A stretch of 64,000 nucleotides of DNA from an uncultured Caldilineales bacterium (GCA_964460135.1 CAYWPZ010000001.1:7469-71468); one strand, 5' to 3'; counted from the stretch's first letter, positions 1-64,000 are shown. A program made the numbers and translations. Notes: generated by a model from the letters alone, not told the origin.

Positions 1-2026
1 CATCCAGACCGCCTTCATCGACGCCGGCGGCGGCGTATGGTTCGGCGCCAACAATGGCGGCGCCATTCGCGTCGATCCAACCAGTAGACGGATCGACCAC
101 CTGACCAGCGATGACGGTCTCAGCGGCGATAGTGTTTTCGCCATCGCCCAAACGCCCGATGGCGCCATGTGGTTCGGCGTCTATGGCTTTGGCTTGGATC
201 GTTGGGACGGGGAAGATTGGCAGCACTTCAGCCCAGAGGACGGGCTGATCTCCGACAAGGTGCAAGATCTGCTGGCCGATAGCCGCGGCCGGCTTTGGCT
301 CGCAACCGAAGAAGGTGTGTCCATGCTTGAAAACGGGACCTGGCAAAACTTCACCGTCGCGGACGGCCTGGCAGGGCCTGATGTCAACGCCATCTCCGAG
401 GGCCAGGACGGGAGCCTGTGGTTTGCCATCTGGGGCGCAGGCGCCGCCAGGCTGAAGGATGGCGTCTGGACCACCTTCACCCCCCGCGATGGGTTGCTGG
501 CGCCGGGCCTCGACGCTGTTTGGGCCGATCCGAGCAGCGCCCGTGTCTGGTTCGGCACTGTTAGCGGCCTGAGCCAGTTCGATGGCCGCACCTGGCAGAA
601 CTTTAGCGTTGTCAACGGGCTGAACATCGGCCGGGTCAAGGCCTTGCATGCAGATGGCGACCAGGGTCTCTACCTGGGCGTGGCCGAAGGCTTGGCGCAG
701 TTCTCGCCCGACCGCACGCCGCCCGGCATCAGCGTCACCGCCGTCAACGGCGTTGTCCCCGGCGACCAGCGGGCCGAGGCCGCGCCCGGCGACCCCATCC
801 GCATCGACTGGGAAGGCCGCGATCTGCTGACGTCCAGCGAAGAACTCTTCTACCTCTATCGGCTGCTCGGCTACGACGCCGACTGGCAGGCCACGCGACG
901 CCTGCTCGTCACCTATCCGCCTCTGCCCGAGGGCGTCTACACCTTCGAGGTGCAAGCGCGCGACGGTGGGCTGAACTATTCGGCGCCCGCCAGTCTGCAA
1001 CTGATCGTGAAACGCCGCCCGCTGATGATTTGGCTGCCCGTGACCGGTGAGGTGCGAGCAGAAATCGTCTTTGTCATCGTCTCCATCCTCGGCGCCTTGG
1101 CTGCCCTGGGCGCCTATGCCATCTGGAGCACACTGACGCGGCGGGCGATGACACGCCAGGCGGTCGAGCGTCGCTTCAATCCCTATGTCGCCGGCAGCCC
1201 GATCCGCGAAGAGACAATGTTCTACGGCCGCGCCCAAGTCCTGCGCGAAATCGAATCAGCCCTGCACAAGAACAGCGTCATGATCCACGGCGAACGACGC
1301 ATCGGCAAGACATCGTTGCTCTACCAGCTCTTGCAGCGACTGGACGGCAAAGTGGACGGCGGCTACCGCTTCCTGCCCATCTTCGTCGATCTCGAAGGCA
1401 CACCAGAGTCGCAATTCTTCCACCGCCTGATGGAAGCCGCCCTCGATGCCGTGCACCACCAGTTGCCCGAGCTGCCACACAACCAGGACCTCTTCTACTC
1501 GCATCTCGACAGCGGCGAAGCCTACGAAGACCGCTATTTCCGTCGCGATCTGCGCAGCCTCCTCGACCACTTGCGCCAGCATTTCGGCCAACAGCCGCGC
1601 CTCATCCTCCTGCTGGACGAGGCCGACATCATGAACACCTACAACACACTCACCCAACAACAATTCCGCCGCATCCTGCAAGACACGTTTGCCCAAAACG
1701 TGGGCGTCGTCGTGGCCGGCGTCAACATCAGCAAAGCCTGGGATCGGGTCGAGTCGCCGTGGTACAACATGTTCATCGAGATGCAAATGCCCCCCTTCGA
1801 CCGCCCGGAAGCCGAACGCCTGATGCGCGAGCCGGTGGCCAAATTCTACCGCTGGGACAAAGACGCCATCCACTATGTCTTTGCCCAGAGCCAGGGTCGC
1901 CCGCACCGCATCCAACAGATCTGCCTCGAGGCCGTCAACTGCATGCTCGACGAGAAACGTCAGCGCATCCAGATGAGTGATGTCCAACGGGCCTATGAAC
2001 GCATCCTGCAAGCAGAAAAAACCTGA
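1..2026 (+). CDS. 5'-partial sensor protein: two-component-regulator propeller repeats + Y_Y_Y domain, one TM helix, C-terminal AAA+/STAND-type P-loop NTPase
   Basis: Open frame from position 2 with no stop, so the gene starts upstream of the window. The N-terminal part is propeller-like repeats (GxWxGT, DGLxxxxV motifs) ending in a Y_Y_Y-like segment (YLYRLLGYDADWQ). A hydrophobic TM segment (VFVIVSILGALAALGAYAIW) follows, then a Walker A (GERRIGKTSLL) and Walker B (LILLLDEAD). Confidence 0.7.
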   Translation, partial: IQTAFIDAGGGVWFGANNGGAIRVDPTSRRIDHLTSDDGLSGDSVFAIAQTPDGAMWFGVYGFGLDRWDGEDWQHFSPEDGLISDKVQDLLADSRGRLWLATEEGVSMLENGTWQNFTVADGLAGPDVNAISEGQDGSLWFAIWGAGAARLKDGVWTTFTPRDGLLAPGLDAVWADPSSARVWFGTVSGLSQFDGRTWQNFSVVNGLNIGRVKALHADGDQGLYLGVAEGLAQFSPDRTPPGISVTAVNGVVPGDQRAEAAPGDPIRIDWEGRDLLTSSEELFYLYRLLGYDADWQATRRLLVTYPPLPEGVYTFEVQARDGGLNYSAPASLQLIVKRRPLMIWLPVTGEVRAEIVFVIVSILGALAALGAYAIWSTLTRRAMTRQAVERRFNPYVAGSPIREETMFYGRAQVLREIESALHKNSVMIHGERRIGKTSLLYQLLQRLDGKVDGGYRFLPIFVDLEGTPESQFFHRLMEAALDAVHHQLPELPHNQDLFYSHLDSGEAYEDRYFRRDLRSLLDHLRQHFGQQPRLILLLDEADIMNTYNTLTQQQFRRILQDTFAQNVGVVVAGVNISKAWDRVESPWYNMFIEMQMPPFDRPEAERLMREPVAKFYRWDKDAIHYVFAQSQGRPHRIQQICLEAVNCMLDEKRQRIQMSDVQRAYERILQAEKT

Positions 2027-2071
2027 TCCCGCCCTCTCCCCCCCCACCACTCCACACCCCCAGGAGTGCTC

Positions 2072-3397
2072 ATGATGTCTCCTTTCCCCCCTCACAACCC
2101 CTATGTCGTCGGCAGCTGGGTCAATGGCCCCGCCTACTACGGGCACATCGGTCTGCGCTTCAACCTCCTCTACGACCCCAACCGCCAGTTGTGGGTGGTT
2201 GGCACCCGGCGCGTGGGCAAGACCTCGCTACTGCGCCAGCTCATAACCGACGCCGGCCCTGAATTCGTGCCCCTCTACTGGGACATGCAAGCCTGCCAGA
2301 GCGCCGATGACCTGAACAACGAACTGAACTACAGCCTGGAAGAGCGAGCGCCCATCCTGCGCCAAATCGGCGTCGACGTCGACTCGCTGGCCAACCAGGA
2401 CTTCCGCCAGGCGCTCCAGACCGTCTCGCTGGCTGCCGCCGCCCACAACCGCCAGATCCTGCTCCTCATCGACGAACCAGAGGCCCTGCTCACCATTGGC
2501 GACGATCAGGACATGATCCTGCGGCGACTGCGCCTGGTCTTCCAGCGCCAGCCGAACCTGCGCGTGGTGCTCACCTCGACCAAGGTCTTCTCCCGCATCC
2601 AGACGCTCACCCAACACTGGCTCACCTCCTCATTTCTCCAGGACTTCTCCCCCCGCAACCTGTCGAGCATGGAGCCGGTGGAGTCGGAGGCCCTCATCCG
2701 CCAGTCGCAGGGCCAGCGCGTCGATGTCGACGCCAAGACCATCGCCCTCATCCAGCGCCACACCAACCACCACCCCTATCTCGTCCAGTGGCTGTGCCGC
2801 AAGCTCTACCAAGAAAACAACAGCCTGCGCCACCCCGACGAACACGACCTGCAAACCGACGCCACCCTGAACGGCCTGTGGGAGATCACCTACAAACACC
2901 TCTCCCCAAGCGAGCGCTGCATCCTCCTGCACCTGGCGTCCGCTGGCCCCAACCAGACCGAGGACGAAGCCGGATTGGCCGCCGCCCTCCACCTGCGCCC
3001 TTCCGACGCCCATCTCTATCTTTACGCCCTCACTCGCCTGGGGTATACTCGCATCAATGATGGTCAGGTTGGCATTGGCAACACCTTCTTTGCGCAATGG
3101 CTGCAAACCCATGCCGCTTCGCTGCCCATCGACGACGCCGAGATCGCCGATTCGCTGGTCAAAGAAGTAGCTTCGACCGGCCACCAGCAAGAAAAGGCAT
3201 TCTGGCAACAACAATTGCAGATCTTCCGTGTCAATCTGGCCCGGCTTGAGGTCCAGGCCGCCAACTACGGCCTCACCGTCCCGCTCTCCCTCCAAAACGA
3301 GATCGACTTTCACCTGCGCAAGGTCGCCGACTTGGAGGGCCGGCTCGACGGCCTCAACGAAAGCCCCCTCTCCCGTTCGGCTCCGGCGCCCGGATAG
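2072..3397 (+). CDS. AAA+/STAND-type P-loop NTPase with C-terminal coiled coil, paralog of the ATPase domain of the upstream gene
   Basis: ATG at 2072 preceded by AGGAG. Walker A GTRRVGKTSLL, Walker B ILLLIDEPE. The N-terminal motif NPYVVGSWV..YYGHIG parallels NPYVAGSPI..FYGRAQ in the upstream gene. The C-terminus is rich in Q/L heptads. Confidence 0.7.
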   Translation: MMSPFPPHNPYVVGSWVNGPAYYGHIGLRFNLLYDPNRQLWVVGTRRVGKTSLLRQLITDAGPEFVPLYWDMQACQSADDLNNELNYSLEERAPILRQIGVDVDSLANQDFRQALQTVSLAAAAHNRQILLLIDEPEALLTIGDDQDMILRRLRLVFQRQPNLRVVLTSTKVFSRIQTLTQHWLTSSFLQDFSPRNLSSMEPVESEALIRQSQGQRVDVDAKTIALIQRHTNHHPYLVQWLCRKLYQENNSLRHPDEHDLQTDATLNGLWEITYKHLSPSERCILLHLASAGPNQTEDEAGLAAALHLRPSDAHLYLYALTRLGYTRINDGQVGIGNTFFAQWLQTHAASLPIDDAEIADSLVKEVASTGHQQEKAFWQQQLQIFRVNLARLEVQAANYGLTVPLSLQNEIDFHLRKVADLEGRLDGLNESPLSRSAPAPG

Positions 3398-3434
3398 CCG
3401 TCCCCCAAAACGGAATTCAGCGCCCACTCTCTGC

Positions 3435-3470
3435 AAGATGCTGCTCCCCACAGGGCAGCATCTTCATTTG
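3435..3470 (+). terminator. Rho-independent terminator candidate after the NTPase gene
   Basis: 10-bp stem AAGATGCTGC / GCAGCATCTT with a 10-nt loop, followed by CATTT. Confidence 0.5.
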
Positions 3471-3486
3471 CACCACAAGGTTCCTC

Positions 3487-4584
3487 ATGTCCATCCAACT
3501 TGTCGATCTAAAAGCTCAATACGACACCATCCGTCCGGCCATCGACGCCGCCATCACCCGCGTGATCGAAAACACCGCCTTCATCATGGGCAAAGAAGTG
3601 ACAGCTTTCGAACAGGCCTTCGCCGACTATTGCGGCGTCAAACATGCCCTGGGCGTCTCCAGCGGCACCTCGGCCCTGTTCCTCACCCTGGCCGGCTACG
3701 GCATCGGCCCCGGCGACGAAGTCATCACCACTCCCTTCACCTTCTTCGCCACCGGCGAAGCCATCTCGCAGACCGGCGCCCGTCCCGTCTTCGTCGATAT
3801 CGACCCTGTCACCTACAACATCGACCCCGCCCGCATCGAGGCCGCCATTACACCCTACACCAAGGCGATCATGCCCGTGCATCTGTTCGGCCAGCCCGCC
3901 GACATGGATGCCATCGACGCCATCGCCAAACGCCGCCGGCTGTTGCTGATCGAAGACGCCGCCCAGGCCCACGGCAGCCGGTACAAGGGCAAGCGCGCCG
4001 GCAGCCTCAGCGACGCCGCCTGCTTCTCGTTCTACCCCAGCAAGAACCTGGGCTGCTACGGCGATGGCGGCGCCGTCCTCACCGACGACGACCACCTGGC
4101 CGCGCGCGTGCGCTCGCTGCGCGACCATGGCCGCACCACCAAATACGAACACGCCGAACTGGGCTACGGCCACCGACTCGACGGCATTCAGGCCGCCATC
4201 TTGTCGGCCAAACTGCCGCATCTGGACGAGTGGAACGCCGGCCGCCGCCGACTGGCCGCCCGCTATGATGAACTGCTGGCCGATTCGCCGCTTGTCACCC
4301 CCCGCCACCTGAGCGAAACCGAGCCGGTCTATCATTGCTACGTCATCCGCACTGCCCAACGCGACCACTTGCTCAAGACCCTGCACGCCGCCGGGATCGG
4401 CGCCGGCGTCCACTACCCCATCCCCCTCCACCTGCAACCGGCCTACCGCTACCTCGAACTCGAACCCGACAGCTTCCCCATCTCCGAACAGGCCGCCGGC
4501 GAAGTCCTCACCCTCCCGCTCTACGCCGAAATGACCGACGAGCAGCAGGACGAAGTAGTCGCCGCCATCCGGGGCGCAGTCTAG
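3487..4584 (+). CDS. DegT/DnrJ/EryC1/StrS family PLP-dependent sugar aminotransferase
   Basis: Whole-length family resemblance, including the conserved FSFYPSKNLG lysine region and a GDEVITTPFTF block. Confidence 0.88.
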   Translation: MSIQLVDLKAQYDTIRPAIDAAITRVIENTAFIMGKEVTAFEQAFADYCGVKHALGVSSGTSALFLTLAGYGIGPGDEVITTPFTFFATGEAISQTGARPVFVDIDPVTYNIDPARIEAAITPYTKAIMPVHLFGQPADMDAIDAIAKRRRLLLIEDAAQAHGSRYKGKRAGSLSDAACFSFYPSKNLGCYGDGGAVLTDDDHLAARVRSLRDHGRTTKYEHAELGYGHRLDGIQAAILSAKLPHLDEWNAGRRRLAARYDELLADSPLVTPRHLSETEPVYHCYVIRTAQRDHLLKTLHAAGIGAGVHYPIPLHLQPAYRYLELEPDSFPISEQAAGEVLTLPLYAEMTDEQQDEVVAAIRGAV

Positions 4585-4614
4585 AAGTCAAGCACACCGC
4601 GCACGACGCACCCC

Positions 4615-5568
4615 ATGCCCACGCTCTCCGTTCTTATCCCGGCCCACAACGAGGCCGAAAACATCCACGAGCTTGTCGCTCGCACGGCCCAGGCCTTCGC
4701 CGCCCTGGAGGTGGCGGGCGAATTGGTGTTGGTGGACGACGGCAGCACGGACGGGACCGCCGAGCAGGTAGAAACACTTCAAGCCGGTCACCCCTGGTTG
4801 CGGCTGATCCGCCACCGCCGCAACCGGGGTCTCACCGCCGCCCTGCGCTCTGGCTTCCGCGCTGCCCAGGGCGATTACATCCTCTTCCTCCCCGCCGACC
4901 TGGAATCGGACCCGGCCGAGGATGTGCCCAAGCTCTACCACAAACTCCTGGAAGGCTACGACGTGGTTTCGGGCTGGCGACAGGGCCGCGACGATGGCAA
5001 ACAACTGGCTTCCGGCATCTACAACGTTGTCAGCCGGCGTCTGTTCGCGGTGCGCGTCCACGACGCCAACTGGATCAAGGGCTTTCGCCGTGAGGTCATC
5101 GCCGCCCTGCCGCCCTTGCGCTCGGACTGGCACCGCTTCCTGCTTCACATCGCCGCCGACCAGGGCTTTCGGGTGGGAGAGACGCCCACGAACTGGTATC
5201 CGCGCAGGGCCGGGCGCACGCATTTTGGCTTCAGCCGCATCCCCATCTCGCTGCTCGATGTCATCGTCATCCGCTTCTTGCTCACCTTCAGCTCGCGGCC
5301 CATGCGTTTCTTTGGCGGCCTCGGCCTGAGCTCCTTCGCCATCGCCGCTTTCACCACCCTCTTCCTTGCCTACCTCTGGTTCTTCCAGGAACAGACGCAG
5401 AAACGGCCGGTCTTCTGGGCCGCCCTCTTCCTGGCCCTGGCCGGGCTGCTGTTCTTCCTCGTCGGCTTCCTGGCCGAACTCATCGTCGCCCAGGGCGACC
5501 GCCTGAGCGAGTTGGAAGAACGGTTGGCAGAGGTGGATCGGGAGACAGGGGGACGGGGAGACAGGTAG
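4615..5568 (+). CDS. GT2 family polyprenol-phosphate glycosyltransferase (GtrB/ArnC/DPM1-like) with C-terminal TM helices
   Basis: N-terminus LSVLIPAHNEAENI, then a VDDGSTDGT DxD-region, plus two C-terminal hydrophobic helices. Confidence 0.85.
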   Translation: MPTLSVLIPAHNEAENIHELVARTAQAFAALEVAGELVLVDDGSTDGTAEQVETLQAGHPWLRLIRHRRNRGLTAALRSGFRAAQGDYILFLPADLESDPAEDVPKLYHKLLEGYDVVSGWRQGRDDGKQLASGIYNVVSRRLFAVRVHDANWIKGFRREVIAALPPLRSDWHRFLLHIAADQGFRVGETPTNWYPRRAGRTHFGFSRIPISLLDVIVIRFLLTFSSRPMRFFGGLGLSSFAIAAFTTLFLAYLWFFQEQTQKRPVFWAALFLALAGLLFFLVGFLAELIVAQGDRLSELEERLAEVDRETGGRGDR

Positions 5569-5606
5569 ACCGGGAGACCAGTTGCCACTTGCCACCCGCC
5601 ACCCCC

Positions 5607-6824
5607 ATGCGCCTCGGCGTCCTCACCCACAACTACCCGCGCTTCGACGGCGACTTCTCCGGCCATTTCATCCAGCAACTGTGCGAAGAACTGGCCCGGC
5701 AGGGCGACGAGGTGCACGTGCTGGCGCCGTTCGACGCCGCCTACCGGCCCCAAATCCTGGCCGGAGCCAATCCCAAGCTACATCTCTATCGCTATGCCTG
5801 GTCCGATGGCGCCCACAAACTGGGCTATATGCGGACGATGGCGGCCGATATGCAGATGCGGCTGAACACCTACGCCCTCAGCCCGCTGCTCTTCGCCCGC
5901 GGCATCCAGACCACGCTGCGGGTAGCCCGCCAACAGCGGCTGCAATTGCTCCATGCCCACTGGGCTTTGCCCAACGGCTTCATCGCCGCCGTCGTCAGCC
6001 GCCGTCTGCGCCTGCCGTTGGTGGTCAGCATCCCCGGCAGCGATGCCCTGGTGGCGGGGCAGAATCCCCTGTTCCGGCGCATGGCGCGCTTCGCCTTCGC
6101 TCAGGCCGCCCTGATCACCGCCAATGCTGAGGTCTTGGGCGAGGTGGCGGTAGAGGAACTGGGCGCGGACCCGGCCAAATTCGAATTGATCATCTACGGC
6201 GTCGATCCCAACCGGCTGCAGCCTGATCCCACCGGCGTGGCGGCGCTCCGTCAACGCTTGGGCATCCCCGCTGGCGCCTTCGTCTTTCTGGCCGTGGGGC
6301 GCATGGTCTACAAGAAGGGTTTCGACATCCTCTTGCATGCCCTGGCCCAGTTGGGCGAGGCCGGCCAGGGCTGCCATACCATCCTCGTGGGCGAGGGCGA
6401 TCTCTGGCAGGAGTGGCAGGAGCTTGCGCGCACGCTAGGGCTGGCCAACCTGCACTGGGTGGGCAACATCCCCACCGACCAAATGTCCGCCTTCTACAAC
6501 GCCGCCGACGCCCTGGTGATGCCCAATGTGCGCCGGCCGGCCACCGGACTGGGGGTGACGGTGTTGGAGGCCATGGCCTGCGGCAAAGCCATCATCGCCA
6601 GCAACACGGCCGGGAACACCCTGGTGGTAGAGCCGGGCGTCAACGGCCTGATCACCCCCGAAGGCGACGCCCCGGCCCTGGCCGCGGCCATGCTCGATCT
6701 CGCTGGCGACCCTGCCCGCGCCCAACGCCTGGGACAGGCCAGCCGCCATCTGATCGAGACCCGCTTTGGCTGGCCGCACCTCGCCGCCCACTATCGGCAG
6801 CGGTTCCAGGCCATGTTGCCCTGA
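5607..6824 (+). CDS. GT4 (group 1) glycosyltransferase
   Basis: GT-B layout with a C-terminal EX7E-like region (GLGVTVLEAMACGKAIIAS). First in-frame ATG at 5607; the ORF-track start at 5589 is a TTG. Confidence 0.8.
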   Translation: MRLGVLTHNYPRFDGDFSGHFIQQLCEELARQGDEVHVLAPFDAAYRPQILAGANPKLHLYRYAWSDGAHKLGYMRTMAADMQMRLNTYALSPLLFARGIQTTLRVARQQRLQLLHAHWALPNGFIAAVVSRRLRLPLVVSIPGSDALVAGQNPLFRRMARFAFAQAALITANAEVLGEVAVEELGADPAKFELIIYGVDPNRLQPDPTGVAALRQRLGIPAGAFVFLAVGRMVYKKGFDILLHALAQLGEAGQGCHTILVGEGDLWQEWQELARTLGLANLHWVGNIPTDQMSAFYNAADALVMPNVRRPATGLGVTVLEAMACGKAIIASNTAGNTLVVEPGVNGLITPEGDAPALAAAMLDLAGDPARAQRLGQASRHLIETRFGWPHLAAHYRQRFQAMLP

Positions 6825-6959
6825 GTTTGTTCAGCCAGACGCCACCTGCTCCAGGTCGCCAAGGATCACTCTCGCCGGTGGGGGGAACTCATCGATGATG
6901 AAAAGAAGCCGGTCGCGAGACATGCACACGGCGCCGCCAAATCGCTACCGGCAACTTCG

Positions 6960-8537
6960 CTATCTCGCCAGCATCACATCCACCGTCGCCAACAGCGTTG
7001 TGCTGTCGGCGGCCGGATTGAAGCTGTAGATGGCAATGCGGCCGGGGCGAGCTGTGCGGGGTTTGCGCAGGCCGAACTTCACCTGCCACTTGCCCTCGGA
7101 GGCCGCCTCATCCGCACTGACGCGGCTGCGCGCCTGCCCCAGCACCGTCCCCGCCAGATCCTCGACCCGCACCAGGATGGTCTCGTCCTTCATCCCCAGC
7201 GCCGTGCCGCTCACCTGCACCGAGCCTCTGAGCGTCGTCCCCGGCGCCGGCGATGCGACGACGACGACCTTGCCCGCGCTTGGCCCGGCCAGGGCCACAT
7301 TCACCCAGGTCAGCAGGGCCAGGCTGCCGTCGGCCGGATTCTCGCTATAGACGGCCACCCGGCCGGGTGCAGCCGTTGGCGGGTCCTGGAAGGGAAGCTC
7401 GACGGCGAAACCGCCCTTTGCGCCCATTTCGGCGGCGTCGATGACCACTGCCACCGCGCCCATAACCTCCCCGGCCTCGGTCTCGACCCGCACGATCACT
7501 TTGTTCTCGAACGCGCCCTCGGCCTCGCCCGCCACCTGCACCCTGCCGCTCAGGGCGGTGCGGGGCAGTGGGCTGAAGATCGCACCCGTGGGACCAAAAG
7601 CGCCGGTCGGGGATGCGTTGGCGGCAGGCGAAGGGACGACAGGGGCGGGTTGGGCGGAAGGGGTGGCGGCCGGGTCAGACGTCTCCACGGGCGGGGGATC
7701 GAGCAGATCGATGCGGCGGGCCAACAGACGCCGGCCGTTGTAGTCGGGCGCGGCAAAACGCAGCTCGCCCCAGACGCGCACCCGGCCCTGATAGTCGGTC
7801 AGGCTTTGCAGCAAAGTCAACACTTCGGCCCGGTTGCTATCGATGCCGTGTTGGTTGCCTCCCTCGCCGGCAAAGTAGTCATCGAACGGCATCCCCGGCG
7901 GCAACTTGACGATGCGCCCCACCCAGCCATCGGCCTGCTGCGAGCGCGGGCGCGGCAGCCGGGCCGAGACGACGGTGACGACGATGCCCTCATCGCCCAC
8001 TTCGCCCCACCAACGCGCGTCGTTGCCGGCGTTGGCCAGGACGGCAGGGCTGACCAGGCGACCATCGACCAGATAGGGGGCGCCGACAACGATCTGCCAG
8101 GGGGTAGCGGCAAAGCCGGCCGCCGCCTGCACCAGTTCGGCCTCCAGCTCAACGTCGGCAGGGGCAAAAGCGGCATTGGCTGGCAGATCCAGCCGGTAAG
8201 CGCCCCGCACGTAGTCCAGGGCGAGGTCACGCACGGCCGCGGGGGCGAGGATGCTGGTAGGCAGGGCGGGCGGGGACGGCTCGGTGGGCGGGACAGGGGC
8301 CGGCCCGGTGATGGCCTGGCTGGCCGTGATCGCCTCGCCGCTCTGCACCAGGGGCAGCGTCAGGGTCGAAACCTGGGTGGAGGTGATGCCGACAGGCGTC
8401 GCCGGCTCGGCGGCAGGGGGCAGGGCAGGCGTCTCGGCGGTGGGCGCCGGAGATCCTGCCGGCAGCGAGCCGACGCAGGCGCTTAGCGCCGCCGCCAGCA
8501 ACACAGCCATGAGGCCAAGCAAGAAAGTGCGTCGCAT
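6960..8537 (-). CDS. Secreted lipoprotein with GerMN-like region and two Gmad2-type Ig-like repeats
   Basis: Signal peptide with lipobox MRRTFLLGLMAVLLAAALSAC. Start ATG at 8537 behind GGGAGG. Two repeated ~90-aa modules (..RVAVYSENPADGSLALLTWVNV / ..RIAIYSFNPAADSTTLLATVDV). Confidence 0.6.
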   Translation of the reverse strand: MRRTFLLGLMAVLLAAALSACVGSLPAGSPAPTAETPALPPAAEPATPVGITSTQVSTLTLPLVQSGEAITASQAITGPAPVPPTEPSPPALPTSILAPAAVRDLALDYVRGAYRLDLPANAAFAPADVELEAELVQAAAGFAATPWQIVVGAPYLVDGRLVSPAVLANAGNDARWWGEVGDEGIVVTVVSARLPRPRSQQADGWVGRIVKLPPGMPFDDYFAGEGGNQHGIDSNRAEVLTLLQSLTDYQGRVRVWGELRFAAPDYNGRRLLARRIDLLDPPPVETSDPAATPSAQPAPVVPSPAANASPTGAFGPTGAIFSPLPRTALSGRVQVAGEAEGAFENKVIVRVETEAGEVMGAVAVVIDAAEMGAKGGFAVELPFQDPPTAAPGRVAVYSENPADGSLALLTWVNVALAGPSAGKVVVVASPAPGTTLRGSVQVSGTALGMKDETILVRVEDLAGTVLGQARSRVSADEAASEGKWQVKFGLRKPRTARPGRIAIYSFNPAADSTTLLATVDVMLAR

Positions 8538-8566
8538 CGTCCGTCCACCGCCTCCCGGTTGCTCCT

Positions 8567-9715
8567 TCATTTAGGGCTCATCGGCATGATCACATGCACG
8601 TACTCTTCCTCGCCCGCCCCCACCGGCCGGATCACGCCCGGACGCGAGGCCGAGATGACCTCGAAGACGACTTCGGGCGTCTCGACGACCGCCAGGACAT
8701 CGATCATGAACTTGGCGTTGAAGGCCGCCTGCACCGATTCGCCCTCCACCAGGGCATCGACTTCGGCTTCGTTGTCGCCCATCTCGCTGCTGGTGGCCGT
8801 GAGGACGATCTTGCCCGGATCGCCGGGAACGATGCTGAGGCGGACGATGTTGGCGGCGTCGCGGGCAAAGAGATACGACAAGCGCATGGCCTTGAGAAAC
8901 TCGGCCGTGTTGACGACGACACGGGTGTTGTAGGAGGTGGGGACGATCTTGTTGTAGTCGGGGAAATTGGCCTCGATCAATTGGCTGACCAGATCGACGC
9001 CAGGCAGATGGAACATGATCTGGTTGCGCGCTTCGGTGATCGTCACCTGCACGCCATCGTCCTCGCCCAAGTCGACGGCGCCGAGGATGCGCGAAAGCTC
9101 GGTCAAGGCCCGCGCCGGCACGATCACCCCCACGGCCGCCGGCGCTGGTTCTTCCAGAAGGGTGGAGCGCACGGCCAGCCGGAAACCATCGGTGGCCACC
9201 AGCCGCAGTCTTTCACCATCCAGTCGGGTGTAGACGCCGGTCAGGGTGGGGCGGCTTTCGTCGCTGGCGGCGGCAAAGGCCACCTGGTCGATCATGCGCC
9301 GAAACTTGTCCGGCGGCAATTCGGTGGCCGGCAGGCCGGTCTCGCGGCGATGGGTGGGGATGATCGGGAACTCGGAGGCGTCGATACCTTTGATGTTGGC
9401 CTCGTTGCGGGCGCAGCGCAGGTGCAGCGTCTGGGTGCGCACATTCAATTCCATATCGATCCGCTCCTTGGGGAGCGACGCAACGAAATCGCTGAGCAAG
9501 CGCGCCGGCACCGTGATCGCACCCTCCTCCTCGATCATCGCCCCGATCCAGCAGTTGATCCCAATCTCCATGTTCATGGCCGAGAGTTTGAGCTGCGATT
9601 GATCGGTTTCGAGCAGAATGTTGCTCAGGACCGGCAAGGTGCTGCGTGTGGCCACGGCGCGGGCAACGATGGCGAGTCCTTTGGCCAAGTTTTCTTGCAA
9701 AACTGAAATGCGCAC
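8567..9715 (-). CDS. dnaN: DNA polymerase III beta subunit (sliding clamp)
   Basis: Full-length DnaN similarity (N-terminus RISVLQENLAKGL.., three-domain length ~382 aa). GTG start at 9715 with GGAGGT 7 nt upstream. Confidence 0.9.
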   Translation of the reverse strand: MRISVLQENLAKGLAIVARAVATRSTLPVLSNILLETDQSQLKLSAMNMEIGINCWIGAMIEEEGAITVPARLLSDFVASLPKERIDMELNVRTQTLHLRCARNEANIKGIDASEFPIIPTHRRETGLPATELPPDKFRRMIDQVAFAAASDESRPTLTGVYTRLDGERLRLVATDGFRLAVRSTLLEEPAPAAVGVIVPARALTELSRILGAVDLGEDDGVQVTITEARNQIMFHLPGVDLVSQLIEANFPDYNKIVPTSYNTRVVVNTAEFLKAMRLSYLFARDAANIVRLSIVPGDPGKIVLTATSSEMGDNEAEVDALVEGESVQAAFNAKFMIDVLAVVETPEVVFEVISASRPGVIRPVGAGEEEYVHVIMPMSPK

Positions 9716-10424
9716 GGAATGACCTCCGAACAAAAACGATGAAGGGGATAAGGAAGCCCGACAAAAGAGAGAATCAGTATACCAAAGCCACGCACAAACC
9801 GGGAAATGGCCGCTGAACTCTTGCGGTGTCATCGGCGTCAGCCAGCCATCGTTCGCACCTGATCAGGCGATGTTAACATCTCCTAACCCTGACCTTAAAA
9901 CCTATGCTCGTTCATTTCTCCTCCGGCAATGGCCTCGGTCGGGCTATTTTGTGCCAGCGCGCCCCGCAGCCACTAATGCTAGGCCCCGTTTGGACGCCCG
10001 CCTTTCGTGCCTGCCTTGTGCTTGACGATAACAAGGGGTGGCTGAGCCAAAGCCTCACGGTGCGAATCATTGCGCCGGGCCGTCCCCTCTGCTATGATCC
10101 CGCCTACGTCCGGTCAGACAAGTGTCTTCGTTCCCTGGCGAAAGAACCGGCCGGCGCAGGCGCACAACCGCTGCGTGCAGGCGTGTTGGCAGCAGCAAGC
10201 GGCAGGCGCCAGTAACAGGCGCCCCCCTCGATTGAACATAATCTGTGGCTACGGCCGAATCCAAACCGATTCAGGCTGCCAGCCGCCGGTCGCGTGTTGC
10301 CTGATCACGGTCGCCATCCTCCCCCACCTTCTCCCGGCCCCCGCCGGACCCTTTCGCCCCCCCTGGCCCACTCATTTTGGAGCGCATCTTTTCGCCTCTC
10401 CAGGCAACCTCAGGACTTGCCATC

Positions 10425-11786
10425 ATGGATCTCTCTCAACGTCCAGAAACCATTTGGCAAGCCGTGTTAGGCGAACTGCAACTTTCTTTGCAACGACCCG
10501 TTTTCGACAACTGGCTGCGCGATACGCAAGCGATTGCCTATGAAGATGGCTGCTTCATCATCGCCGCCAAGAGCGCGTTTGCCCAGGCATGGCTGGAGCA
10601 ACGCATGAAGGGCATGCTCAAGCAACGTTTGCAGCGTCTGTGTGGGCGTTCGGTCGATCTGCGCGTTGTTGTGCGCGCTGACCCTGCGCCCGCGCCCGAC
10701 CAGAACACCGACGAGCCGCCGCTCTTGCAGCCTCAGACCGATGGGGGTCGCTATCGCAGTCCGGCGCCGGTGTCTGCTTCTTCGCTCAACACCGCCATGA
10801 CCTTCGACAGCTTCATCGTCGGCAGCGGCAATCATTTCGCCTATGCCGCGGCCCAGGCTGTCGGTCAGGAACCCGGCAACCGCTACAACCCTCTTTTTCT
10901 CTATGGCGGCGTCGGCCTGGGCAAGACCCACTTGCTTCACGCCATCGGCAACCATGCCGCCCGCGCGGGCTATGCCTCTCGCTATGTCACGGCCGAGACC
11001 TTCACCAACGATCTGATCGAGGCGATACGCACCAAATCGAATGTTGCCTTTCGGCAACAATACCGTGAAGTCGATATCCTCCTCATCGATGATGTCCAGT
11101 TCATCGAAGGCAAACCAAGCACTCAAACCGAAGTCTTTCATACCTTCAACACCCTTTACGCCACCAACAAACAGTTGGTCATCGCCAGCGACCGACCGCC
11201 GCAATCCTTCCCGCAGTTCGACGATCGCTTGCGCTCTCGTTTTGCCGGCGGTCTGACCGTCGACCTGCAGCCGCCCGACCTTGAGCTGCGCGCTGCCATT
11301 CTGCGCGACAAAGCGTTCGGGATGGGTGTGAGCATTGCCGACGATGTCCTTCGCTTCATTGCCGAGCAGAACCGCAGCAACGTGCGCGAATTGCAGGGCG
11401 CCCTCAACCGCGTCGTCGCCTTTGCCCGCCTGGTGCTGCGGCCCATCGATCTCTCGCTGGCGCAAGAAACGCTCAGCGAAAACGATGTCTGTCTCAACCG
11501 CGATCCGCAGTCGGTCTTGCAGGCGGTGGCGAGTGAGTTTCGCGTGGCCCCGGGCGAGCTAACCGGCCCCCGACGCTCATACAACATCGTCGTGCCTCGC
11601 CAGGCGGCGATGTACCTGATGCGCGAGGTCTGCCAGCTCTCCTTCCCCCAGATCGGCGAATTCCTGGGCGGTCGCGACCACACGACCGCCATGCACGGCT
11701 GCGAAAAGATGGCGCAACGATTGGACGAAGACGCCGAGCTCCGCAGTCGCCTCGAACGGGTGCGGATGCGCCTGCGACAATCGTAA
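10425..11786 (+). CDS. dnaA: Chromosomal replication initiator DnaA
   Basis: AAA+ Walker A GGVGLGKTHLLHAIGN, sensor motifs, and a C-terminal DNA-binding domain (..PQIGEFLGGRDHTTAMHGCEKM). ATG at 10425. Confidence 0.95.
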   Translation: MDLSQRPETIWQAVLGELQLSLQRPVFDNWLRDTQAIAYEDGCFIIAAKSAFAQAWLEQRMKGMLKQRLQRLCGRSVDLRVVVRADPAPAPDQNTDEPPLLQPQTDGGRYRSPAPVSASSLNTAMTFDSFIVGSGNHFAYAAAQAVGQEPGNRYNPLFLYGGVGLGKTHLLHAIGNHAARAGYASRYVTAETFTNDLIEAIRTKSNVAFRQQYREVDILLIDDVQFIEGKPSTQTEVFHTFNTLYATNKQLVIASDRPPQSFPQFDDRLRSRFAGGLTVDLQPPDLELRAAILRDKAFGMGVSIADDVLRFIAEQNRSNVRELQGALNRVVAFARLVLRPIDLSLAQETLSENDVCLNRDPQSVLQAVASEFRVAPGELTGPRRSYNIVVPRQAAMYLMREVCQLSFPQIGEFLGGRDHTTAMHGCEKMAQRLDEDAELRSRLERVRMRLRQS

Positions 11787-11811
11787 GGGCTTTCCACGCC
11801 TGAATACAAAG

Positions 11812-11840
11812 GGACAGGCTTGGCGCCTGTCCCCTTTTCG
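11812..11840 (+). terminator. Rho-independent terminator after dnaA
   Basis: 9-bp stem GGGACAGGC / GCCTGTCCC, loop TTGGC, followed by CTTTTC. Confidence 0.7.
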
Positions 11841-11848
11841 CGTCCGGC

Positions 11849-11901
11849 TGTGGAAAACCCGCCCAAAACTGTGGAAAACCCGGCCCAAAAGTGGAAAACC
11901 G
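11849..11901. promoter_or_regulatory. Cluster of three DnaA-box-like 9-mers (TGTGGAAAA = reverse complement of TTTTCCACA) spaced exactly 21 bp apart; candidate oriC element
   Basis: cTGTGGAAAAcc at 11849, cTGTGGAAAAcc at 11870 and aGTGGAAAAcc at 11891. These match the TTWTNCACA DnaA-box consensus with two-helical-turn phasing. Confidence 0.6.
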
Positions 11902-11909
11902 GCCCCTGT

Positions 11910-12551
11910 TCAGCGCCCGGACGCCGCTTTCCCCTGGCTGTAGTAGGCCATGTGCTGAAGTTGGGCCACCGGGTCCACATACTGCACATGGACATTGGCC
12001 GGCGTCGTCAAGGTGATGGGCGCATAATTCAGGATCGAGGAGATGCCCAACCCAATCAGCGCGCTCGCCACCTCTCTGGCCGCAGCCGGGGGCACGGCAA
12101 TGATGGCGATCTCGACGGCCTGCGAGCGCACGACCTGCTCGAGGTCTTCCATGCCGTGAACCCGGAACGCACCCAGCATCGAGCCGATCTTGGCCGGGTC
12201 GTTGTCGAAAACGCCCACGATCTCAAAACCGTTGTCGGCGAAACGATGATAGTGCACCAGCGCGTGCCCCAGATCGCCGGCGCCGACCAACACCATCCGC
12301 CACTCGCGATCGACATTGAGGATTTCAGCCAGCTGCTCGCGCAGGTAGGCGACGTTGTAACCCGTCCCTTGCTTGCCAAACTCGCCGAAATGGGAGAGGT
12401 CTTTGCGAATTTGCGCCGAGCTGATGCCCAGTCTGTCGCCTAACTCCTGTGACGAGGTGATCTGGCGGCCTTCGGCAATGAGATGGTTCAGAACCCGCAA
12501 GTAGATGGGCAAACGTCCAACGACGATGTCGGGAACAACGGGACGGGGCAT
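11910..12551 (-). CDS. rex: Redox-sensing transcriptional repressor Rex
   Basis: N-terminal winged helix ([13 protein letters not shown]) followed by a Rossmann NADH-binding motif VLVGAGDLG. Start taken at the ATG (MPRPVV..), 9 nt inside the GTG given by the ORF track. Confidence 0.88.
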
Positions 12552-12615
12552 TGCATTCACTCCTGGTCAGCGGCGACGCCCAACAGCGTCTCGCACAAGG
12601 TCGACGCCATCAGCA

Positions 12616-12630
12616 CAAAGCTTGTGCTGA
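12616..12630. promoter_or_regulatory. Perfect 15-bp palindrome GCACAAAGCTTGTGC in the rex/yip1 divergent promoter region
   Basis: Seen directly in the sequence. It has TTGTG/CACAA arms like Rex-family operators but a different spacing from the canonical site. Nearby sequence TTGTGAAATATGG..TAGCACAA. Confidence 0.35.
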
Positions 12631-12747
12631 GATTGTGAAATATGGCATAGTTCATCATAGCACAAATGCCGGCTCAGCCCAAACCCAATCTGGTTGCGCA
12701 AGGCCAATGTTGCGCAACCCTCTTGCTTCTCAAACGTACAACGACTT

Positions 12748-13497
12748 ATGACGAACTTCGCCGCCCCCGACCTGCGTCCGCTCAACCCCTTTCATCTTCT
12801 CATCGACATCATCGCCGCCCCCGGCGAAGCCCTGCGCCGCCTGAGCCAGGTGCAGACGCGCAGTTGGTGGCTGCCGGCGCTCCTCTCGCTGCTTGCCGCC
12901 TTTGCCTACCTGGGCGTGACCCTGGAAGAGACAGCCGCCGAGGCCGCCAAACAAGCCCAGGTGCAGATGGGGACGATGTCGGCGGAACAGGCGGCGGCGG
13001 CAGCGTCGATGATCGAGCGCGTCACCTCACCCGCTTTCATCTTCGGCAGCGGCGCCGTCGCCACGGTCCTGGGCCTGCTGATCGCTTGGGGCCTGGCCAG
13101 CCTGGTGCTGTATCTCGGCGCTTCGCTGGCCGGCGGTCAGGTGAAGATCGGCCGCCTCTGGCCGGCCATCGTCTGGATTTGGCTGCCTTTCGCCCTGCGC
13201 GGCTTTTTGCAGACAGCCTGGAGCGCCGCCAATGGCAGCCTCATCCACTACCCCGGCCTGTCTTTCTGGTTCGCCACCGGCGATACAGCCGTCGATCAGA
13301 CGCGCCCCCTGTTCGCCCTGGCCGCCCAGGTCGATTTGTTCAGCCTCTGGCATGTGGCGCTCGTCTATCTGCTTCTCCGCCTGGTGGGGCGGCTGGGCGG
13401 CGGCGGTGCCTTCGCCATCACCCTGGCCTATGTCGTCATCAATCTGGGGGTGCGGCTGCTCCCGGCCCTGGTTGGCGGCGCCTTCAGCCTCGGATGA
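12748..13497 (+). CDS. Yip1-family multi-pass membrane protein
   Basis: Five hydrophobic helices and Yip1-like organisation. ATG at 12748. Confidence 0.6.
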   Translation: MTNFAAPDLRPLNPFHLLIDIIAAPGEALRRLSQVQTRSWWLPALLSLLAAFAYLGVTLEETAAEAAKQAQVQMGTMSAEQAAAAASMIERVTSPAFIFGSGAVATVLGLLIAWGLASLVLYLGASLAGGQVKIGRLWPAIVWIWLPFALRGFLQTAWSAANGSLIHYPGLSFWFATGDTAVDQTRPLFALAAQVDLFSLWHVALVYLLLRLVGRLGGGGAFAITLAYVVINLGVRLLPALVGGAFSLG

Positions 13498-13545
13498 GGC
13501 CGGCCCCGGCTGCTTTGGCGAGATACCGGAAGCCAGATGACATAT

Positions 13546-13582
13546 TTTTGTACATGTTTTGTCGATAATTAAGTTATATTTT
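13546..13582 (+). promoter_or_regulatory. AT-rich promoter-like tract upstream of the efflux operon
   Basis: Locally AT-rich (ttttgtacatgttttgtcgataattaagttatatttt) within a 68% GC background. Contains TTGTAC/TTGTCG -35-like and TATATT -10-like hexamers, but the spacing is ambiguous. Confidence 0.3.
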
Positions 13583-13649
13583 CCTGCTCAACATCCCTTG
13601 CCCCTTTGCCGGCCGTTGGCCGCGGGGCTGCGCTCGAGGTTTACTGACC

Positions 13650-15092
13650 ATGCGTCGTCTTCTCATTGCTCTCCTCATCCTGGTCGTCGTCGGCGGCGTC
13701 TCTTGGGTCGGCTATCAGGCAACTGCGGCCGAAAAAGAACCGCCGCCGCCCGATTACGAGGTCTACACCGTCGGCCAGGGCGATATTGCCGCCACCGTCA
13801 CCTCCACCGGCTCAGTCGAAGCAGCGGCCGAGGTCAATCTTGTCTTCCGTGGCAGCGGCGCCGTGGCCGAACTGAATGTACAACCGGGCGACCAGGTGAG
13901 CGCCGGTCAGGTGCTCGCCCGGCTCGACAGCCAGGATCTGCTGCTGGCCCAACGGCAGGCGGAGGTAGGGCTGCGATTGGCCAAAGCACGGTTGGCGCAG
14001 GCCCAGAAACCGGTCGAAGCCCTTGATCTGGCCGCAGCCGAGGCCGGGCTGGAATCAGCGCGCGCCGGGCTGGCCGCGGCTCAGGCCGGCTATCAGGGCC
14101 TGCTGGCAGGCGCCACCGCCGCCCAACGAAAATCGACCGAGGCCGGGCGCGAGCAGGCGCGGGTGGCGCTGGAGGCCGCCCAAGCCGCTTATGATCAGAT
14201 TGCCCACCTGCCCAACGCCGGCATGTTGCCGCAAGCAGTACAGCTTCAGCAGGCGACGATCCAATACGAAGTGGCCAAAGCAAATGTCGAAGCGGCCCTG
14301 GCCCCCGCCGCCTCCAGCCAGCGCGCCTCGGCCCTGGCCCAAATCGCGCAGGCGCAGGCCGCCGTCGCCCAGGCGCAGGCCAGCGTCGAGAAGCTCAAGC
14401 GCGGTCTGTCGGCCGAAGACCTGGAAATCTTGCAGGCCCAGGTCGAACAGGCGCAGATTACGGCCGAACAGTCCGCTCTGGCGCTGAAAAACACCCAGAT
14501 CGTCGCCCCCATCGCTGGGGTGGTGGGGGCTGTCAATATCCGCGTCAACGAAATCCCCACCCCCGGCGCCGCCGCCATCGTCCTCACCGACCCCAGCGGC
14601 TATCATATCGACCTCGACGTCGATGAGATCGACATCGGCAAGCTACAACTCGGCCAACCCGCCGACATCACCATCGACGCCCTCGATAATGCCCAGCTGC
14701 GCGGGCGCGTGAGTCGCATTGCCCCGATTGCGGGCAACGGCAATCCTCTCTCCGGCGGCAGCGTCGTCACCTATCTGGTACGCATCGACCTCGATGCGTC
14801 TGATTTGCCCCTTCGCTCAGGCCTAACCGCCACGGTGGCCATCACCACCGAAGAGGCTCGCAATGTGGTGTTGCTACCCAATCGGGTCATGCGCCTGGAC
14901 CGGCAGACGGGCGCAACCTATGTCGAAAGGCTGGTAGACGGCATTCCGCAGCGAACCGATGTCAAGGTCGGCCTGCGCAACGAACAGTTCAGCCAGGTTC
15001 TTTCCGGCGTCGCCGTTGGCGACCAGTTGGCCGTGCGCCGCACCGACACCGGCGAGGCCATCCGCCAGCAGTTCTTCGGTGGAGGCGGCTGA
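13650..15092 (+). CDS. HlyD/MacA-family periplasmic adaptor (membrane fusion protein)
   Basis: N-terminal TM anchor, a long Ala/Gln-rich coiled-coil hairpin, and a C-terminal beta-barrel region (..VVLLPNRVM..). Confidence 0.85.
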
Positions 15093-15096
15093 GACG

Positions 15097-15900
15097 ATGA
15101 GCGCTAGCACAGGCCCGGCCCCCAAGCCGGTAATCGAAATCAAAGAGGTAACGAAAATCTACCAGATGGGCGAAGTGGAGGTGCGCGCCCTCAACGGCGT
15201 CTCACTCAGGGTGCTGCCCGGCGAGATGGTGGCGATCATGGGGCCTTCTGGCTCCGGTAAATCGACGCTGATGAACGTGCTGGGCGCCCTGGATGTGCCG
15301 AGCAGCGGCAACTACTGGCTGGACGGCCAGGATGTGGCCCACATGACCGATGATCAACTGGCCGAGGTGCGTAACCGCAAGATCGGCTTCGTGTTCCAGA
15401 GTTTCAACCTGCTGCCCCGCACCAGCGCCCTGGCCAATGTCGAACTACCGCTCATCTATGCCGGGGCGCGCGACCGTCGCGCCAAGTCGACCGCGGCCCT
15501 GCAACGCGTGGGGCTGGGCGACCGCCTGCACCACCACCCCAACGAGCTTTCGGGCGGACAACAGCAGCGCGTCGCCATCGCCCGCGCCCTCATCAACGCC
15601 CCCAGCATCATTCTGGCCGATGAGCCAACCGGCAACCTTGACTCGAAAACAGGGGCCGAGATCATGCACATCTTCCAGGAGCTAAACGAACAGCAGGGGA
15701 TCACGATCATCTTCGTCACCCACGAACCCGACATCGCCGAACACACGCGGCGCATCGTCCGCCTGCAAGATGGGCTGATCATCAGCGACAACCCCGTGAA
15801 ACACCCGCGACGCGCCGGCGAGACTGCCTACACCCGCCGGGCGCGCGACCTGATCGAAAACGGCGCCGTCGAGGTCGCGGCCGGCCAGGAGCAACCATGA
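15097..15900 (+). CDS. ABC transporter ATP-binding protein, MacB/LolD type
   Basis: Walker [10 protein letters not shown], signature [15 protein letters not shown], Walker [12 protein letters not shown]. The stop overlaps the next gene's start (ATGA). Confidence 0.9.
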
Positions 15901-17153
15901 GTCTGACCGAATCCTTCCGCATCGCCTTGCGGGCGCTGACCGCCAACAAACTGCGTTCGATCCTGACCATGCTGGGCATCATCATCGGCGTGGGCGCGGT
16001 CATCGCCCTGATGAGCGTCGGCCAGGGCGTGCAAAAGCTGGTGACCGAACAACTGCAAAGCGCCGGCTCGAATCTCTTGATCGTCATCCCCGGCAACCTG
16101 GAGGAGGCGCAAGGCCCTGGCAGCCTGCGCCGCAACCGGCCCGACAAACCCCTGACCATCAACGATTGGCGGGCGATCAACGACCCCCTGCAGGTGACCG
16201 ATGTCTTGGCGGCTGTGCCCGAACTGGACGGCGGCGGCGACGTGGTGCGCGGAAAGAACAGCCTGCGCACGACCATCACCGGCACCACCGCCGCTTTCGG
16301 CCCCGTCCGCAACTATGTGGCTGCCCAGGGGCGTTTCATCGACGACGACGACCTGGCCGCCGAAGCCCGCGTCGTCGCTTTGGGCAGCAAAGTGGCCGCG
16401 TCCTTGTTCAGCCAAAATGAAGACCCCATCGGCCAGTCGATCAAGATCAACGGCATCCCCTTCCGCGTGGTGGGGGTGATGGAAGAAAAGGGCGGCGGCG
16501 GCTTTGGCAGCTTCGACAACCAGATCTTCACCCCGCTGACAACCGCCCACAAGCGCCTCTTTCCCAACCTGCGCAGCCAAAGCGGCGAACCCGTGCTCTC
16601 GTTGGTCATGGTCAAAGTCAGCGCCGAGGAGCATCTGGAGGATGTGGCCCGCCAGATCGAGGAACTTCTGCGCTCTCGCCACGAGATCACCTATCTCGAC
16701 GCCGATGACTTCACGGTCATCAACCAGGCCGACATCCTTGACATCTTTGGCAGCATCACCGGCGTGCTCACCACCTTCCTGGGCGGCATCGCCGCCATCA
16801 GCCTGTTGGTGGGCGGGATCGGGATCATGAATATCATGCTCGTCTCCGTCACCGAACGCACGCGTGAGATCGGACTGCGCAAAGCCGTGGGAGCCAAGCG
16901 CCGCCACATCCTCACCCAGTTTCTGGTCGAGGCCATGGTGCTCAGCATCATCGGCGGCGTCATCGGCATGATCCTGGGTTTTGTTGGCGCCCAGGCGCTG
17001 GCCGGCCTGTCCGAGGACCTGGAAGCGGTCGTCACGATGCAGGCCGTGCTCCTGGCCACCGGTTTCAGCGCCCTCGTCGGCCTCTTCTTTGGCATCTACC
17101 CGGCCCTGCGCGCTTCGCAACTGCACCCCATCGACGCCCTGCGCTACGAATGA
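15897..17153 (+). CDS. ABC transporter permease, MacB/FtsX-like
   Basis: N-terminal TM, a large periplasmic domain and a C-terminal FtsX 4-TM bundle (..[16 protein letters not shown]..). Confidence 0.88.
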
Positions 17154-17166
17154 CGTGAGGCGTGAA

Positions 17167-18906
17167 ATGAAGTCGAATCAAAAGCGCAGCATCGTGCTGC
17201 TGGTGTTAGCAGCGGCCATGCTTTTGGCCGGCTGTCGGGGCGAGGCGGGTGATCTGGCGGGATCAGCCTCCGGGCGGGCAACCACGCCGGCCGCCTTCCC
17301 CACTCTGCCGGTTCTGCCCACGCGCGCCCCTGGCCTTGTCCCGGCCACGGTCACACCGGCCCTCGCGCCTGAGCCAGGCCCGCCGCCTACCACACCCACC
17401 CCACCCCCGCCAACCCCGCCGCCCACGCCCGACCCCTCCAACCCTCTGCTGCTGCCCGGCGTCTATGTCACTGCCGCCAGCGTCGCTCTGGCGAGCGCGC
17501 CGGGCGGGCCGGGGATTGCCTCGGCGCCGGCCGGAACCCGGCTGGGTCTGCTGGGGCGCAGCGAGGATGCCGCCTGGGTGCATGTCCTGTATCAGCCTGA
17601 CTCCGCCCAGCCCCCCGTCTCTGGCTGGGTGCGGGCCGCGGCTGTCACCGCCTTCACCGATCTGGCCGACCTGGCCCCAGTCGAGCAAATCGGCGCCCCC
17701 TCTGCCATCGCCATCCCGGCCGCCGCAGGAAGCACAACCGCCGCTGTCCTCGCCAACCGCCTGAATCTGCGGGCGGGGCCAGGCGCCGGCGAACGTGTGC
17801 TGGGCGTGCTCATACAGGGAGAACAAGTGCAGGTGTTGGGTCGCAGCGACGATGGCGTCTGGTGGCAGGTGCAGACGGCTGACGGCGACCGGGGGTGGGC
17901 GGCAGCTCGTTATCTGCAACCCGGCGGCCGGGTCGGGGCGGCGATGGCCGTTCGCCTGCCCAGCACGGCTGGATGGGGTCGCATCGTCGTTCAAGAGCGC
18001 AGCGGCGGCGACATCTACATCAGCGACGGCGATGGCTCTGCCCTCCGTCGCCTGAGCCGCGGCCTCGACCCCGCCCTCAGCCCTGACGGCCGCCAAGTGG
18101 CCTTTGCCCGCTGGGATGAGCCGCGCGGCCTCTGGTTGATCAACAGTGACGGCAGCGGCGAACGGCTTGTGTTTGGGGCCAACCGCGCCCGTTCCCCGGC
18201 CTGGAGCGCCGACGGCGGCAGCATCGTTTTCGAGCAGTCGGCCGGGAGCAAGGTATGCCGCCAGTCGCCCTTTGGCTGCCTGAGCGACGATGAGTTGCGG
18301 CAGGTCTTGGGCGGAGAGTGTCGCGAAACGCCGTTTGGCCGCTTTTGCATCGGCGATTTCCCGCTCAGCAACCTGGAATTTACCACCCTGGTGCGGCTCG
18401 ATCTGGCCACCGGCAGCGCCCGCAATCTGCCTGCGAGTGATTCGGCTCGCGCCCCGACCATGCGCCCCGGCAGCCAGAGCGTTGTTTATGGCGACAAAGA
18501 GGGCCTCGCCGCCACCCAGACGACCGGCGACGCCCCGCCGGTTCGCATCCTGGCCGACGCCCGGCCGCATGGGGCCGTGAGCTTCAGCCCGGATGGCCGC
18601 TATCTCTTTGGCAGCCGGCGCGATGGCGATAGCTGGAACATCTGGCGCTGGACTGCCGATGGCGGACAGGCGACGGCCCTGACACAGCCTCCGGCCCTGC
18701 GCTCTGCCCCCGTCGACAATGTGGCCCCCACCGTCAGCGCCGATGGCCGCACGATCCTCTTCCTCAGCAACCGCCGCGGGCGTTGGGAGCTATGGCAAAT
18801 GGGGCCGGATGGCGAAAACCAACAGCTCTTTGCCCCAAGCGCCCTCTCTGGCCTGAACTTCGAATACGACTTCAACCACGAACGCGTGGCCGATTGGGGC
18901 AGTTAA
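17167..18906 (+). CDS. Lipoprotein with Pro-rich linker, two SH3b-like domains and a TolB-like (PD40) beta-propeller
   Basis: Lipobox LLAGC and a P/T-rich linker. SH3b-like segments (..VQVLGRSDDGVWWQVQTADGDRGWAAARYL..). Repeated SPDGR / SADG PD40 motifs. Confidence 0.65.
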   Translation: MKSNQKRSIVLLVLAAAMLLAGCRGEAGDLAGSASGRATTPAAFPTLPVLPTRAPGLVPATVTPALAPEPGPPPTTPTPPPPTPPPTPDPSNPLLLPGVYVTAASVALASAPGGPGIASAPAGTRLGLLGRSEDAAWVHVLYQPDSAQPPVSGWVRAAAVTAFTDLADLAPVEQIGAPSAIAIPAAAGSTTAAVLANRLNLRAGPGAGERVLGVLIQGEQVQVLGRSDDGVWWQVQTADGDRGWAAARYLQPGGRVGAAMAVRLPSTAGWGRIVVQERSGGDIYISDGDGSALRRLSRGLDPALSPDGRQVAFARWDEPRGLWLINSDGSGERLVFGANRARSPAWSADGGSIVFEQSAGSKVCRQSPFGCLSDDELRQVLGGECRETPFGRFCIGDFPLSNLEFTTLVRLDLATGSARNLPASDSARAPTMRPGSQSVVYGDKEGLAATQTTGDAPPVRILADARPHGAVSFSPDGRYLFGSRRDGDSWNIWRWTADGGQATALTQPPALRSAPVDNVAPTVSADGRTILFLSNRRGRWELWQMGPDGENQQLFAPSALSGLNFEYDFNHERVADWGS

Positions 18907-19030
18907 CCCCTCAAGCCACCCCTTGTAGTAACGACTTTAGTCGTTATCCCGCGTAAGAGCGAATGAATTCTACGTGCAAGAACGAACGAATGAATTCGTT
19001 ACTACGTACTACGGCCCATGAGCAGAGCAT
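18907..19030. repeat. AT-richer convergent intergenic spacer with hairpins and short repeats
   Basis: Hairpin TAACGACT-tt-AGTCGTTA (18929-18946). Palindrome AACGAAT-ga-ATTCGTT (18985-19000). CGAATGAATTC occurs twice, and ACTACGT is repeated. Confidence 0.45.
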
Positions 19031-19816
19031 TCATCGCCTTCGCACCCGCGTCATGGCGGCTGCCGGCAAGGGCGAGAAGGTACGGAAAAGACTGACGCCG
19101 AGGTAGAGTGCGAAATAGCCCGCCGTGAGAAGGATGAGCAGGGTCGGCGTTTGCGGATACACGATCAAGAGCGCTACGGTCGCCAGCCCCCAGCCAGCGG
19201 TGAGGACGAGCATGAGTATTTTGGGGCCGCGCGTGGCGAAGAGATGGTCGGGCCGGGAAAGGTAGGCGTATTTGATCGGAACGAAGACGAGAGCGGCCAG
19301 AACCAGGGTGATGATGGCGTTCACACCCGGCGCAAAACCCCAGATGAAAAGGTAAAAGACGAGGATGTTCCAGTAGCTAGGAAAGCCCTTGAAGAAGTGG
19401 TCTTCGGTCTTGGCGTCAACCTGTGAAAACTGAAACAATGAGGCCAGGACAACCACACCGGCCACAGGCAGGCGCCAGGCTACGGGCAGCAGCGGGCCGA
19501 CCAGCATGAAGAAGGCCGGGGCGACGACGTAGGTGGTGAAATCCACCAGGTTGTCCAACAGTGCCCCATCCAGCCAGTGGCTGAACTCGTGGGTGCGCAG
19601 CCGGCGGGCCAGGGTACCGTCGAAGGAATCGATCGCCACGGCGCCTCCCATCAGCCAGAACGCCATCACAAAATCCTGCCTGTGGATGAAATAGAGCGCA
19701 AAGAGGCCAAATACGCCGCCGCTGGCGGTGATGAGATGAAGCAGCCAGATGCCGAGACGGTGGCGAGGAGTGGCGGAGAAGACGGAATCTGAACCGGCGG
19801 GAAGGGTAGCTGACAT
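19031..19816 (-). CDS. CDP-alcohol phosphatidyltransferase family protein (phosphatidylcholine-synthase-like spacing)
   Basis: Motif DSFDGTLARR-x12-GALLDNLVD (DGx2ARx12Gx3Dx3D) and 7-8 TM helices. ATG at 19816. Confidence 0.6.
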   Translation of the reverse strand: MSATLPAGSDSVFSATPRHRLGIWLLHLITASGGVFGLFALYFIHRQDFVMAFWLMGGAVAIDSFDGTLARRLRTHEFSHWLDGALLDNLVDFTTYVVAPAFFMLVGPLLPVAWRLPVAGVVVLASLFQFSQVDAKTEDHFFKGFPSYWNILVFYLFIWGFAPGVNAIITLVLAALVFVPIKYAYLSRPDHLFATRGPKILMLVLTAGWGLATVALLIVYPQTPTLLILLTAGYFALYLGVSLFRTFSPLPAAAMTRVRRR

Positions 19817-19980
19817 GGCAGGTTGATCGAACGAGCGGGAAGGGGCGCAAAACGATAGGCCGGGAGCATAGCACAGCCGGGCGCAGGGGGCCAAGCGTCC
19901 AGGTGGGTCAGGCAGGCAGGTGCAGCGCACGTTCCGGCCTCGCTTTCGGCTGCGCGGTGTGCGCTGCACCTGACCTGGTC

Positions 19981-21204
19981 TCAGGCGCCGAAGCGCTCCA
20001 GCCGGCCGGCGTAGCCCATGGCCCAGGGGATCATCTCGGTGGCATGGAAGAGGCCCAGCGCGCCTTGCTCGGCAGCTCGTTCGCCGAACGAGGTCACACC
20101 GTCGGGCATCACATCCGCCCCCCAAAAGAGGGTGGGGACCGGATGGTAGGAGTGGCTGCGCAGTTTGGCCGGGGTGCTGTGGTCGCCGGTGACGATGAGG
20201 ACGCCGGGGCCGAGCGCCAGCAGGTCGGGAATGACGGCGTCGACGGCCTCGATCTCGTGCGCTTTGGCCTCGAAATTGCCATCTTCGCCGTAGCTATCGG
20301 TCTTCTTGATGTGGATGAAGAAGAAATCGTAGTCGTTCCAAACGCGGGCCAGGGCGGCGATCTCGTGCTGAGGGCGGTCGCCCTCGAACTCGATCACGTC
20401 CATTCCCACCAGCCTGGCCACGCCCTTGTACATTGGGTAGACGGCGATGGCGGCGGCGCGCAGTTTGTAGAGATCAGGGAAGCGGGGCAGGCCGGGGTCT
20501 TTGGCCAAGCCGCGCAGGTTGAGCGAGTTAGCGCGCGGCTCGGCGGCGAGGACGCCCCGCGCCTGCGCCACCCATTTGTTCAGGAGGGCGGCCGTCCTCG
20601 CTCCCTCGGGCGCGCCGCTGCGGTCCTCCACCGGCAGCGGCGCTTTGCCCGTCACCAGGGGGTCGGTCTCGGTCAGCTTGCCGCCCAGACCAGGCCCGCG
20701 TACGATGAGGGCGAAGCGATGCTCTTTGACCGGTTCGACGAAGACCTGGTAGCCATCGTCGGCCAGGCTGGTGTTGGCCTGCAAGAGGGCGCAGAGCCGG
20801 ATGCATTCATCGCTGCCGATGCGGCCGGCGCGGCGGTCGCTGATGACGCCTTCGCTGGTAGCGGTGGCGAAGTTGCCGCGGGCGGCCAGGTCATCCGGGC
20901 CCAGGTCGAACCCGATCCCCAGCGCCTCCAGGACGCCGCGTCCGATCTCGAAGCGGATGGGGTCGTAGCTAAAGAGGCTGAGGTGGGCGGGGCCAGAGCC
21001 AGGGGTGACGCCCGATCGCACGGGGATGGAACGACCGCTGCTGCCCTCGAGGGCCAGGCGGTCAAGATTGGGGGTGTGGGCGCTTTCCAGTTCGGTCAGG
21101 CCGCCGGCGTGCAGGGGCAGGCCGCCGAGTCCGTCCATCACCAGTTGGACGATTTTGCTGTTGTTCTTCTGCGCCAGTTCGGCGTAAACGGCATGGTCGA
21201 TCAT
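19981..21204 (-). CDS. apgM: 2,3-bisphosphoglycerate-independent phosphoglycerate mutase, archaeal type
   Basis: N-terminus IVQLVMDGLGG, a central phosphopentomutase-like core, and C-terminus ..LIVTGDHSTP. ATG at 21204 behind GGAGAAAAC. Confidence 0.85.
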   Translation of the reverse strand: MIDHAVYAELAQKNNSKIVQLVMDGLGGLPLHAGGLTELESAHTPNLDRLALEGSSGRSIPVRSGVTPGSGPAHLSLFSYDPIRFEIGRGVLEALGIGFDLGPDDLAARGNFATATSEGVISDRRAGRIGSDECIRLCALLQANTSLADDGYQVFVEPVKEHRFALIVRGPGLGGKLTETDPLVTGKAPLPVEDRSGAPEGARTAALLNKWVAQARGVLAAEPRANSLNLRGLAKDPGLPRFPDLYKLRAAAIAVYPMYKGVARLVGMDVIEFEGDRPQHEIAALARVWNDYDFFFIHIKKTDSYGEDGNFEAKAHEIEAVDAVIPDLLALGPGVLIVTGDHSTPAKLRSHSYHPVPTLFWGADVMPDGVTSFGERAAEQGALGLFHATEMIPWAMGYAGRLERFGA

Positions 21205-21268
21205 TTGTTTTCTCCGTTTTTCTGAAAACCCTGCAAGGTAGACAATTACAGTTTCGAAGACCTTCAGG

Positions 21269-21283
21269 GTTTGTGACACAAAC
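21269..21283. promoter_or_regulatory. Perfect palindrome GTTTGTG-A-CACAAAC upstream of apgM
   Basis: Seen directly in the sequence, 65 bp upstream of the apgM start, in the same region as the msiK terminator. Confidence 0.35.
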
Positions 21284-21284
21284 G

Positions 21285-21319
21285 AAAGGGGATGGACGAA
21301 AGCGCCCATCCCCTTTTGC
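21285..21319 (-). terminator. Rho-independent terminator of the MsiK-like gene (hairpin flanked by A/T tracts on both sides)
   Basis: Stem GGGGATGG / CCATCCCC with a 10-nt loop. Flanked by AAA on one side and TTTTGC on the other; on the minus strand it is followed by TTTCGTTTG. Confidence 0.7.
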
Positions 21320-21337
21320 ATCTGGCAGCGAACGATC

Positions 21338-22444
21338 CTAGATGATGGCCACTTCGGTCTTGGGATCGAAGAGGTGCATGTAGTCCATGTTGATGTTCAG
21401 GTCGAGCGTGTCGCCGCTGCGCACACGGGTGCGCGGGTCGACGCGGGCCATGAACTGCTTGTCGCCGGTGAGCAGATAGACGAAGATCTCGTTGCCCATC
21501 AATTCGGTCACGTCCACTTTGGCCTGCATGGGGGCAGCCGTGAAGCCGGGGGGTGTGTATTGGGCGTTGTGCAGGTCTTCGGGGCGGATGCCAAAGATGA
21601 CCTGTTGGCCGCGATATTTGCGCGCGGCATCGGTCTTGTTGGCGGGAACGGCCAGCCGGAAGGAGCCGCCATCGACCACCAACCGGCCGCTGTCGCTTTC
21701 TTCGACCAGGGTGGCGTCGAAGAAGTTCATGCTGGGGCTGCCGATGAAGCCGGCGACGAAGACATTGCCGGGGTGATCGTACAGCGTCTGCGGCGTATCC
21801 ACCTGCTGGAGGATGCCGTCTTTTAGCACGGCGATGCGGCTGGCCATGGTCATGGCCTCTACCTGGTCGTGGGTGACGTAGATGAAGGTGGTGCCCAGCT
21901 GTTGGTGGAGCCGAGAGATATTGGCCCGGGTTTCCACACGTAGCTTGGCGTCCAGGTTGGAGAGCGGCTCGTCGAAGAGGAAGACCTGCGGATGGCGGAC
22001 GATGGCGCGACCAACGGCGACGCGCTGGCGCTGGCCGCCCGAAAGTTGTTTGGGCTTGCGGTCGAGCAGGTGGCTGATGCCCAGAATATCGGCGGCTTCC
22101 TTGACCTTGCGGTTGATCTCCTCTTTGGGCGTCTTGCGCAGTTTGAGGCCAAAGGCCATGTTGTCGAAGACGCTCATATGTGGATAGAGGGCGTAGGACT
22201 GGAAGACCATGGCGATGTCGCGGTCCTTGGGCGGGACGTCGTTCACCACACGGTCGCCGATCTTGATCGTGCCGTCGCTGATTTCTTCCAGGCCCGCCAG
22301 CAGGCGGAGGGTGGTCGATTTTCCGCAGCCCGAGGGGCCGACGTAAACCATGAATTCCTTGTCGGCGATGTCCAACACCAGATCGTTGACGGCGATAACA
22401 TCACCCCAACGCTTGAAAACGTGATCGTAAGTGACACTGGCCAT
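21338..22444 (-). CDS. Sugar ABC transporter ATP-binding protein, MalK/UgpC/MsiK family, encoded without adjacent permeases
   Basis: Walker A GPSGCGKST, signature LSGGQRQRVAVGRA, Walker B FLFDEPLSNLD, and a C-terminal TOBE regulatory domain. ATG at 22444 behind AAGGAG. Confidence 0.9.
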   Translation of the reverse strand: MASVTYDHVFKRWGDVIAVNDLVLDIADKEFMVYVGPSGCGKSTTLRLLAGLEEISDGTIKIGDRVVNDVPPKDRDIAMVFQSYALYPHMSVFDNMAFGLKLRKTPKEEINRKVKEAADILGISHLLDRKPKQLSGGQRQRVAVGRAIVRHPQVFLFDEPLSNLDAKLRVETRANISRLHQQLGTTFIYVTHDQVEAMTMASRIAVLKDGILQQVDTPQTLYDHPGNVFVAGFIGSPSMNFFDATLVEESDSGRLVVDGGSFRLAVPANKTDAARKYRGQQVIFGIRPEDLHNAQYTPPGFTAAPMQAKVDVTELMGNEIFVYLLTGDKQFMARVDPRTRVRSGDTLDLNINMDYMHLFDPKTEVAII

Positions 22445-22773
22445 GAGGTTTGACTCCTTGCGAGTACGAAAATGCAGACTGAAGCAGAACTTTGCGGTCG
22501 CCAAAACGGACCCAGACGCCGGGAGGTCGAGTTACTGGCTCGGCGCCTGCCGTGGCCTTCACGTCCGGTTGCCCCCGTCTGGCGGGCATCTGTGCCAAAA
22601 CCGTCTATCAGACTGCACGAATGGGTCGAAGCATACTGCGCTGTGTGTGGCAAAACGATGGCACGGTGATGAATAGGCGCCTCCCGCGTGAGAGTAGGAT
22701 GGTCGTCGCCTGCCGGCGGCGGCTGCGGGTGTGATGCGTTTTCGCAGCAATGGGGGCATTATAACCGCGCTTC

Positions 22774-22785
22774 TTGTGATCACAA
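22774..22785. promoter_or_regulatory. 12-bp perfect palindrome TTGTGATCACAA in the 520-bp msiK/trxA divergent intergenic region
   Basis: Seen directly in the sequence. It shares TGTGA/TCACA arms with the palindromes at 12616 and 21269. Confidence 0.3.
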
Positions 22786-22966
22786 AATGAAGCTGCCAAC
22801 GGTCACCAAAGCACGGGCAGGGCGCTCTGGGCAAGCAGGCGGGCATCGCGAGACGGGCAAGGTAAGAAGGCGTTGGCATCGCCCATCCATACGTTTGTGC
22901 GTTGCCGCCAGCCTGGCGGCCCGTCCACCGCACTCATTTCAACCCTTCATCGAGGAGCAGCCGCCA

Positions 22967-23293
22967 ATGGCAAAACCCTTCCCCGTCACCGATCAAGATT
23001 TTCAGCAGAAGGTGCTGGATAGTTCTGGCACCGTCCTCACCGATTTCTGGGCCGAGTGGTGCGGCCCCTGCAAGATGATCGCACCCGTGCTCGACCAAAT
23101 TGCGCAGGAATACGATGGCATGCTCAGCGTGGCCAAACTGGATGTTGACGAGAACAACAGCACCGCTATGGCCTACGGTGTGTTCAGCATCCCCACGCTA
23201 ATCGTGTTCAAGGACGGTAAACCCGTCGATCGCATCGTCGGCTACCAACCCAAAGACAGATTGCTGAGCAGGATCAAGCCGCACCTATCCTGA
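22967..23293 (+). CDS. trxA: Thioredoxin
   Basis: WCGPC active site, 108 aa. ATG at 22967 behind GAGGAG. Confidence 0.93.
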
Positions 23294-23310
23294 GACGGCT
23301 CTGCGCTCAG

Positions 23311-23347
23311 GCAAACGCCGCCGGAAAGCGGCGGCGTTTGCTTTTGG
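23311..23347 (+). terminator. Rho-independent terminator of trxA
   Basis: 13-bp stem GCAAACGCCGCCG / CGGCGGCGTTTGC with loop GAAAG, followed by TTTTGG. Confidence 0.8.
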
Positions 23348-23413
23348 CGCTACAGCCGACACCTAACCCAAATCACTTCGAGCAGAACCTTTGTTTTCAA
23401 ACTGACTTCGGTT

Positions 23414-24172
23414 TTAGCTGCGCAGGATGCGGACGGCATGGAAGCAGGCGCCAAAAAAGAGAAACAGGCTGAGATGCACGGCCAGGGCCACCCCCAGCCC
23501 GTAGGCGAATAGCCGGAACACGTTCTGCATCAGCGCCTCCCAACGGGGCGGGAAGGCGGGGACAAAACCAAACAGAAAGAGGATGAACAGGACAAGGGCC
23601 AGGTAGAGCACCATTCGTTGCACCGGGGCGCGGTCGCTGGCGCTGAGAAACATGGCATCGCTAATCGTGAACAAGAGATAGATGAAAAGAGCGGCGTTGG
23701 GCTGTTCCAGTCCTGCAACCAACGCCGCGCCCACATCTTGCCAGCGCCCCGCCTGCCAGCCCGCGCCCAACAACCTGACATCCACCAGGTAGATGGCGAG
23801 CCACAGCGTAAAAAAACTGCCGGCCAACAGGGGGGCGAGGCCGATCAGCGTGTGCTGCCACAAGCCGCCCCCGCGCACATCCACTGCGCCCAACTGGAGC
23901 GTGCGTTGGGCGGTGAACTTGGGCAGGATGCTGAATTGCCCCGTCCTCACCCCCACCAGTTTGGCCATCGCCCAGTGGCTGGCCTCGTGCAGCAGCGTGC
24001 CGGGCAGGATGAGCAGGGCATAGATGCCGACGGCGATGTTCTGGTTGCGCGTCAGGAGGTAGAGCAGCGAAAGCACATAGTAGGTCAGGCGACGACTGAC
24101 CAGCCACAAACCGAACAGCAGGGCCAGGCTCCAGACCAGGGGCGCCCACGAACCGAACATGGCAGTGCTCAT
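23414..24172 (-). CDS. Multi-pass membrane protein with HExxH motif (putative zincin-like membrane metallopeptidase, DUF3267-like)
   Basis: LLHEASHWAMAKL (HEASH) within a ~6-TM protein. ATG at 24172. Confidence 0.5.
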   Translation of the reverse strand: MSTAMFGSWAPLVWSLALLFGLWLVSRRLTYYVLSLLYLLTRNQNIAVGIYALLILPGTLLHEASHWAMAKLVGVRTGQFSILPKFTAQRTLQLGAVDVRGGGLWQHTLIGLAPLLAGSFFTLWLAIYLVDVRLLGAGWQAGRWQDVGAALVAGLEQPNAALFIYLLFTISDAMFLSASDRAPVQRMVLYLALVLFILFLFGFVPAFPPRWEALMQNVFRLFAYGLGVALAVHLSLFLFFGACFHAVRILRS

Positions 24173-24219
24173 GGCAGCTGCGCAGACCGGGGCAAGGCCG
24201 CGGCCTGCGCAGCCATCGT

Positions 24220-24990
24220 TCAGAATCCTCTCGCCCGCGCCGTTTCTTTCACCATCGTGATGAATGAATCGGCGCTCAGGCTGGCCCCACCGACCAGAGC
24301 GCCATCGATTTCAGGCTGGAGCATGAAGTCGTAGATGTTTTTGGCGTTGGCACTGCCGCCGTATTGGATGCGGATGGCCTGCGCCGTGGCTTCGCCATAC
24401 AGGTCAGCCACGACGCCGCGAATGCTGACGCCGATGATGCGGTTGGCGTCGGCTGCGGTTGCGGTCAGGCCGGTGCCGATGGCCCAGATCGGCTCGTAGG
24501 CGATGACCAGTCCCGCCGCCTGTTCGGCGCTCAAACCGGCCAGGGCCGCCCGCATCTGGCTGCCTACAAAGGCGTCGGTCTCGCCGCGTTGGTTCTGTTC
24601 CAGGCTCTCGCCCACGCAGATGATGGGGGTGATGCCGTGCGCCAGCAGCGCCTTGGTTTTCTTGTTCACCCATTCGTCGGTCTCGCCAAAGAGGGCGCGG
24701 CGTTCGGAGTGACCGACGATACCGTAGCTTGCCATCCCGGCCAGCATCCCCGCCGACACCTCGCCGGTGAAAGCGCCTTTCTCTTCGAAGTAGACATCCT
24801 GAGCACCCACGCCCACGTTTGTCCCGGCCAGCGCTTGGGCCGCCGGATAGAGGGCGGGGAAAGGTGGGCAGACGACGATCTCGACGCTGGCGATGTCGCC
24901 GACGCCGGCGCTAATCTCGCGCACCAGGTCGATCGCTTCAGGGATCGCCTTGTTCATCTTCCAGTTGCCAGCAATGATTGGTTTGCGCAT
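24220..24990 (-). CDS. tpiA: Triosephosphate isomerase
   Basis: N-terminus [10 protein letters not shown] and TIM signatures ..[13 protein letters not shown]... ATG at 24990. Confidence 0.93.
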
Positions 24991-25089
24991 AGTTGGTTAT
25001 TGGGTATTGGTAATTAGTTATTGGCAATTGGTAATTGATATTTCGTGTTGAGTATTAGCGATTACGCAAGACGTATTACTCGTCACTCA
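24991..25089. repeat. Heptanucleotide tandem array (~14 units, ATTGGTA-like, decaying toward 25089) that exactly fills the spacer between the small ORF stop and the tpiA start
   Basis: Heptamers TGGTTAT TGGGTAT TGGTAAT TAGTTAT TGGCAAT TGGTAAT TGATATT TCGTGTT GAGTATT AGCGATT ACGCAAG ACGTATT ... Confidence 0.75.
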
Positions 25090-25380
25090 TCACGTTTCAC
25101 GCACCACCTCTCCACCTGCCACTTCTTCATGAACCAGCTTTTTTCGCGCATCGAAGCGCAGATCCAGTTCGATGCGCTGGAAACAGCGATTCTGGCCGCT
25201 GCCGACGATGACTTTGTGGACGCTGTAGCCGCCAGAGTCGTAGTCGATCGAGAGGTCGTTGTCGAGATTGACGCGGACAGGGATGATCTCGCCGCAGCGA
25301 CGACACCGAACCTGTAGGCGATAGCCGCGGTCAGGGGCGGCAGCAGGGGAGGGGGAGAAGAGGCGGCGAAGGAAGTTCAT
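25090..25380 (-). CDS. Small hypothetical protein (96 aa) with CxxC..C zinc-ribbon-like spacing, sitting between pgk and tpiA
   Basis: ATG at 25380 with AGGAGG 10 nt upstream. Placed inside the gap-pgk-tpiA operon, and its codon usage is consistent with the neighbours. Contains RCRRCGE and NRCF. Confidence 0.45.
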   Translation of the reverse strand: MNFLRRLFSPSPAAAPDRGYRLQVRCRRCGEIIPVRVNLDNDLSIDYDSGGYSVHKVIVGSGQNRCFQRIELDLRFDARKKLVHEEVAGGEVVRET

Positions 25381-25388
25381 GGCGCAGT

Positions 25389-26564
25389 TCAGGCCTCCTG
25401 GAGCACGGCCACGCCGGGCAGGATTTTGCCTTCCAGGAATTCGAGCGAGGCCCCGCCGCCGGTGGAAACGTGCGTCATCTTGTTGGCCACACCGGCCTTC
25501 TTGACGGCGCTGGCGCTATCGCCGCCGCCAATGACGGTGGTGGCGTCGAGCGTGGCCAGGAGGCGAGCGATGGCGAAGGTGCCCTCGGCAAATTTCGGCA
25601 TCTCGAACACGCCCATCGGCCCGTTCCAGACGACCAGTTTGGCCGTTTCGAGCACACGGGCGCAGGCGGCGATGCTCTTGGGGCCAATGTCCATGATCCG
25701 CCAACCAGGGGGCACTTTGTCTACATCCACAACCTGGCTGTTGGCTTCGGCTTCGAATTTGTCGGCCACGACGGCATCCACCGGCAGCAGCAGCCGGTCG
25801 CCAGCCTTTGCAAGGATGGCCCTGGCGGTGTCGATGGCGCCAGACTCGACCAGGCTATCTTGCATGGCAAAGCCCTTGGCAGCCAGGAAGGTGTTGGCCA
25901 TGCCGCCGCCGATGATGACGGCGTCGGCCTTGCTCAACAGGTTCTCGACCACGGCGATCTTGTCGCTGATCTTGGCTCCGCCCAGAATGGCCACATAGGG
26001 GCGGGCCGGGTTCTCGGTGGCGCGGCTGAGATAGTCCAGTTCCTGCTCCATCAAAAAGCCACAGACGCCGGGCAGACATTGGGCGATGGCTTCGGTGCTG
26101 GCATGGGCGCGGTGGGCCGAGCCGAAGGCGTCGTTGACGTAAATGTCGCCCAGGACGGCCATTTGCTGGGCCAGGCTGAGGTCGTTCTTCTCCTCGCCTT
26201 TGTGAAAGCGAGTGTTTTCCAGCATGAGGACATCGCCCGGCTTGAGGGCTGCGGCCATCGCTTCCACATCGTCGCCGATGCAGTCGGGGGCCATGAACAC
26301 AGGCCGGCCCAGGAGTCTGGCCAGGGCTTCGGCGGCAGGCTTGAGGCTGAATTCGGCCTCGAAACCGTTGCCTTTGGGCCGGCCGAGGTGGCTGAGAAGG
26401 ATGAGTGATGCGCCCTGGTCGAGTACATGCTGGATCGAGGGCAGGGCGGCGCGGATGCGTTTGTCGTCGGTGACGACGCCGTTCGCCATCGGCACATTGA
26501 AGTCCACGCGCATAAGCACGCGTTTGCCGCGGAGATCGACCTCGCGAATGCTTTTCTTTGCCAT
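25389..26564 (-). CDS. pgk: Phosphoglycerate kinase
   Basis: N-terminal region [12 protein letters not shown] and a conserved C-terminal domain. ATG at 26564. Confidence 0.93.
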
Positions 26565-26581
26565 GTGTTTGCTCCGGGAAT

Positions 26582-26732
26582 GGTAGACAAGTAGACAGGC
26601 AGACGAGTAGAGAAGGGCGGGTCGCAAGCGGCAAGATAGACGGGCAGTGCGCGAACGCACCTTTGCCGCCTTGCTCGATTCAGAGATTTTGCCGCGTTAC
26701 CCTGTCTACCTATTCCTTGTCTACTTGTCTAC
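26582..26732. repeat. gap-pgk intergenic region carrying GTAGACA-type heptamer repeats that form a long-range inverted repeat (arm 26582-26599 vs arm 26701-26732)
   Basis: GGTAGACAAGTAGACAGG is complementary to CCTTGTCTACTTGTCTAC and CCTGTCTACC about 100 nt away. The arms lie right after the gap stop and right before the pgk start. Confidence 0.6.
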
Positions 26733-26739
26733 ACGATTG

Positions 26740-27801
26740 CTAAAGACCTCTATCAGCCATGAACTTGGCCAAGTCGGCGGTGCGGACGCTGTAGCCCCAT
26801 TCGTTGTCGTACCAGGTGACGACTTTGATGAAGTCGCCCTTTTCTTTGCCCAGCACCGAGGTGAAGGGGAGGTCGACCGACGAGCTGTGCGGGTCGCCCT
26901 TGAAGTCGATGCTCACGAGCGGCTCGTCGACAGCGGCCAGGATGCCCTTGAGGGGACCGGCGGCGGCAGCGCGGAAGGCCTGGCGCAGTTCCTCGGTGGT
27001 GCAGGGTTTTTCAATCTGGGCGGTGAAGTCGACCACAGAGACGGTGGAGGTGGGCACACGGAGGGCGTAGCCATCGAACTTACCCTTGAGATCGGGAATG
27101 ACGAGGGCCACGGCTTTGGCGGCGCCGGTGGTGGTGGGGATGATGCTCATGGCGGCGGCGCGGGCGCGGCGCAGGTCGCTATGGGGCAGGTCGAGGATCT
27201 TCTGGTCGTTGGTGTAGGCGTGAATGGTGGTCATCAGGCCGCGCACGATGCGGTAGTTATCGTGGACGACTTTGGCCGCCGGGGCCAGGCAGTTGGTAGT
27301 GCAGGAGGCGTTGGAGACGACGTGGTGCTGGCCCGGGTCGTACATGTCGTTGTTGACACCCATGACGATGGTCAGGTCTTCGCCTTCGGCCGGGGCCGAG
27401 ATGATGACCTTTTTGGCGCCGCCGCGGGCGATATGATTTTCGGCGCCCTGCACGACCTTGCCTTTTTTGTTGACCCCGTCCTTCTTGATCGTGAACAGGC
27501 CGGTGCTTTCGACCACGATCTCCACGCCCAGGTCGCCCCAGGGGATTTTGCCGGGGTCGGTCTCTTTGAAGACCTTGAGCGCTTTGCCATCCACGACCAG
27601 GGTGTCTTCGCCCTCGGCCACGACCGTGCCATCGAAACGGCCGTAGTTCGAGTCATACTTGAGCAGATGGGCCATGGTCTTGAGGTCGCCGATGTCGTTG
27701 AAAGCGACGACTTCGAGGTCGCCGGGATAGAGATCGCGAATGGCTTTGAAGACCTGGCGCCCGATGCGCCCAAAACCGTTGATGCCGATACGGACAGTCA
27801 T
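26740..27801 (-). CDS. gap: Glyceraldehyde-3-phosphate dehydrogenase (type I)
   Basis: N-terminus [11 protein letters not shown] and the active-site region ..[12 protein letters not shown]... ATG at 27801 behind AGGAGAA. Confidence 0.95.
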
Positions 27802-27842
27802 TTTTGTTCTCCTATGAAGATGGGGATTGTGTTCAGAATGTG

Positions 27843-27897
27843 CTGCCTGGCATGTTGCCAGGCAGTAGGATAGTCGGCTTGCCCGGTTCTGGCAAGC
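27843..27897 (-). terminator. Two hairpins downstream of the PBP gene / upstream of gap
   Basis: CTGCCTGGCA-tgt-TGCCAGGCAG (27843-27865) and GCTTGCC-cggttct-GGCAAGC (27877-27897). Confidence 0.4.
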
Positions 27898-28001
27898 TTC
27901 ACAAAGCGGCAGTGTTCAGCTTCGTGTTATTATGACACAACTGGGCGAGGGTGGGTATGATTTTCGTCACATTTTGCACAAAGCCGACTTCGCCCGGCCA
28001 G

Positions 28002-30620
28002 CTATTCCACCCGAAACGACACCACCGGCGAGAGGATTGGCTGCTCGTCGTCGCTGCGGCCCACCGCCTGCACCGTGTGCGACCCCGGCGCCAAATCCCA
28101 CCAAGCCGACCAGGGCCAGGCCCCCACTTCGGCGATGGCGACGCCGTCCACGATGTAGGCAACCCCGATCAGTGGCGCCTCGCCGATGTAGCTGATGGCA
28201 AGTTGCAGGCGCTGGGCCTGGGCCGGCAGGCGCGGGTCGATCAGATAGGTGGCGCTGGCGCCAGGGCTGAGGAGTTGGAGAGTCTGACCTGCCTGCACCG
28301 AGGAAAGCGCGGGCGGTGGGCGACGGAGAGGGGGCAGAGAGTGGAGATCGGCGGGCGCCAGGAGCAGGCCCTCTTGCTGCGCCCAGTCGCGCAGCAGGGG
28401 TGGCGGGTTCCAGGCCACCCGCTGGCCCAGGGCAGCGGCCGGGGTGCCGGCCAAGGCTGGTTGGCCGCTGCGCAGGTCGATGGCGATGCGCTGGTATTGG
28501 TCGTCGGCGCGGGTGGGTTCCGTGCCGGCGATGAAGAGTTCGCGCCGCACTTGGGGGCAGTCGGGCGCGGCCAGGAGGCCGGAGGGGGTGCAGATATCGC
28601 GCTCGACCAGATCATCAGAGCGGAAAAAGGGCCGCACGGGCAGGGTCTTGTGGGCGACGGTCATGAAATCGCGCCAGATGGGGGCGGCGCCGTCGATGCC
28701 GCTGGCCCCGTACATGGGGGTGTTGTCGGCGTTGCCCACCCACACCCCGGCCAGCAGGTCGGGGGTGAAGCCGATAGTCCAGTTGTCGCGCCAGTCGGTG
28801 GTGGTGCCGGTTTTGGCGGCGGCGGGGCGTTCCAGGCGCAGCGGGCTGGAGAAGCCGAAACTGGCGGCGCGGGCGTCATTGTCGGCGAGGATGTCGGTGA
28901 CCAGGTCGGCGGTGTGGGGGTCGAGTACGGCGGGGAAGGCGACGGCGGTAGGCAGGTTCCAACCGGCAGGGTTGTAGACCTGGCGGCCGTACAGGCCGGC
29001 GTCGAACAGCAATTGGCCCTCCCGGTCTTCGATGCGGGCAATGGCGAGGGGCTGCACCGGCTGCCCGGCGTGGGCGAAGGGGGCGTAGGCAGCGGTCAGT
29101 TCCAGCAGATTGACCTCGCCCCCACCCAGGGTCAGGGCCAGGCCATAGCGCTCGGCGGCGCCAAAGGTGGTGATGCCGTGGCGTCGGGCTTGGGTCAGGA
29201 GGGCATCGATGCCGATGGCCTCGAGCGTCCGCACGGCGGGGATGTTGTAGGAATTGGCCAGGGCGGCGCGCACCGAGACGGGGCCATGAAACCGCTGGTC
29301 GTAGTTGAGCGGTCGGTAGGGGTCGCCTTCGCGGGTGATGAAAGTGGCAGGGACGTCGGCCAGGACGGTGGCGGCGGTGAAGGGGTCGCGTCCGGCGGCG
29401 GCGCTGAGGCCGGGGTCAAGGGCGATGGCGTAGGTGAGCGGTTTGAGGGCCGAGCCGGGTTGTCGCCAGGCAAGGGCGGCGTTGAGGGCGCCGGAGATGT
29501 GGGCGGCGAAGTAGTCGGGGCTGCCGACAAAGGCGAGCAGGGCGCCGGTGACAGGGTCGAGGGCGACGAGGGCGGCGTTCTCGGCCCGGCGCTGGATGGG
29601 TAGGTCGGGGCCGGGGCGGTTCATCTCGGCCAGACGGCGGCGGATGGCGGCCTCGGCCGCTTGCGTCAGGGGCAGATCGAGGGTGGTGGTGATGCTCAGG
29701 CCGCCCCTAGCAAGGTGGTCGCGGCCGAGCGCCCGCTCGACCTGACCCTGCACATAGAAGACGAAGTGCGGGGCGCTGATGGGAAAGGGTGTGGCGGCAA
29801 AATGAAGCGGTTCGGCGGCGGTGCGGCGGGCCTCATCCCGGTCGAGATAGCCGGCCTCGACCATGAGGTGGAGCACCTGCTGCTGCCTGGCCCTGGCGGC
29901 GTCGGCGTTTTCGATCGGGTTGTAGGCCACGGGGGCCTGCGGCAGACCGGCCAGGAGTGCGCATTGGGCCAGGTCAAGCTCGGCGGCCGGGCGGCCAAAG
30001 TAGGAACGAGCGGCGGCCTCGATGCCGGTGGCAAAATGGCCGTAGTAGATGTTGTTGAGGTAGAGGGCCAGGATTTCGTCTTTGGCCAGGTGGTGCTCCA
30101 GGCGCCAAGCCAGCAGGGCCTCGCGCAGTTTGCGGCGCAGGCTGCGTTCGTAACGCTCGCTTTCGTCCAACAGCAGCAGCCGGGCGAGCTGCTGGGTGAG
30201 GGTGGAGCCGCCCTGGACGACGGCGCCATGACGCCAGTCGGCCCAGGCCGCACGCAGGATGGCGAGAAGGTCGACGCCGGGGTGTTGGTAGAAGCGTTTG
30301 TCTTCGGTGGCGATGGTGGCCTGACGGCAGGCCAAGGGCATGTCGGCGAGAGAGATGGGCTGGTAGTTGCCACGCGCCGGGTCGGCGATCTCGTAGAGGA
30401 GCAGGCCGTTGCGGTCGAGGATACGGGTGGCGGGGACGGCGGGGGCCGCCATGCGGTCGAGGCCGGGCAGTGGGCCGAAGAGCAGTGGGCCGAAAAAGAG
30501 GAGGGCGAGACCACTCCCCAGCGCCAACAGGATGACGGGCGCCAGCAAGAGCAGCCGGCGGCGGGCGCGATGCCGGCCGGCGGACGGCAGGCGGTTGGCG
30601 GCGTCAGTCGGCGCCGGCAA
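28002..30620 (-). CDS. Penicillin-binding protein 1C-like (PbpC): glycosyltransferase + transpeptidase + PBP1C C-terminal domain
   Basis: TM helix RRRLLLLAPVILLALGSGLALLF. GT51 motifs (..ATEDKRFYQHPGVD.., RKLREALLAWRLE). Transpeptidase SxxK-like region. C-terminal beta-sandwich domain. The start is uncertain: there is no in-frame ATG between the SGNH gene stop and the TM helix, so the start is provisionally placed at the TTG at 30620, overlapping the SGNH gene by 17 nt. Confidence 0.8.
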   Translation of the reverse strand: MPAPTDAANRLPSAGRHRARRRLLLLAPVILLALGSGLALLFFGPLLFGPLPGLDRMAAPAVPATRILDRNGLLLYEIADPARGNYQPISLADMPLACRQATIATEDKRFYQHPGVDLLAILRAAWADWRHGAVVQGGSTLTQQLARLLLLDESERYERSLRRKLREALLAWRLEHHLAKDEILALYLNNIYYGHFATGIEAAARSYFGRPAAELDLAQCALLAGLPQAPVAYNPIENADAARARQQQVLHLMVEAGYLDRDEARRTAAEPLHFAATPFPISAPHFVFYVQGQVERALGRDHLARGGLSITTTLDLPLTQAAEAAIRRRLAEMNRPGPDLPIQRRAENAALVALDPVTGALLAFVGSPDYFAAHISGALNAALAWRQPGSALKPLTYAIALDPGLSAAAGRDPFTAATVLADVPATFITREGDPYRPLNYDQRFHGPVSVRAALANSYNIPAVRTLEAIGIDALLTQARRHGITTFGAAERYGLALTLGGGEVNLLELTAAYAPFAHAGQPVQPLAIARIEDREGQLLFDAGLYGRQVYNPAGWNLPTAVAFPAVLDPHTADLVTDILADNDARAASFGFSSPLRLERPAAAKTGTTTDWRDNWTIGFTPDLLAGVWVGNADNTPMYGASGIDGAAPIWRDFMTVAHKTLPVRPFFRSDDLVERDICTPSGLLAAPDCPQVRRELFIAGTEPTRADDQYQRIAIDLRSGQPALAGTPAAALGQRVAWNPPPLLRDWAQQEGLLLAPADLHSLPPLRRPPPALSSVQAGQTLQLLSPGASATYLIDPRLPAQAQRLQLAISYIGEAPLIGVAYIVDGVAIAEVGAWPWSAWWDLAPGSHTVQAVGRSDDEQPILSPVVSFRVE

Positions 30621-31386
30621 CCCGGCCGGCGTTGCCGCTGGCGAGGCGCGGGAAGTAGGTGAGTCCGTCGCCTGCGTAATGCCAGTAGTAGGCGGACAGG
30701 AAGGCGTCGGCGATGCGCCGGTGGCCGAGGTCATTGGGGTGAAAGCCATCGCCATGAAAATCGGGCGGGAAAGGGTTGGGCTGGTCGGGTGAGGAGAGGC
30801 CGTCGGGCCGATCGACCGTGGCCGCCCAGAGGTCGGCCACAGCCAGGCCGCGCGCTTCGGCTTCCTGTCGGATCCAGCCGTTGTAGATATGCGCCCGCGC
30901 CCGGCGTTCTTCATCCCATCCGACCCAGGGCGTGACGCCAACAACGATCTGGGCCTGAGGTGCGAGCTGGCGGAAACGGTCGAGCATGGCGCCGTAGTGG
31001 GCCTGCCATTCGTCTGCGGGCACTTGTTCGCAAGTCGGGCTGGGCAGGATGTCGTTGACGCCCAGTTCGATGAAAAGGATGGTGGGCGGGGGCAATTGTT
31101 CCAGCCGCTCCCAGCGCGCCTCTAGCCGGCCGAGCGTACACATACCCTCCCAAAAGAGCAGGCGGATCTGGCCGGGGCGCTGGTCTTGAAGGCTGGTGAA
31201 GACATGATGGCGGAACATGGCGGCCTCGCTGCTGGCATAGAGGCCGCGGGTGATGCTGTCGCCGATGATCCAGACGGCATTGAGCGGCGGCGGTTCGTCG
31301 GCCTCGATCTGGCAGGCTTGCAGCCCAGCCATCAGGACGAATAAAACCAGGAGTGCATGGAGCCAAAGACGGCGCCGGCGGGGCAT
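30604..31386 (-). CDS. SGNH/GDSL family hydrolase (secreted)
   Basis: Signal peptide, GDSITRG block I, GVND block III and C-terminal DGFHPNDLGH block V. Confidence 0.85.
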   Translation of the reverse strand: MPRRRRLWLHALLVLFVLMAGLQACQIEADEPPPLNAVWIIGDSITRGLYASSEAAMFRHHVFTSLQDQRPGQIRLLFWEGMCTLGRLEARWERLEQLPPPTILFIELGVNDILPSPTCEQVPADEWQAHYGAMLDRFRQLAPQAQIVVGVTPWVGWDEERRARAHIYNGWIRQEAEARGLAVADLWAATVDRPDGLSSPDQPNPFPPDFHGDGFHPNDLGHRRIADAFLSAYYWHYAGDGLTYFPRLASGNAGRVAGAD

Positions 31387-31392
31387 AGGTTC

Positions 31393-32136
31393 CTATGGTT
31401 GGCGGCCGCCCCGCCGGACGGCGATGATCTCGGCCATGATGCTGACGGCGATCTCGGCGGGCGTCTCGGCGCGGATGGCAAGGCCGATGGGCGCATGGAC
31501 GCGTTCCAGCAGGGTGGGAGCGATGCCCTGTTCGCGTTCCAGCAGGTCGAAAACGGCGCGGATGCGACGCCTGGAGCCGATCATTCCGATATAGGCAAGC
31601 GGCCGGTCGAGGATGGTGGTCAGGCACTCCACGTCCAGGCTGTGCCCGCGCGTGACCAGGACGACATAGGTTTCTGGGTCGGCAGCCAGGGCGCTCACGG
31701 TCTGGCGGATGTCGGCGGCGATGACGTCGGCGGCGCGCGGGAAACGGCTGCGGTTGGCAAACTGCGCCCGGTCATCGATGACGATGACGCTGAAATCGCA
31801 CAGCGCGCCCAGTTCGCACAGCGGGACGGCGATGTGGCCGGCGCCGACGATCAAGAGGCGGGGCGGCCGTTGTTGCACCTCCACAAAGATATCGATCCCT
31901 TGGTCGAGGTAGCGGAGCAGCCGATGGCGGCCTTCGGCCAACGTCTGCACGGCGTCAGCCAGCGCCTGCGCTTCCAGCTCCCCCAAGCCCAGGCTGCCTT
32001 GCGGCGGGCGATCGAGCCAGATGATGGCCCTGGCCCCCACCTGCTCGCGCCGCGGGCTGCGAATGACCCTCGCCAGGGCCACGGGTTCTTTTTGCTGGAG
32101 CGATACGGCCAGGGCCTCGAGCAAGGCAGCGGACAT
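31393..32136 (-). CDS. XdhC/CoxI-family accessory protein
   Basis: N-terminal XdhC_CoxI domain, plus a Rossmann-like domain with LLIVGAGHIAVPL. ATG at 32136 behind GAGGGA. Confidence 0.8.
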   Translation of the reverse strand: MSAALLEALAVSLQQKEPVALARVIRSPRREQVGARAIIWLDRPPQGSLGLGELEAQALADAVQTLAEGRHRLLRYLDQGIDIFVEVQQRPPRLLIVGAGHIAVPLCELGALCDFSVIVIDDRAQFANRSRFPRAADVIAADIRQTVSALAADPETYVVLVTRGHSLDVECLTTILDRPLAYIGMIGSRRRIRAVFDLLEREQGIAPTLLERVHAPIGLAIRAETPAEIAVSIMAEIIAVRRGGRQP

Positions 32137-32141
32137 AGACC

Positions 32142-32774
32142 CTAGTCCCTCAGGTAGGGGTTGCTGCGGCGCTCGCGGCCGACGGCGGTGAAGGGGCCGT
32201 GGCCGGGAAAGAGGGTGTAGTCGTCGGGCAGGGTGAGGATCTGGCTCTGGATGGCGGCGATGAGCTGAGGATAGCTGCAACCGGGGAAGTCGGTGCGACC
32301 GATGCCGCCGGCAAAGACGGTGTCGCCCACCCAGGCGCGACGACCGGCGTGGTCGATGAAGATGACGGAGCCAGGCGAGTGGCCGGGGACATGACGGATC
32401 TCGAAGCTGGTTTCGCCCAGGCGGAGATCATCGCCCGGCGCCAGAAAGCCATCCACCGGCGGCGGCGGCCCCCACTTGCGCCCCAACCAGGCGGCAGTGG
32501 CCTCGGCCGCCCAGCCCAACACGGGCAATTCGTCTTGATGCAGGTGGAAGGTGGCGCCGGTGGCGGCCTGCACCTGCGGCACGGCCAGGACGTGGTCGAA
32601 ATGGGCGTGGGTGTTGATGATGCGGGTCACCCGTGCGGATGCGCGCCTGACCAGATCGAGGATGTCATCGGCCTCGTCGCCGGGGTCGATGAGCAGGGCC
32701 TCGTGGCTGGCCTCGTCCACGAGCAGAAAGCAGTTGACTTCAAGGAGGCCGACGATCAGGTGATGAGTTTGCAT
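32142..32774 (-). CDS. MBL-fold metallo-hydrolase (glyoxalase II-like)
   Basis: Motifs THAHFDH, GHSPG and GDTVF. ATG at 32774. Confidence 0.85.
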   Translation of the reverse strand: MQTHHLIVGLLEVNCFLLVDEASHEALLIDPGDEADDILDLVRRASARVTRIINTHAHFDHVLAVPQVQAATGATFHLHQDELPVLGWAAEATAAWLGRKWGPPPPVDGFLAPGDDLRLGETSFEIRHVPGHSPGSVIFIDHAGRRAWVGDTVFAGGIGRTDFPGCSYPQLIAAIQSQILTLPDDYTLFPGHGPFTAVGRERRSNPYLRD

Positions 32775-32808
32775 GGCTGCGTTCAGAGAAGGTGGTTTCG
32801 CGACGAAG

Positions 32809-32858
32809 TATAGCACAGGCGCGGCTGCCTTTGACGCCGTTACAGCCGCTGTGCTATA
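32809..32858. promoter_or_regulatory. 50-bp near-perfect hairpin/inverted repeat in the divergent MBL / GT-C promoter region
   Basis: TATAGCACAGGCGCGGCTG...CAGCCGCTGTGCTATA: 19-bp arms with one 2-nt bulge and a 15-nt loop. Confidence 0.45.
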
Positions 32859-33003
32859 GATGGCTGGCCACGGCAACGATGGTTGGTTGATCGAGAAACG
32901 CCAGGCGTGAGAGGTCAAGATCGCTGCCACCTTCTCGCGCCTCTCGCCCCAGGCTTCGCGACTGTTCTTGTACCGCCGCAGTAAGGATGCCAGCGCCCGC
33001 ACC

Positions 33004-35256
33004 ATGATTCGAAGTGTCTTCAAGCTGCCGGCCTCAGCGCTCGTTCGACGAGGCTGGGCCCTGGCGGTGTTGGTGGCCTTGCCGGCGCTGGCGCCTTTGC
33101 TGCGGCAGGGTTTCTGGGCCAGCGACGACGGTCGCTTTCACGTCTATCGCCTGGCCGCCCTGGCCGCAGCCTGGGGCCAGGGTGTGCTCCACCCCCGCCT
33201 GTTCCCCCAGTTCGGCTTTGGCTACGGCCAGGCCGTGCTGAATTTCTATTCGCCGGCGGGCTATTGGCCGGGGGCGCTGCTGAGCTGGCTGGGGTTCTCG
33301 CCCGCCGCCGCCGCCGAGATCACGATAGCCATCGGCTTCCTTCTGGCCGCCCTGGCCGTCTTTGGCTGCGCCCAGGCGCTGTGGGGGGCATGGGCAGGGC
33401 TGGCGGCGGCGGCCGTCTATACCTATTTCCCCTACCATCTGGCCGACGCCTATCTCCGCGGCGCCCTGCCCGAACACCTGGCCTTCATCTTCCCGCCGCT
33501 CATCTTCTGGGCCTATGCCGCCGCTTTCGAAAGAGAGACTGCCGGCGCCGACCACCGGCCGGCCGGTCTGGTTCCATCGCCGGCTGCCATCCCCCCGCTT
33601 CTGGCTGCCAGCCTGGCTTTGGCCGCCCTTGCCCTCGTGCACCACCTGAGTTCGCTGCTGCTGGCGCCGGTCGTGCTCGCCTTCGTGCTGGCGCTGGCGG
33701 CCAGCGGCAGGCAATGGCGGTTGCTGGCGGGGGTCGGCGGCTCCCTGGCGCTGGCGGTAGGACTCAGCGCCGGCTATTGGCTGCCGGCGCTGGTCGAACG
33801 GAGCAGCGTGGGGCTGGCAGCAGGAGCCTCGCGCGGGTTCGAGCATCATTTGCTCGAACCGACAGGGCTGGTGCAGCGGTCATGGGCTTACCTCTATCCT
33901 GCCGCCGGCGGCTACATCGTCTATCCTCTGAGCTGGCTGACGGCGACCCTGCCGCTCGTGGTCTTGCTCCTGCTCATCCTGCGCTGGCGAGGGAACGCCC
34001 GACCCGCCCACACACCCCAAATCGTCTTTCATCTCGGCCTTTTTGCCGTCACCGTCTTTCTGATCACTACCGCTTCGCTCTGGCTCTGGTTTCCCCTCAC
34101 GCCCGTCCTGGGCCAACTGCAATACCCCTGGCGCTTTCTGATCCTGACCGCCGTCGCCCTGGCTGTGGTCGCGGCGGCGATCATTCCCCTCCAGTCCCGC
34201 CTGCGGCCGGCACTGGTCGTCGCCGTGGTTGCGGCAGCAGCCCTTGTCGTTGGCATGGGGCGGCTGTCGTTGCCGCCGCTGGAACTGCCGGCCGGCCAGG
34301 TCTGGTCGCCGCAGCGGATGTGGGACGAAGATGCCGCGGCGGGACAGGTGGGCGCCACTTGGACGGGCGAGTTCCTGCCGGCGACGGTGAGCGAGCAGAG
34401 GTGGGCGCTCGGCCGCCGGCGCGAGGGTGCCAGCGACGGTCCCGCCCTGACAGGGCCGCTGCACCTGCGCCTGGTTGCGGAGGGTCTGAACCGCTGGCAA
34501 TTCGAGGTCGAGACGCCAACGCCGCTGTCGTTGCGCCTGCATCAGTTCCACCAACCGGGCTGGAATGCCCGCATCGATGGCCGCCCTGCCGCCGCCTTTG
34601 CCAGCGGCGAACTGGGCCTGGTGACGGTGGACATCCCGCCCGGCCTCCATCAGGTTGCCTTGCGGTTCGGCTCGACGCCCGCTCGGCTTGCCGGCGCTCT
34701 GACTGCCTTCGCATCGACGTTGCTGTGGGCGGGATTGGCCTGGCGCCAGGGCAGAAAGGATCGCGCCCTGCGCTCCGCCGCCGCCCTGCTGCCGATCCTG
34801 GCCCTGGCGCTGGCGCTCAACGGCCTGGGCATCGGCCGCCGAACCCACACCCCGCAGCCCATCCAGGCCCAACTGGCGGATGTCGCCCAGCTGATTGGCT
34901 GGGAGGCGCGCCCCGGGCGCGAGGCCGAGGCGCTTGATGTGACCCTCTATTGGCTGGCCCTGCGCGACGCCGGTGTGGATTACAAAGTGTTCGTCCACCT
35001 GCTGGATGGAAACGGCCAGGTTGTCTCGCAGCACGACGGCGACCCGGTCGGCGGCTACACTCCCACCACCCGCTGGCGTCGCGGCGAGATCATCGCCGAC
35101 AGCCACCGCATCCCGCTGCCGGCAGGCACGGCGGCGGGCGAGTACGGTCTGAAGGCGGGGATGTACGAATTGACAGCGGGCGGGCCGGCCAACCTGCCGG
35201 TCGAGCCATTCACGGTCGATGGCCGGATCGAACTGGGAACGGTGGAGGTGAAATAG
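33004..35256 (+). CDS. GT-C fold membrane glycosyltransferase (ArnT/PMT/GT39-like) with C-terminal extracytoplasmic domain, paralog 1
   Basis: About 13 TM helices. Acidic dyad in the first loop (FWASDDGRFHVYRL). C-terminal ~110-aa module shared with the genes at 35257 and 38345 (..DYKVFVHLLDGNGQVVSQHDGDPVGGYTPTTRWRRGEII..). Confidence 0.7.
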   Translation: MIRSVFKLPASALVRRGWALAVLVALPALAPLLRQGFWASDDGRFHVYRLAALAAAWGQGVLHPRLFPQFGFGYGQAVLNFYSPAGYWPGALLSWLGFSPAAAAEITIAIGFLLAALAVFGCAQALWGAWAGLAAAAVYTYFPYHLADAYLRGALPEHLAFIFPPLIFWAYAAAFERETAGADHRPAGLVPSPAAIPPLLAASLALAALALVHHLSSLLLAPVVLAFVLALAASGRQWRLLAGVGGSLALAVGLSAGYWLPALVERSSVGLAAGASRGFEHHLLEPTGLVQRSWAYLYPAAGGYIVYPLSWLTATLPLVVLLLLILRWRGNARPAHTPQIVFHLGLFAVTVFLITTASLWLWFPLTPVLGQLQYPWRFLILTAVALAVVAAAIIPLQSRLRPALVVAVVAAAALVVGMGRLSLPPLELPAGQVWSPQRMWDEDAAAGQVGATWTGEFLPATVSEQRWALGRRREGASDGPALTGPLHLRLVAEGLNRWQFEVETPTPLSLRLHQFHQPGWNARIDGRPAAAFASGELGLVTVDIPPGLHQVALRFGSTPARLAGALTAFASTLLWAGLAWRQGRKDRALRSAAALLPILALALALNGLGIGRRTHTPQPIQAQLADVAQLIGWEARPGREAEALDVTLYWLALRDAGVDYKVFVHLLDGNGQVVSQHDGDPVGGYTPTTRWRRGEIIADSHRIPLPAGTAAGEYGLKAGMYELTAGGPANLPVEPFTVDGRIELGTVEVK

Positions 35257-36996
35257 ATGGGCGGTCGGCGATCCTTCCTCCTCATCCTGGCCCTCTACCT
35301 GGCCCTGGCAACGGCCTATTCGTTGTCATTGCCTTTGGGCGAGGCCCCTGACGAAGCCGACCACTTTGCCTACGCCCGCCATCTGGCGCTAAACCGCAGC
35401 CTGCCGCAAGGCGCCGCCATCACCCAGGGCAAGCATCCGCCACTCTACCATGCCGCCGTCGCCGCCGTGGGCGCTTGGACGGGCATGGATTTCGACTGGC
35501 TGCGTTCCAATCCCGACGCCTTCCCCCTCGGCCCGGCGGCTCCGCCCAACTTCTTCGTCCACACCAATCTGGAGGCATGGCCCTGGCAGGGGGGGCCGCT
35601 GGCGATGCGGCTGGGCAGGCTGCTTTCGGTGCTGTTGGGTGCAATCACGGTCTGGGCTGCATGGCGTCTTGGTCGTGATTGCTTTGCGGGCGCGATGGAG
35701 GCCGGTCTGCTTGCGGGCGTCTTTCTAGCCACCCTGCCCGGCTTCCTGTTCATCAGCGGAGCCGTGAACAACGACAATGCCGCCGGCGCTTGCGGCGGCC
35801 TGGCCCTGGTGATCATGGCGGCCATAATCGGGCGAGGCCTGAGTCTCGGTCGCAGCATCGGGCTGGGCCTGGTTCTGGGGCTGGGGTTGCTGTCGAAGGT
35901 GGGGACGCTGGCCCTATGGCCGCTGGCAGCCCTGGCGATGGTGGGTGGGCTGTGGCCCGAACGACGGCAGGCGCGGGCCTGGTTGCGGGGGCTGGGGCAC
36001 CTGGTCGTCGGCCTGGGGGTGGGGACGCTGGTCGCCTCGCCCTGGCTGCTGCGCAATTGGCGGCTCTATGGCGACCCTCTGGGCTGGGAATTGGTGCGGG
36101 CCACAGTCGACCAGCGCGCCTCGCCGCTTGGTTTTGCCGATCTTGTCTGGCTGGCGAAAGGGTTGTTTGGCTACTTTTGGGGGCGCTTTGGCGCCGTCGG
36201 CCAGGTGCGTTTGCCCGCCTGGGCCTATCTCGTGGCCCTTGTCTTGAGCCTTTTCCTGCTGGCCGGCGCCGTCATCTTTTGGCGCCGCCGCCTGTCCGAC
36301 TATGGCGCCCGCTTCTCGGTTGCGCTCCTCGCCCTGGCGCCCCTGCTGACCCTGGCCTCGATCGTGCAGTACTCGACCATCGCTCTGGGTACCGACCAGG
36401 CGCGGCTTATGTGGCCGGCGGCGGCTGCCCTGGGCGCCTGGGCGGGGGCAGGGCTGGCCGGTTGGGCCGAGGCGCTGCGCTCGCGCCGTTTGCTGCCGAT
36501 CGCGAGTGCGGTGGTGATGATGACCTACGCGCTGGCCGCCCTCTTGCTGGCGCTGCGCCCGGCCTTTGCGCCGCCGCCGGCCGTCGCTTCACTGGCCGCT
36601 GCCGAAAACCTGGCCTCATTCGGCGATGATTTCGACCTCGTTGCCGTCCAACTGCCCGATCGCCCCCTGGCTGTTGGCGAAACAGCCGCCATCACCCTGT
36701 TTTGGCGGGCGCGACGGCCGCTGGGGGCAGATCTGCGCCCGGTGGTGCGTCTTGTCCATCAGGATGGCTGGCTGGCGGCCGAGCGAGATCATAGCCCGGC
36801 CCAGGGTCGCCTCAGCACCGACCGCTGGCCGGCGGGGGAGGTCATCGCCGACACGTTGACGCTGGCGCCCAACCCGGCCGGCGGCGGTGAATTTGCCCTG
36901 TGGCTGGGGGTGAGACCGTTCCGGGGGGAGTGGTTGGTCGCTCGGCCGGCCGCCGATGGTGTGTTCGTGCGGCTGGGCAGCCTCCACTTCGAATGA
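35257..36996 (+). CDS. GT-C fold membrane glycosyltransferase, paralog 2
   Basis: ATG at 35257 behind GGAGG. First-loop GEAPDEADHFAYARH. 11-12 TM helices. The C-terminal module is related to paralog 1. Confidence 0.7.
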   Translation: MGGRRSFLLILALYLALATAYSLSLPLGEAPDEADHFAYARHLALNRSLPQGAAITQGKHPPLYHAAVAAVGAWTGMDFDWLRSNPDAFPLGPAAPPNFFVHTNLEAWPWQGGPLAMRLGRLLSVLLGAITVWAAWRLGRDCFAGAMEAGLLAGVFLATLPGFLFISGAVNNDNAAGACGGLALVIMAAIIGRGLSLGRSIGLGLVLGLGLLSKVGTLALWPLAALAMVGGLWPERRQARAWLRGLGHLVVGLGVGTLVASPWLLRNWRLYGDPLGWELVRATVDQRASPLGFADLVWLAKGLFGYFWGRFGAVGQVRLPAWAYLVALVLSLFLLAGAVIFWRRRLSDYGARFSVALLALAPLLTLASIVQYSTIALGTDQARLMWPAAAALGAWAGAGLAGWAEALRSRRLLPIASAVVMMTYALAALLLALRPAFAPPPAVASLAAAENLASFGDDFDLVAVQLPDRPLAVGETAAITLFWRARRPLGADLRPVVRLVHQDGWLAAERDHSPAQGRLSTDRWPAGEVIADTLTLAPNPAGGGEFALWLGVRPFRGEWLVARPAADGVFVRLGSLHFE

Positions 36997-37029
36997 GATG
37001 GCGCCGCTTGCAGGCGCGGTCTTGCCGGC

Positions 37030-38313
37030 CTACTGCCCCTGGGCCAGGAGTCCCTGCTCGTACAGGAAGCCGGCCAGCGTTTCGGCGGCAAGGCGGTGGC
37101 CGGCCTCGTTCCAATGGCCGTTGATGGGGAAGTGCAGGCGGGCGCCATCGGCAGCCAGGAAGACGGGAACCAGATCGAGGGTGGGGATGCCGGCCCCAAC
37201 AAGGATGCGCAGCGCCTCGCGCCGGGGCTGCTCGACCGACCAGTCCTTTCCTTGCATGCGCGGGTAGCGGGCCTCGATGCGTTGCCATTCGCCGGCGTAG
37301 ATCTCCTCTTGCGAGTTGGCCAGGACGACAGCGAACCCGGCGCCCATGCCTCGCGCCTCTGCCTGTATCTCCATCAGCAGGGCGGCGGTGAGGTCGAAGG
37401 CGGACTGCCAGGCCGGCGCGACCGGCGCCTGGTAGACGCCGAAGACGAGGGGAACGTAGTCCGGGCCTTGTGCGATGAGGGTGGTCTCTTTGCCGGGGCG
37501 GATGATGCCGGTGCGGGCAAGACGGGCGGCCAGACGGGGCGCAGCAAGGCGCAGGCGGGGATTGGCCCAGCGGTAGAAGGCAGAATGGCGATGGAGCCAG
37601 TCGCCCAGACCGGTGAGCCGACCGGGGGGGATGGGCGCCGAACGTTCGGCGGAGACGACGGTGTTTTCGGATGGCGGCGGCGGCGCCTGGGCCGGGTCGA
37701 AGGGGAAGTCTTCGAGGACGAGCCGGCCATCCTGGAGGTGAAAGAAGGGTTTCAGGTTGGCGCCCATGTTGGCCGCTTCGAGCGGGCGGAAGTTGTTCAT
37801 GAAGTCGTTGCGGGGGTAGAAGGCCAACACGACCAGATCCGGCCGATAGCGGCGGCCTTGTTCTCGCAGCCACAACAGTTCTTGATCAGTGCCCCAGCCC
37901 TGCACCCCGGCGGCGATGACCTCGGCCCGAAGCCCCCTCTGGTTCAGGATCTGCCCCAACTGCTGGTGAAAGGCGTCCTGCATCTCCACCTGCATGGCCT
38001 CGACGAAAGAATCGCCGAGGACGAGGATGCGGTAGACGCCCGCGGGTTTGTCGTAGCCGATGGCAGCCGGGCTGCGCAGCCCCAGGCTGTTGATCTCCAC
38101 CCGGCTATCGTACTCGTAGTTCTCGTCGTAGCTGCGACCGCTGGCGCCAGGCTGGAGCGACCAGCCGGTGATGGGGTCGGGCGTTTTCCAGAACCAGCCG
38201 GCCGGCTCGACCGGTGTGGGCGCAGCCAGCCGGAAGATGATCTCGATGGCGACGAGGACGACGATAATGTTGACGAGGACAAAGAGGCCGAGTTTGAGCG
38301 CTTTGCGGGGCAT
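37030..38313 (-). CDS. Membrane-anchored SGNH-like hydrolase (AlgX/AlgJ-type fold), candidate glycan O-acyl esterase/transferase
   Basis: N-terminal TM, then a block-I-like VLGDSFVEA and a late HWNEAGH block. ATG at 38313. Confidence 0.55.
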   Translation of the reverse strand: MPRKALKLGLFVLVNIIVVLVAIEIIFRLAAPTPVEPAGWFWKTPDPITGWSLQPGASGRSYDENYEYDSRVEINSLGLRSPAAIGYDKPAGVYRILVLGDSFVEAMQVEMQDAFHQQLGQILNQRGLRAEVIAAGVQGWGTDQELLWLREQGRRYRPDLVVLAFYPRNDFMNNFRPLEAANMGANLKPFFHLQDGRLVLEDFPFDPAQAPPPPSENTVVSAERSAPIPPGRLTGLGDWLHRHSAFYRWANPRLRLAAPRLAARLARTGIIRPGKETTLIAQGPDYVPLVFGVYQAPVAPAWQSAFDLTAALLMEIQAEARGMGAGFAVVLANSQEEIYAGEWQRIEARYPRMQGKDWSVEQPRREALRILVGAGIPTLDLVPVFLAADGARLHFPINGHWNEAGHRLAAETLAGFLYEQGLLAQGQ

Positions 38314-38344
38314 GGAGCGGGTCTGGGGGGTGAAGGGTTCGCAG

Positions 38345-40783
38345 TCAATACCGCAGCGCCGGCTGCAGGCGGATGACTTGACCAAACGGTTGGCCGGAGG
38401 GGGCGATGAGCTGGATGCCGAGAGTGTGGTTGCGGCCGCTGGCCAAGTCGGGCGGGAGGGGGAGGCTGATCTCGCCGCGCCAGGGCTGGCCGGGTTGCCA
38501 CAAGCCGGTGGGAAAGGTCGGGCCGGCGAGCGGGAAGCGGCCGAGAGCGCGGCCATCGAGCAGCAATTCGAAGTTGTAGTCGCCGCCGGGCGGTTGGTCG
38601 GCGCGCCACCAGGTGCTCAGGTGCAGCGAGTCGCCCGCCGCCAGCGGCGTCTCGGGGGCATGGTCGAAGCCCTGTTTGAAGCGGTCGTGGCCGAGGAAGG
38701 TGAAGGGGCCAAGCGGGACGGCGACGCGATGGGCGATGGGCAGGATGGCGACCGGCGGCGCCGCTGCCGGGGGGTCGATGCGAAGCGCCCCAAGCTCCAG
38801 GTGATCGCCGACGCCAGCCTCTGTCGGGATGGGGAGACGGTCGCCGGTGGCGGCGTCGTAGACGGCCAGGATGAGGCGATGGCTGCCGGGTGGGGTGGCG
38901 AGGGGGATGGCGAGGCCGTAAGGGTCGGTGATTTCGTCGCCGGGGCGCCAGCCGCTGGTGGGGCGAGCGCCGCCAACCGGCTCGGAATCCACCTGAGCCG
39001 CCACCTGGCCCACGGCATCGAGCAGTTGCAGGGTGATTTTGTAGTTGGCGCCGGTTTCGGCCAGGCTGCGCCAGTTGAGGAGGACGCGGGCAATGTCGCC
39101 GGGCTGCACCGGGCCAGGACTGACGCCGATCCCGGTCAGGGCAAAGGCCGGGCCAACGGGGACGGGCGCGGAAAATAGCCGGAGATCGGGCGGGGATTCG
39201 GCGCTGTAGGCCACGAAGCGCAGGTTGCCCACCCAGACGTCCCAGGCCTGGAAGGCGTGCGCGGCCAGATAACGCTCGATCAGCCGCTCGGGATCGGCCT
39301 GTTCGCTGGCCCAGTAGATGGCGAAGACCCGGTCGGCGGCGGCGAGGATGCGGTCGATCTCGGCCAGGGTGGCGGCGGCGTCGAGGGGGCGGGCGCGCGG
39401 CAGGGGATAGACGGGGGCCGGGCCGTGGTCGTACTGGCCGAAGGCGTCGGCCTGCCCCGGCGCCAAGAGGATGACGGCGTCTTCTGCGCCGGCCAGCGCC
39501 CGCAGATAGGCGGCCAGGCCGCGGTAGTCGTCGCGGGCGATGGTGGGGTCGTGGTAGTAGCGAGCGAGGGCAGGAACGGCGGGGAGGACGAGGAGGAGGA
39601 GCAGGGGCAGGTGGAGGAGGGAGCGCGACCAGGTCGCACCAGGCAGGCAGAGGCGAGCCGCGATCAGGCGAACGATTCGAGCGTTGCCGAGCGCCAGCAG
39701 GAGCAGGTAGGCGGGGGCGGCGAGGAGGAGGAATTTGAAGAAGACGGGGCTGAAGATGCGAAACACGAGCATGGCCGCCAGCGGCGCCAGCAGCCAAAGC
39801 AGGGGCAGGGCAGCGGCGGAGCGGCGATGAGGGAGGCGGGCAGGGGGCAGGACGGCGGCGATCAGCAACCCACTCGCGATCAACGCCGAGACGGCTAGCA
39901 GGATGAGCGGCCCCGAACAGAGGGTAGGCCCGCAACTAAAGAGGCGGAAGGTTTCTGCCAGGGCCTGGCCGGGGCCGAGTGAGACGGCAGGCGAGGGCCA
40001 GGTGCGCAATTGGCGCAGGGCGATGGGCAGCCACGGCGCATAGAGCAGGGCCGGGATGGCCTGCAAGACAAACCAGCCGAGCCTGGTTGCGCCGGGCGTT
40101 TGCTGACGGCGACGAGCCTGCCACAGCCAGAGGAGGAAGACGCAGTTGAGGGCGAGGAGGTGAATGGGAAAGGCGTAGTGGGTGTAGAGGCCGAGAGTGG
40201 CAAAGGCGATGTAGAGGACGGCCGCCGGCAGACGGGGGCGCTGGGGTTGGGCCAACAGGGCCAGGGCCAGGCCAGTGAAGGCGGCGCACGCGGTCAGGAG
40301 CTCGTACATGCGCGCTTCCTGGCTGTAGTAGATCAGGAAGGGATTGACCGCCGACAGGAAGGCGGCAGCCAGGCCCAGGCCCACCCCGCGCAGATGCAGG
40401 CCGAGGACGAACATGACGGCCACCACAACCACACCCAGGACGGCCGATAGGCCCCGCGCCCCCGTCTCGCCCAGGCCGAAGACGCGACCCCAGCCCGCCA
40501 GTAGCAGGTAGTAGGCAGGGGGGTGGATGTCGGCGGCAGCGGCGGCGAGGATGGCGGTGGGTTCTCGTCCGGCCAGGACGACCGAATTGCCCTCGTCGGC
40601 CCAAAAGCTCTGCCCGGCCAGCAGGTAGAAGCGAAGGACGGCGGCGAGGATGAGGATGAGGAGCAGGAGGAGGAGGGCGGGGCGCGAGATTGGCTCCGTC
40701 GCTGGCCGCCGGGTCTGTGGCAGAGGCGACGGCGAGGGAGGGGATGGTCTGGCGGGCGCAGCGGGCGATGGCAGAGGGGACAT
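38345..40783 (-). CDS. GT-C fold membrane glycosyltransferase, paralog 3, with two tandem copies of the shared C-terminal module
   Basis: Pro-rich N-terminus. FWADEGNSV first-loop motif. About 13 TM helices. Two C-terminal modules (..NYKITLQLLDAVGQVAAQVDSEPVGGARPTSGWRPGDEI..). Confidence 0.65.
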   Translation of the reverse strand: MSPLPSPAAPARPSPPSPSPLPQTRRPATEPISRPALLLLLLILILAAVLRFYLLAGQSFWADEGNSVVLAGREPTAILAAAAADIHPPAYYLLLAGWGRVFGLGETGARGLSAVLGVVVVAVMFVLGLHLRGVGLGLAAAFLSAVNPFLIYYSQEARMYELLTACAAFTGLALALLAQPQRPRLPAAVLYIAFATLGLYTHYAFPIHLLALNCVFLLWLWQARRRQQTPGATRLGWFVLQAIPALLYAPWLPIALRQLRTWPSPAVSLGPGQALAETFRLFSCGPTLCSGPLILLAVSALIASGLLIAAVLPPARLPHRRSAAALPLLWLLAPLAAMLVFRIFSPVFFKFLLLAAPAYLLLLALGNARIVRLIAARLCLPGATWSRSLLHLPLLLLLVLPAVPALARYYHDPTIARDDYRGLAAYLRALAGAEDAVILLAPGQADAFGQYDHGPAPVYPLPRARPLDAAATLAEIDRILAAADRVFAIYWASEQADPERLIERYLAAHAFQAWDVWVGNLRFVAYSAESPPDLRLFSAPVPVGPAFALTGIGVSPGPVQPGDIARVLLNWRSLAETGANYKITLQLLDAVGQVAAQVDSEPVGGARPTSGWRPGDEITDPYGLAIPLATPPGSHRLILAVYDAATGDRLPIPTEAGVGDHLELGALRIDPPAAAPPVAILPIAHRVAVPLGPFTFLGHDRFKQGFDHAPETPLAAGDSLHLSTWWRADQPPGGDYNFELLLDGRALGRFPLAGPTFPTGLWQPGQPWRGEISLPLPPDLASGRNHTLGIQLIAPSGQPFGQVIRLQPALRY

Positions 40784-40970
40784 CAGGCGGCGGGATGATG
40801 CGGGGGGCGGGGGCCGCCCGCCCGTGGAACGGAGCGGGCTAGGGGTGGAAGGCCCTACGGGCCTGAGCGCGCAGCCGCAACATTGTACCTGTGTTGTCCC
40901 AGTTTTCGAGAGTTGGTCATGTTGGCAAGTCGTCGTGGATGATTCAAGATGGCGCCCGTCCAAAAGGCCA

Positions 40971-40999
40971 TTGACCCCCCCGCCGCCTTGTGTTATCCT
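40971..40999 (+). promoter_or_regulatory. Sigma70-like promoter for alaX
   Basis: TTGACC - 17 bp - TATCCT. Confidence 0.5.
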
Positions 41000-41025
41000 G
41001 GTCTCATCCTGTATACTCCTTCGCT

Positions 41026-41058
41026 AGAGCCGGGTCGCCAGACCCGGTCTCTTTTGTT
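41026..41058 (+). terminator. Terminator-like hairpin plus U-tract inside the alaX leader (attenuator candidate)
   Basis: CCGGGTC-gcca-GACCCGG followed by TCTCTTTTGTTGCC, immediately before the ATG at 41062. Confidence 0.4.
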
Positions 41059-41061
41059 GCC

Positions 41062-42303
41062 ATGAACTCATCCGTCCCTCCGACCCACAAGCTATATTGG
41101 AGCGATCCCCATCGCCGACGCTTCCAGGCCCGGGTGTTGGCCCGCCAGGAAGGGGAACGCCCGGCCCTCATCCTCAACCGCACGCTGTTCTATCCCACCG
41201 GCGGCGGGCAGCCTTGTGACGAAGGCAGGCTGGGGGGGGCCACGGTGGTTGGAGTCGAACAGGAGGACGGCCTCATCCACCATTTCGTCGATCACCTGCC
41301 CGACCCTGCCGACGAAATCGCCGGCGAGATCGACTGGCCCCGCCGCTGGGACCACATGCAGCAGCATAGCGGCCAGCATTTGCTCTCGGCCGCCTTCATC
41401 GTCCGGCTCGACCGCCCTACCCTCAGCTTTCACCTCAGCCCGGATACCGTCACCATCGACCTGCCCGGCCCGCCGCCCGCCGCCGCTGCCATCGACGATG
41501 TGCTGGCCCACGCCAACGCCATCATCGCCGCCGATCGACCCATCCACAGCTATGTCGTCGCCCCCGCCGAAGCCGCCCGCCTGCCGCTGCGCAAAGCGCC
41601 GGCGGTGGAGGGGCCGGTGCGGGTGGTCGAGATCGAGGGCGTAGATTGGTCGGCCTGCGGCGGCACCCACGTCCGCAGCACCGCCGCCATCGGCCACCTG
41701 GCCATCATCCGGCTAGAGCGCCGCGGCGACGCCACCCGCGTTTACTTTGCGGCCGGCGGCCGCGCCCAATCGGACCACCTGCGTCGGCTAAACATCACCC
41801 AGGCGCTGGCCGAGCAGTTCAGCGCCGGGATCGATGACTTGCCGGCCCTGGTGGGACGGCTCCGCCATGAACTCGACCAGGCGCAGAAAGCGCTCAGGCA
41901 GGCCCAGAACCAGCTGGTGGCGGCCGAGGCTGCGCGACTGTGGGTGCAGGCTCCGGTTCAGAACGGCGCCCGTCTCATCCACTGCCAGCTCGGACCTGAT
42001 TCGGGCCTGGACATGCGCCGTCTGTTGGCCGCAGCCCTGGCCCTGGGCGGTTGCCTGGGCGTGATCGGCCAGACAGAAGCAGGCTCGGCGCGCTGGGCGG
42101 CAGGCCGCGCGGCCGAGTACGACCTGGACCTGCGCCGCCTGCTGCCCCTGCTCTCATCGCTGCCCGGTGTACGGGGCGGAGGCAGCCCCGACTTCATCCA
42201 GGGCAGCGTCGATCCGACCGTCCTGCCCCTCTTGCTCGACACGCTTGCCCACTCACTTGCCGCCGCCATGACCGGCCAGACCGATGTACGAACTAGCCCC
42301 TAA
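41062..42303 (+). CDS. alaX: Alanyl-tRNA editing protein AlaX (trans-editing domain homolog of AlaRS)
   Basis: tRNA_SAD N-terminal region, zinc motifs HMQQHSGQH and CGGTH. Confidence 0.8.
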   Translation: MNSSVPPTHKLYWSDPHRRRFQARVLARQEGERPALILNRTLFYPTGGGQPCDEGRLGGATVVGVEQEDGLIHHFVDHLPDPADEIAGEIDWPRRWDHMQQHSGQHLLSAAFIVRLDRPTLSFHLSPDTVTIDLPGPPPAAAAIDDVLAHANAIIAADRPIHSYVVAPAEAARLPLRKAPAVEGPVRVVEIEGVDWSACGGTHVRSTAAIGHLAIIRLERRGDATRVYFAAGGRAQSDHLRRLNITQALAEQFSAGIDDLPALVGRLRHELDQAQKALRQAQNQLVAAEAARLWVQAPVQNGARLIHCQLGPDSGLDMRRLLAAALALGGCLGVIGQTEAGSARWAAGRAAEYDLDLRRLLPLLSSLPGVRGGGSPDFIQGSVDPTVLPLLLDTLAHSLAAAMTGQTDVRTSP

Positions 42304-43183
42304 CATCTTTGCCGAGACGACCTACCATCACAGCAACCCCGGTTTCGTGGTCACAGCCGACGGCGTCATCTGCATCGACAGCCCGCTGATCCCGGTGGAG
42401 GCGCGGGCCTGGCGTCAGGTGATCGCCGAAACCAGCCACGACCTGCCCATCCTCTATGTCATCGTCACCGACCACCACCGCGGCCACTGTCTGGGCAGCC
42501 AATGGCTGAGCGAGACTGTCATCGCCCACGAGCAAGCCTGGCGCCACATGCGCAACTACGGCGAGAATTTCAAGCAGCGGGTGCGCGACAGCTTCAAGCG
42601 CAAACCCGATATTCGCGCCCAATTCGACGACTTGCGCATCGTCGTCCCCACCATCACCTTCATCGATAACATGACCCTGGTTCGGGGCGGGCCGGGGCGG
42701 CCAGGAGCGGCCGGCGAGGAGGGGGCGGAGCGAGATAAGATCATCCGCATTCTGCATGTGGGCGGACACACGCCCGCCACCTGTCTGGTATGGCTGCCGG
42801 TTGACCGTGTGCTGTTTGCCGGCGACATCGTCTGGATCGATCAGCACCCGTTCATGACCCAGGCCAATTCGAGCGAATGGCTGCTGGCGCTGGAGTACAT
42901 CCGCCGCCTGCAACCGACTTATATCGTCCCCGGCCACGGCCCCATCTGCGACTTGTCTGCTCTTGATCGCCTGAGCGAGTACCTGAGCTTCCTGCGACAA
43001 CGAGCGCTCGATCTTTTCCTGGCCGGCCGCACCAAGCAGGAGACGGCCAGCCTGCTCATCCCCGAACTCAAGCCCTGGTTCCCTATCCCGCCCGAACGCT
43101 CGCCCAAGATCGAATCGCAGATCCGCTCCGGCATCGGCCGGGTGTACGACGAGCACCGCCGCCAGCACCTGGCCAGAGCCTGA
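42284..43183 (+). CDS. MBL-fold metallo-hydrolase
   Basis: Motifs VTDHHRGHCLG and GHGP. It overlaps the alaX 3' end by 20 nt. Confidence 0.75.
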   Translation: MYELAPNIFAETTYHHSNPGFVVTADGVICIDSPLIPVEARAWRQVIAETSHDLPILYVIVTDHHRGHCLGSQWLSETVIAHEQAWRHMRNYGENFKQRVRDSFKRKPDIRAQFDDLRIVVPTITFIDNMTLVRGGPGRPGAAGEEGAERDKIIRILHVGGHTPATCLVWLPVDRVLFAGDIVWIDQHPFMTQANSSEWLLALEYIRRLQPTYIVPGHGPICDLSALDRLSEYLSFLRQRALDLFLAGRTKQETASLLIPELKPWFPIPPERSPKIESQIRSGIGRVYDEHRRQHLARA

Positions 43184-43225
43184 GGCGCTCGAACGGCCCA
43201 TCCCCCCGGCTCCGTCTCACCAGCC

Positions 43226-44191
43226 ATGGCCCGCGCTGTCACCGTCCCAACTCGCACGCCCGCCGACGAGTTACGTTCCCTGCTCGATCAGAGCGAGAGA
43301 CTGGCCGTCGGTATGGCCGGGGCCTCGCCCGACCAGGCCCGGCAATTGTTGACCGCGCTCGATCGCATTGTCATTCTCTTTCCCGAATTGGAGGCGGCCG
43401 GGGTTGATCTACAGCCAGAGCGAGGCCGCTGGCAGGGCGTGCAGGGGGCGGTGCGACGACATCGCCGTAGCCTGCAGGCAGCCCTGAAGCCCGCCGGCGG
43501 CTTGGCGACCGCCCGCGCCCAACAGCCCACCCCCCCGCCTACCGCCAATTGGTGGTGGCAGACCGACCTCATCCTGGCTGCAGAGACGCGACGGAAAACC
43601 CTCACCTGGATGGCGGTCACAGGCGGCCTGATTCTCGCCCTCGCCCTCGGCTACTGGCTCTTCAACCGCCTCTTCCCGGTCGATCCGCTCGTCGCCGAGC
43701 TCTATCGCCTCCGCAACGAAGCGCAGCAGGCTCTGATCGAGGGCGAGCTGGCGCCGGCGTTGGCCGCCTACGAGACCGCCGCCGCCCTCAGCCCGGACGA
43801 CCCCGAAACCCTGGCCTGGCTGTCGGCCCTGTACGACGCCGCCGGGCGAGACGCCGACGCTGAGGCTGCACAGGCGCAGCTACGCCCCCTACGGCCCGCT
43901 TTCGAGGTCGATTCGCTACTGGCGTCGGCCTACCTCGGCCTGCGATGGCCGGACGAGGCCAAAATCTACATCGACCAGGCCCTTGCCGCCAACCCCAGCC
44001 ACGTCATTTCCCTCATCACCGCCGCCGACATCAGCCAAGCGCGCGGCGAGATTCAAGAAGCCATGACCTATCTCGAACGGGCCGACGAGGCTGCCGGCGC
44101 CCAAAGCCTCTTCCGTGAGCAGGCCGTCATCCGCGTCCGCCTTGCCCAATTACTCCAACAGCCGCTGTTGCCCACGCCGGCGGGGGAGTAA
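43226..44191 (+). CDS. TPR-repeat membrane-anchored protein
   Basis: One TM helix (LTWMAVTGGLILALALGYWLF) and TPR-like Ala-rich repeats. Confidence 0.55.
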   Translation: MARAVTVPTRTPADELRSLLDQSERLAVGMAGASPDQARQLLTALDRIVILFPELEAAGVDLQPERGRWQGVQGAVRRHRRSLQAALKPAGGLATARAQQPTPPPTANWWWQTDLILAAETRRKTLTWMAVTGGLILALALGYWLFNRLFPVDPLVAELYRLRNEAQQALIEGELAPALAAYETAAALSPDDPETLAWLSALYDAAGRDADAEAAQAQLRPLRPAFEVDSLLASAYLGLRWPDEAKIYIDQALAANPSHVISLITAADISQARGEIQEAMTYLERADEAAGAQSLFREQAVIRVRLAQLLQQPLLPTPAGE

Positions 44192-44274
44192 TTGGAGATT
44201 GGTTATTGGTTATTGGAGATTGTGTTTTCCCCATCTGTGTCGTTCATTTCGCAATCCGCAATCCGAAACTCGCA
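44191..44274. repeat. 12 consecutive heptamers (ATTGGAG ATTGGTT ATTGGTT ATTGGAG ... CGCAATC-type) spanning exactly from stop codon to start codon
   Basis: 84 nt = 12 x 7. The start codon at 44275 is in phase with the heptamer array. Confidence 0.75.
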
Positions 44275-44844
44275 ATGCCTCATCCAGACCTCCTCACCCC
44301 CTACCCTGTCCATCTGGCCGGTGTGACGCGCTATCTGCCACGCGTCGAGATCGCCCCCGGCGTCGTCATCGCCATCCTCAACATCCTCGGCGACACCGAA
44401 CTGACCGAAGCTGTGGCCGCGGCACTGGTGCAGCGCCTCCCCACCGGGGCCGAGTTCCTGGTCACGCCCGAGGCCAAGAGCATCCCGCTCTGCTACGCTA
44501 TGTCGGTCAAGAGCGGCCTGCCCTACGCCGTCCTGCGCAAGAGCTTCAAGCCCTACATGCTCGGCTCCATCAGCGAAGAAGTGCTGAGCATCACCACCGG
44601 CGCGCCGCAGAAGCTGTGGTTGGATGGCAAAGACATCGCGCGGGTGCGAGGCAAGCGCGTGGTCATCGTCGATGACGTGATCTCCACCGGCGGCACCCTG
44701 CGCGGGGCCAGAAGCCTGTTGGAGCAAGCCGAGGCCGACGTGATCGCCAGCGTCGCCATCCTGACCGAAGGCGATGAATCGGCCTGGCGAGATGTGATCA
44801 CCCTCGGCAACCTGCCGGTTTGGTTCGACCGCCCAGCATCGTAA
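44275..44844 (+). CDS. Phosphoribosyltransferase family protein
   Basis: PRPP-binding motif VVIVDDVISTGGT. Confidence 0.75.
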   Translation: MPHPDLLTPYPVHLAGVTRYLPRVEIAPGVVIAILNILGDTELTEAVAAALVQRLPTGAEFLVTPEAKSIPLCYAMSVKSGLPYAVLRKSFKPYMLGSISEEVLSITTGAPQKLWLDGKDIARVRGKRVVIVDDVISTGGTLRGARSLLEQAEADVIASVAILTEGDESAWRDVITLGNLPVWFDRPAS

Positions 44845-44852
44845 ATCCTGAG

Positions 44853-44893
44853 GCGTGAAGACCGGACGCTCCGGCTCACGCTTCACGTTTCAC
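44853..44893 (+). terminator. Hairpin after the PRTase gene (7-bp periodic TTCACGN repeats)
   Basis: Outer stem CGTGAAG / CTTCACG, inner stem CCGGA-cgc-TCCGG, followed by TTTCAC. Confidence 0.4.
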
Positions 44894-44906
44894 ACCTCGC
44901 GCTCCC

Positions 44907-45974
44907 ATGTTCGACAAACTCGACCAGATCGAAGCCAGCTACGACGCCCTCGAAGCCCGGATGGGCGACCCGGCCATTGCCGCCGATTATCAGGAAGCGG
45001 CGAAGTTGGCGCGCGAGCAGGCTGAGCTGCGGGACATCGTCGCCAGCTATCGCCAGCTGAAGCGGGTCATGCAGGAATTGGCCGACGCCCGCCAGCTGTT
45101 GGAGGCCGAGGAGGATGCTGATTTCCGGGCGCTGGCCGAAGCCGAAGTAGGCGCCCTGGAAGCCGAACAGGGGCGCGTCGAGCAGGAGCTGCGGGCTTTG
45201 CTGCTGCCGCGCGACCCGCGCGATGCCAGAAATGTGATCGTCGAAATCCGGGCCGGGACGGGCGGCGACGAAGCCGGGCTGTTTGCAGCCGACCTCTATC
45301 GCATGGTCAACCGCTATGCCGAGAAGCGAAACTGGAAGGCGGCGCTGCTTTCGAGCAGCGAAAGCGGCATTGGCGGCTTCAAGGAAGTGATCTTCGAGGT
45401 GCGCGGGGAGGGCGCCTACAGCCGGTTGAAGTACGAATCGGGGGTTCATCGCGTGCAGCGTGTGCCCGAAACCGAGTCGCAAGGCCGCATCCACACCTCC
45501 ACCGCCACCATGGCCGTGCTGCCCGAGGCCGACGAGGTGGAGGTGAACATCGCCCCTGAAGAGATTCGCATCGATGTTTTTCGCGCTACCGGCCCCGGCG
45601 GCCAGAGTGTGAACACGACCGACAGCGCTGTGCGCATCACCCATCTGCCCACCGGCCTGGTGGTGCAATGTCAGGACGAAAAAAGCCAGCTCCAAAACCG
45701 CCAGCGCGCCCTGACCATCCTGCGCGCCCGGCTGTACGATGCCGAAATGCAGCGCCAGCACGAGGCCATCAGCGCCGACCGGCGGGCGCAGGTCGGCTCG
45801 GCCGAGCGCAGCGAGAAAATCCGCACCTACAACTTCCCCCAAAACCGCGTCACCGACCACCGCGTGGGCGTGAGCATCTACAATCTGCCGGCGGTGTTGG
45901 ATGGCGATCTCGACGTCTTCATCGACGAGTTGGCCGCCGCCGATCAGTCGGCGCGGCTGCAGGTGGGGGAGTAG
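44907..45974 (+). CDS. prfA: Peptide chain release factor 1
   Basis: GGQ motif (GPGGQSVNTT) and RF1-type P-x-T region (RVQRVPETESQGRIHTS). Confidence 0.93.
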   Translation: MFDKLDQIEASYDALEARMGDPAIAADYQEAAKLAREQAELRDIVASYRQLKRVMQELADARQLLEAEEDADFRALAEAEVGALEAEQGRVEQELRALLLPRDPRDARNVIVEIRAGTGGDEAGLFAADLYRMVNRYAEKRNWKAALLSSSESGIGGFKEVIFEVRGEGAYSRLKYESGVHRVQRVPETESQGRIHTSTATMAVLPEADEVEVNIAPEEIRIDVFRATGPGGQSVNTTDSAVRITHLPTGLVVQCQDEKSQLQNRQRALTILRARLYDAEMQRQHEAISADRRAQVGSAERSEKIRTYNFPQNRVTDHRVGVSIYNLPAVLDGDLDVFIDELAAADQSARLQVGE

Positions 45975-46015
45975 GAAGTAGGGAGTATGGAGTATGGAGT
46001 AGGGAGTAGCAGGGA
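45968..46015. repeat. KGGAGTA heptamer x6 spanning the prfA stop and prmC start
   Basis: ggagta ggaagta gggagta tggagta tggagta gggagta, an array of SD-like GGAG units. Confidence 0.7.
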
Positions 46016-46880
46016 GGTTAGGACTGAGCTGGCGGCGGCGACAAAGGTTTTGGCCGGAGCCGGGATCGATGGCGCCCGGCTCGATGCTGAAGTGTTGCTG
46101 GCTCATGTCTTGCGGGTGGAACGCTCCTTCCTCCTCAGCCACCCCACCCTGCCGCTCAGCCTCGCCCAGGCCGCCCTCTATGCTGGCCTGATCCGCCGTC
46201 GCGCCGCTCGCGAGCCGCTGGCCTATCTAAGCGGACGCCGCTGGTTCTACGGCCTGGAGTTTCTGGTCACATCGGCCGTGCTCATCCCTCGGCCCGAGAC
46301 CGAACTGCTGGTCGAGATGGCGCTGGCCTGGCTTGCAGGGCGGCCGGAGGGGGCGACGGTGGTCGATGTCGGGACGGGCAGCGGGGCCATTGCCGTCGCC
46401 CTGGCCGTCCACACACCATCCCGGGTGCGCATTCTTGCCAGCGATAGCTCGGCGGCGGCGCTGGCGGTGGCGCAGGAAAACGCCCGCCAGCATTGCCCCG
46501 GCCGCATCACCTTTCTCTCCGGCGATCTGCTGACCCCGCTCAGCGAGCCGGTCGATCTGATCGTGGCCAATCTGCCGTATGTCGCCGAAGCCAAACGCGA
46601 CGATCTCATGCCCGAAGTGCGCGACCACGAGCCGGCCGCGGCGCTGTTTGGCGGCGAGGATGGCCTGGCCGTGATCGAACGGCTACTTTTGCAGGCCCCT
46701 GCCCATCTGCGGCCCGGCGGCGGCGTCATGTTGGAGATTGGCGCTGGCCAGGGCGAGGCGGCCCGCCTGCTGGCCGGCCGCCTGCTGGCGGGCCGCCATT
46801 TCCCCGCCGCCCGCATCGCCATCCATCCCGACCTCGCCGGCCTCGACCGGGTATTGGTCATCACCCCACCCGCCCCCTGA
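45987..46880 (+). CDS. prmC: Release factor glutamine N5-methyltransferase
   Basis: NLPY (NPPY-type) motif, GxGxG SAM-binding motif (VVDVGTGSGAIAV), and the prfA-prmC arrangement. Confidence 0.88.
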   Translation: MEYGVGSSREVRTELAAATKVLAGAGIDGARLDAEVLLAHVLRVERSFLLSHPTLPLSLAQAALYAGLIRRRAAREPLAYLSGRRWFYGLEFLVTSAVLIPRPETELLVEMALAWLAGRPEGATVVDVGTGSGAIAVALAVHTPSRVRILASDSSAAALAVAQENARQHCPGRITFLSGDLLTPLSEPVDLIVANLPYVAEAKRDDLMPEVRDHEPAAALFGGEDGLAVIERLLLQAPAHLRPGGGVMLEIGAGQGEAARLLAGRLLAGRHFPAARIAIHPDLAGLDRVLVITPPAP

Positions 46881-46884
46881 ACCC

Positions 46885-47697
46885 ATGCCCATCCGCCTCC
46901 TCGCCTGCGATCTCGACGGCACCCTGGCCGACCATCACGGCCATATCAGCGACGAAGCCGTGGCCGCACTCGACCGCGCCCGCGCCGAGGGCATCCTCCT
47001 CGTCGTTGCCACCGGCCGCCTGCCCTTTGTCATCGGCCCGTTTCTTGACCGGCTGGACGTGAGCGCCGAGCCGTTCATCACCGCTCAGGGCGCCCTCATC
47101 GGCCACCGCGATGGCCGCATCCTCCGCCGACTGACGCTCGACGCCGCCATTGCCCGCGAGGCCGCCGCCATCGCCCGGGCTTGGGGCGCAGGCATGGCCT
47201 TTTTCCACGAAGATCAGATCATCGTCGATGGCTACGCCTTTCCGCCGGCGCAGTACGAGGCCTGGTTTGGGCAGCACGGCCGGCTGGAGGCGGCGGCGGC
47301 GGCGCATCTGGATGGCGACCTGATCAAGTTCATGGCCATCCATCCCGATGTCGAGGCCGTCCCGGCGCTGGTCGATGGCTTACGGGCGGCGCTCGGCCCC
47401 CGCGCCGAGATCACCCGCTCGTGGCATCATTTCGTCGAGGGCACCACGCCCGGCGCCGACAAAGGCGCGGCCCTGGCCTGGCTGTGCGCCCGGCTTGGGG
47501 TTGCCAGAGATGAAGTTCTGGCCTTGGGCGACGGCGGCAACGATGTGACCATGCTGCGCTGGGCCGGGCAGTCGGCTGCCCCGGCCAATGGCGACCCGGC
47601 CGCCCTTGCCGTCGCCGGCTGGGTGGCGCCGCCGCTGCTGCCGGGAACATCCCCCCATCCAGCGGCGGCCAGCCTGGCGCATTTCTTGGCCTGGTAG
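46885..47697 (+). CDS. Cof-type HAD-IIB phosphatase
   Basis: DLDGTL motif I and GDGGNDVTM motif IV. Confidence 0.82.
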   Translation: MPIRLLACDLDGTLADHHGHISDEAVAALDRARAEGILLVVATGRLPFVIGPFLDRLDVSAEPFITAQGALIGHRDGRILRRLTLDAAIAREAAAIARAWGAGMAFFHEDQIIVDGYAFPPAQYEAWFGQHGRLEAAAAAHLDGDLIKFMAIHPDVEAVPALVDGLRAALGPRAEITRSWHHFVEGTTPGADKGAALAWLCARLGVARDEVLALGDGGNDVTMLRWAGQSAAPANGDPAALAVAGWVAPPLLPGTSPHPAAASLAHFLAW

Positions 47698-47707
47698 GAG
47701 GCTGCAA

Positions 47708-48043
47708 ATGACCTGGCAAACCTGGCTACTCTTGTTGGGCGCTATCATCACCGAGGTGATCGGTACGGCGGCGCTCCGTTTCACCACTGGCTTTACGAAA
47801 TGGCTGCCGCTGGCCGTGGTCGTCGCCGGCTACGCCGCTTCGTTCTACCTGCTGGCGCTGGTGCTCAAACACGATGTGCCCATCGGCATCATCTATGCCA
47901 TCTGGTCGGGGATCGGCACGGTGGGGATCACGCTGGTGGGGGTGATCTTGTGGCGCGAGCACCTGAGTCTGGGGGCGGTGATCGGCGTCGCCCTGGTGAT
48001 CGGCGGGGTGGCGCTGATCAATTTGAGCAGCCAGTCGCACTGA
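47708..48043 (+). CDS. SMR-family small multidrug resistance transporter (EmrE/QacE-like)
   Basis: 111 aa with 4 TM helices and the conserved TM1 glutamate (IITEVIGTAALRF). ATG behind GGAGG. Confidence 0.85.
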   Translation: MTWQTWLLLLGAIITEVIGTAALRFTTGFTKWLPLAVVVAGYAASFYLLALVLKHDVPIGIIYAIWSGIGTVGITLVGVILWREHLSLGAVIGVALVIGGVALINLSSQSH

Positions 48044-48190
48044 CGAATGCTCATGCACACGCCAGAAACGAGCGATAGTGTTGGACGGCGTGCAGTGCGG
48101 GGGCCTGATCATAGGCTTCGGGGCTGAACTCATCCCGCACTTCGCCGGCATCGAAGTCCGACCACCAGTACATGGCCTTGCGGCGGGGCC

Positions 48191-48224
48191 AGTAACAGTC
48201 AACAATCAACAGTCAACAATCACC
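48191..48224. repeat. RTCAACA heptamer x5 directly abutting the lipoprotein start codon
   Basis: AGTAACA GTCAACA ATCAACA GTCAACA ATCACC|ATG. Confidence 0.7.
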
Positions 48225-48902
48225 ATGCCCACCCGCACACCACGCCCACTCATCGTCCTTTGTGAGGCGGCTGTCTTCGTCGCCCTGCTGGCGCTGGCCG
48301 CCTGCGCACCGGGCGGATGGCTGCCCGTTCCGCCGGCGCCGCTCGCCCCAACGACGGCGCCCCCTGCGGCCACGGCCACACCGGCTGCAGCCACATCATC
48401 ACCAACCATGACGCCTGCCACGACCGACCGCTGGTGCGAAATCAACTTGTGGACGCCCTATCCCTTCACCACGCCGCTGCCTCCCTTTACAGCCACGCCC
48501 ATCGACGGCCTCTATGCCTATTTCGACACGGTGCATGCGGCCAGCCGCACCCCCTGCCGTCGTTGCCCGCCCTATCCGCCCCTGGCCGGCGTCTGGATGC
48601 TGAAGCTGGACAAAGGCATCTTCCGCGTCTTCCATCCCAACACCGGCTGGCGCACGCTCGGCTCGTTCGCGGTCGATGGCGAGCGCGTGACCTTCTTCAA
48701 TGACCCCAACTGCCATCTGGCGGTGGGCGTCTTTGGCTGGCAGGCGGTCGAGGGCGGCCTGAGCATGCAATTGGTGCAGGATGACTGCGAGCTGGGCACC
48801 CGCGCCACGCTGTTCACGGGCGGCCTCTGGCAGAGTTGTCAGCCCCCCAACCAGGAGGCGGCCGTCAGCGGGCACTGGCCGACGCCGCCCGGCTGCGAAT
48901 GA
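48225..48902 (+). CDS. Hypothetical lipoprotein with Pro/Thr-rich linker and Cys-rich domain
   Basis: Lipobox LALAACAPG. The stop overlaps the next gene's start (ATGA). Confidence 0.55.
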   Translation: MPTRTPRPLIVLCEAAVFVALLALAACAPGGWLPVPPAPLAPTTAPPAATATPAAATSSPTMTPATTDRWCEINLWTPYPFTTPLPPFTATPIDGLYAYFDTVHAASRTPCRRCPPYPPLAGVWMLKLDKGIFRVFHPNTGWRTLGSFAVDGERVTFFNDPNCHLAVGVFGWQAVEGGLSMQLVQDDCELGTRATLFTGGLWQSCQPPNQEAAVSGHWPTPPGCE

Positions 48903-51793
48903 AGCCCTCGACCGAGCGCCTCGACGCCCTGGCCGCCGACCTGCGCAAACACAGCAGCGTCAGGCTCCATCGCGACCTGTCCACGCGTCTGCTCTATAGC
49001 ACCGACGCCTCCAACTACCAGATCATGCCGCTGGCCGTCGTCCTGCCCAAGCACGATGACGACGTCCTGGCCACGGTCGAAGCCGGCATCGGCCTCGATC
49101 TGCCCATCCTCGCCCGCGGGGGCGGCTCCAGCCTGGCGGGGCAGGCCGTGGGCGAGGCGGTCATCATCGACTTCAGCCGCTGGCTCAACGACCTGGTGCG
49201 GGTGGATGGCGGCCGGCGTCGCGCCCTCGTCCAGCCGGGCATCACCCTGGATGCGCTCAACCGCCGCCTGGCCGCCTACGGCCTCATGGTCGGCCCCGAC
49301 CCGGCCAGCGCCGACCGCGCCACCCTGGGCGGCGTCATCGCCAACAACAGCACCGGCGCCCACTCCATCCTCTACGGCATGATGTCCGATCATGTCGTCA
49401 GCCTGCGGGCGGTGCTGGCCGATGGCCGCGAGACCCGACTGGCGCCGATCCCCTGGCCCCAGGCCCGCACCCTGGCCGCCGGCCAAGACTTCGAGGCCGG
49501 CCTCTATCGCCGCCTCATCGACCTGGTGCAGATCAACGCCGGGCTGATCGACGCCCACTTCCCGCCCTACTGGCGGCGCTCCGGCGGCTACAACCTCAAT
49601 CTGTTGCGCCGCCAGCTCGACGCCAACGAACTCAACCTGGCCCCGATGCTGGTGGGGAGCGAGGGAACGCTCGGCGTCATCCTGGAGGCGGAGATCAACC
49701 TCGTCCCCGCCCCCCGCCACAAAGCCCTTGCCATCCTCCACTACCCCAGCGCCGCCGCCGCCTTTGGCGCTGTCCCCGGCCTGCTGGAGTTGCATCCTGC
49801 CGCCATCGAACTGCTCGACGGGGTGCTCATCGGCCTGACCCGCGCCAGCCCGGCCTGGAGCAAGCGCCTGACTTTCATCGAAGGCAACCCGGCCGCCGTC
49901 TACATCGTCGAATTCGCCGCCAACGACGAGCGCCTGCTGGACGCGCAACTGGCGGCGCTCGAACGCTACTGGCGTCGACATGGCAGCGGGCAACCGCTGG
50001 TCCCCATCCGCGAGCGGGCGGGCCAGGCCAACGTCTGGCAAGTGCGCAAGGCTGGGCTGGGTCTGCTGGCCTCGATGCGCGGTGACGCCAAACCCACACC
50101 CGGCATCGAGGACGCCGCCGTGCCGGTCGAGCAGCTAGCCGGTTACATGGCCGAGCTTGGCCTCCTGTTGGATGGCCGCGGCGTCGCCTCGGCCATGTAT
50201 GCCCATGCCTCGGCCGGCTGCCTGCACGTGCGCCCCATCCTCAACCTGAAGACCGCAGCGGGCGTGCAAACGCTGGTGGAACTGACAAGCGAGGTCGCAG
50301 CCCTGGCCAAACGTTTTGGCGGCGTCCCCAGCAGCGAGCACGGCGACGGCCTCGCCCGCTCCTATCTCAACCCCGCCTTCTTCGGCCCGGACATCTACGC
50401 CCTCCTCCGCCAGATCAAGGCCATCTTCGACCCGCACAACCTCTTCAACCCCGGCAAGATCATCGCCGGTCCCCCGCCCGACCACAACCTGCGCTTTGGC
50501 CCGAACTATCAGACCATTGCCCTGCAACCAAGCTGGGACTGGAGCGCGGATGGCGGCTTCGACCGGGCGGTAGAGATGTGCAATGGCGCCGCCATCTGCC
50601 GCAAACTCGATGCCGGAACCATGTGCCCCTCGTTCATGGCCCTGCGCGACGAGAGGCACAGCACCCGCGGCCGGGCCAACCTGCTGCGCGCGGCCCTCAG
50701 CGGCCGTCTCCCCGGCGGCCTGGCCGACCCGGCCCTGGTCGAGGCCCTGGACGCCTGCCTGGGCTGCAAAGCCTGCAAGAGCGAATGCCCCTCCAGCGTC
50801 GATATGACCCGCCTGAAGGCCGAGGTCTACGCCCAGAACTACGAACAGAAAGGGATGCGACCGCCCCTGGCGGCTCTGGTTTTTGGCCACATCGACCGCC
50901 TGAGCGCCGCCGCCGGCTTTTTCCCGCCCCTTGCCAACTTCACCCTTGCCTTTCCGCCCACCCGCTGGCTGCTCCGCCGCAGCCTCGGCCTCCACCCTTC
51001 CCGCTCGCTGCCTCGCTTCCACCGCCCCTTTTCGCAGCGGCCCGAAGCCAGAGAACAGGCCAGGCGCCCGGTTTCCCACCCCGTCGCCTTTTTCGCCGAT
51101 ACCTTCACCGAATTCAACGAGCCAGAGCAAGGACTGGCCGCATTGCGCCTCCTGAAGAGCGCCGGTTTCGCCGTGCAGGTGGCGAGGCGACGTTGTTGTG
51201 GCCGGCCGCTGCTCAGCCAGGGGTTGGTGGAGCAAGCCAAAGGCCGGGCGCGGGCCGTGGTGGCGTCCCTCTTGCCCTTCGCCCGCGCCGGCGTCCCCAT
51301 CGTCGGCCTGGAACCGAGCTGCATCCTCACCATCCGCGACGACTATCCCGGCCTCATCCCCGGCCCCGAAACCGCAGCCGTGGCGGCGGGCGTCTGGCTT
51401 CTGGACGAATTTCTGGCCCAGGAACTGGTTGCAGGCAGATTGCAGTGGTCGCCCAAACCCCGACGCCAGCGTTTTCTCGTCCACGGCCACTGCCACCAGA
51501 AGGCGCTGGCCGGCATCGAACCCACCCTGGCTGTGCTCAACGCCATCCCCGGCGCCCAGGCCGAAGCGATCGAGGCAGGGTGCTGTGGCATGGCCGGGGC
51601 CTTCGGCTATACTGCCAACCATTACGACCTCAGCCTGACCATCGCCAACGACCGCCTGCTCCCGGCCCTGCGCGCCAACCCAGGCGCCGTACTGGTGGCC
51701 AACGGCTTCTCCTGCCGCCATCAGATCCACGACCTCACTGCCCGCCCCGCCTTCCACCTCGCCCGCATTTTGGGCGCGGATGAACACGGATGA
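48899..51793 (+). CDS. YdiJ-like FAD-linked oxidoreductase with C-terminal 4Fe-4S and two CCG domains (964 aa)
   Basis: FAD_binding_4 region (PLAVVLPKHDDDV..GGGSSLAGQ), ferredoxin motif CLGCKACKSECP, and CCG domains (CCGRP.., CCGMAG..). Confidence 0.85.
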   Translation: MKPSTERLDALAADLRKHSSVRLHRDLSTRLLYSTDASNYQIMPLAVVLPKHDDDVLATVEAGIGLDLPILARGGGSSLAGQAVGEAVIIDFSRWLNDLVRVDGGRRRALVQPGITLDALNRRLAAYGLMVGPDPASADRATLGGVIANNSTGAHSILYGMMSDHVVSLRAVLADGRETRLAPIPWPQARTLAAGQDFEAGLYRRLIDLVQINAGLIDAHFPPYWRRSGGYNLNLLRRQLDANELNLAPMLVGSEGTLGVILEAEINLVPAPRHKALAILHYPSAAAAFGAVPGLLELHPAAIELLDGVLIGLTRASPAWSKRLTFIEGNPAAVYIVEFAANDERLLDAQLAALERYWRRHGSGQPLVPIRERAGQANVWQVRKAGLGLLASMRGDAKPTPGIEDAAVPVEQLAGYMAELGLLLDGRGVASAMYAHASAGCLHVRPILNLKTAAGVQTLVELTSEVAALAKRFGGVPSSEHGDGLARSYLNPAFFGPDIYALLRQIKAIFDPHNLFNPGKIIAGPPPDHNLRFGPNYQTIALQPSWDWSADGGFDRAVEMCNGAAICRKLDAGTMCPSFMALRDERHSTRGRANLLRAALSGRLPGGLADPALVEALDACLGCKACKSECPSSVDMTRLKAEVYAQNYEQKGMRPPLAALVFGHIDRLSAAAGFFPPLANFTLAFPPTRWLLRRSLGLHPSRSLPRFHRPFSQRPEAREQARRPVSHPVAFFADTFTEFNEPEQGLAALRLLKSAGFAVQVARRRCCGRPLLSQGLVEQAKGRARAVVASLLPFARAGVPIVGLEPSCILTIRDDYPGLIPGPETAAVAAGVWLLDEFLAQELVAGRLQWSPKPRRQRFLVHGHCHQKALAGIEPTLAVLNAIPGAQAEAIEAGCCGMAGAFGYTANHYDLSLTIANDRLLPALRANPGAVLVANGFSCRHQIHDLTARPAFHLARILGADEHG

Positions 51794-51816
51794 CACGGAT
51801 TTATGTGACATGATTG

Positions 51817-51858
51817 GTGGCAAGTGGCAGGTGGCAAGTGCCAGGTGTCAAGTAACAC
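51817..51858. repeat. RGTGGCA heptamer x6 immediately after the ydiJ stop
   Basis: GGTGGCA AGTGGCA GGTGGCA AGTGCCA GGTGTCA AGTAACA. The last units form the hairpin CAGGTG..CACCTG. Same family as the array at 62808 and, in reverse complement, 5581-5606. Confidence 0.7.
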
Positions 51859-51927
51859 CTGCCGCCTGCGACCCGCCCCCGCTCCTTGTCTACCGGTTTC
51901 CTTGCCTACTCATCTACATCCACCCCG

Positions 51928-52381
51928 ATGAATGCCATCGAAGTCCAGGCCCTGCGCTGCGTCTACCAGGCCAAGACGGGCATCCTCCGCCGCGCGGCCA
52001 AGGAAGTCGTGGCGGTGGAGGGCGTCAGTTTTGCCGTCGCGCAGGGCGAGTTGCTTGGCTTGCTCGGTCCCAACGGCGCCGGCAAAACGACCACGATCAA
52101 GATGCTGACCACGTTGCTGATCCCGACCAGCGGCGCCGCAACCATCCTCGGCTTTGATCTGGTCAAGCAGGCCGAGAAGGTGCGCCCGCTATCTCCTGGC
52201 CCCCTACTGGGCTGCCCGCGCCCTCCACGCCACCTCCAGCGGCCAGACTTCGCTGGCCGACGCCGATCTCAGTTGGGCCATCCTCAGCGCCCTCAGCCTG
52301 ATCTACCTCGCGCTTTCGCGCTGGCTATTCCTCCGGATGCTTCATAAAGCCCGCGTCGAGGCGACGTTGGGGGCGATGTGA
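51928..52381 (+). pseudogene. Remnant of an ABC transporter: ATPase N-terminal ~87 aa (Walker A) joined out of frame to a permease-like C-terminal TM tail
   Basis: GPNGAGKTT ... ILGFDLVKQAEKVR, then the frame is lost near 52186. The second frame (52154-52381) encodes ..LSWAILSALSLIYLALSRWLF..., typical of a last TM helix. No Q-loop, signature or Walker B is present. Confidence 0.6.
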
Positions 52382-52458
52382 GCGAGATCGAGGTGTGATT
52401 CGTACAACTGTTCGATTTCGAGTATACTTGGGTACATCTTACTTGGGGTCAGAATTCT

Positions 52459-53457
52459 ATGTCTCAAGAGAGCGACCTGCCGTTCGGGAGCGAGTTCTCT
52501 CCCAGCCAAATCGACTTATCCGAAATCCTGGAAATTGTCGAAACGTACTCGGGGGATGTGCAGGCGTTGCAGGACGCGATCCAGGCTCGCTATTTCAGCG
52601 CACACGGCGGTGGAAGCGCCCGCAATCAGAAGACCCTGGCGATGAACTGCCGGCTGGGGATGAAGGCATACGGCATCATCGACGAGACAGCCACGATCAC
52701 AGCCTTTGGACGCAGGCTCTATCGAATCAGAGAGAATGGGCCGGCCTTGTACACCCTTCTGGCCAGACACATCCTGCTGCACTTGAAGGGCATGACGTTG
52801 GTGCAATGCATTCAAGATATGACGGCGGCCGGCGAGGAAGTCAATTTGACGACGCTGCGCCAGGCTTTGGCCGAGCGCGGCATCCACTATCCGGCGGGTG
52901 GCAAACATCCCAGTATGATGCGTTTGTGGCTTGTCAAAGCAGGCGTGTTTGTGGGCGCTCGTTGGCAGGTGGACAACCTGAGATTGAAAGAAGTGCTGGG
53001 CATCAACCCAGCCGACTTCGACACCCTTGCCCCTCTGACAGCCGCACAACGTTGTTTCTTGCTGGCGCTGGCCAATACAGGCCTCAGCACGCCGCAGCCG
53101 GCGAATGAGATTGCCCGGCTCGCTGCGGCAACTTATGGCGTTCGCTTCCCCGAGAAGAGCTTGCCCAAACTCGTGCTCAACGCCCTGGTCGAGGCTGGAT
53201 ACATTACCGCCACGAAGACGACCGAAGGTCGCGGGGCGAAACCCTTCCTGGTGTCACCCACCGAAAAACTGGTCCACGATGTGGTCGAGCCGCTGCTAGA
53301 ACAGATGAAGTCGCAGACGGATATGAAGCTGGTTCAGTTGATGCGCAAACCGCTTGCCGACGTCCTCGCCGAGCTTGACGCCCAAGACCGGTATATCGCT
53401 GGATTGGCGCTCGAAGCTCCTCCATCGTCATGGTCGATCGACGCGACCTCGATCTGA
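52459..53457 (+). CDS. Hypothetical 332-aa protein on the low-GC island; candidate restriction endonuclease or specificity partner of the adjacent methyltransferase
   Basis: ATG at 52459. Local GC is about 55% against a 68% background. It lies directly upstream of, and co-oriented with, the beta-class MTase. No family motif is recognisable by eye. Confidence 0.45.
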   Translation: MSQESDLPFGSEFSPSQIDLSEILEIVETYSGDVQALQDAIQARYFSAHGGGSARNQKTLAMNCRLGMKAYGIIDETATITAFGRRLYRIRENGPALYTLLARHILLHLKGMTLVQCIQDMTAAGEEVNLTTLRQALAERGIHYPAGGKHPSMMRLWLVKAGVFVGARWQVDNLRLKEVLGINPADFDTLAPLTAAQRCFLLALANTGLSTPQPANEIARLAAATYGVRFPEKSLPKLVLNALVEAGYITATKTTEGRGAKPFLVSPTEKLVHDVVEPLLEQMKSQTDMKLVQLMRKPLADVLAELDAQDRYIAGLALEAPPSSWSIDATSI

Positions 53458-53550
53458 TCCGAAACAAGCCAGTGCACATCGTCGACGCGTTCAACCGCGA
53501 AGCAAGTCATGCGATGACTCTCAAGAAGCTGGAAATTTAGCGAGGAAGTC

Positions 53551-54688
53551 ATGAGCGCCGAACACACGTCTACAGCTACCCTTTTCCTCGAAACCAGCCT
53601 CGGAAAAATCTATCAGGGCGATTCACTCCGCTTTCTCGCTGATCTGGAACCTGCCAATGCCGATCTGATCATAACCAGCCCTCCCTTCGGTTTGGTCAGG
53701 AAGAAAGAATATGGCAATGTCGAAGCCAACCAGTATCTAGACTGGTTCAAACCCTTTGCTGCACAATTTCACCGTGTGCTGAAGGAAACGGGCAGTCTTG
53801 TGATCGACATCGGCGGGGCCTGGAATCCGGGAACGCCGACGCGCAGCCTCTATCACTTCAAGCTGCTGATCATGCTTTGTGAGGAATTCGGCTTTCATCT
53901 CGCCCAGGATTTCTACTGGTGGAATCCTTCCAGGCTGCCCACGCCCGCCGAATGGGTGACAGTACGCCACATTCGCGTCAAAGACGCCATTGATACCGTT
54001 TGGTGGCTTTCCAAGACCCCCCTGGCCCAAGGCGAGCAATCGGCGTGTGCTGCAACCCTACAGCAACAGTATGCAAGAACTGCTCAAAAAGGGCTATCGA
54101 GCCAAAAAACGCCCCTCCGGCCACGACATCAGCGATAAATTCGCGGTGGACAACGGCGCTGCTATCCCTCCCAACCTGATCGCCATTCCAAATACCGAGA
54201 GCAACAGCCACTACCTCCGCTATTGTCAGGAACGAGCCATCACACCTCACCCCGCCCGCTACCCTGCCGCCCTGCCCGAATACTTCATTCGTATGCTGAC
54301 CGATAAAGGCGACCTGGTGTTCGATCCATTTGCCGGCAGCTGCGTCACCGGCGAAGTCGGCGAACGGCTTCAGCGACGCTGGTTGTGCGTTGAACTGGTC
54401 GAAGAGTACTTGCTCGGCGCCCGCGGTCGATTCGAACAAACTGGCATTCCCGAACCGGAGATCAAAACCGCAAGCGATGGGGATGACAACTATTATCGCA
54501 TGCCGCACCCTGGCATCCTCTGGAACGGCGCCACGGAGACGCCATTGGCTGCCGATGGCGGCAAGGCGCGGCATTTTTCCGGCGATCCGGCCAGAAGCGG
54601 CAGCCGGACGACGCCAGCACATGCTCCTCCAAGTCGCTCCTCCGCTCCCCTTCTCGACCTGCTTCGAGAGCAAACGTCTGATGCCTGA
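53551..54688 (+). pseudogene. Beta-class N4-cytosine/N6-adenine DNA methyltransferase (SPPF motif IV before FxGxG motif I), interrupted by a +1 frameshift in a C6 homopolymer (54017-54022)
   Basis: Frame 1 (53551-54138) carries IITSPPFG. Frame 2 (53990-54688) carries VFDPFAGSCVTG. Removing one C from gaCCCCCCtgg gives a continuous ..[20 protein letters not shown].. product. ATG is preceded by GAGGAAG. Confidence 0.7.
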
Positions 54689-54718
54689 TCAGTTCACTCA
54701 TCATCTCATCTTGCCCCG

Positions 54719-54768
54719 CCTCTCCGCCTCCCTCCGCATCTTCTTCTCCGGCGCCTGGCTCTCCCACA
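54719..54768. repeat. 50-bp direct repeat, left copy
   Basis: cctctccgccTccctccgcatcttcttctccggcgcctggctctccCaca, 48/50 identical to the copy at 55472-55521. Confidence 0.85.
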
Positions 54769-54798
54769 GACGCGGGTGAGAACGGCAGCGGCGGAGCC

Positions 54799-55116
54799 TC
54801 ATGCTGCCGCAGTGAGCGGCCGAATGCGGAACAATTCATCACTATGGCGCTGTTTGGATTCCCACAGGTCTCTTGCATGTTGCGCATTCAACCAGAATTC
54901 GGGAGAATTTCCGAAGAGGCGCGACAAACGTAGCGCCATCAACGGCGTCATGGAGCGCTCCTCTCTCAACAGTTCGTGAATCGTCTGCCGCGACACGCCC
55001 AGTTCCGCTGCCAGCGCACTGGCCGATAGCCCGTAGTCCGGCATGAAATCCTCGCGCAGCATCGCGCCAGGATGTGTTGGTGGAATTTGACGAGGCTCGT
55101 TATTTGCGAATGACAT
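54799..55116 (-). CDS. higA: HigA-family antitoxin (XRE-type HTH)
   Basis: Sequence ..LSASALAAELGVSRQTIHELLREERSMTPLMALRLSRLFGNSPEFWLNAQ.. ATG at 55116 behind GAGGAGAAAG, 10 nt after the higB stop. Confidence 0.85.
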   Translation of the reverse strand: MSFANNEPRQIPPTHPGAMLREDFMPDYGLSASALAAELGVSRQTIHELLREERSMTPLMALRLSRLFGNSPEFWLNAQHARDLWESKQRHSDELFRIRPLTAAA

Positions 55117-55126
55117 GGCTTTCTCC

Positions 55127-55408
55127 TCAATGATAATCGGTGACTTCGACATCGAAAGCGTCGCCGTCCACGAAACGAAAGCAAATGCGCCACTGATCAT
55201 TGATGGCGATCGACCACTGGCCTTCTCGGTCTCCCTTCAAGGCGTGCAAGCGGTTGCTCGGCGGTACTTTGAGATCATTCAAGTTCTGTGCCAGATCGAT
55301 GTACTCCAGCCTTCGCAGCGCCAGCTTCGCCAAATCTGGCGGCAGCCGCTTTGACTTGCCGCTGACATACAGCCGCTGCGTTTCTCTGTCAGCGAACGTC
55401 TGAATCAT
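55127..55408 (-). CDS. higB: HigB toxin (RelE/ParE superfamily)
   Basis: 93 aa, [14 protein letters not shown]...[21 protein letters not shown]. Toxin-first order as in HigB-HigA. Confidence 0.85.
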
Positions 55409-55471
55409 AGCCGAATGGTAATCCGTCACGTGACACCTGTCAATCCCCTCGCCCACCCTTTCCATGCCCAA

Positions 55472-55521
55472 CCTCTCCGCCCCCCTCCGCATCTTCTTCT
55501 CCGGCGCCTGGCTCTCCTACA
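55472..55521. repeat. 50-bp direct repeat, right copy
   Basis: cctctccgccCccctccgcatcttcttctccggcgcctggctctccTaca, about 100 bp upstream of rtcB. Confidence 0.85.
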
Positions 55522-55621
55522 TCAGCCTGTTTCGCAGGGCGCGGCCGGCTTCGGGCTGTTCAGCTGGTTCGAGACCATCGCCAAGCGAGTGACTTCAGCC
55601 AAGCCAAAAATCGATCAAACT

Positions 55622-57073
55622 ATGGTCGCCCGCAAAGACCTGCGCCAAATCAACCCCTACCTGTACGAGATTGCCTGTGAATTTCGCCAGGATATGCGCG
55701 TCCCCGCCCGCATCTACGCCGACGAAGCCATCTTGCAGGCGGCCCTGCGCGACCAATCCATCGACCAATTGGTCAACACCGCCACCCTGCCCGGCATCGT
55801 CCAATATGCCCTGGCCATGCCCGACATCCACCAGGGCTACGGTTTCTCCATCGGCGGCGTGGTGGCCACCCGCGCCGATGACGGCGTCATCTCGCCCGGC
55901 GGGGTGGGTTATGACATCAATTGCGGCGTCCGGCTGCTGGCCTCGGACATGGAGGAGGGCGAAGTGCGGCCTTACATGGAAGATCTGGCCACCGCCCTCT
56001 CCCAAAAAATCCCCAGCGGCGTCGGCGTCGGGGGCTTCATCCGCCTCAGCGACCAGGAGATGGAGCAAGTGCTGGAAACCGGGGCGCGCTGGACGCTGAA
56101 GCGAGGCATGGCGCGCAAAGAGGACCTCATCCACACCGAAGAAGAAGGCTCGATGCCCGGCGCTCGCGCCGACAAAGTCAGCCGCGAGGCCAAGAAACGC
56201 GGCCGGGATCAACTCGGCACCCTGGGCGCAGGCAATCACTTTGCCGAGATCGATGTCGTCGATGAGATTTTCGACCAGGAACTGGCCCGCGCCTTTGGCC
56301 TCTTCCCCGGCCAGGTCGTGCTGCAAATCCATTGTGGCTCGCGCGGGCTGGGACACCAGGTCTGTACCGATTATGTCAACACCTTCCAGGCCGTCGTCAA
56401 ACACTACGGCATCGTCCTGCCCGACCGCCAGCTGGTGTGCGCGCCGGTGAAATCGGCCGAAGGGCAAGATTACATCGCCGCCATGGCTGCCGCCGCCAAC
56501 TTTGCCTGGGCCAATCGCCAGGCCCTCAGCCACCAGGCCCGGCAGGCATTCGCCGATGTGTTGGCCGGCAAAGTACGCGGCTACGACCTGCGCCTGGTCT
56601 ACGACATCGCCCACAACATGGCCAAGCTGGAGACGCACGAGGTGGAGGGCCGCAACCTGCGGGTCTGCGTCCATCGCAAGGGCGCCACCCGCGCCTTTGG
56701 CCCTGGCAGCCCTGTCCTCCCGCCCGACTATCGCCAGGCCGGGCAGCCGGTGTTTGCGCCGGGCAGCATGGGCACGGCCAGCTATGTGCTGGCTGGCACC
56801 GAAGGCTCGATGCGCCAGACCTTTGGCTCCACCTGCCACGGCGCCGGCCGCCAGATGAGCCGCGCCGCCGCCAAGAAACAGGTGCAGGGCGGCAGGCTGA
56901 AGCACGAACTGGAAGAGGGCGGGGTGGTGGTGCGCGCCGGCAGCCTGGCCGGGCTGGCCGAAGAGGCCCCCATCGCCTACAAGGACGTGAGCCGGGTGGT
57001 GGATGTCGTTCACAACGCCGGCATCGCCCGCAAAGTGGCCCGGCTGCGGCCGATCGGCGTCGTCAAAGGCTGA
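55622..57073 (+). CDS. rtcB: RNA-splicing ligase RtcB
   Basis: N-terminus aligns with archaeal and bacterial RtcB (..[38 protein letters not shown]..). The C-terminus ..[20 protein letters not shown] aligns as well. Confidence 0.92.
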
Positions 57074-57079
57074 ACGAGC

Positions 57080-58747
57080 GTGTTAGCAGCGCTGGCCCTG
57101 GCCCTGCTGCTCCTGTCCGGGCCGGGTGAAACGGCCGGGAGCATAGTTGCACCTGTGATTCCGGGCCAGGTGCTGGTGGCTGTCGCTCCGGCCGAGGTGA
57201 CGGCAGCGCCGTCTCTGGCCCTCAGAGCCTCGCCCATCGATGGCGTCTTTGTCGTCGCCGTCCCTTTGGGCCACGAGAGGGCCTGGGCCGAACGATTGGC
57301 CGGGCAGCCGGGTGTGCGCTGGGCCGAGCCGAACTATCGGGTGCAGGCGTTGGGCCAGCCAAATGACCCGCTCTGGCCGCAGCAGTGGTGGCAGGCCGCC
57401 ATCGCGACGGCGGTCGCCTGGCAGATTTCCCACGGCGACCCGGCGACGGTGGTGGCTGTGGCCGATACCGGCGTCGATCTCGACCACCCTGACCTCGGCC
57501 GGCTGTGGATCAACCCCGGCGAAATCGCCGCCAACGGCCTGGACGACGATGGCAACGGCAAAATCGATGACCTTCATGGCTGGCACTGGTTTGTGGCCGG
57601 GGATGGCTCGCTACATGAGGATGCCGACATCCAAATCCCGACCGAGAACGACCCCGTTCCCACCACCACCGCCTTTCATGGCATGCATGTGGCCGGGATC
57701 ATCAATGCCGCCGCCGACAATGGCCGCGGGGTGGCAGGCGTGGCCCGCGGCCCACAGATCATGCCGCTGCGTGTGTTGGATCAATTCGGCCTGGGCAGCA
57801 TGGCGCAGGTGGCTGCGGCCGTGCGCTATGCCGCCGACAACGGCGCCACGGTCATCAACCTCAGCCTGGGCGGGCCGGCGAATTCGCAAGTGTTGGCCGA
57901 GGCGGTGGCCGCAGCCACGGCAGCCGGGGTCAGCATCGTTGCCGCGACCGGAAACGCGGCCGGCCCGGTCTACTATCCTGCCGCCCTGCCCCAGGTCATT
58001 GCCGTGGGCGGCGTGGCCGCGGATGACAGCCTCTACACCCGCTCGAATCGCGGCCCAGAGGTCGATCTCGTCGCCCCGGCCGTAAACATCCTCAGCACCT
58101 GGGCCTCGTCCAAGCGGGGGGGCTATCACACCCTGACCGGGACCTCGATGGCCGCGCCCCAGGCAGCCGCGGCCCTGACCCTGCTGATGGGCCTGCGCCC
58201 GGCCGCCTCGACCGAACAACTGCGCCGGTGGCTCTATGAGACCGCGTTCGACCTGGGCCAGCCGGGACGCGATGAGCAGTTCGGCTGGGGTCGCTTGCGG
58301 CTGGATCAGGCCGTGAATGCGGCCGCTTTCGGGCTGGCGCTCTCGGTGCGCGCCAATGCACCCGCGGCAGCGCCCGGCGCGATGGTGGGGCTGCGGGCCG
58401 AGGTGCGGGACGAGGCCGGGGCATTGGTGGGCGGTGGAGTGCCGATCACCCTCACCTGGCCGGGCGAATCCCGGCTGGTTCTGAGCGATGGCGGCGTGGC
58501 GCAGGCCGAGGCGCGGCTGCCGTCCGAGCTGCAAGCCGGCGAGACCATCACCCTCACCGCCGCCTGGAACGGGCAGGTGGCTACGGCCGCCGTTCGCATC
58601 GACCCGCCCCCCACCCGGACCCCCACACCTTCGCCCGACCCCACGCCTACGCCCACCCCCGCGCCTGGTTTCCGGTTCTATTTGCCGCTGCTGTCAATCG
58701 GCGATCACGCCCCGGTTTTCACTTCTGGGCCGGCTGCGGACAGATGA
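57080..58747 (+). CDS. S8-family (subtilisin-like) secreted serine peptidase with C-terminal Pro/Thr-rich tail
   Basis: Catalytic Asp block (VAVADTGVD), His block (HGMHVAG) and Ser block (GTSMAAPQAAAA). GTG start with a signal-peptide-like N-terminus. Confidence 0.85.
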   Translation: MLAALALALLLLSGPGETAGSIVAPVIPGQVLVAVAPAEVTAAPSLALRASPIDGVFVVAVPLGHERAWAERLAGQPGVRWAEPNYRVQALGQPNDPLWPQQWWQAAIATAVAWQISHGDPATVVAVADTGVDLDHPDLGRLWINPGEIAANGLDDDGNGKIDDLHGWHWFVAGDGSLHEDADIQIPTENDPVPTTTAFHGMHVAGIINAAADNGRGVAGVARGPQIMPLRVLDQFGLGSMAQVAAAVRYAADNGATVINLSLGGPANSQVLAEAVAAATAAGVSIVAATGNAAGPVYYPAALPQVIAVGGVAADDSLYTRSNRGPEVDLVAPAVNILSTWASSKRGGYHTLTGTSMAAPQAAAALTLLMGLRPAASTEQLRRWLYETAFDLGQPGRDEQFGWGRLRLDQAVNAAAFGLALSVRANAPAAAPGAMVGLRAEVRDEAGALVGGGVPITLTWPGESRLVLSDGGVAQAEARLPSELQAGETITLTAAWNGQVATAAVRIDPPPTRTPTPSPDPTPTPTPAPGFRFYLPLLSIGDHAPVFTSGPAADR

Positions 58748-59191
58748 CGCCGCCGCCGCGCTCGCTCATGTGTACTTCGTAGATCTGGCCGCCCGCCTCT
58801 ACCACGGCCAGATAGCCGGGCGTTGGTACGGGGCGACGGCTGCTGCTCGGCCCACAGCCCAGGCTGGCATCTGGCCAGACGACGGCCTTGACGCCGCGCA
58901 CGCTGACTTCAGTCCGTGCGATTTTGAGGAAGCGAGCGGCGATGCGTTGGGCGGCGCTTTTCGCTCGTTGCAGCTCGGCTTCAGAGGTGGCCGGGGCCAC
59001 CGGCTGGCCGATGGTTTCGGGCTGAGGTTCGGCGGGGGTAGGATCGTCGCGCGGGGGGATGGCCGCGCCGACGGGCGAGGGGATGGCCGCCGGAGTTGGC
59101 AAGAGGGTGGGGGTCACAACCTCCACTGCCGCCGGGATGGGCTGGCAACCTGCCAGCACACCCAGAATCAGGGCAAGGGTCGCTAGTCGCA
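58719..59191 (-). CDS. Hypothetical lipoprotein (start uncertain, GTG at 59191 proposed)
   Basis: Signal peptide with lipobox (M)RLATLALILGVLAGC. Its 5' end overlaps the 3' end of the zinc-ribbon gene in another frame, and its 3' end overlaps the S8 peptidase gene by 29 nt. Confidence 0.4.
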
Positions 59192-59878
59192 CAGTAGCCG
59201 CCCACAGATGGGGCACGGGGTCAGGGCGTCGCCGTGGGCCTGCTGGCGAACGGCGGTGGGCAGGCTGGCGCCGCAGCCGCCGCAATTGCCGGCCTGCACC
59301 CTGGCCACGGCCAGCCCACTGTGTTTCTGGCGCAAATCCTCGTAGCGTCTGAGCTGGTCGGGGGACAGTTTGCCGGCGGTGGCCTCGCGCTGGCTCTTGG
59401 TCTGGCGGGCGTTGGCAATCAGCGCCGCCCGCTCGCTCTGGAGCTCCCTTTCTTGCTGTTGCCAGGCGGCCGCTTGCAAGCGCAGCGTCTCTTCCGCCCG
59501 TTGCAGATTGTTCTCGGCCTGCTCCAATTCGAGAATGGCCTCGAACGCCCCCTCTTCCATGCGCGCCAACTGTCGCTTGAGCATGTCTACATTCTGTTGC
59601 AGCGCCACCTGTTCCCGCGCATCCCTCCCCTTGCCGCCGTACAGCTGCTTCTCTTGCGCCTTGATGCGCGCTTGCTGATCGACCACGGCGCTTTCCCGCT
59701 GCCGGCGCTCCCGTCGCCAATGCTCGGCGTTGGTTACGGCCTGATCTCTTGCTGCTCGTCCTGCCCGCAATGCTTCTGGCTCCTGTAAGGCCGTCTGAAG
59801 CTCGGCATAGCGATGCCGGTCGGCGTCGAGGGTGGTGTCGATGGTCTGGAGGGCGGCTAACTGGTCGATCGGACGCAT
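59183..59878 (-). CDS. Coiled-coil protein with C-terminal C4 zinc ribbon (COG1579-like)
   Basis: Long heptad-rich region, then CGGCGASLP...CPICGRLL. ATG at 59878 behind AGGGAG. Confidence 0.7.
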   Translation of the reverse strand: MRPIDQLAALQTIDTTLDADRHRYAELQTALQEPEALRAGRAARDQAVTNAEHWRRERRQRESAVVDQQARIKAQEKQLYGGKGRDAREQVALQQNVDMLKRQLARMEEGAFEAILELEQAENNLQRAEETLRLQAAAWQQQERELQSERAALIANARQTKSQREATAGKLSPDQLRRYEDLRQKHSGLAVARVQAGNCGGCGASLPTAVRQQAHGDALTPCPICGRLLCD

Positions 59879-60058
59879 CCTGGCGCTCCCTGAGTCAGAT
59901 AAAAAGTCCCACGCGAAGACGATGAGCATTGTAGCATGGTCATCGTCGCCTGCCTAGCGGTCGGGGTCGTGCATCTCAGTGGGCTGAGAGTGCCCTTGGG
60001 GTTGAACATCCAGACGGCTCGAGAGTGTGATCACTCCCCTTCGCAAGCCAGATCACGT

Positions 60059-60087
60059 TTGACGCCACTATCACTGTATGCTATCAT
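60059..60087 (+). promoter_or_regulatory. Sigma70-like promoter upstream of the sugar ABC transporter operon
   Basis: TTGACG - 17 bp - TATCAT, about 70 nt upstream of the ATG at 60156. Confidence 0.5.
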
Positions 60088-60155
60088 CCCTGTTATCGTT
60101 CACGGAAAGGCAATCATTCCGGGAATGAGACCCGAAGCATCCGCAAGGAGTTGCC

Positions 60156-61658
60156 ATGAACGGAAACAACACCCGGTTTTCCCTGCGAGTCGAGCATGTC
60201 TCCAAGGCCTTCCCCGGCGTGCAGGCGTTGGCGAATGTCAGCCTGGAGGTGAACGGCGGGGAAGTGTTGGGGCTGGTAGGAGAGAACGGCGCCGGCAAAT
60301 CGACGCTGATCCAGATTCTGTCGGGCGCGCTCATACCCGATAACGGCAGGGTGCTGATCGACGGCAAGGAAATGACTTTCCGGCACCCGCGCGAGGCTGA
60401 GGCGGCAGGGGTCAGCCCGGTGTATCAGGAGCTGAGCCTGGTGAACAACCTGAGCGTGGCCGAGAATATCTTCGCCGGGCGACAACCCACCGGTGCGGCG
60501 GGGTTGATCGATGTGGGGGCCATGAATCAGGCGGCGCAGGAGCTGCTGTCGCAATTTCAGGTTGATTTCAGCCCCGCGACCAAAGTGAGCAATCTGTCCT
60601 TGGGTAATCAGCAACTGGTCGAGATCGTCAAGGCCATGTCCCGCAATGCCCATCTGCTCATCCTCGATGAGCCGACCTCGTCGCTTTCGTTGCAGGAGGC
60701 GGGGCTGTTGTTCGAGCGGCTGCGGCAGCTCAAGCAGCAGGGGCTGGCGATCATCTTCGTCTCGCACCACCTGGAAGAGGTGTTCGAGGTCTGCGATTGC
60801 ATCAGTGTGTTGCGCGATGGCAAGTATGTGGGCACGGTCAAGGCGGCAGAGTCGAGCGAGCACGAGATCGTGAGCATGATGGTGGGCCGCGATATCGGCG
60901 AGTTGCAGCGCCAGGACGAGACGGCGGGGGCAGTGGCGCTGGAAGTAGCCGGCCTGACCCGCAAGGGCGTATTCGAGGATGTCAGCTTTGCCGTGCATGC
61001 GGGCGAGGTGCTGACTTTCTTCGGGCTGGTGGGGGCGGGACGCAGCGAGGTGGCGCGGGCCATCGTGGGCATGGATGTCGCCACCGGCGGCGCAATCAGG
61101 GTCAAAGGCAGACAGACACGGCCCGCCCACCCTTCCGACGCCATCAACCTGGGGCTGGCCTATCTTTCGGAGGACCGCAAGCGCGAGGGGTTGTATCTGG
61201 ACAAGACGATCAAAGAAAACTTCCTGGTCACCAACCTGCGGCGGGTGTCGCCGGGCGGCTGGCTGAGGTGGCGGGCGCTGCACGAACTGGCTGCAAAGTA
61301 CGCTCGGCTGCTGGATGTGCGCACGCCCAGTCTCGATCAACGGCTGCGGAATCTGTCGGGCGGCAACCAGCAGAAGGTGATGCTGGGGATGTGGCTGGCT
61401 ACCGAGCCGGATGTGCTGATCGTGGACGAACCGACGCGCGGCATCGATGTGGGTACCAAGCAGGAGATTCACCGCCAATTGCGCCAATTGGCCGCCGCGG
61501 GCAAGGCAGTCATGGCGATTTCGTCCGATTTGCCTGAGACGCTGATCATCAGCGACCGCATCGCCGTCATGCGCAAGGGCCGGCTGGTGGGCATCATTCC
61601 CCAGGCCGAGGCCAGCGAAGAGCGGATCATGCAGATGGCGGCCGGTGTGGGGACGTGA
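60156..61658 (+). CDS. Sugar ABC transporter ATP-binding protein with duplicated ABC domains (CUT2; RbsA/MglA/XylG-like)
   Basis: Two Walker A sites (GENGAGKST; GLVGAGRSEV) and two signature motifs (LSLGNQQLVEI; LSGGNQQKV). RBS AAGGAG. Confidence 0.9.
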   Translation: MNGNNTRFSLRVEHVSKAFPGVQALANVSLEVNGGEVLGLVGENGAGKSTLIQILSGALIPDNGRVLIDGKEMTFRHPREAEAAGVSPVYQELSLVNNLSVAENIFAGRQPTGAAGLIDVGAMNQAAQELLSQFQVDFSPATKVSNLSLGNQQLVEIVKAMSRNAHLLILDEPTSSLSLQEAGLLFERLRQLKQQGLAIIFVSHHLEEVFEVCDCISVLRDGKYVGTVKAAESSEHEIVSMMVGRDIGELQRQDETAGAVALEVAGLTRKGVFEDVSFAVHAGEVLTFFGLVGAGRSEVARAIVGMDVATGGAIRVKGRQTRPAHPSDAINLGLAYLSEDRKREGLYLDKTIKENFLVTNLRRVSPGGWLRWRALHELAAKYARLLDVRTPSLDQRLRNLSGGNQQKVMLGMWLATEPDVLIVDEPTRGIDVGTKQEIHRQLRQLAAAGKAVMAISSDLPETLIISDRIAVMRKGRLVGIIPQAEASEERIMQMAAGVGT

Positions 61659-61715
61659 TGTCGGATGGAGTGAGGTTGTAGCGATTGATGATCTTGGTTG
61701 ATTGTGGACGGAATG

Positions 61716-61756
61716 ATCACGAATGGCACGAATGGACGAATGACACGAATTCTCGA
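61716..61756. repeat. CACGAATGG 8/9-mer tandem repeat x4 in the ATPase-permease intergenic region
   Basis: cacgaatgg cacgaatgg acgaatga cacgaattc. It shares a CGAATGAATTC-like core with the 18959-18997 element. Confidence 0.6.
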
Positions 61757-61820
61757 TACGCAATACAGAATAGACCCCTAAACGAACAATTCCCTTCCGA
61801 AAAAACACGGAGAGCAAAAC

Positions 61821-62807
61821 ATGACGACTTCAGAAACCACCATGCAGGTATCGACAAAACCATCGCTCGGTCGGCGCCTGGTCGAGCAGCGCGAGATCAG
61901 CATTTTTTTGGTCGTACTTTTCGGGGCGATCCTGCTGTCGTTGCTCTCGAAGAATTTTCTGAATCCGGCCAACCTCAGGACACTCGTGCTGGGGCTGTCG
62001 TTCGACGCCATCGTAGCTGTGGGCATGACGGTGCTGATGGTGTCGGGGGGCTTCGATCTCTCGGTCGGTTCGGTGCTGGCCTTGGCCGGCGCGGTGGCGG
62101 GCTATGGCATCGTGTTGCTCAAGCTGCCCGTGCCGGTGGGCATCGCCGCTGGTCTGCTCACGGGTGTGTTGGTAGGGCTGATCAACGGTCTACTCGTCTC
62201 CAAAGTGCGGGTGAACCCCCTCATCGCCACGCTGGGCATGATGCAGATCGCCCGTGGGGCGGTGTTCTTGCTGACGTCCGGCCTCGGCATCCCCAACTTG
62301 CCCGATTCGTTCAACCAGATGGCGCAGGGCAAGGCGCTGGGCTTCCAGTATCCGGTCTATTTCATGCTGGTCATTGTCATCGTCGGCGACCTGTTGCTGC
62401 GGCGCTCGCGTTTCTTCCGCCAGAGCTATTTCGTGGGCGGGAACGAGCGCAGCGCCCGGCTTTCGGGCATTCGCGTCGGCCAGGTTCAGATCAGCAACTA
62501 CATCATCACCGGCTTGATGGCGGCGGTGGCGGGCTTGCTGCTGACGGCGCGCATGGGCACAGCTTCGGTGTCGGCGGGCCTGGGCGTCGAGCTGCGGGTG
62601 GTGTCGGCGGTCGTCATCGGCGGGGCCAGCCTGGCCGGCGGCGAAGGCACGGTGCTCGGTTCCATCTTTGGCGTAGCCCTGATGGCTTTGATCAACAATG
62701 GTCTCAATCTGCTGGGCGTCAACCCGTATTGGCAAAACATCGTCATCGGCGCCGTGCTGGTGATCGCTGTCGCCGCCGATGCGCTCAGCCGTCGCAATCG
62801 GGCATGA
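61821..62807 (+). CDS. Sugar ABC transporter permease (RbsC/BPD_transp_2 family)
   Basis: About 9 TM helices and the conserved region ..TGLMAAVAGLLLTARMGTA... Confidence 0.88.
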   Translation: MTTSETTMQVSTKPSLGRRLVEQREISIFLVVLFGAILLSLLSKNFLNPANLRTLVLGLSFDAIVAVGMTVLMVSGGFDLSVGSVLALAGAVAGYGIVLLKLPVPVGIAAGLLTGVLVGLINGLLVSKVRVNPLIATLGMMQIARGAVFLLTSGLGIPNLPDSFNQMAQGKALGFQYPVYFMLVIVIVGDLLLRRSRFFRQSYFVGGNERSARLSGIRVGQVQISNYIITGLMAAVAGLLLTARMGTASVSAGLGVELRVVSAVVIGGASLAGGEGTVLGSIFGVALMALINNGLNLLGVNPYWQNIVIGAVLVIAVAADALSRRNRA

Positions 62808-62856
62808 AGTCGCAAGTGGCAGGTCGCAAGTGGCAGGTCGCAGGTGGCAGGTCGCA
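62808..62856. repeat. RGTSGCA heptamer x7 immediately after the permease stop
   Basis: AGTCGCA AGTGGCA GGTCGCA AGTGGCA GGTCGCA GGTGGCA GGTCGCA, followed by a CTTTTCGTT stretch and a distal complementary CCACCTGCCACCC at 62927. Confidence 0.7.
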
Positions 62857-62979
62857 AGCTTGTCCTTTTCGTTGCCCGCAAGTCAGGCTCTGAGTGAAAC
62901 GGAGGATCGCCGATCAAAAACAACTTTCCACCTGCCACCCTTTTCTCTCTCACCCGTTCCCTTGAAGGAGGAACAAAAA

Positions 62980-64000
62980 ATGTCAAAACGAACGCTTTTT
63001 TCGATGCTGTTGATCGGTCTGCTCGTGGTCGTGTTGGCCGCTTGCGCCGCCCAGCAGCCGGCCCCGGCCGAGCAACCAACCCAAGCCCCAGCCAAGGAAG
63101 CCACCCAGTCCCCGGCTGAAGACGCGACGGCCGCCCCAGCCGCCGAAGAACCATCCGGCGAAAAGCAAACTTACTACGAGGTCAACGCCCTGATCAACCT
63201 GCCGTACTTCATCGACCATCAGGTGGGCCTCTACTATGCCGGCAAGGTCTTCGATGTCAACGCGCCGCACGTTGGCCCGGTGGACTATGACATGACGGCC
63301 ATGGTCAACACCATGGAGCAGGCCATCGCCACCAATCCGCAGGGTATCAACATCGTCGGCTTCGACCCAGCCCTCAAGCCCTCGATCGACGCCGCTGTGG
63401 ATGCCGGCATCCCCGTCGTCACCCTCGACGCCGAGGTTTATGGCTCCAAGCGCCTGACCTTCTTGGGCACCGGCAACTACAACGCCGGTCGCGTGGGCGG
63501 CAAGCTGCTGGCCGAGGCCATCGGCGGCAAAGGTAAGGTGGCGCTGCTGACCAAAGTCGGACAGAGCAATCTGGAGGAGCGCATCCAGGGCTACAAGGAT
63601 GAATTCGCTGAGAACTACCCCGATATCGAATTGGTGCAGATCATCGATGACCAGTCCAATTCGGCCATTGCTGCTGACGGCCTCAAGGCGGTGCTGCAGC
63701 GCGAGCCGGACCTGGCGGGCGTGGGCTGCGTGGAAGCGGCGGGCGGAGTCGGCGCAGCTACGGCTGCTAACGAGCTGGGTTTGAAAGGCAAGCTGGTCAT
63801 CGTCTCGATGGATCGCGACGACGGCACCCTCCAATTCATCGAAGATGGCACCATCTACGCCTCGGTGGCGCAACAGAGCGCGCTGATGACCTTCGTCGGC
63901 ACCATGCTCATGCACGGCTTGCACAACAACCCCGTGCCCATCGTGGCCGACAACAAGACTGCCGGCGTCGTGCCCATGCCCGAAAGTGTGGACACCGGCG
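62980..64000 (+). CDS. Sugar ABC transporter substrate-binding lipoprotein (periplasmic binding protein type I, RbsB-like); 3'-partial
   Basis: ATG at 62980 behind GAAGGAGG. Lipobox LVVVVLAACA. PBP-like alternating beta/alpha pattern. The frame stays open to the window end. Not in the ORF track because no stop falls inside the window. Confidence 0.8.
   Translation, partial: MSKRTLFSMLLIGLLVVVLAACAAQQPAPAEQPTQAPAKEATQSPAEDATAAPAAEEPSGEKQTYYEVNALINLPYFIDHQVGLYYAGKVFDVNAPHVGPVDYDMTAMVNTMEQAIATNPQGINIVGFDPALKPSIDAAVDAGIPVVTLDAEVYGSKRLTFLGTGNYNAGRVGGKLLAEAIGGKGKVALLTKVGQSNLEERIQGYKDEFAENYPDIELVQIIDDQSNSAIAADGLKAVLQREPDLAGVGCVEAAGGVGAATAANELGLKGKLVIVSMDRDDGTLQFIEDGTIYASVAQQSALMTFVGTMLMHGLHNNPVPIVADNKTAGVVPMPESVDTG

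Follow-up and report, generated by a model that had tools for sequence, protein, structure and literature searches.

The window is a single stretch of 64,000 nt, and all positions are counted from its first letter. The locus described here (51928–57073) begins with what is left of an ABC-transporter operon. An ATPase remnant (51928–52188, plus strand) retains residues 1–87 of about 325; in tblastn it is 76% identical to the ATPase of the related locus L097 over aa 1–87, and the Pfam ABC_tran profile is matched at positions 2–52 only. Next comes the C-terminal remnant, the last ~63 aa, of the first of two ABC-2 permease genes of the operon, which we call perm1 (52190–52381, plus strand; stop codon at 52379–52381). 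It was identified by tblastn matches to perm1 of L096 (aa 187–249, 87%) and of L097 (aa 197–257, 67%). A decayed R-M block follows on the plus strand (52397–54688), recognized by PF01555 matches on both halves of its methylase and by DNA identity to three loci elsewhere (L099, L100, and L103). Between this block and the intact RNA ligase gene rtcB (55622–57073, plus strand; PF01139, E = 9e-174) lies a toxin–antitoxin (TA) pair enclosed by two copies of a direct repeat. The GC content over ~52.3–55.6 kb is 0.54–0.61, compared with ~0.62–0.75 (mostly 0.65–0.72) in the flanks.

The TA pair consists of higA, encoding an antitoxin of 105 aa (54799–55116; HTH_3, E = 7.8e-8), and higB, encoding a toxin of 93 aa (55127–55408; PF05015, E = 8.1e-21, profile positions 2–91 of 91). 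Both genes are intact and lie on the minus strand, where higB precedes higA with a gap of 10 nt. Together they are the sole intact unit of the island. A promoter scan places a TTGACA-17 nt-TACCAT promoter (10/12 matches) at 55415–55443 on the minus strand, at the right edge of the module. Its −10 box ends 6 nt before the ATG of higB, so the higB transcript is probably leaderless.

We found 3784 homologues of HigB, the nearest of which is 86% identical. Three closely related modules (L086, L092, and L094; HigB 84–86%) lie in unrelated gene contexts, for example between kinase and methyltransferase genes or between amidohydrolase and antiporter genes, and their HigA proteins are of the same length as the HigA of the window and can be aligned with it. 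In the four modules, which come from three different contexts, DNA homology runs only from the TTGACA −35 box to the higA stop codon. The promoter is conserved across all four as TTGACA-17-TAC(C/A)AT, and so is a palindrome in its spacer, GTCACGTGAC (55425–55434). This palindrome is a candidate HigA operator. In its longer form, (T)GTCACGTGAC(A), it is a palindrome of 10–12 nt between the −35 and −10 boxes that recurs in modules from three genomic contexts; a TGTCACGTGACA palindrome in the promoter spacer is likewise conserved across modules.

The prototypes of HigBA are those of plasmid Rts1, Vibrio cholerae, and Proteus vulgaris. Judged by its sequence, the module of the window belongs to the same type II TA family: it has a full-length PF05015 toxin of 93 aa, an HTH_3 antitoxin of 105 aa, the toxin gene first, a 10-nt gap, and a sigma-70-type promoter of its own whose −35 and −10 boxes enclose a palindrome. 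No unusual difference was seen; the module is a Caldilineales copy from the environment, and its HigB shares no more than 86% identity with the closest one known. HigB is expected to be a ribosome-dependent mRNA endonuclease that is neutralized by HigA, and HigA would also repress its own promoter through the palindrome.

A repeat search over 52–58 kb returned a single strong repeat family, a direct repeat of 57 nt at 54712–54768 and 55465–55521. The copies are identical at 53/57 positions (93%), are spaced 753 nt from start to start, and share a longest exact run of 35 nt (54730–54764 = 55483–55517). The sequence-only reading had described 50-bp repeats at 54719–54768 and 55472–55521, identical at 48 of 50 positions, that bracket higBA as a unit of about 753 bp, exceed what chance would produce, and end 100 bp before rtcB. 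This description stands on each count. A direct read of both copies gives 48/50; intact higA and higB lie between the copies at a spacing of 753; and the distance from the right copy to the ATG of rtcB at 55622 is 100 nt. A 33-nt core of the repeat occurs only twice in the 64-kb window with up to three mismatches allowed, and matches to it were found in 0/100 dinucleotide-preserving shuffles of the window. Between the left copy and the higA stop codon lie 30 nt, and between the higB start and the right copy 56 nt. The repeat is pyrimidine-rich on one strand and has no inverted-repeat structure.

The same two-copy structure is present in a contig of metagenome sample 3300037501 (100% identity over 5.2 kb) and in a contig of sample 3300043177 (2 differences in 3554 nt). 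Its occurrence in contigs from two different samples shows that it is not an assembly artefact. The sole difference between samples inside the repeat region is a T to G change in L003 at the site matching window position 54712; it affects the first base of the left copy and is a polymorphism in a decaying fragment.

The nature of the repeat became clear from related loci. A scan of the metagenome collection with a 22-nt core found two further contigs (L084 and L085) with one copy each. In both, the core stands at the very start of an intact ORF of 266 aa that encodes an ABC-2 transporter permease (PF01061), here named perm2. Over 100 homologues have this same length of 266 aa, which identifies the ATG within the repeat as the genuine start codon. 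We compared four related Caldilineales loci (L084, L085, L096, and L097) that lack higBA and have a single repeat copy. A search with a degenerate form of the core gave a single hit in each of these loci, all of which have an intact perm2; two hits were obtained only in the higBA haplotype. The order in L085 is the perm1 stop codon, a spacer of ~85 nt, perm2, a gene for a 489-aa membrane protein, a small ORF, and rtcB, whose product shares 93% aa identity with the RtcB of the window. L084 has R (Mrr_cat), an intact 400-aa methylase, perm2, and the membrane protein gene. In L096, the perm1 stop codon overlaps the perm2 start, and L097 has the order ATPase-perm1-perm2.

The two copies in the window can be read accordingly as perm2 sequence. 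The left copy, DR-L (54711–54768, plus strand), corresponds to perm2 nt 1–58 and follows the 3′ flank of the methylase without a break, just as perm2 does in L084. Its start codon is mutated to TTG, and Tyr19 is changed to His. The window is collinear with L084 over 53423–54763, from the end of R through the methylase and into perm2, and homology ends at 54763–54768; this collinearity identifies the left copy as perm2 nt 1–58 in an L084-like position after the methylase. Beyond it lies a joint of 30 nt (54769–54798), which is the left, non-homologous joint of the insertion. These 30 nt matched nothing in the window or in the fetched loci except the same haplotype, and they share no homology with the 3′ flanks of the other higBA modules.

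The right copy, DR-R (55464–55521), has an intact ATG and reads on to perm2 nt 84 (55464–55546, plus strand; 86% identity to perm2 nt 1–84 of L084 and L085). Ahead of it, 14 nt or more of the native perm2 upstream region are preserved (55450–55463, plus strand). The blastn alignment to L085 extends from 55450, and an alignment to the L085 spacer reaches ‘CGCCCAC’. Directly after nt 84 come the last ~42 nt of perm2 (55546–55587, plus strand; 90–95% identity to L084, L085, and L096; tblastn aa 246–259, 100%). The sequence 55588–55621, directly 5′ of rtcB on the plus strand, is native to rtcB, as comparison with L085 (3640–3960 and 5380–5560) indicates.

From these alignments, we hold with high confidence that the repeat represents two copies of the 5′ end (nt 1–58: start codon and codons 2–19) of the host gene perm2 and not the end of an element. 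The repeat itself very likely has no function of its own and would be the scar of the recombination that put higBA beside the perm2 start. The sequence-only reading proposed looking for the 50-mer as an att site in related strains that lack higBA. All four such relatives do carry one copy in the same place, as that reading predicts, but that copy is the start of a host permease gene, which does not support an attachment site.

Site-specific integration, with the 50-mer as the att site and higBA as the cargo of a small integrative element moved by a recombinase, would account for direct repeats at both ends of the insert and for the single copy at the same position in insert-free relatives. We nevertheless regard it as very unlikely. 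The 753-bp unit holds only higB and higA, and no integrase, recombinase, or transposase gene lies within ~15 kb; no recombinase domain was found in the genes across ~38–64 kb of the window, which include the island, the downstream genes, and ten large ORFs upstream. The repeat is host coding sequence, and the conserved DNA of the module does not extend past the −35 box on one side or the higA stop codon on the other. None of the independent modules L086, L092, and L094 has flanking direct repeats. Internal symmetry and a hairpin are lacking in the repeat, viral contigs do not contain its core, and no phage match was obtained for the region. A plasmid search with the region returned only short, distant matches to the HigB gene on alphaproteobacterial plasmids, and an Rfam search returned no family. 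Finally, no empty or circular form of the higBA haplotype was found: when excised or alternative forms were sought by exact matches to the RtcB, HigB, and methylase-fragment proteins, the same structure alone was retrieved, in two samples.

A TA pair between direct repeats of ~50–60 nt also resembles the cassettes of superintegrons; in the superintegron of V. cholerae, higBA cassettes are bounded by attC (VCR) repeats. The likeness is one of higBA lying between direct repeats of tens of bases. That the pair is an integron-type gene cassette with attC-like sites is nonetheless almost certainly wrong. The two copies fold no better than shuffled sequences (−2.8 and −1.7 kcal mol−1; z = +0.7 and +1.0), there is no intI nearby, and the module carries its own promoter. 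With two repeat copies in 64 kb, there is no array. Whereas the V. cholerae cassettes have attC structure, an integron integrase, and a cassette array, the window has none of these, and its repeat is coding sequence of the host, the start of a permease gene.

Insertion by a transposon with duplication of its target site would equally leave duplicated host sequence around an inserted block. Known transposase target duplications measure ~2–15 bp, and the duplication here, at least 57 nt, is far above this range. The 936-bp region 54690–55625 contains neither terminal inverted repeats nor a transposase gene, and the other copies of the module have no duplications. A transposon-like event is thus extremely improbable.

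The limits of the module (promoter to stop codon), its relatives in unrelated contexts, and the single-copy loci without it all support higBA as a discrete, separately acquired unit. To this extent, the proposal that the pair arrived or can leave by itself holds for its arrival; as for its exit, excised and circular forms were looked for and not seen. In E. coli, identity over some 25 nt is about the minimum for RecA-dependent recombination, and an exchange within the identical core of 35 nt could in principle remove the 753-bp unit, at low frequency.

How did perm2 sequence come to lie on both sides of the module? Most likely, a higBA module reaching from promoter to stop codon recombined in at the perm2 start, thereby duplicating the perm2 5′ end or bringing one along. 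The comparison shows three steps. The R-M block entered between perm1 and perm2 in an event shared with L084. In the window lineage, a 644-bp higBA module (promoter with candidate operator, higB, and higA), together with the 30 nt of the left joint, now lies between perm2 5′ ends. To its left is the 58-nt perm2 5′ fragment, and to its right a second perm2 5′ end with native upstream bases and a start codon. Deletions later removed the membrane protein gene and the greater part of perm2, perm1, and the ATPase gene. We infer that the insertion used the general recombination of the host and not a dedicated recombinase.

In the version that we favor, the incoming DNA would have carried higBA joined to its own perm2 5′ allele. 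On the right, it would have recombined by homology, within perm2 or farther along; on the left, it would have been joined illegitimately at perm2 nt 58. Such an event can be described as one-ended recombination facilitated by homology or, with the same outcome, as the integration of a circularized fragment through a single crossover; in either form, both anchor copies are kept. The evidence comes from the five positions at which DR-L and DR-R differ (perm2 nt 1, 7, 8, 19, and 55). At nt 7, 8, and 19, DR-L agrees with L096, and at nt 7 and 8, DR-R agrees with L085. These states hint at two alleles, one of them a perm2 start supplied by the incoming DNA. Three sites, all in the codons under least constraint, carry this argument, and we give allelic import of DR-R with higBA about an even chance. 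The corresponding donor arrangement, with higBA directly upstream of an intact perm2, was not found among the loci of HigB and methylase homologues, nor was a pre-insertion genome of the window lineage found through methylase homologues.

The serious rival is duplication in place followed by decay. The module would have been captured during repair or replication at the resident perm2 start, through template switching or fill-in of widely staggered breaks, and the same resident 58–80 nt would have been copied on both sides; the left fragment would then have decayed, and selection would have preserved the right copy up to the deletion of perm2. Both copies have derived bases at nt 51 and 54 that occur in no relative; duplication in place and two closely related alleles would fit this pattern equally well. 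Of the five differences, the lost ATG and the Tyr to His change are private to DR-L, as in a decaying fragment, and the right copy retains native upstream bases and its ATG. Against this, the other three differences coincide with states of other lineages, which random decay would rarely produce. The copies have diverged by 8.6%, compared with 99.9–100% identity of the haplotype between samples, and no microhomology or donor sequence was identified at the joints. On balance, we consider duplication in place a real possibility, although not a probable course of events.

The order in the window (resident perm2 5′ fragment, non-homologous joint, foreign block, and a second perm2 5′ end that reads on into the gene) matches the product expected when a circular fragment with a short piece of chromosome integrates through a single crossover. 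When a circle with a chromosomal segment integrates in E. coli by a single crossover, the segment is left duplicated around the insert (PMC3240628). Classical homology-facilitated illegitimate recombination (HFIR), described by de Vries and Wackernagel (2002) and Prudhomme et al. (2002) as cited in PMC3240628, mostly gives deletions (PMC3240628). The structure in the window shares with Campbell-type and HFIR integration a foreign block between two copies of a short resident segment, with no dedicated recombinase, and one side contiguous with the resident gene while the other joint is without homology. It differs in that the anchor is 58–80 nt here versus 109–950 bp in the E. coli experiments (PMC3240628). 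Moreover, the event in the window is deduced from its product and is a duplication, whereas classical HFIR usually deletes. We see here a new instance of a known TA family in a recombination scar of a known kind, an ordinary finding.

A second comparison is with arrays of T6SS effector–immunity and Rhs orphan modules, for which growth by one-ended recombination has been proposed (PMC5361080). In those arrays as in the window, cargo modules are stacked in succession at a single hotspot beside a conserved gene end, and displaced gene fragments remain. Here, however, there are two cargo units only, R-M and then higBA, and the conserved gene, now destroyed, encodes a transporter permease that has no relation to the cargo. 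We tentatively mention, as a rather unlikely extension, that the perm1–perm2 junction might, in these Caldilineales, be a recurrent hotspot at which the first ~60–80 nt of perm2 serve as a portable homology handle that travels with cargo. If so, R-M and then higBA would have been stacked by one-ended recombination without a recombinase, each time leaving a copy of the handle.

The spacer of ~85 nt between perm1 and perm2 in L085 (6254–6342, minus strand) is a separate observation. Its first ~20 nt resemble the window sequence after the perm1 stop codon, and the spacer might be what remains of an insert that this hotspot gained and lost earlier. As a relic of the higBA promoter it was rejected: once the known perm2-upstream homology is set aside, its match is no better than that of shuffled sequences (36/200).

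The R-M block has a history separate from that of higBA, as the sequence-only reading had proposed. Its insertion between perm1 and perm2 is common to the window and L084. Elsewhere, in the Logan contigs L099, L100, and L103, homologous DNA (87–89% identity over 52397–52868 and 53420–54664) adjoins NUDIX and NAD-dependent ligase (LigA) genes, and neither higBA nor a repeat or perm2 fragment lies beside it there. The association with NUDIX and ligase genes elsewhere points to an independently mobile module. In the window, the R-M system adjoining higBA is dead. An R-like ORF (52459–53457) lacks the Mrr_cat nuclease core, and of the L084 R, which contains Mrr_cat, no more than the final 38 aa have a counterpart in the window, read in a different frame (53424–53537). 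The N4/N6 methylase gene (~53485–54688) is split by a +1 frameshift near 54017, a 1-nt insertion relative to an intact homologue of 390 aa. The nearest methylase homologue (81% aa identity) is in an unrelated context, next to NUDIX and LigA.

The transporter operon has fared no better. From the related loci, the ancestral order is reconstructed as ATPase-perm1-perm2-membrane protein-rtcB. A deletion of ~1.3 kb fuses ATPase residues 1–87 to the last ~63 residues of perm1 (joint at 52188/52190), and an internal deletion of ~650 bp joins perm2 nt 84 to the last ~42 nt of that gene. Before rtcB, ~1.75 kb are deleted that in L085 contain the perm2 stop codon, the gene for the 489-aa membrane protein, and the small ORF; tblastn found no membrane protein gene in the window. 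The deletions in ATPase and perm1, in perm2, and of the membrane protein gene together mean that the whole operon is destroyed in the window lineage. The TA pair alone is intact among a broken transporter operon and a broken R-M system, which speaks of selfish persistence; the addiction property of HigBA would explain an intact pair amid decaying neighbors.

The present neighborhood of rtcB is a product of the same deletions. Upstream of rtcB, only ~35 nt are ancestral, and higBA and rtcB are adjacent because of the deletions. The suggestion that excision would restore an rtcB promoter context does not survive the comparison with L085, whose ancestral context was removed in the window by separate deletions. 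The perm2 remnant and the ~35 ancestral nt would persist after excision, and the ancestral upstream region of rtcB would therefore not be recreated. Among 80 rtcB loci of GTDB, none has perm2, the membrane protein gene, or higBA beside rtcB; the species of the window is not among the GTDB representatives, and the best RtcB match there is 88%.

As it stands, a gene for a ribosome-dependent RNase toxin, higB, adjoins one for an RNA-repair ligase, rtcB (55127–57073). A functional link between the two, in which RtcB repairs RNA cut by the toxin, was weighed but set aside: the adjacency arose by deletions, and it is absent at the 80 other rtcB loci and at the other higBA loci examined.

Two points apply more widely. 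The higBA of the window is a “naked” TA pair, without mobility genes, delimited from promoter to stop codon and apparently placed by the recombination of its host; a long direct repeat around a TA pair thus need not be an attachment site. When genomes are scanned, flanking repeats should be compared with the empty site in relatives before they are called the ends of an element.

One further observation concerns rtcB itself. The window gene has no intein, whereas in related Caldilineales/Chloroflexota MAGs (L024:6171–9149, and also L033 and L036) rtcB is split by an in-frame insertion of ~1.5 kb after about residue 100. In L024, the rtcB ORF encodes 993 aa and contains an Intein_splicing domain (PF14890) inside RtcB.
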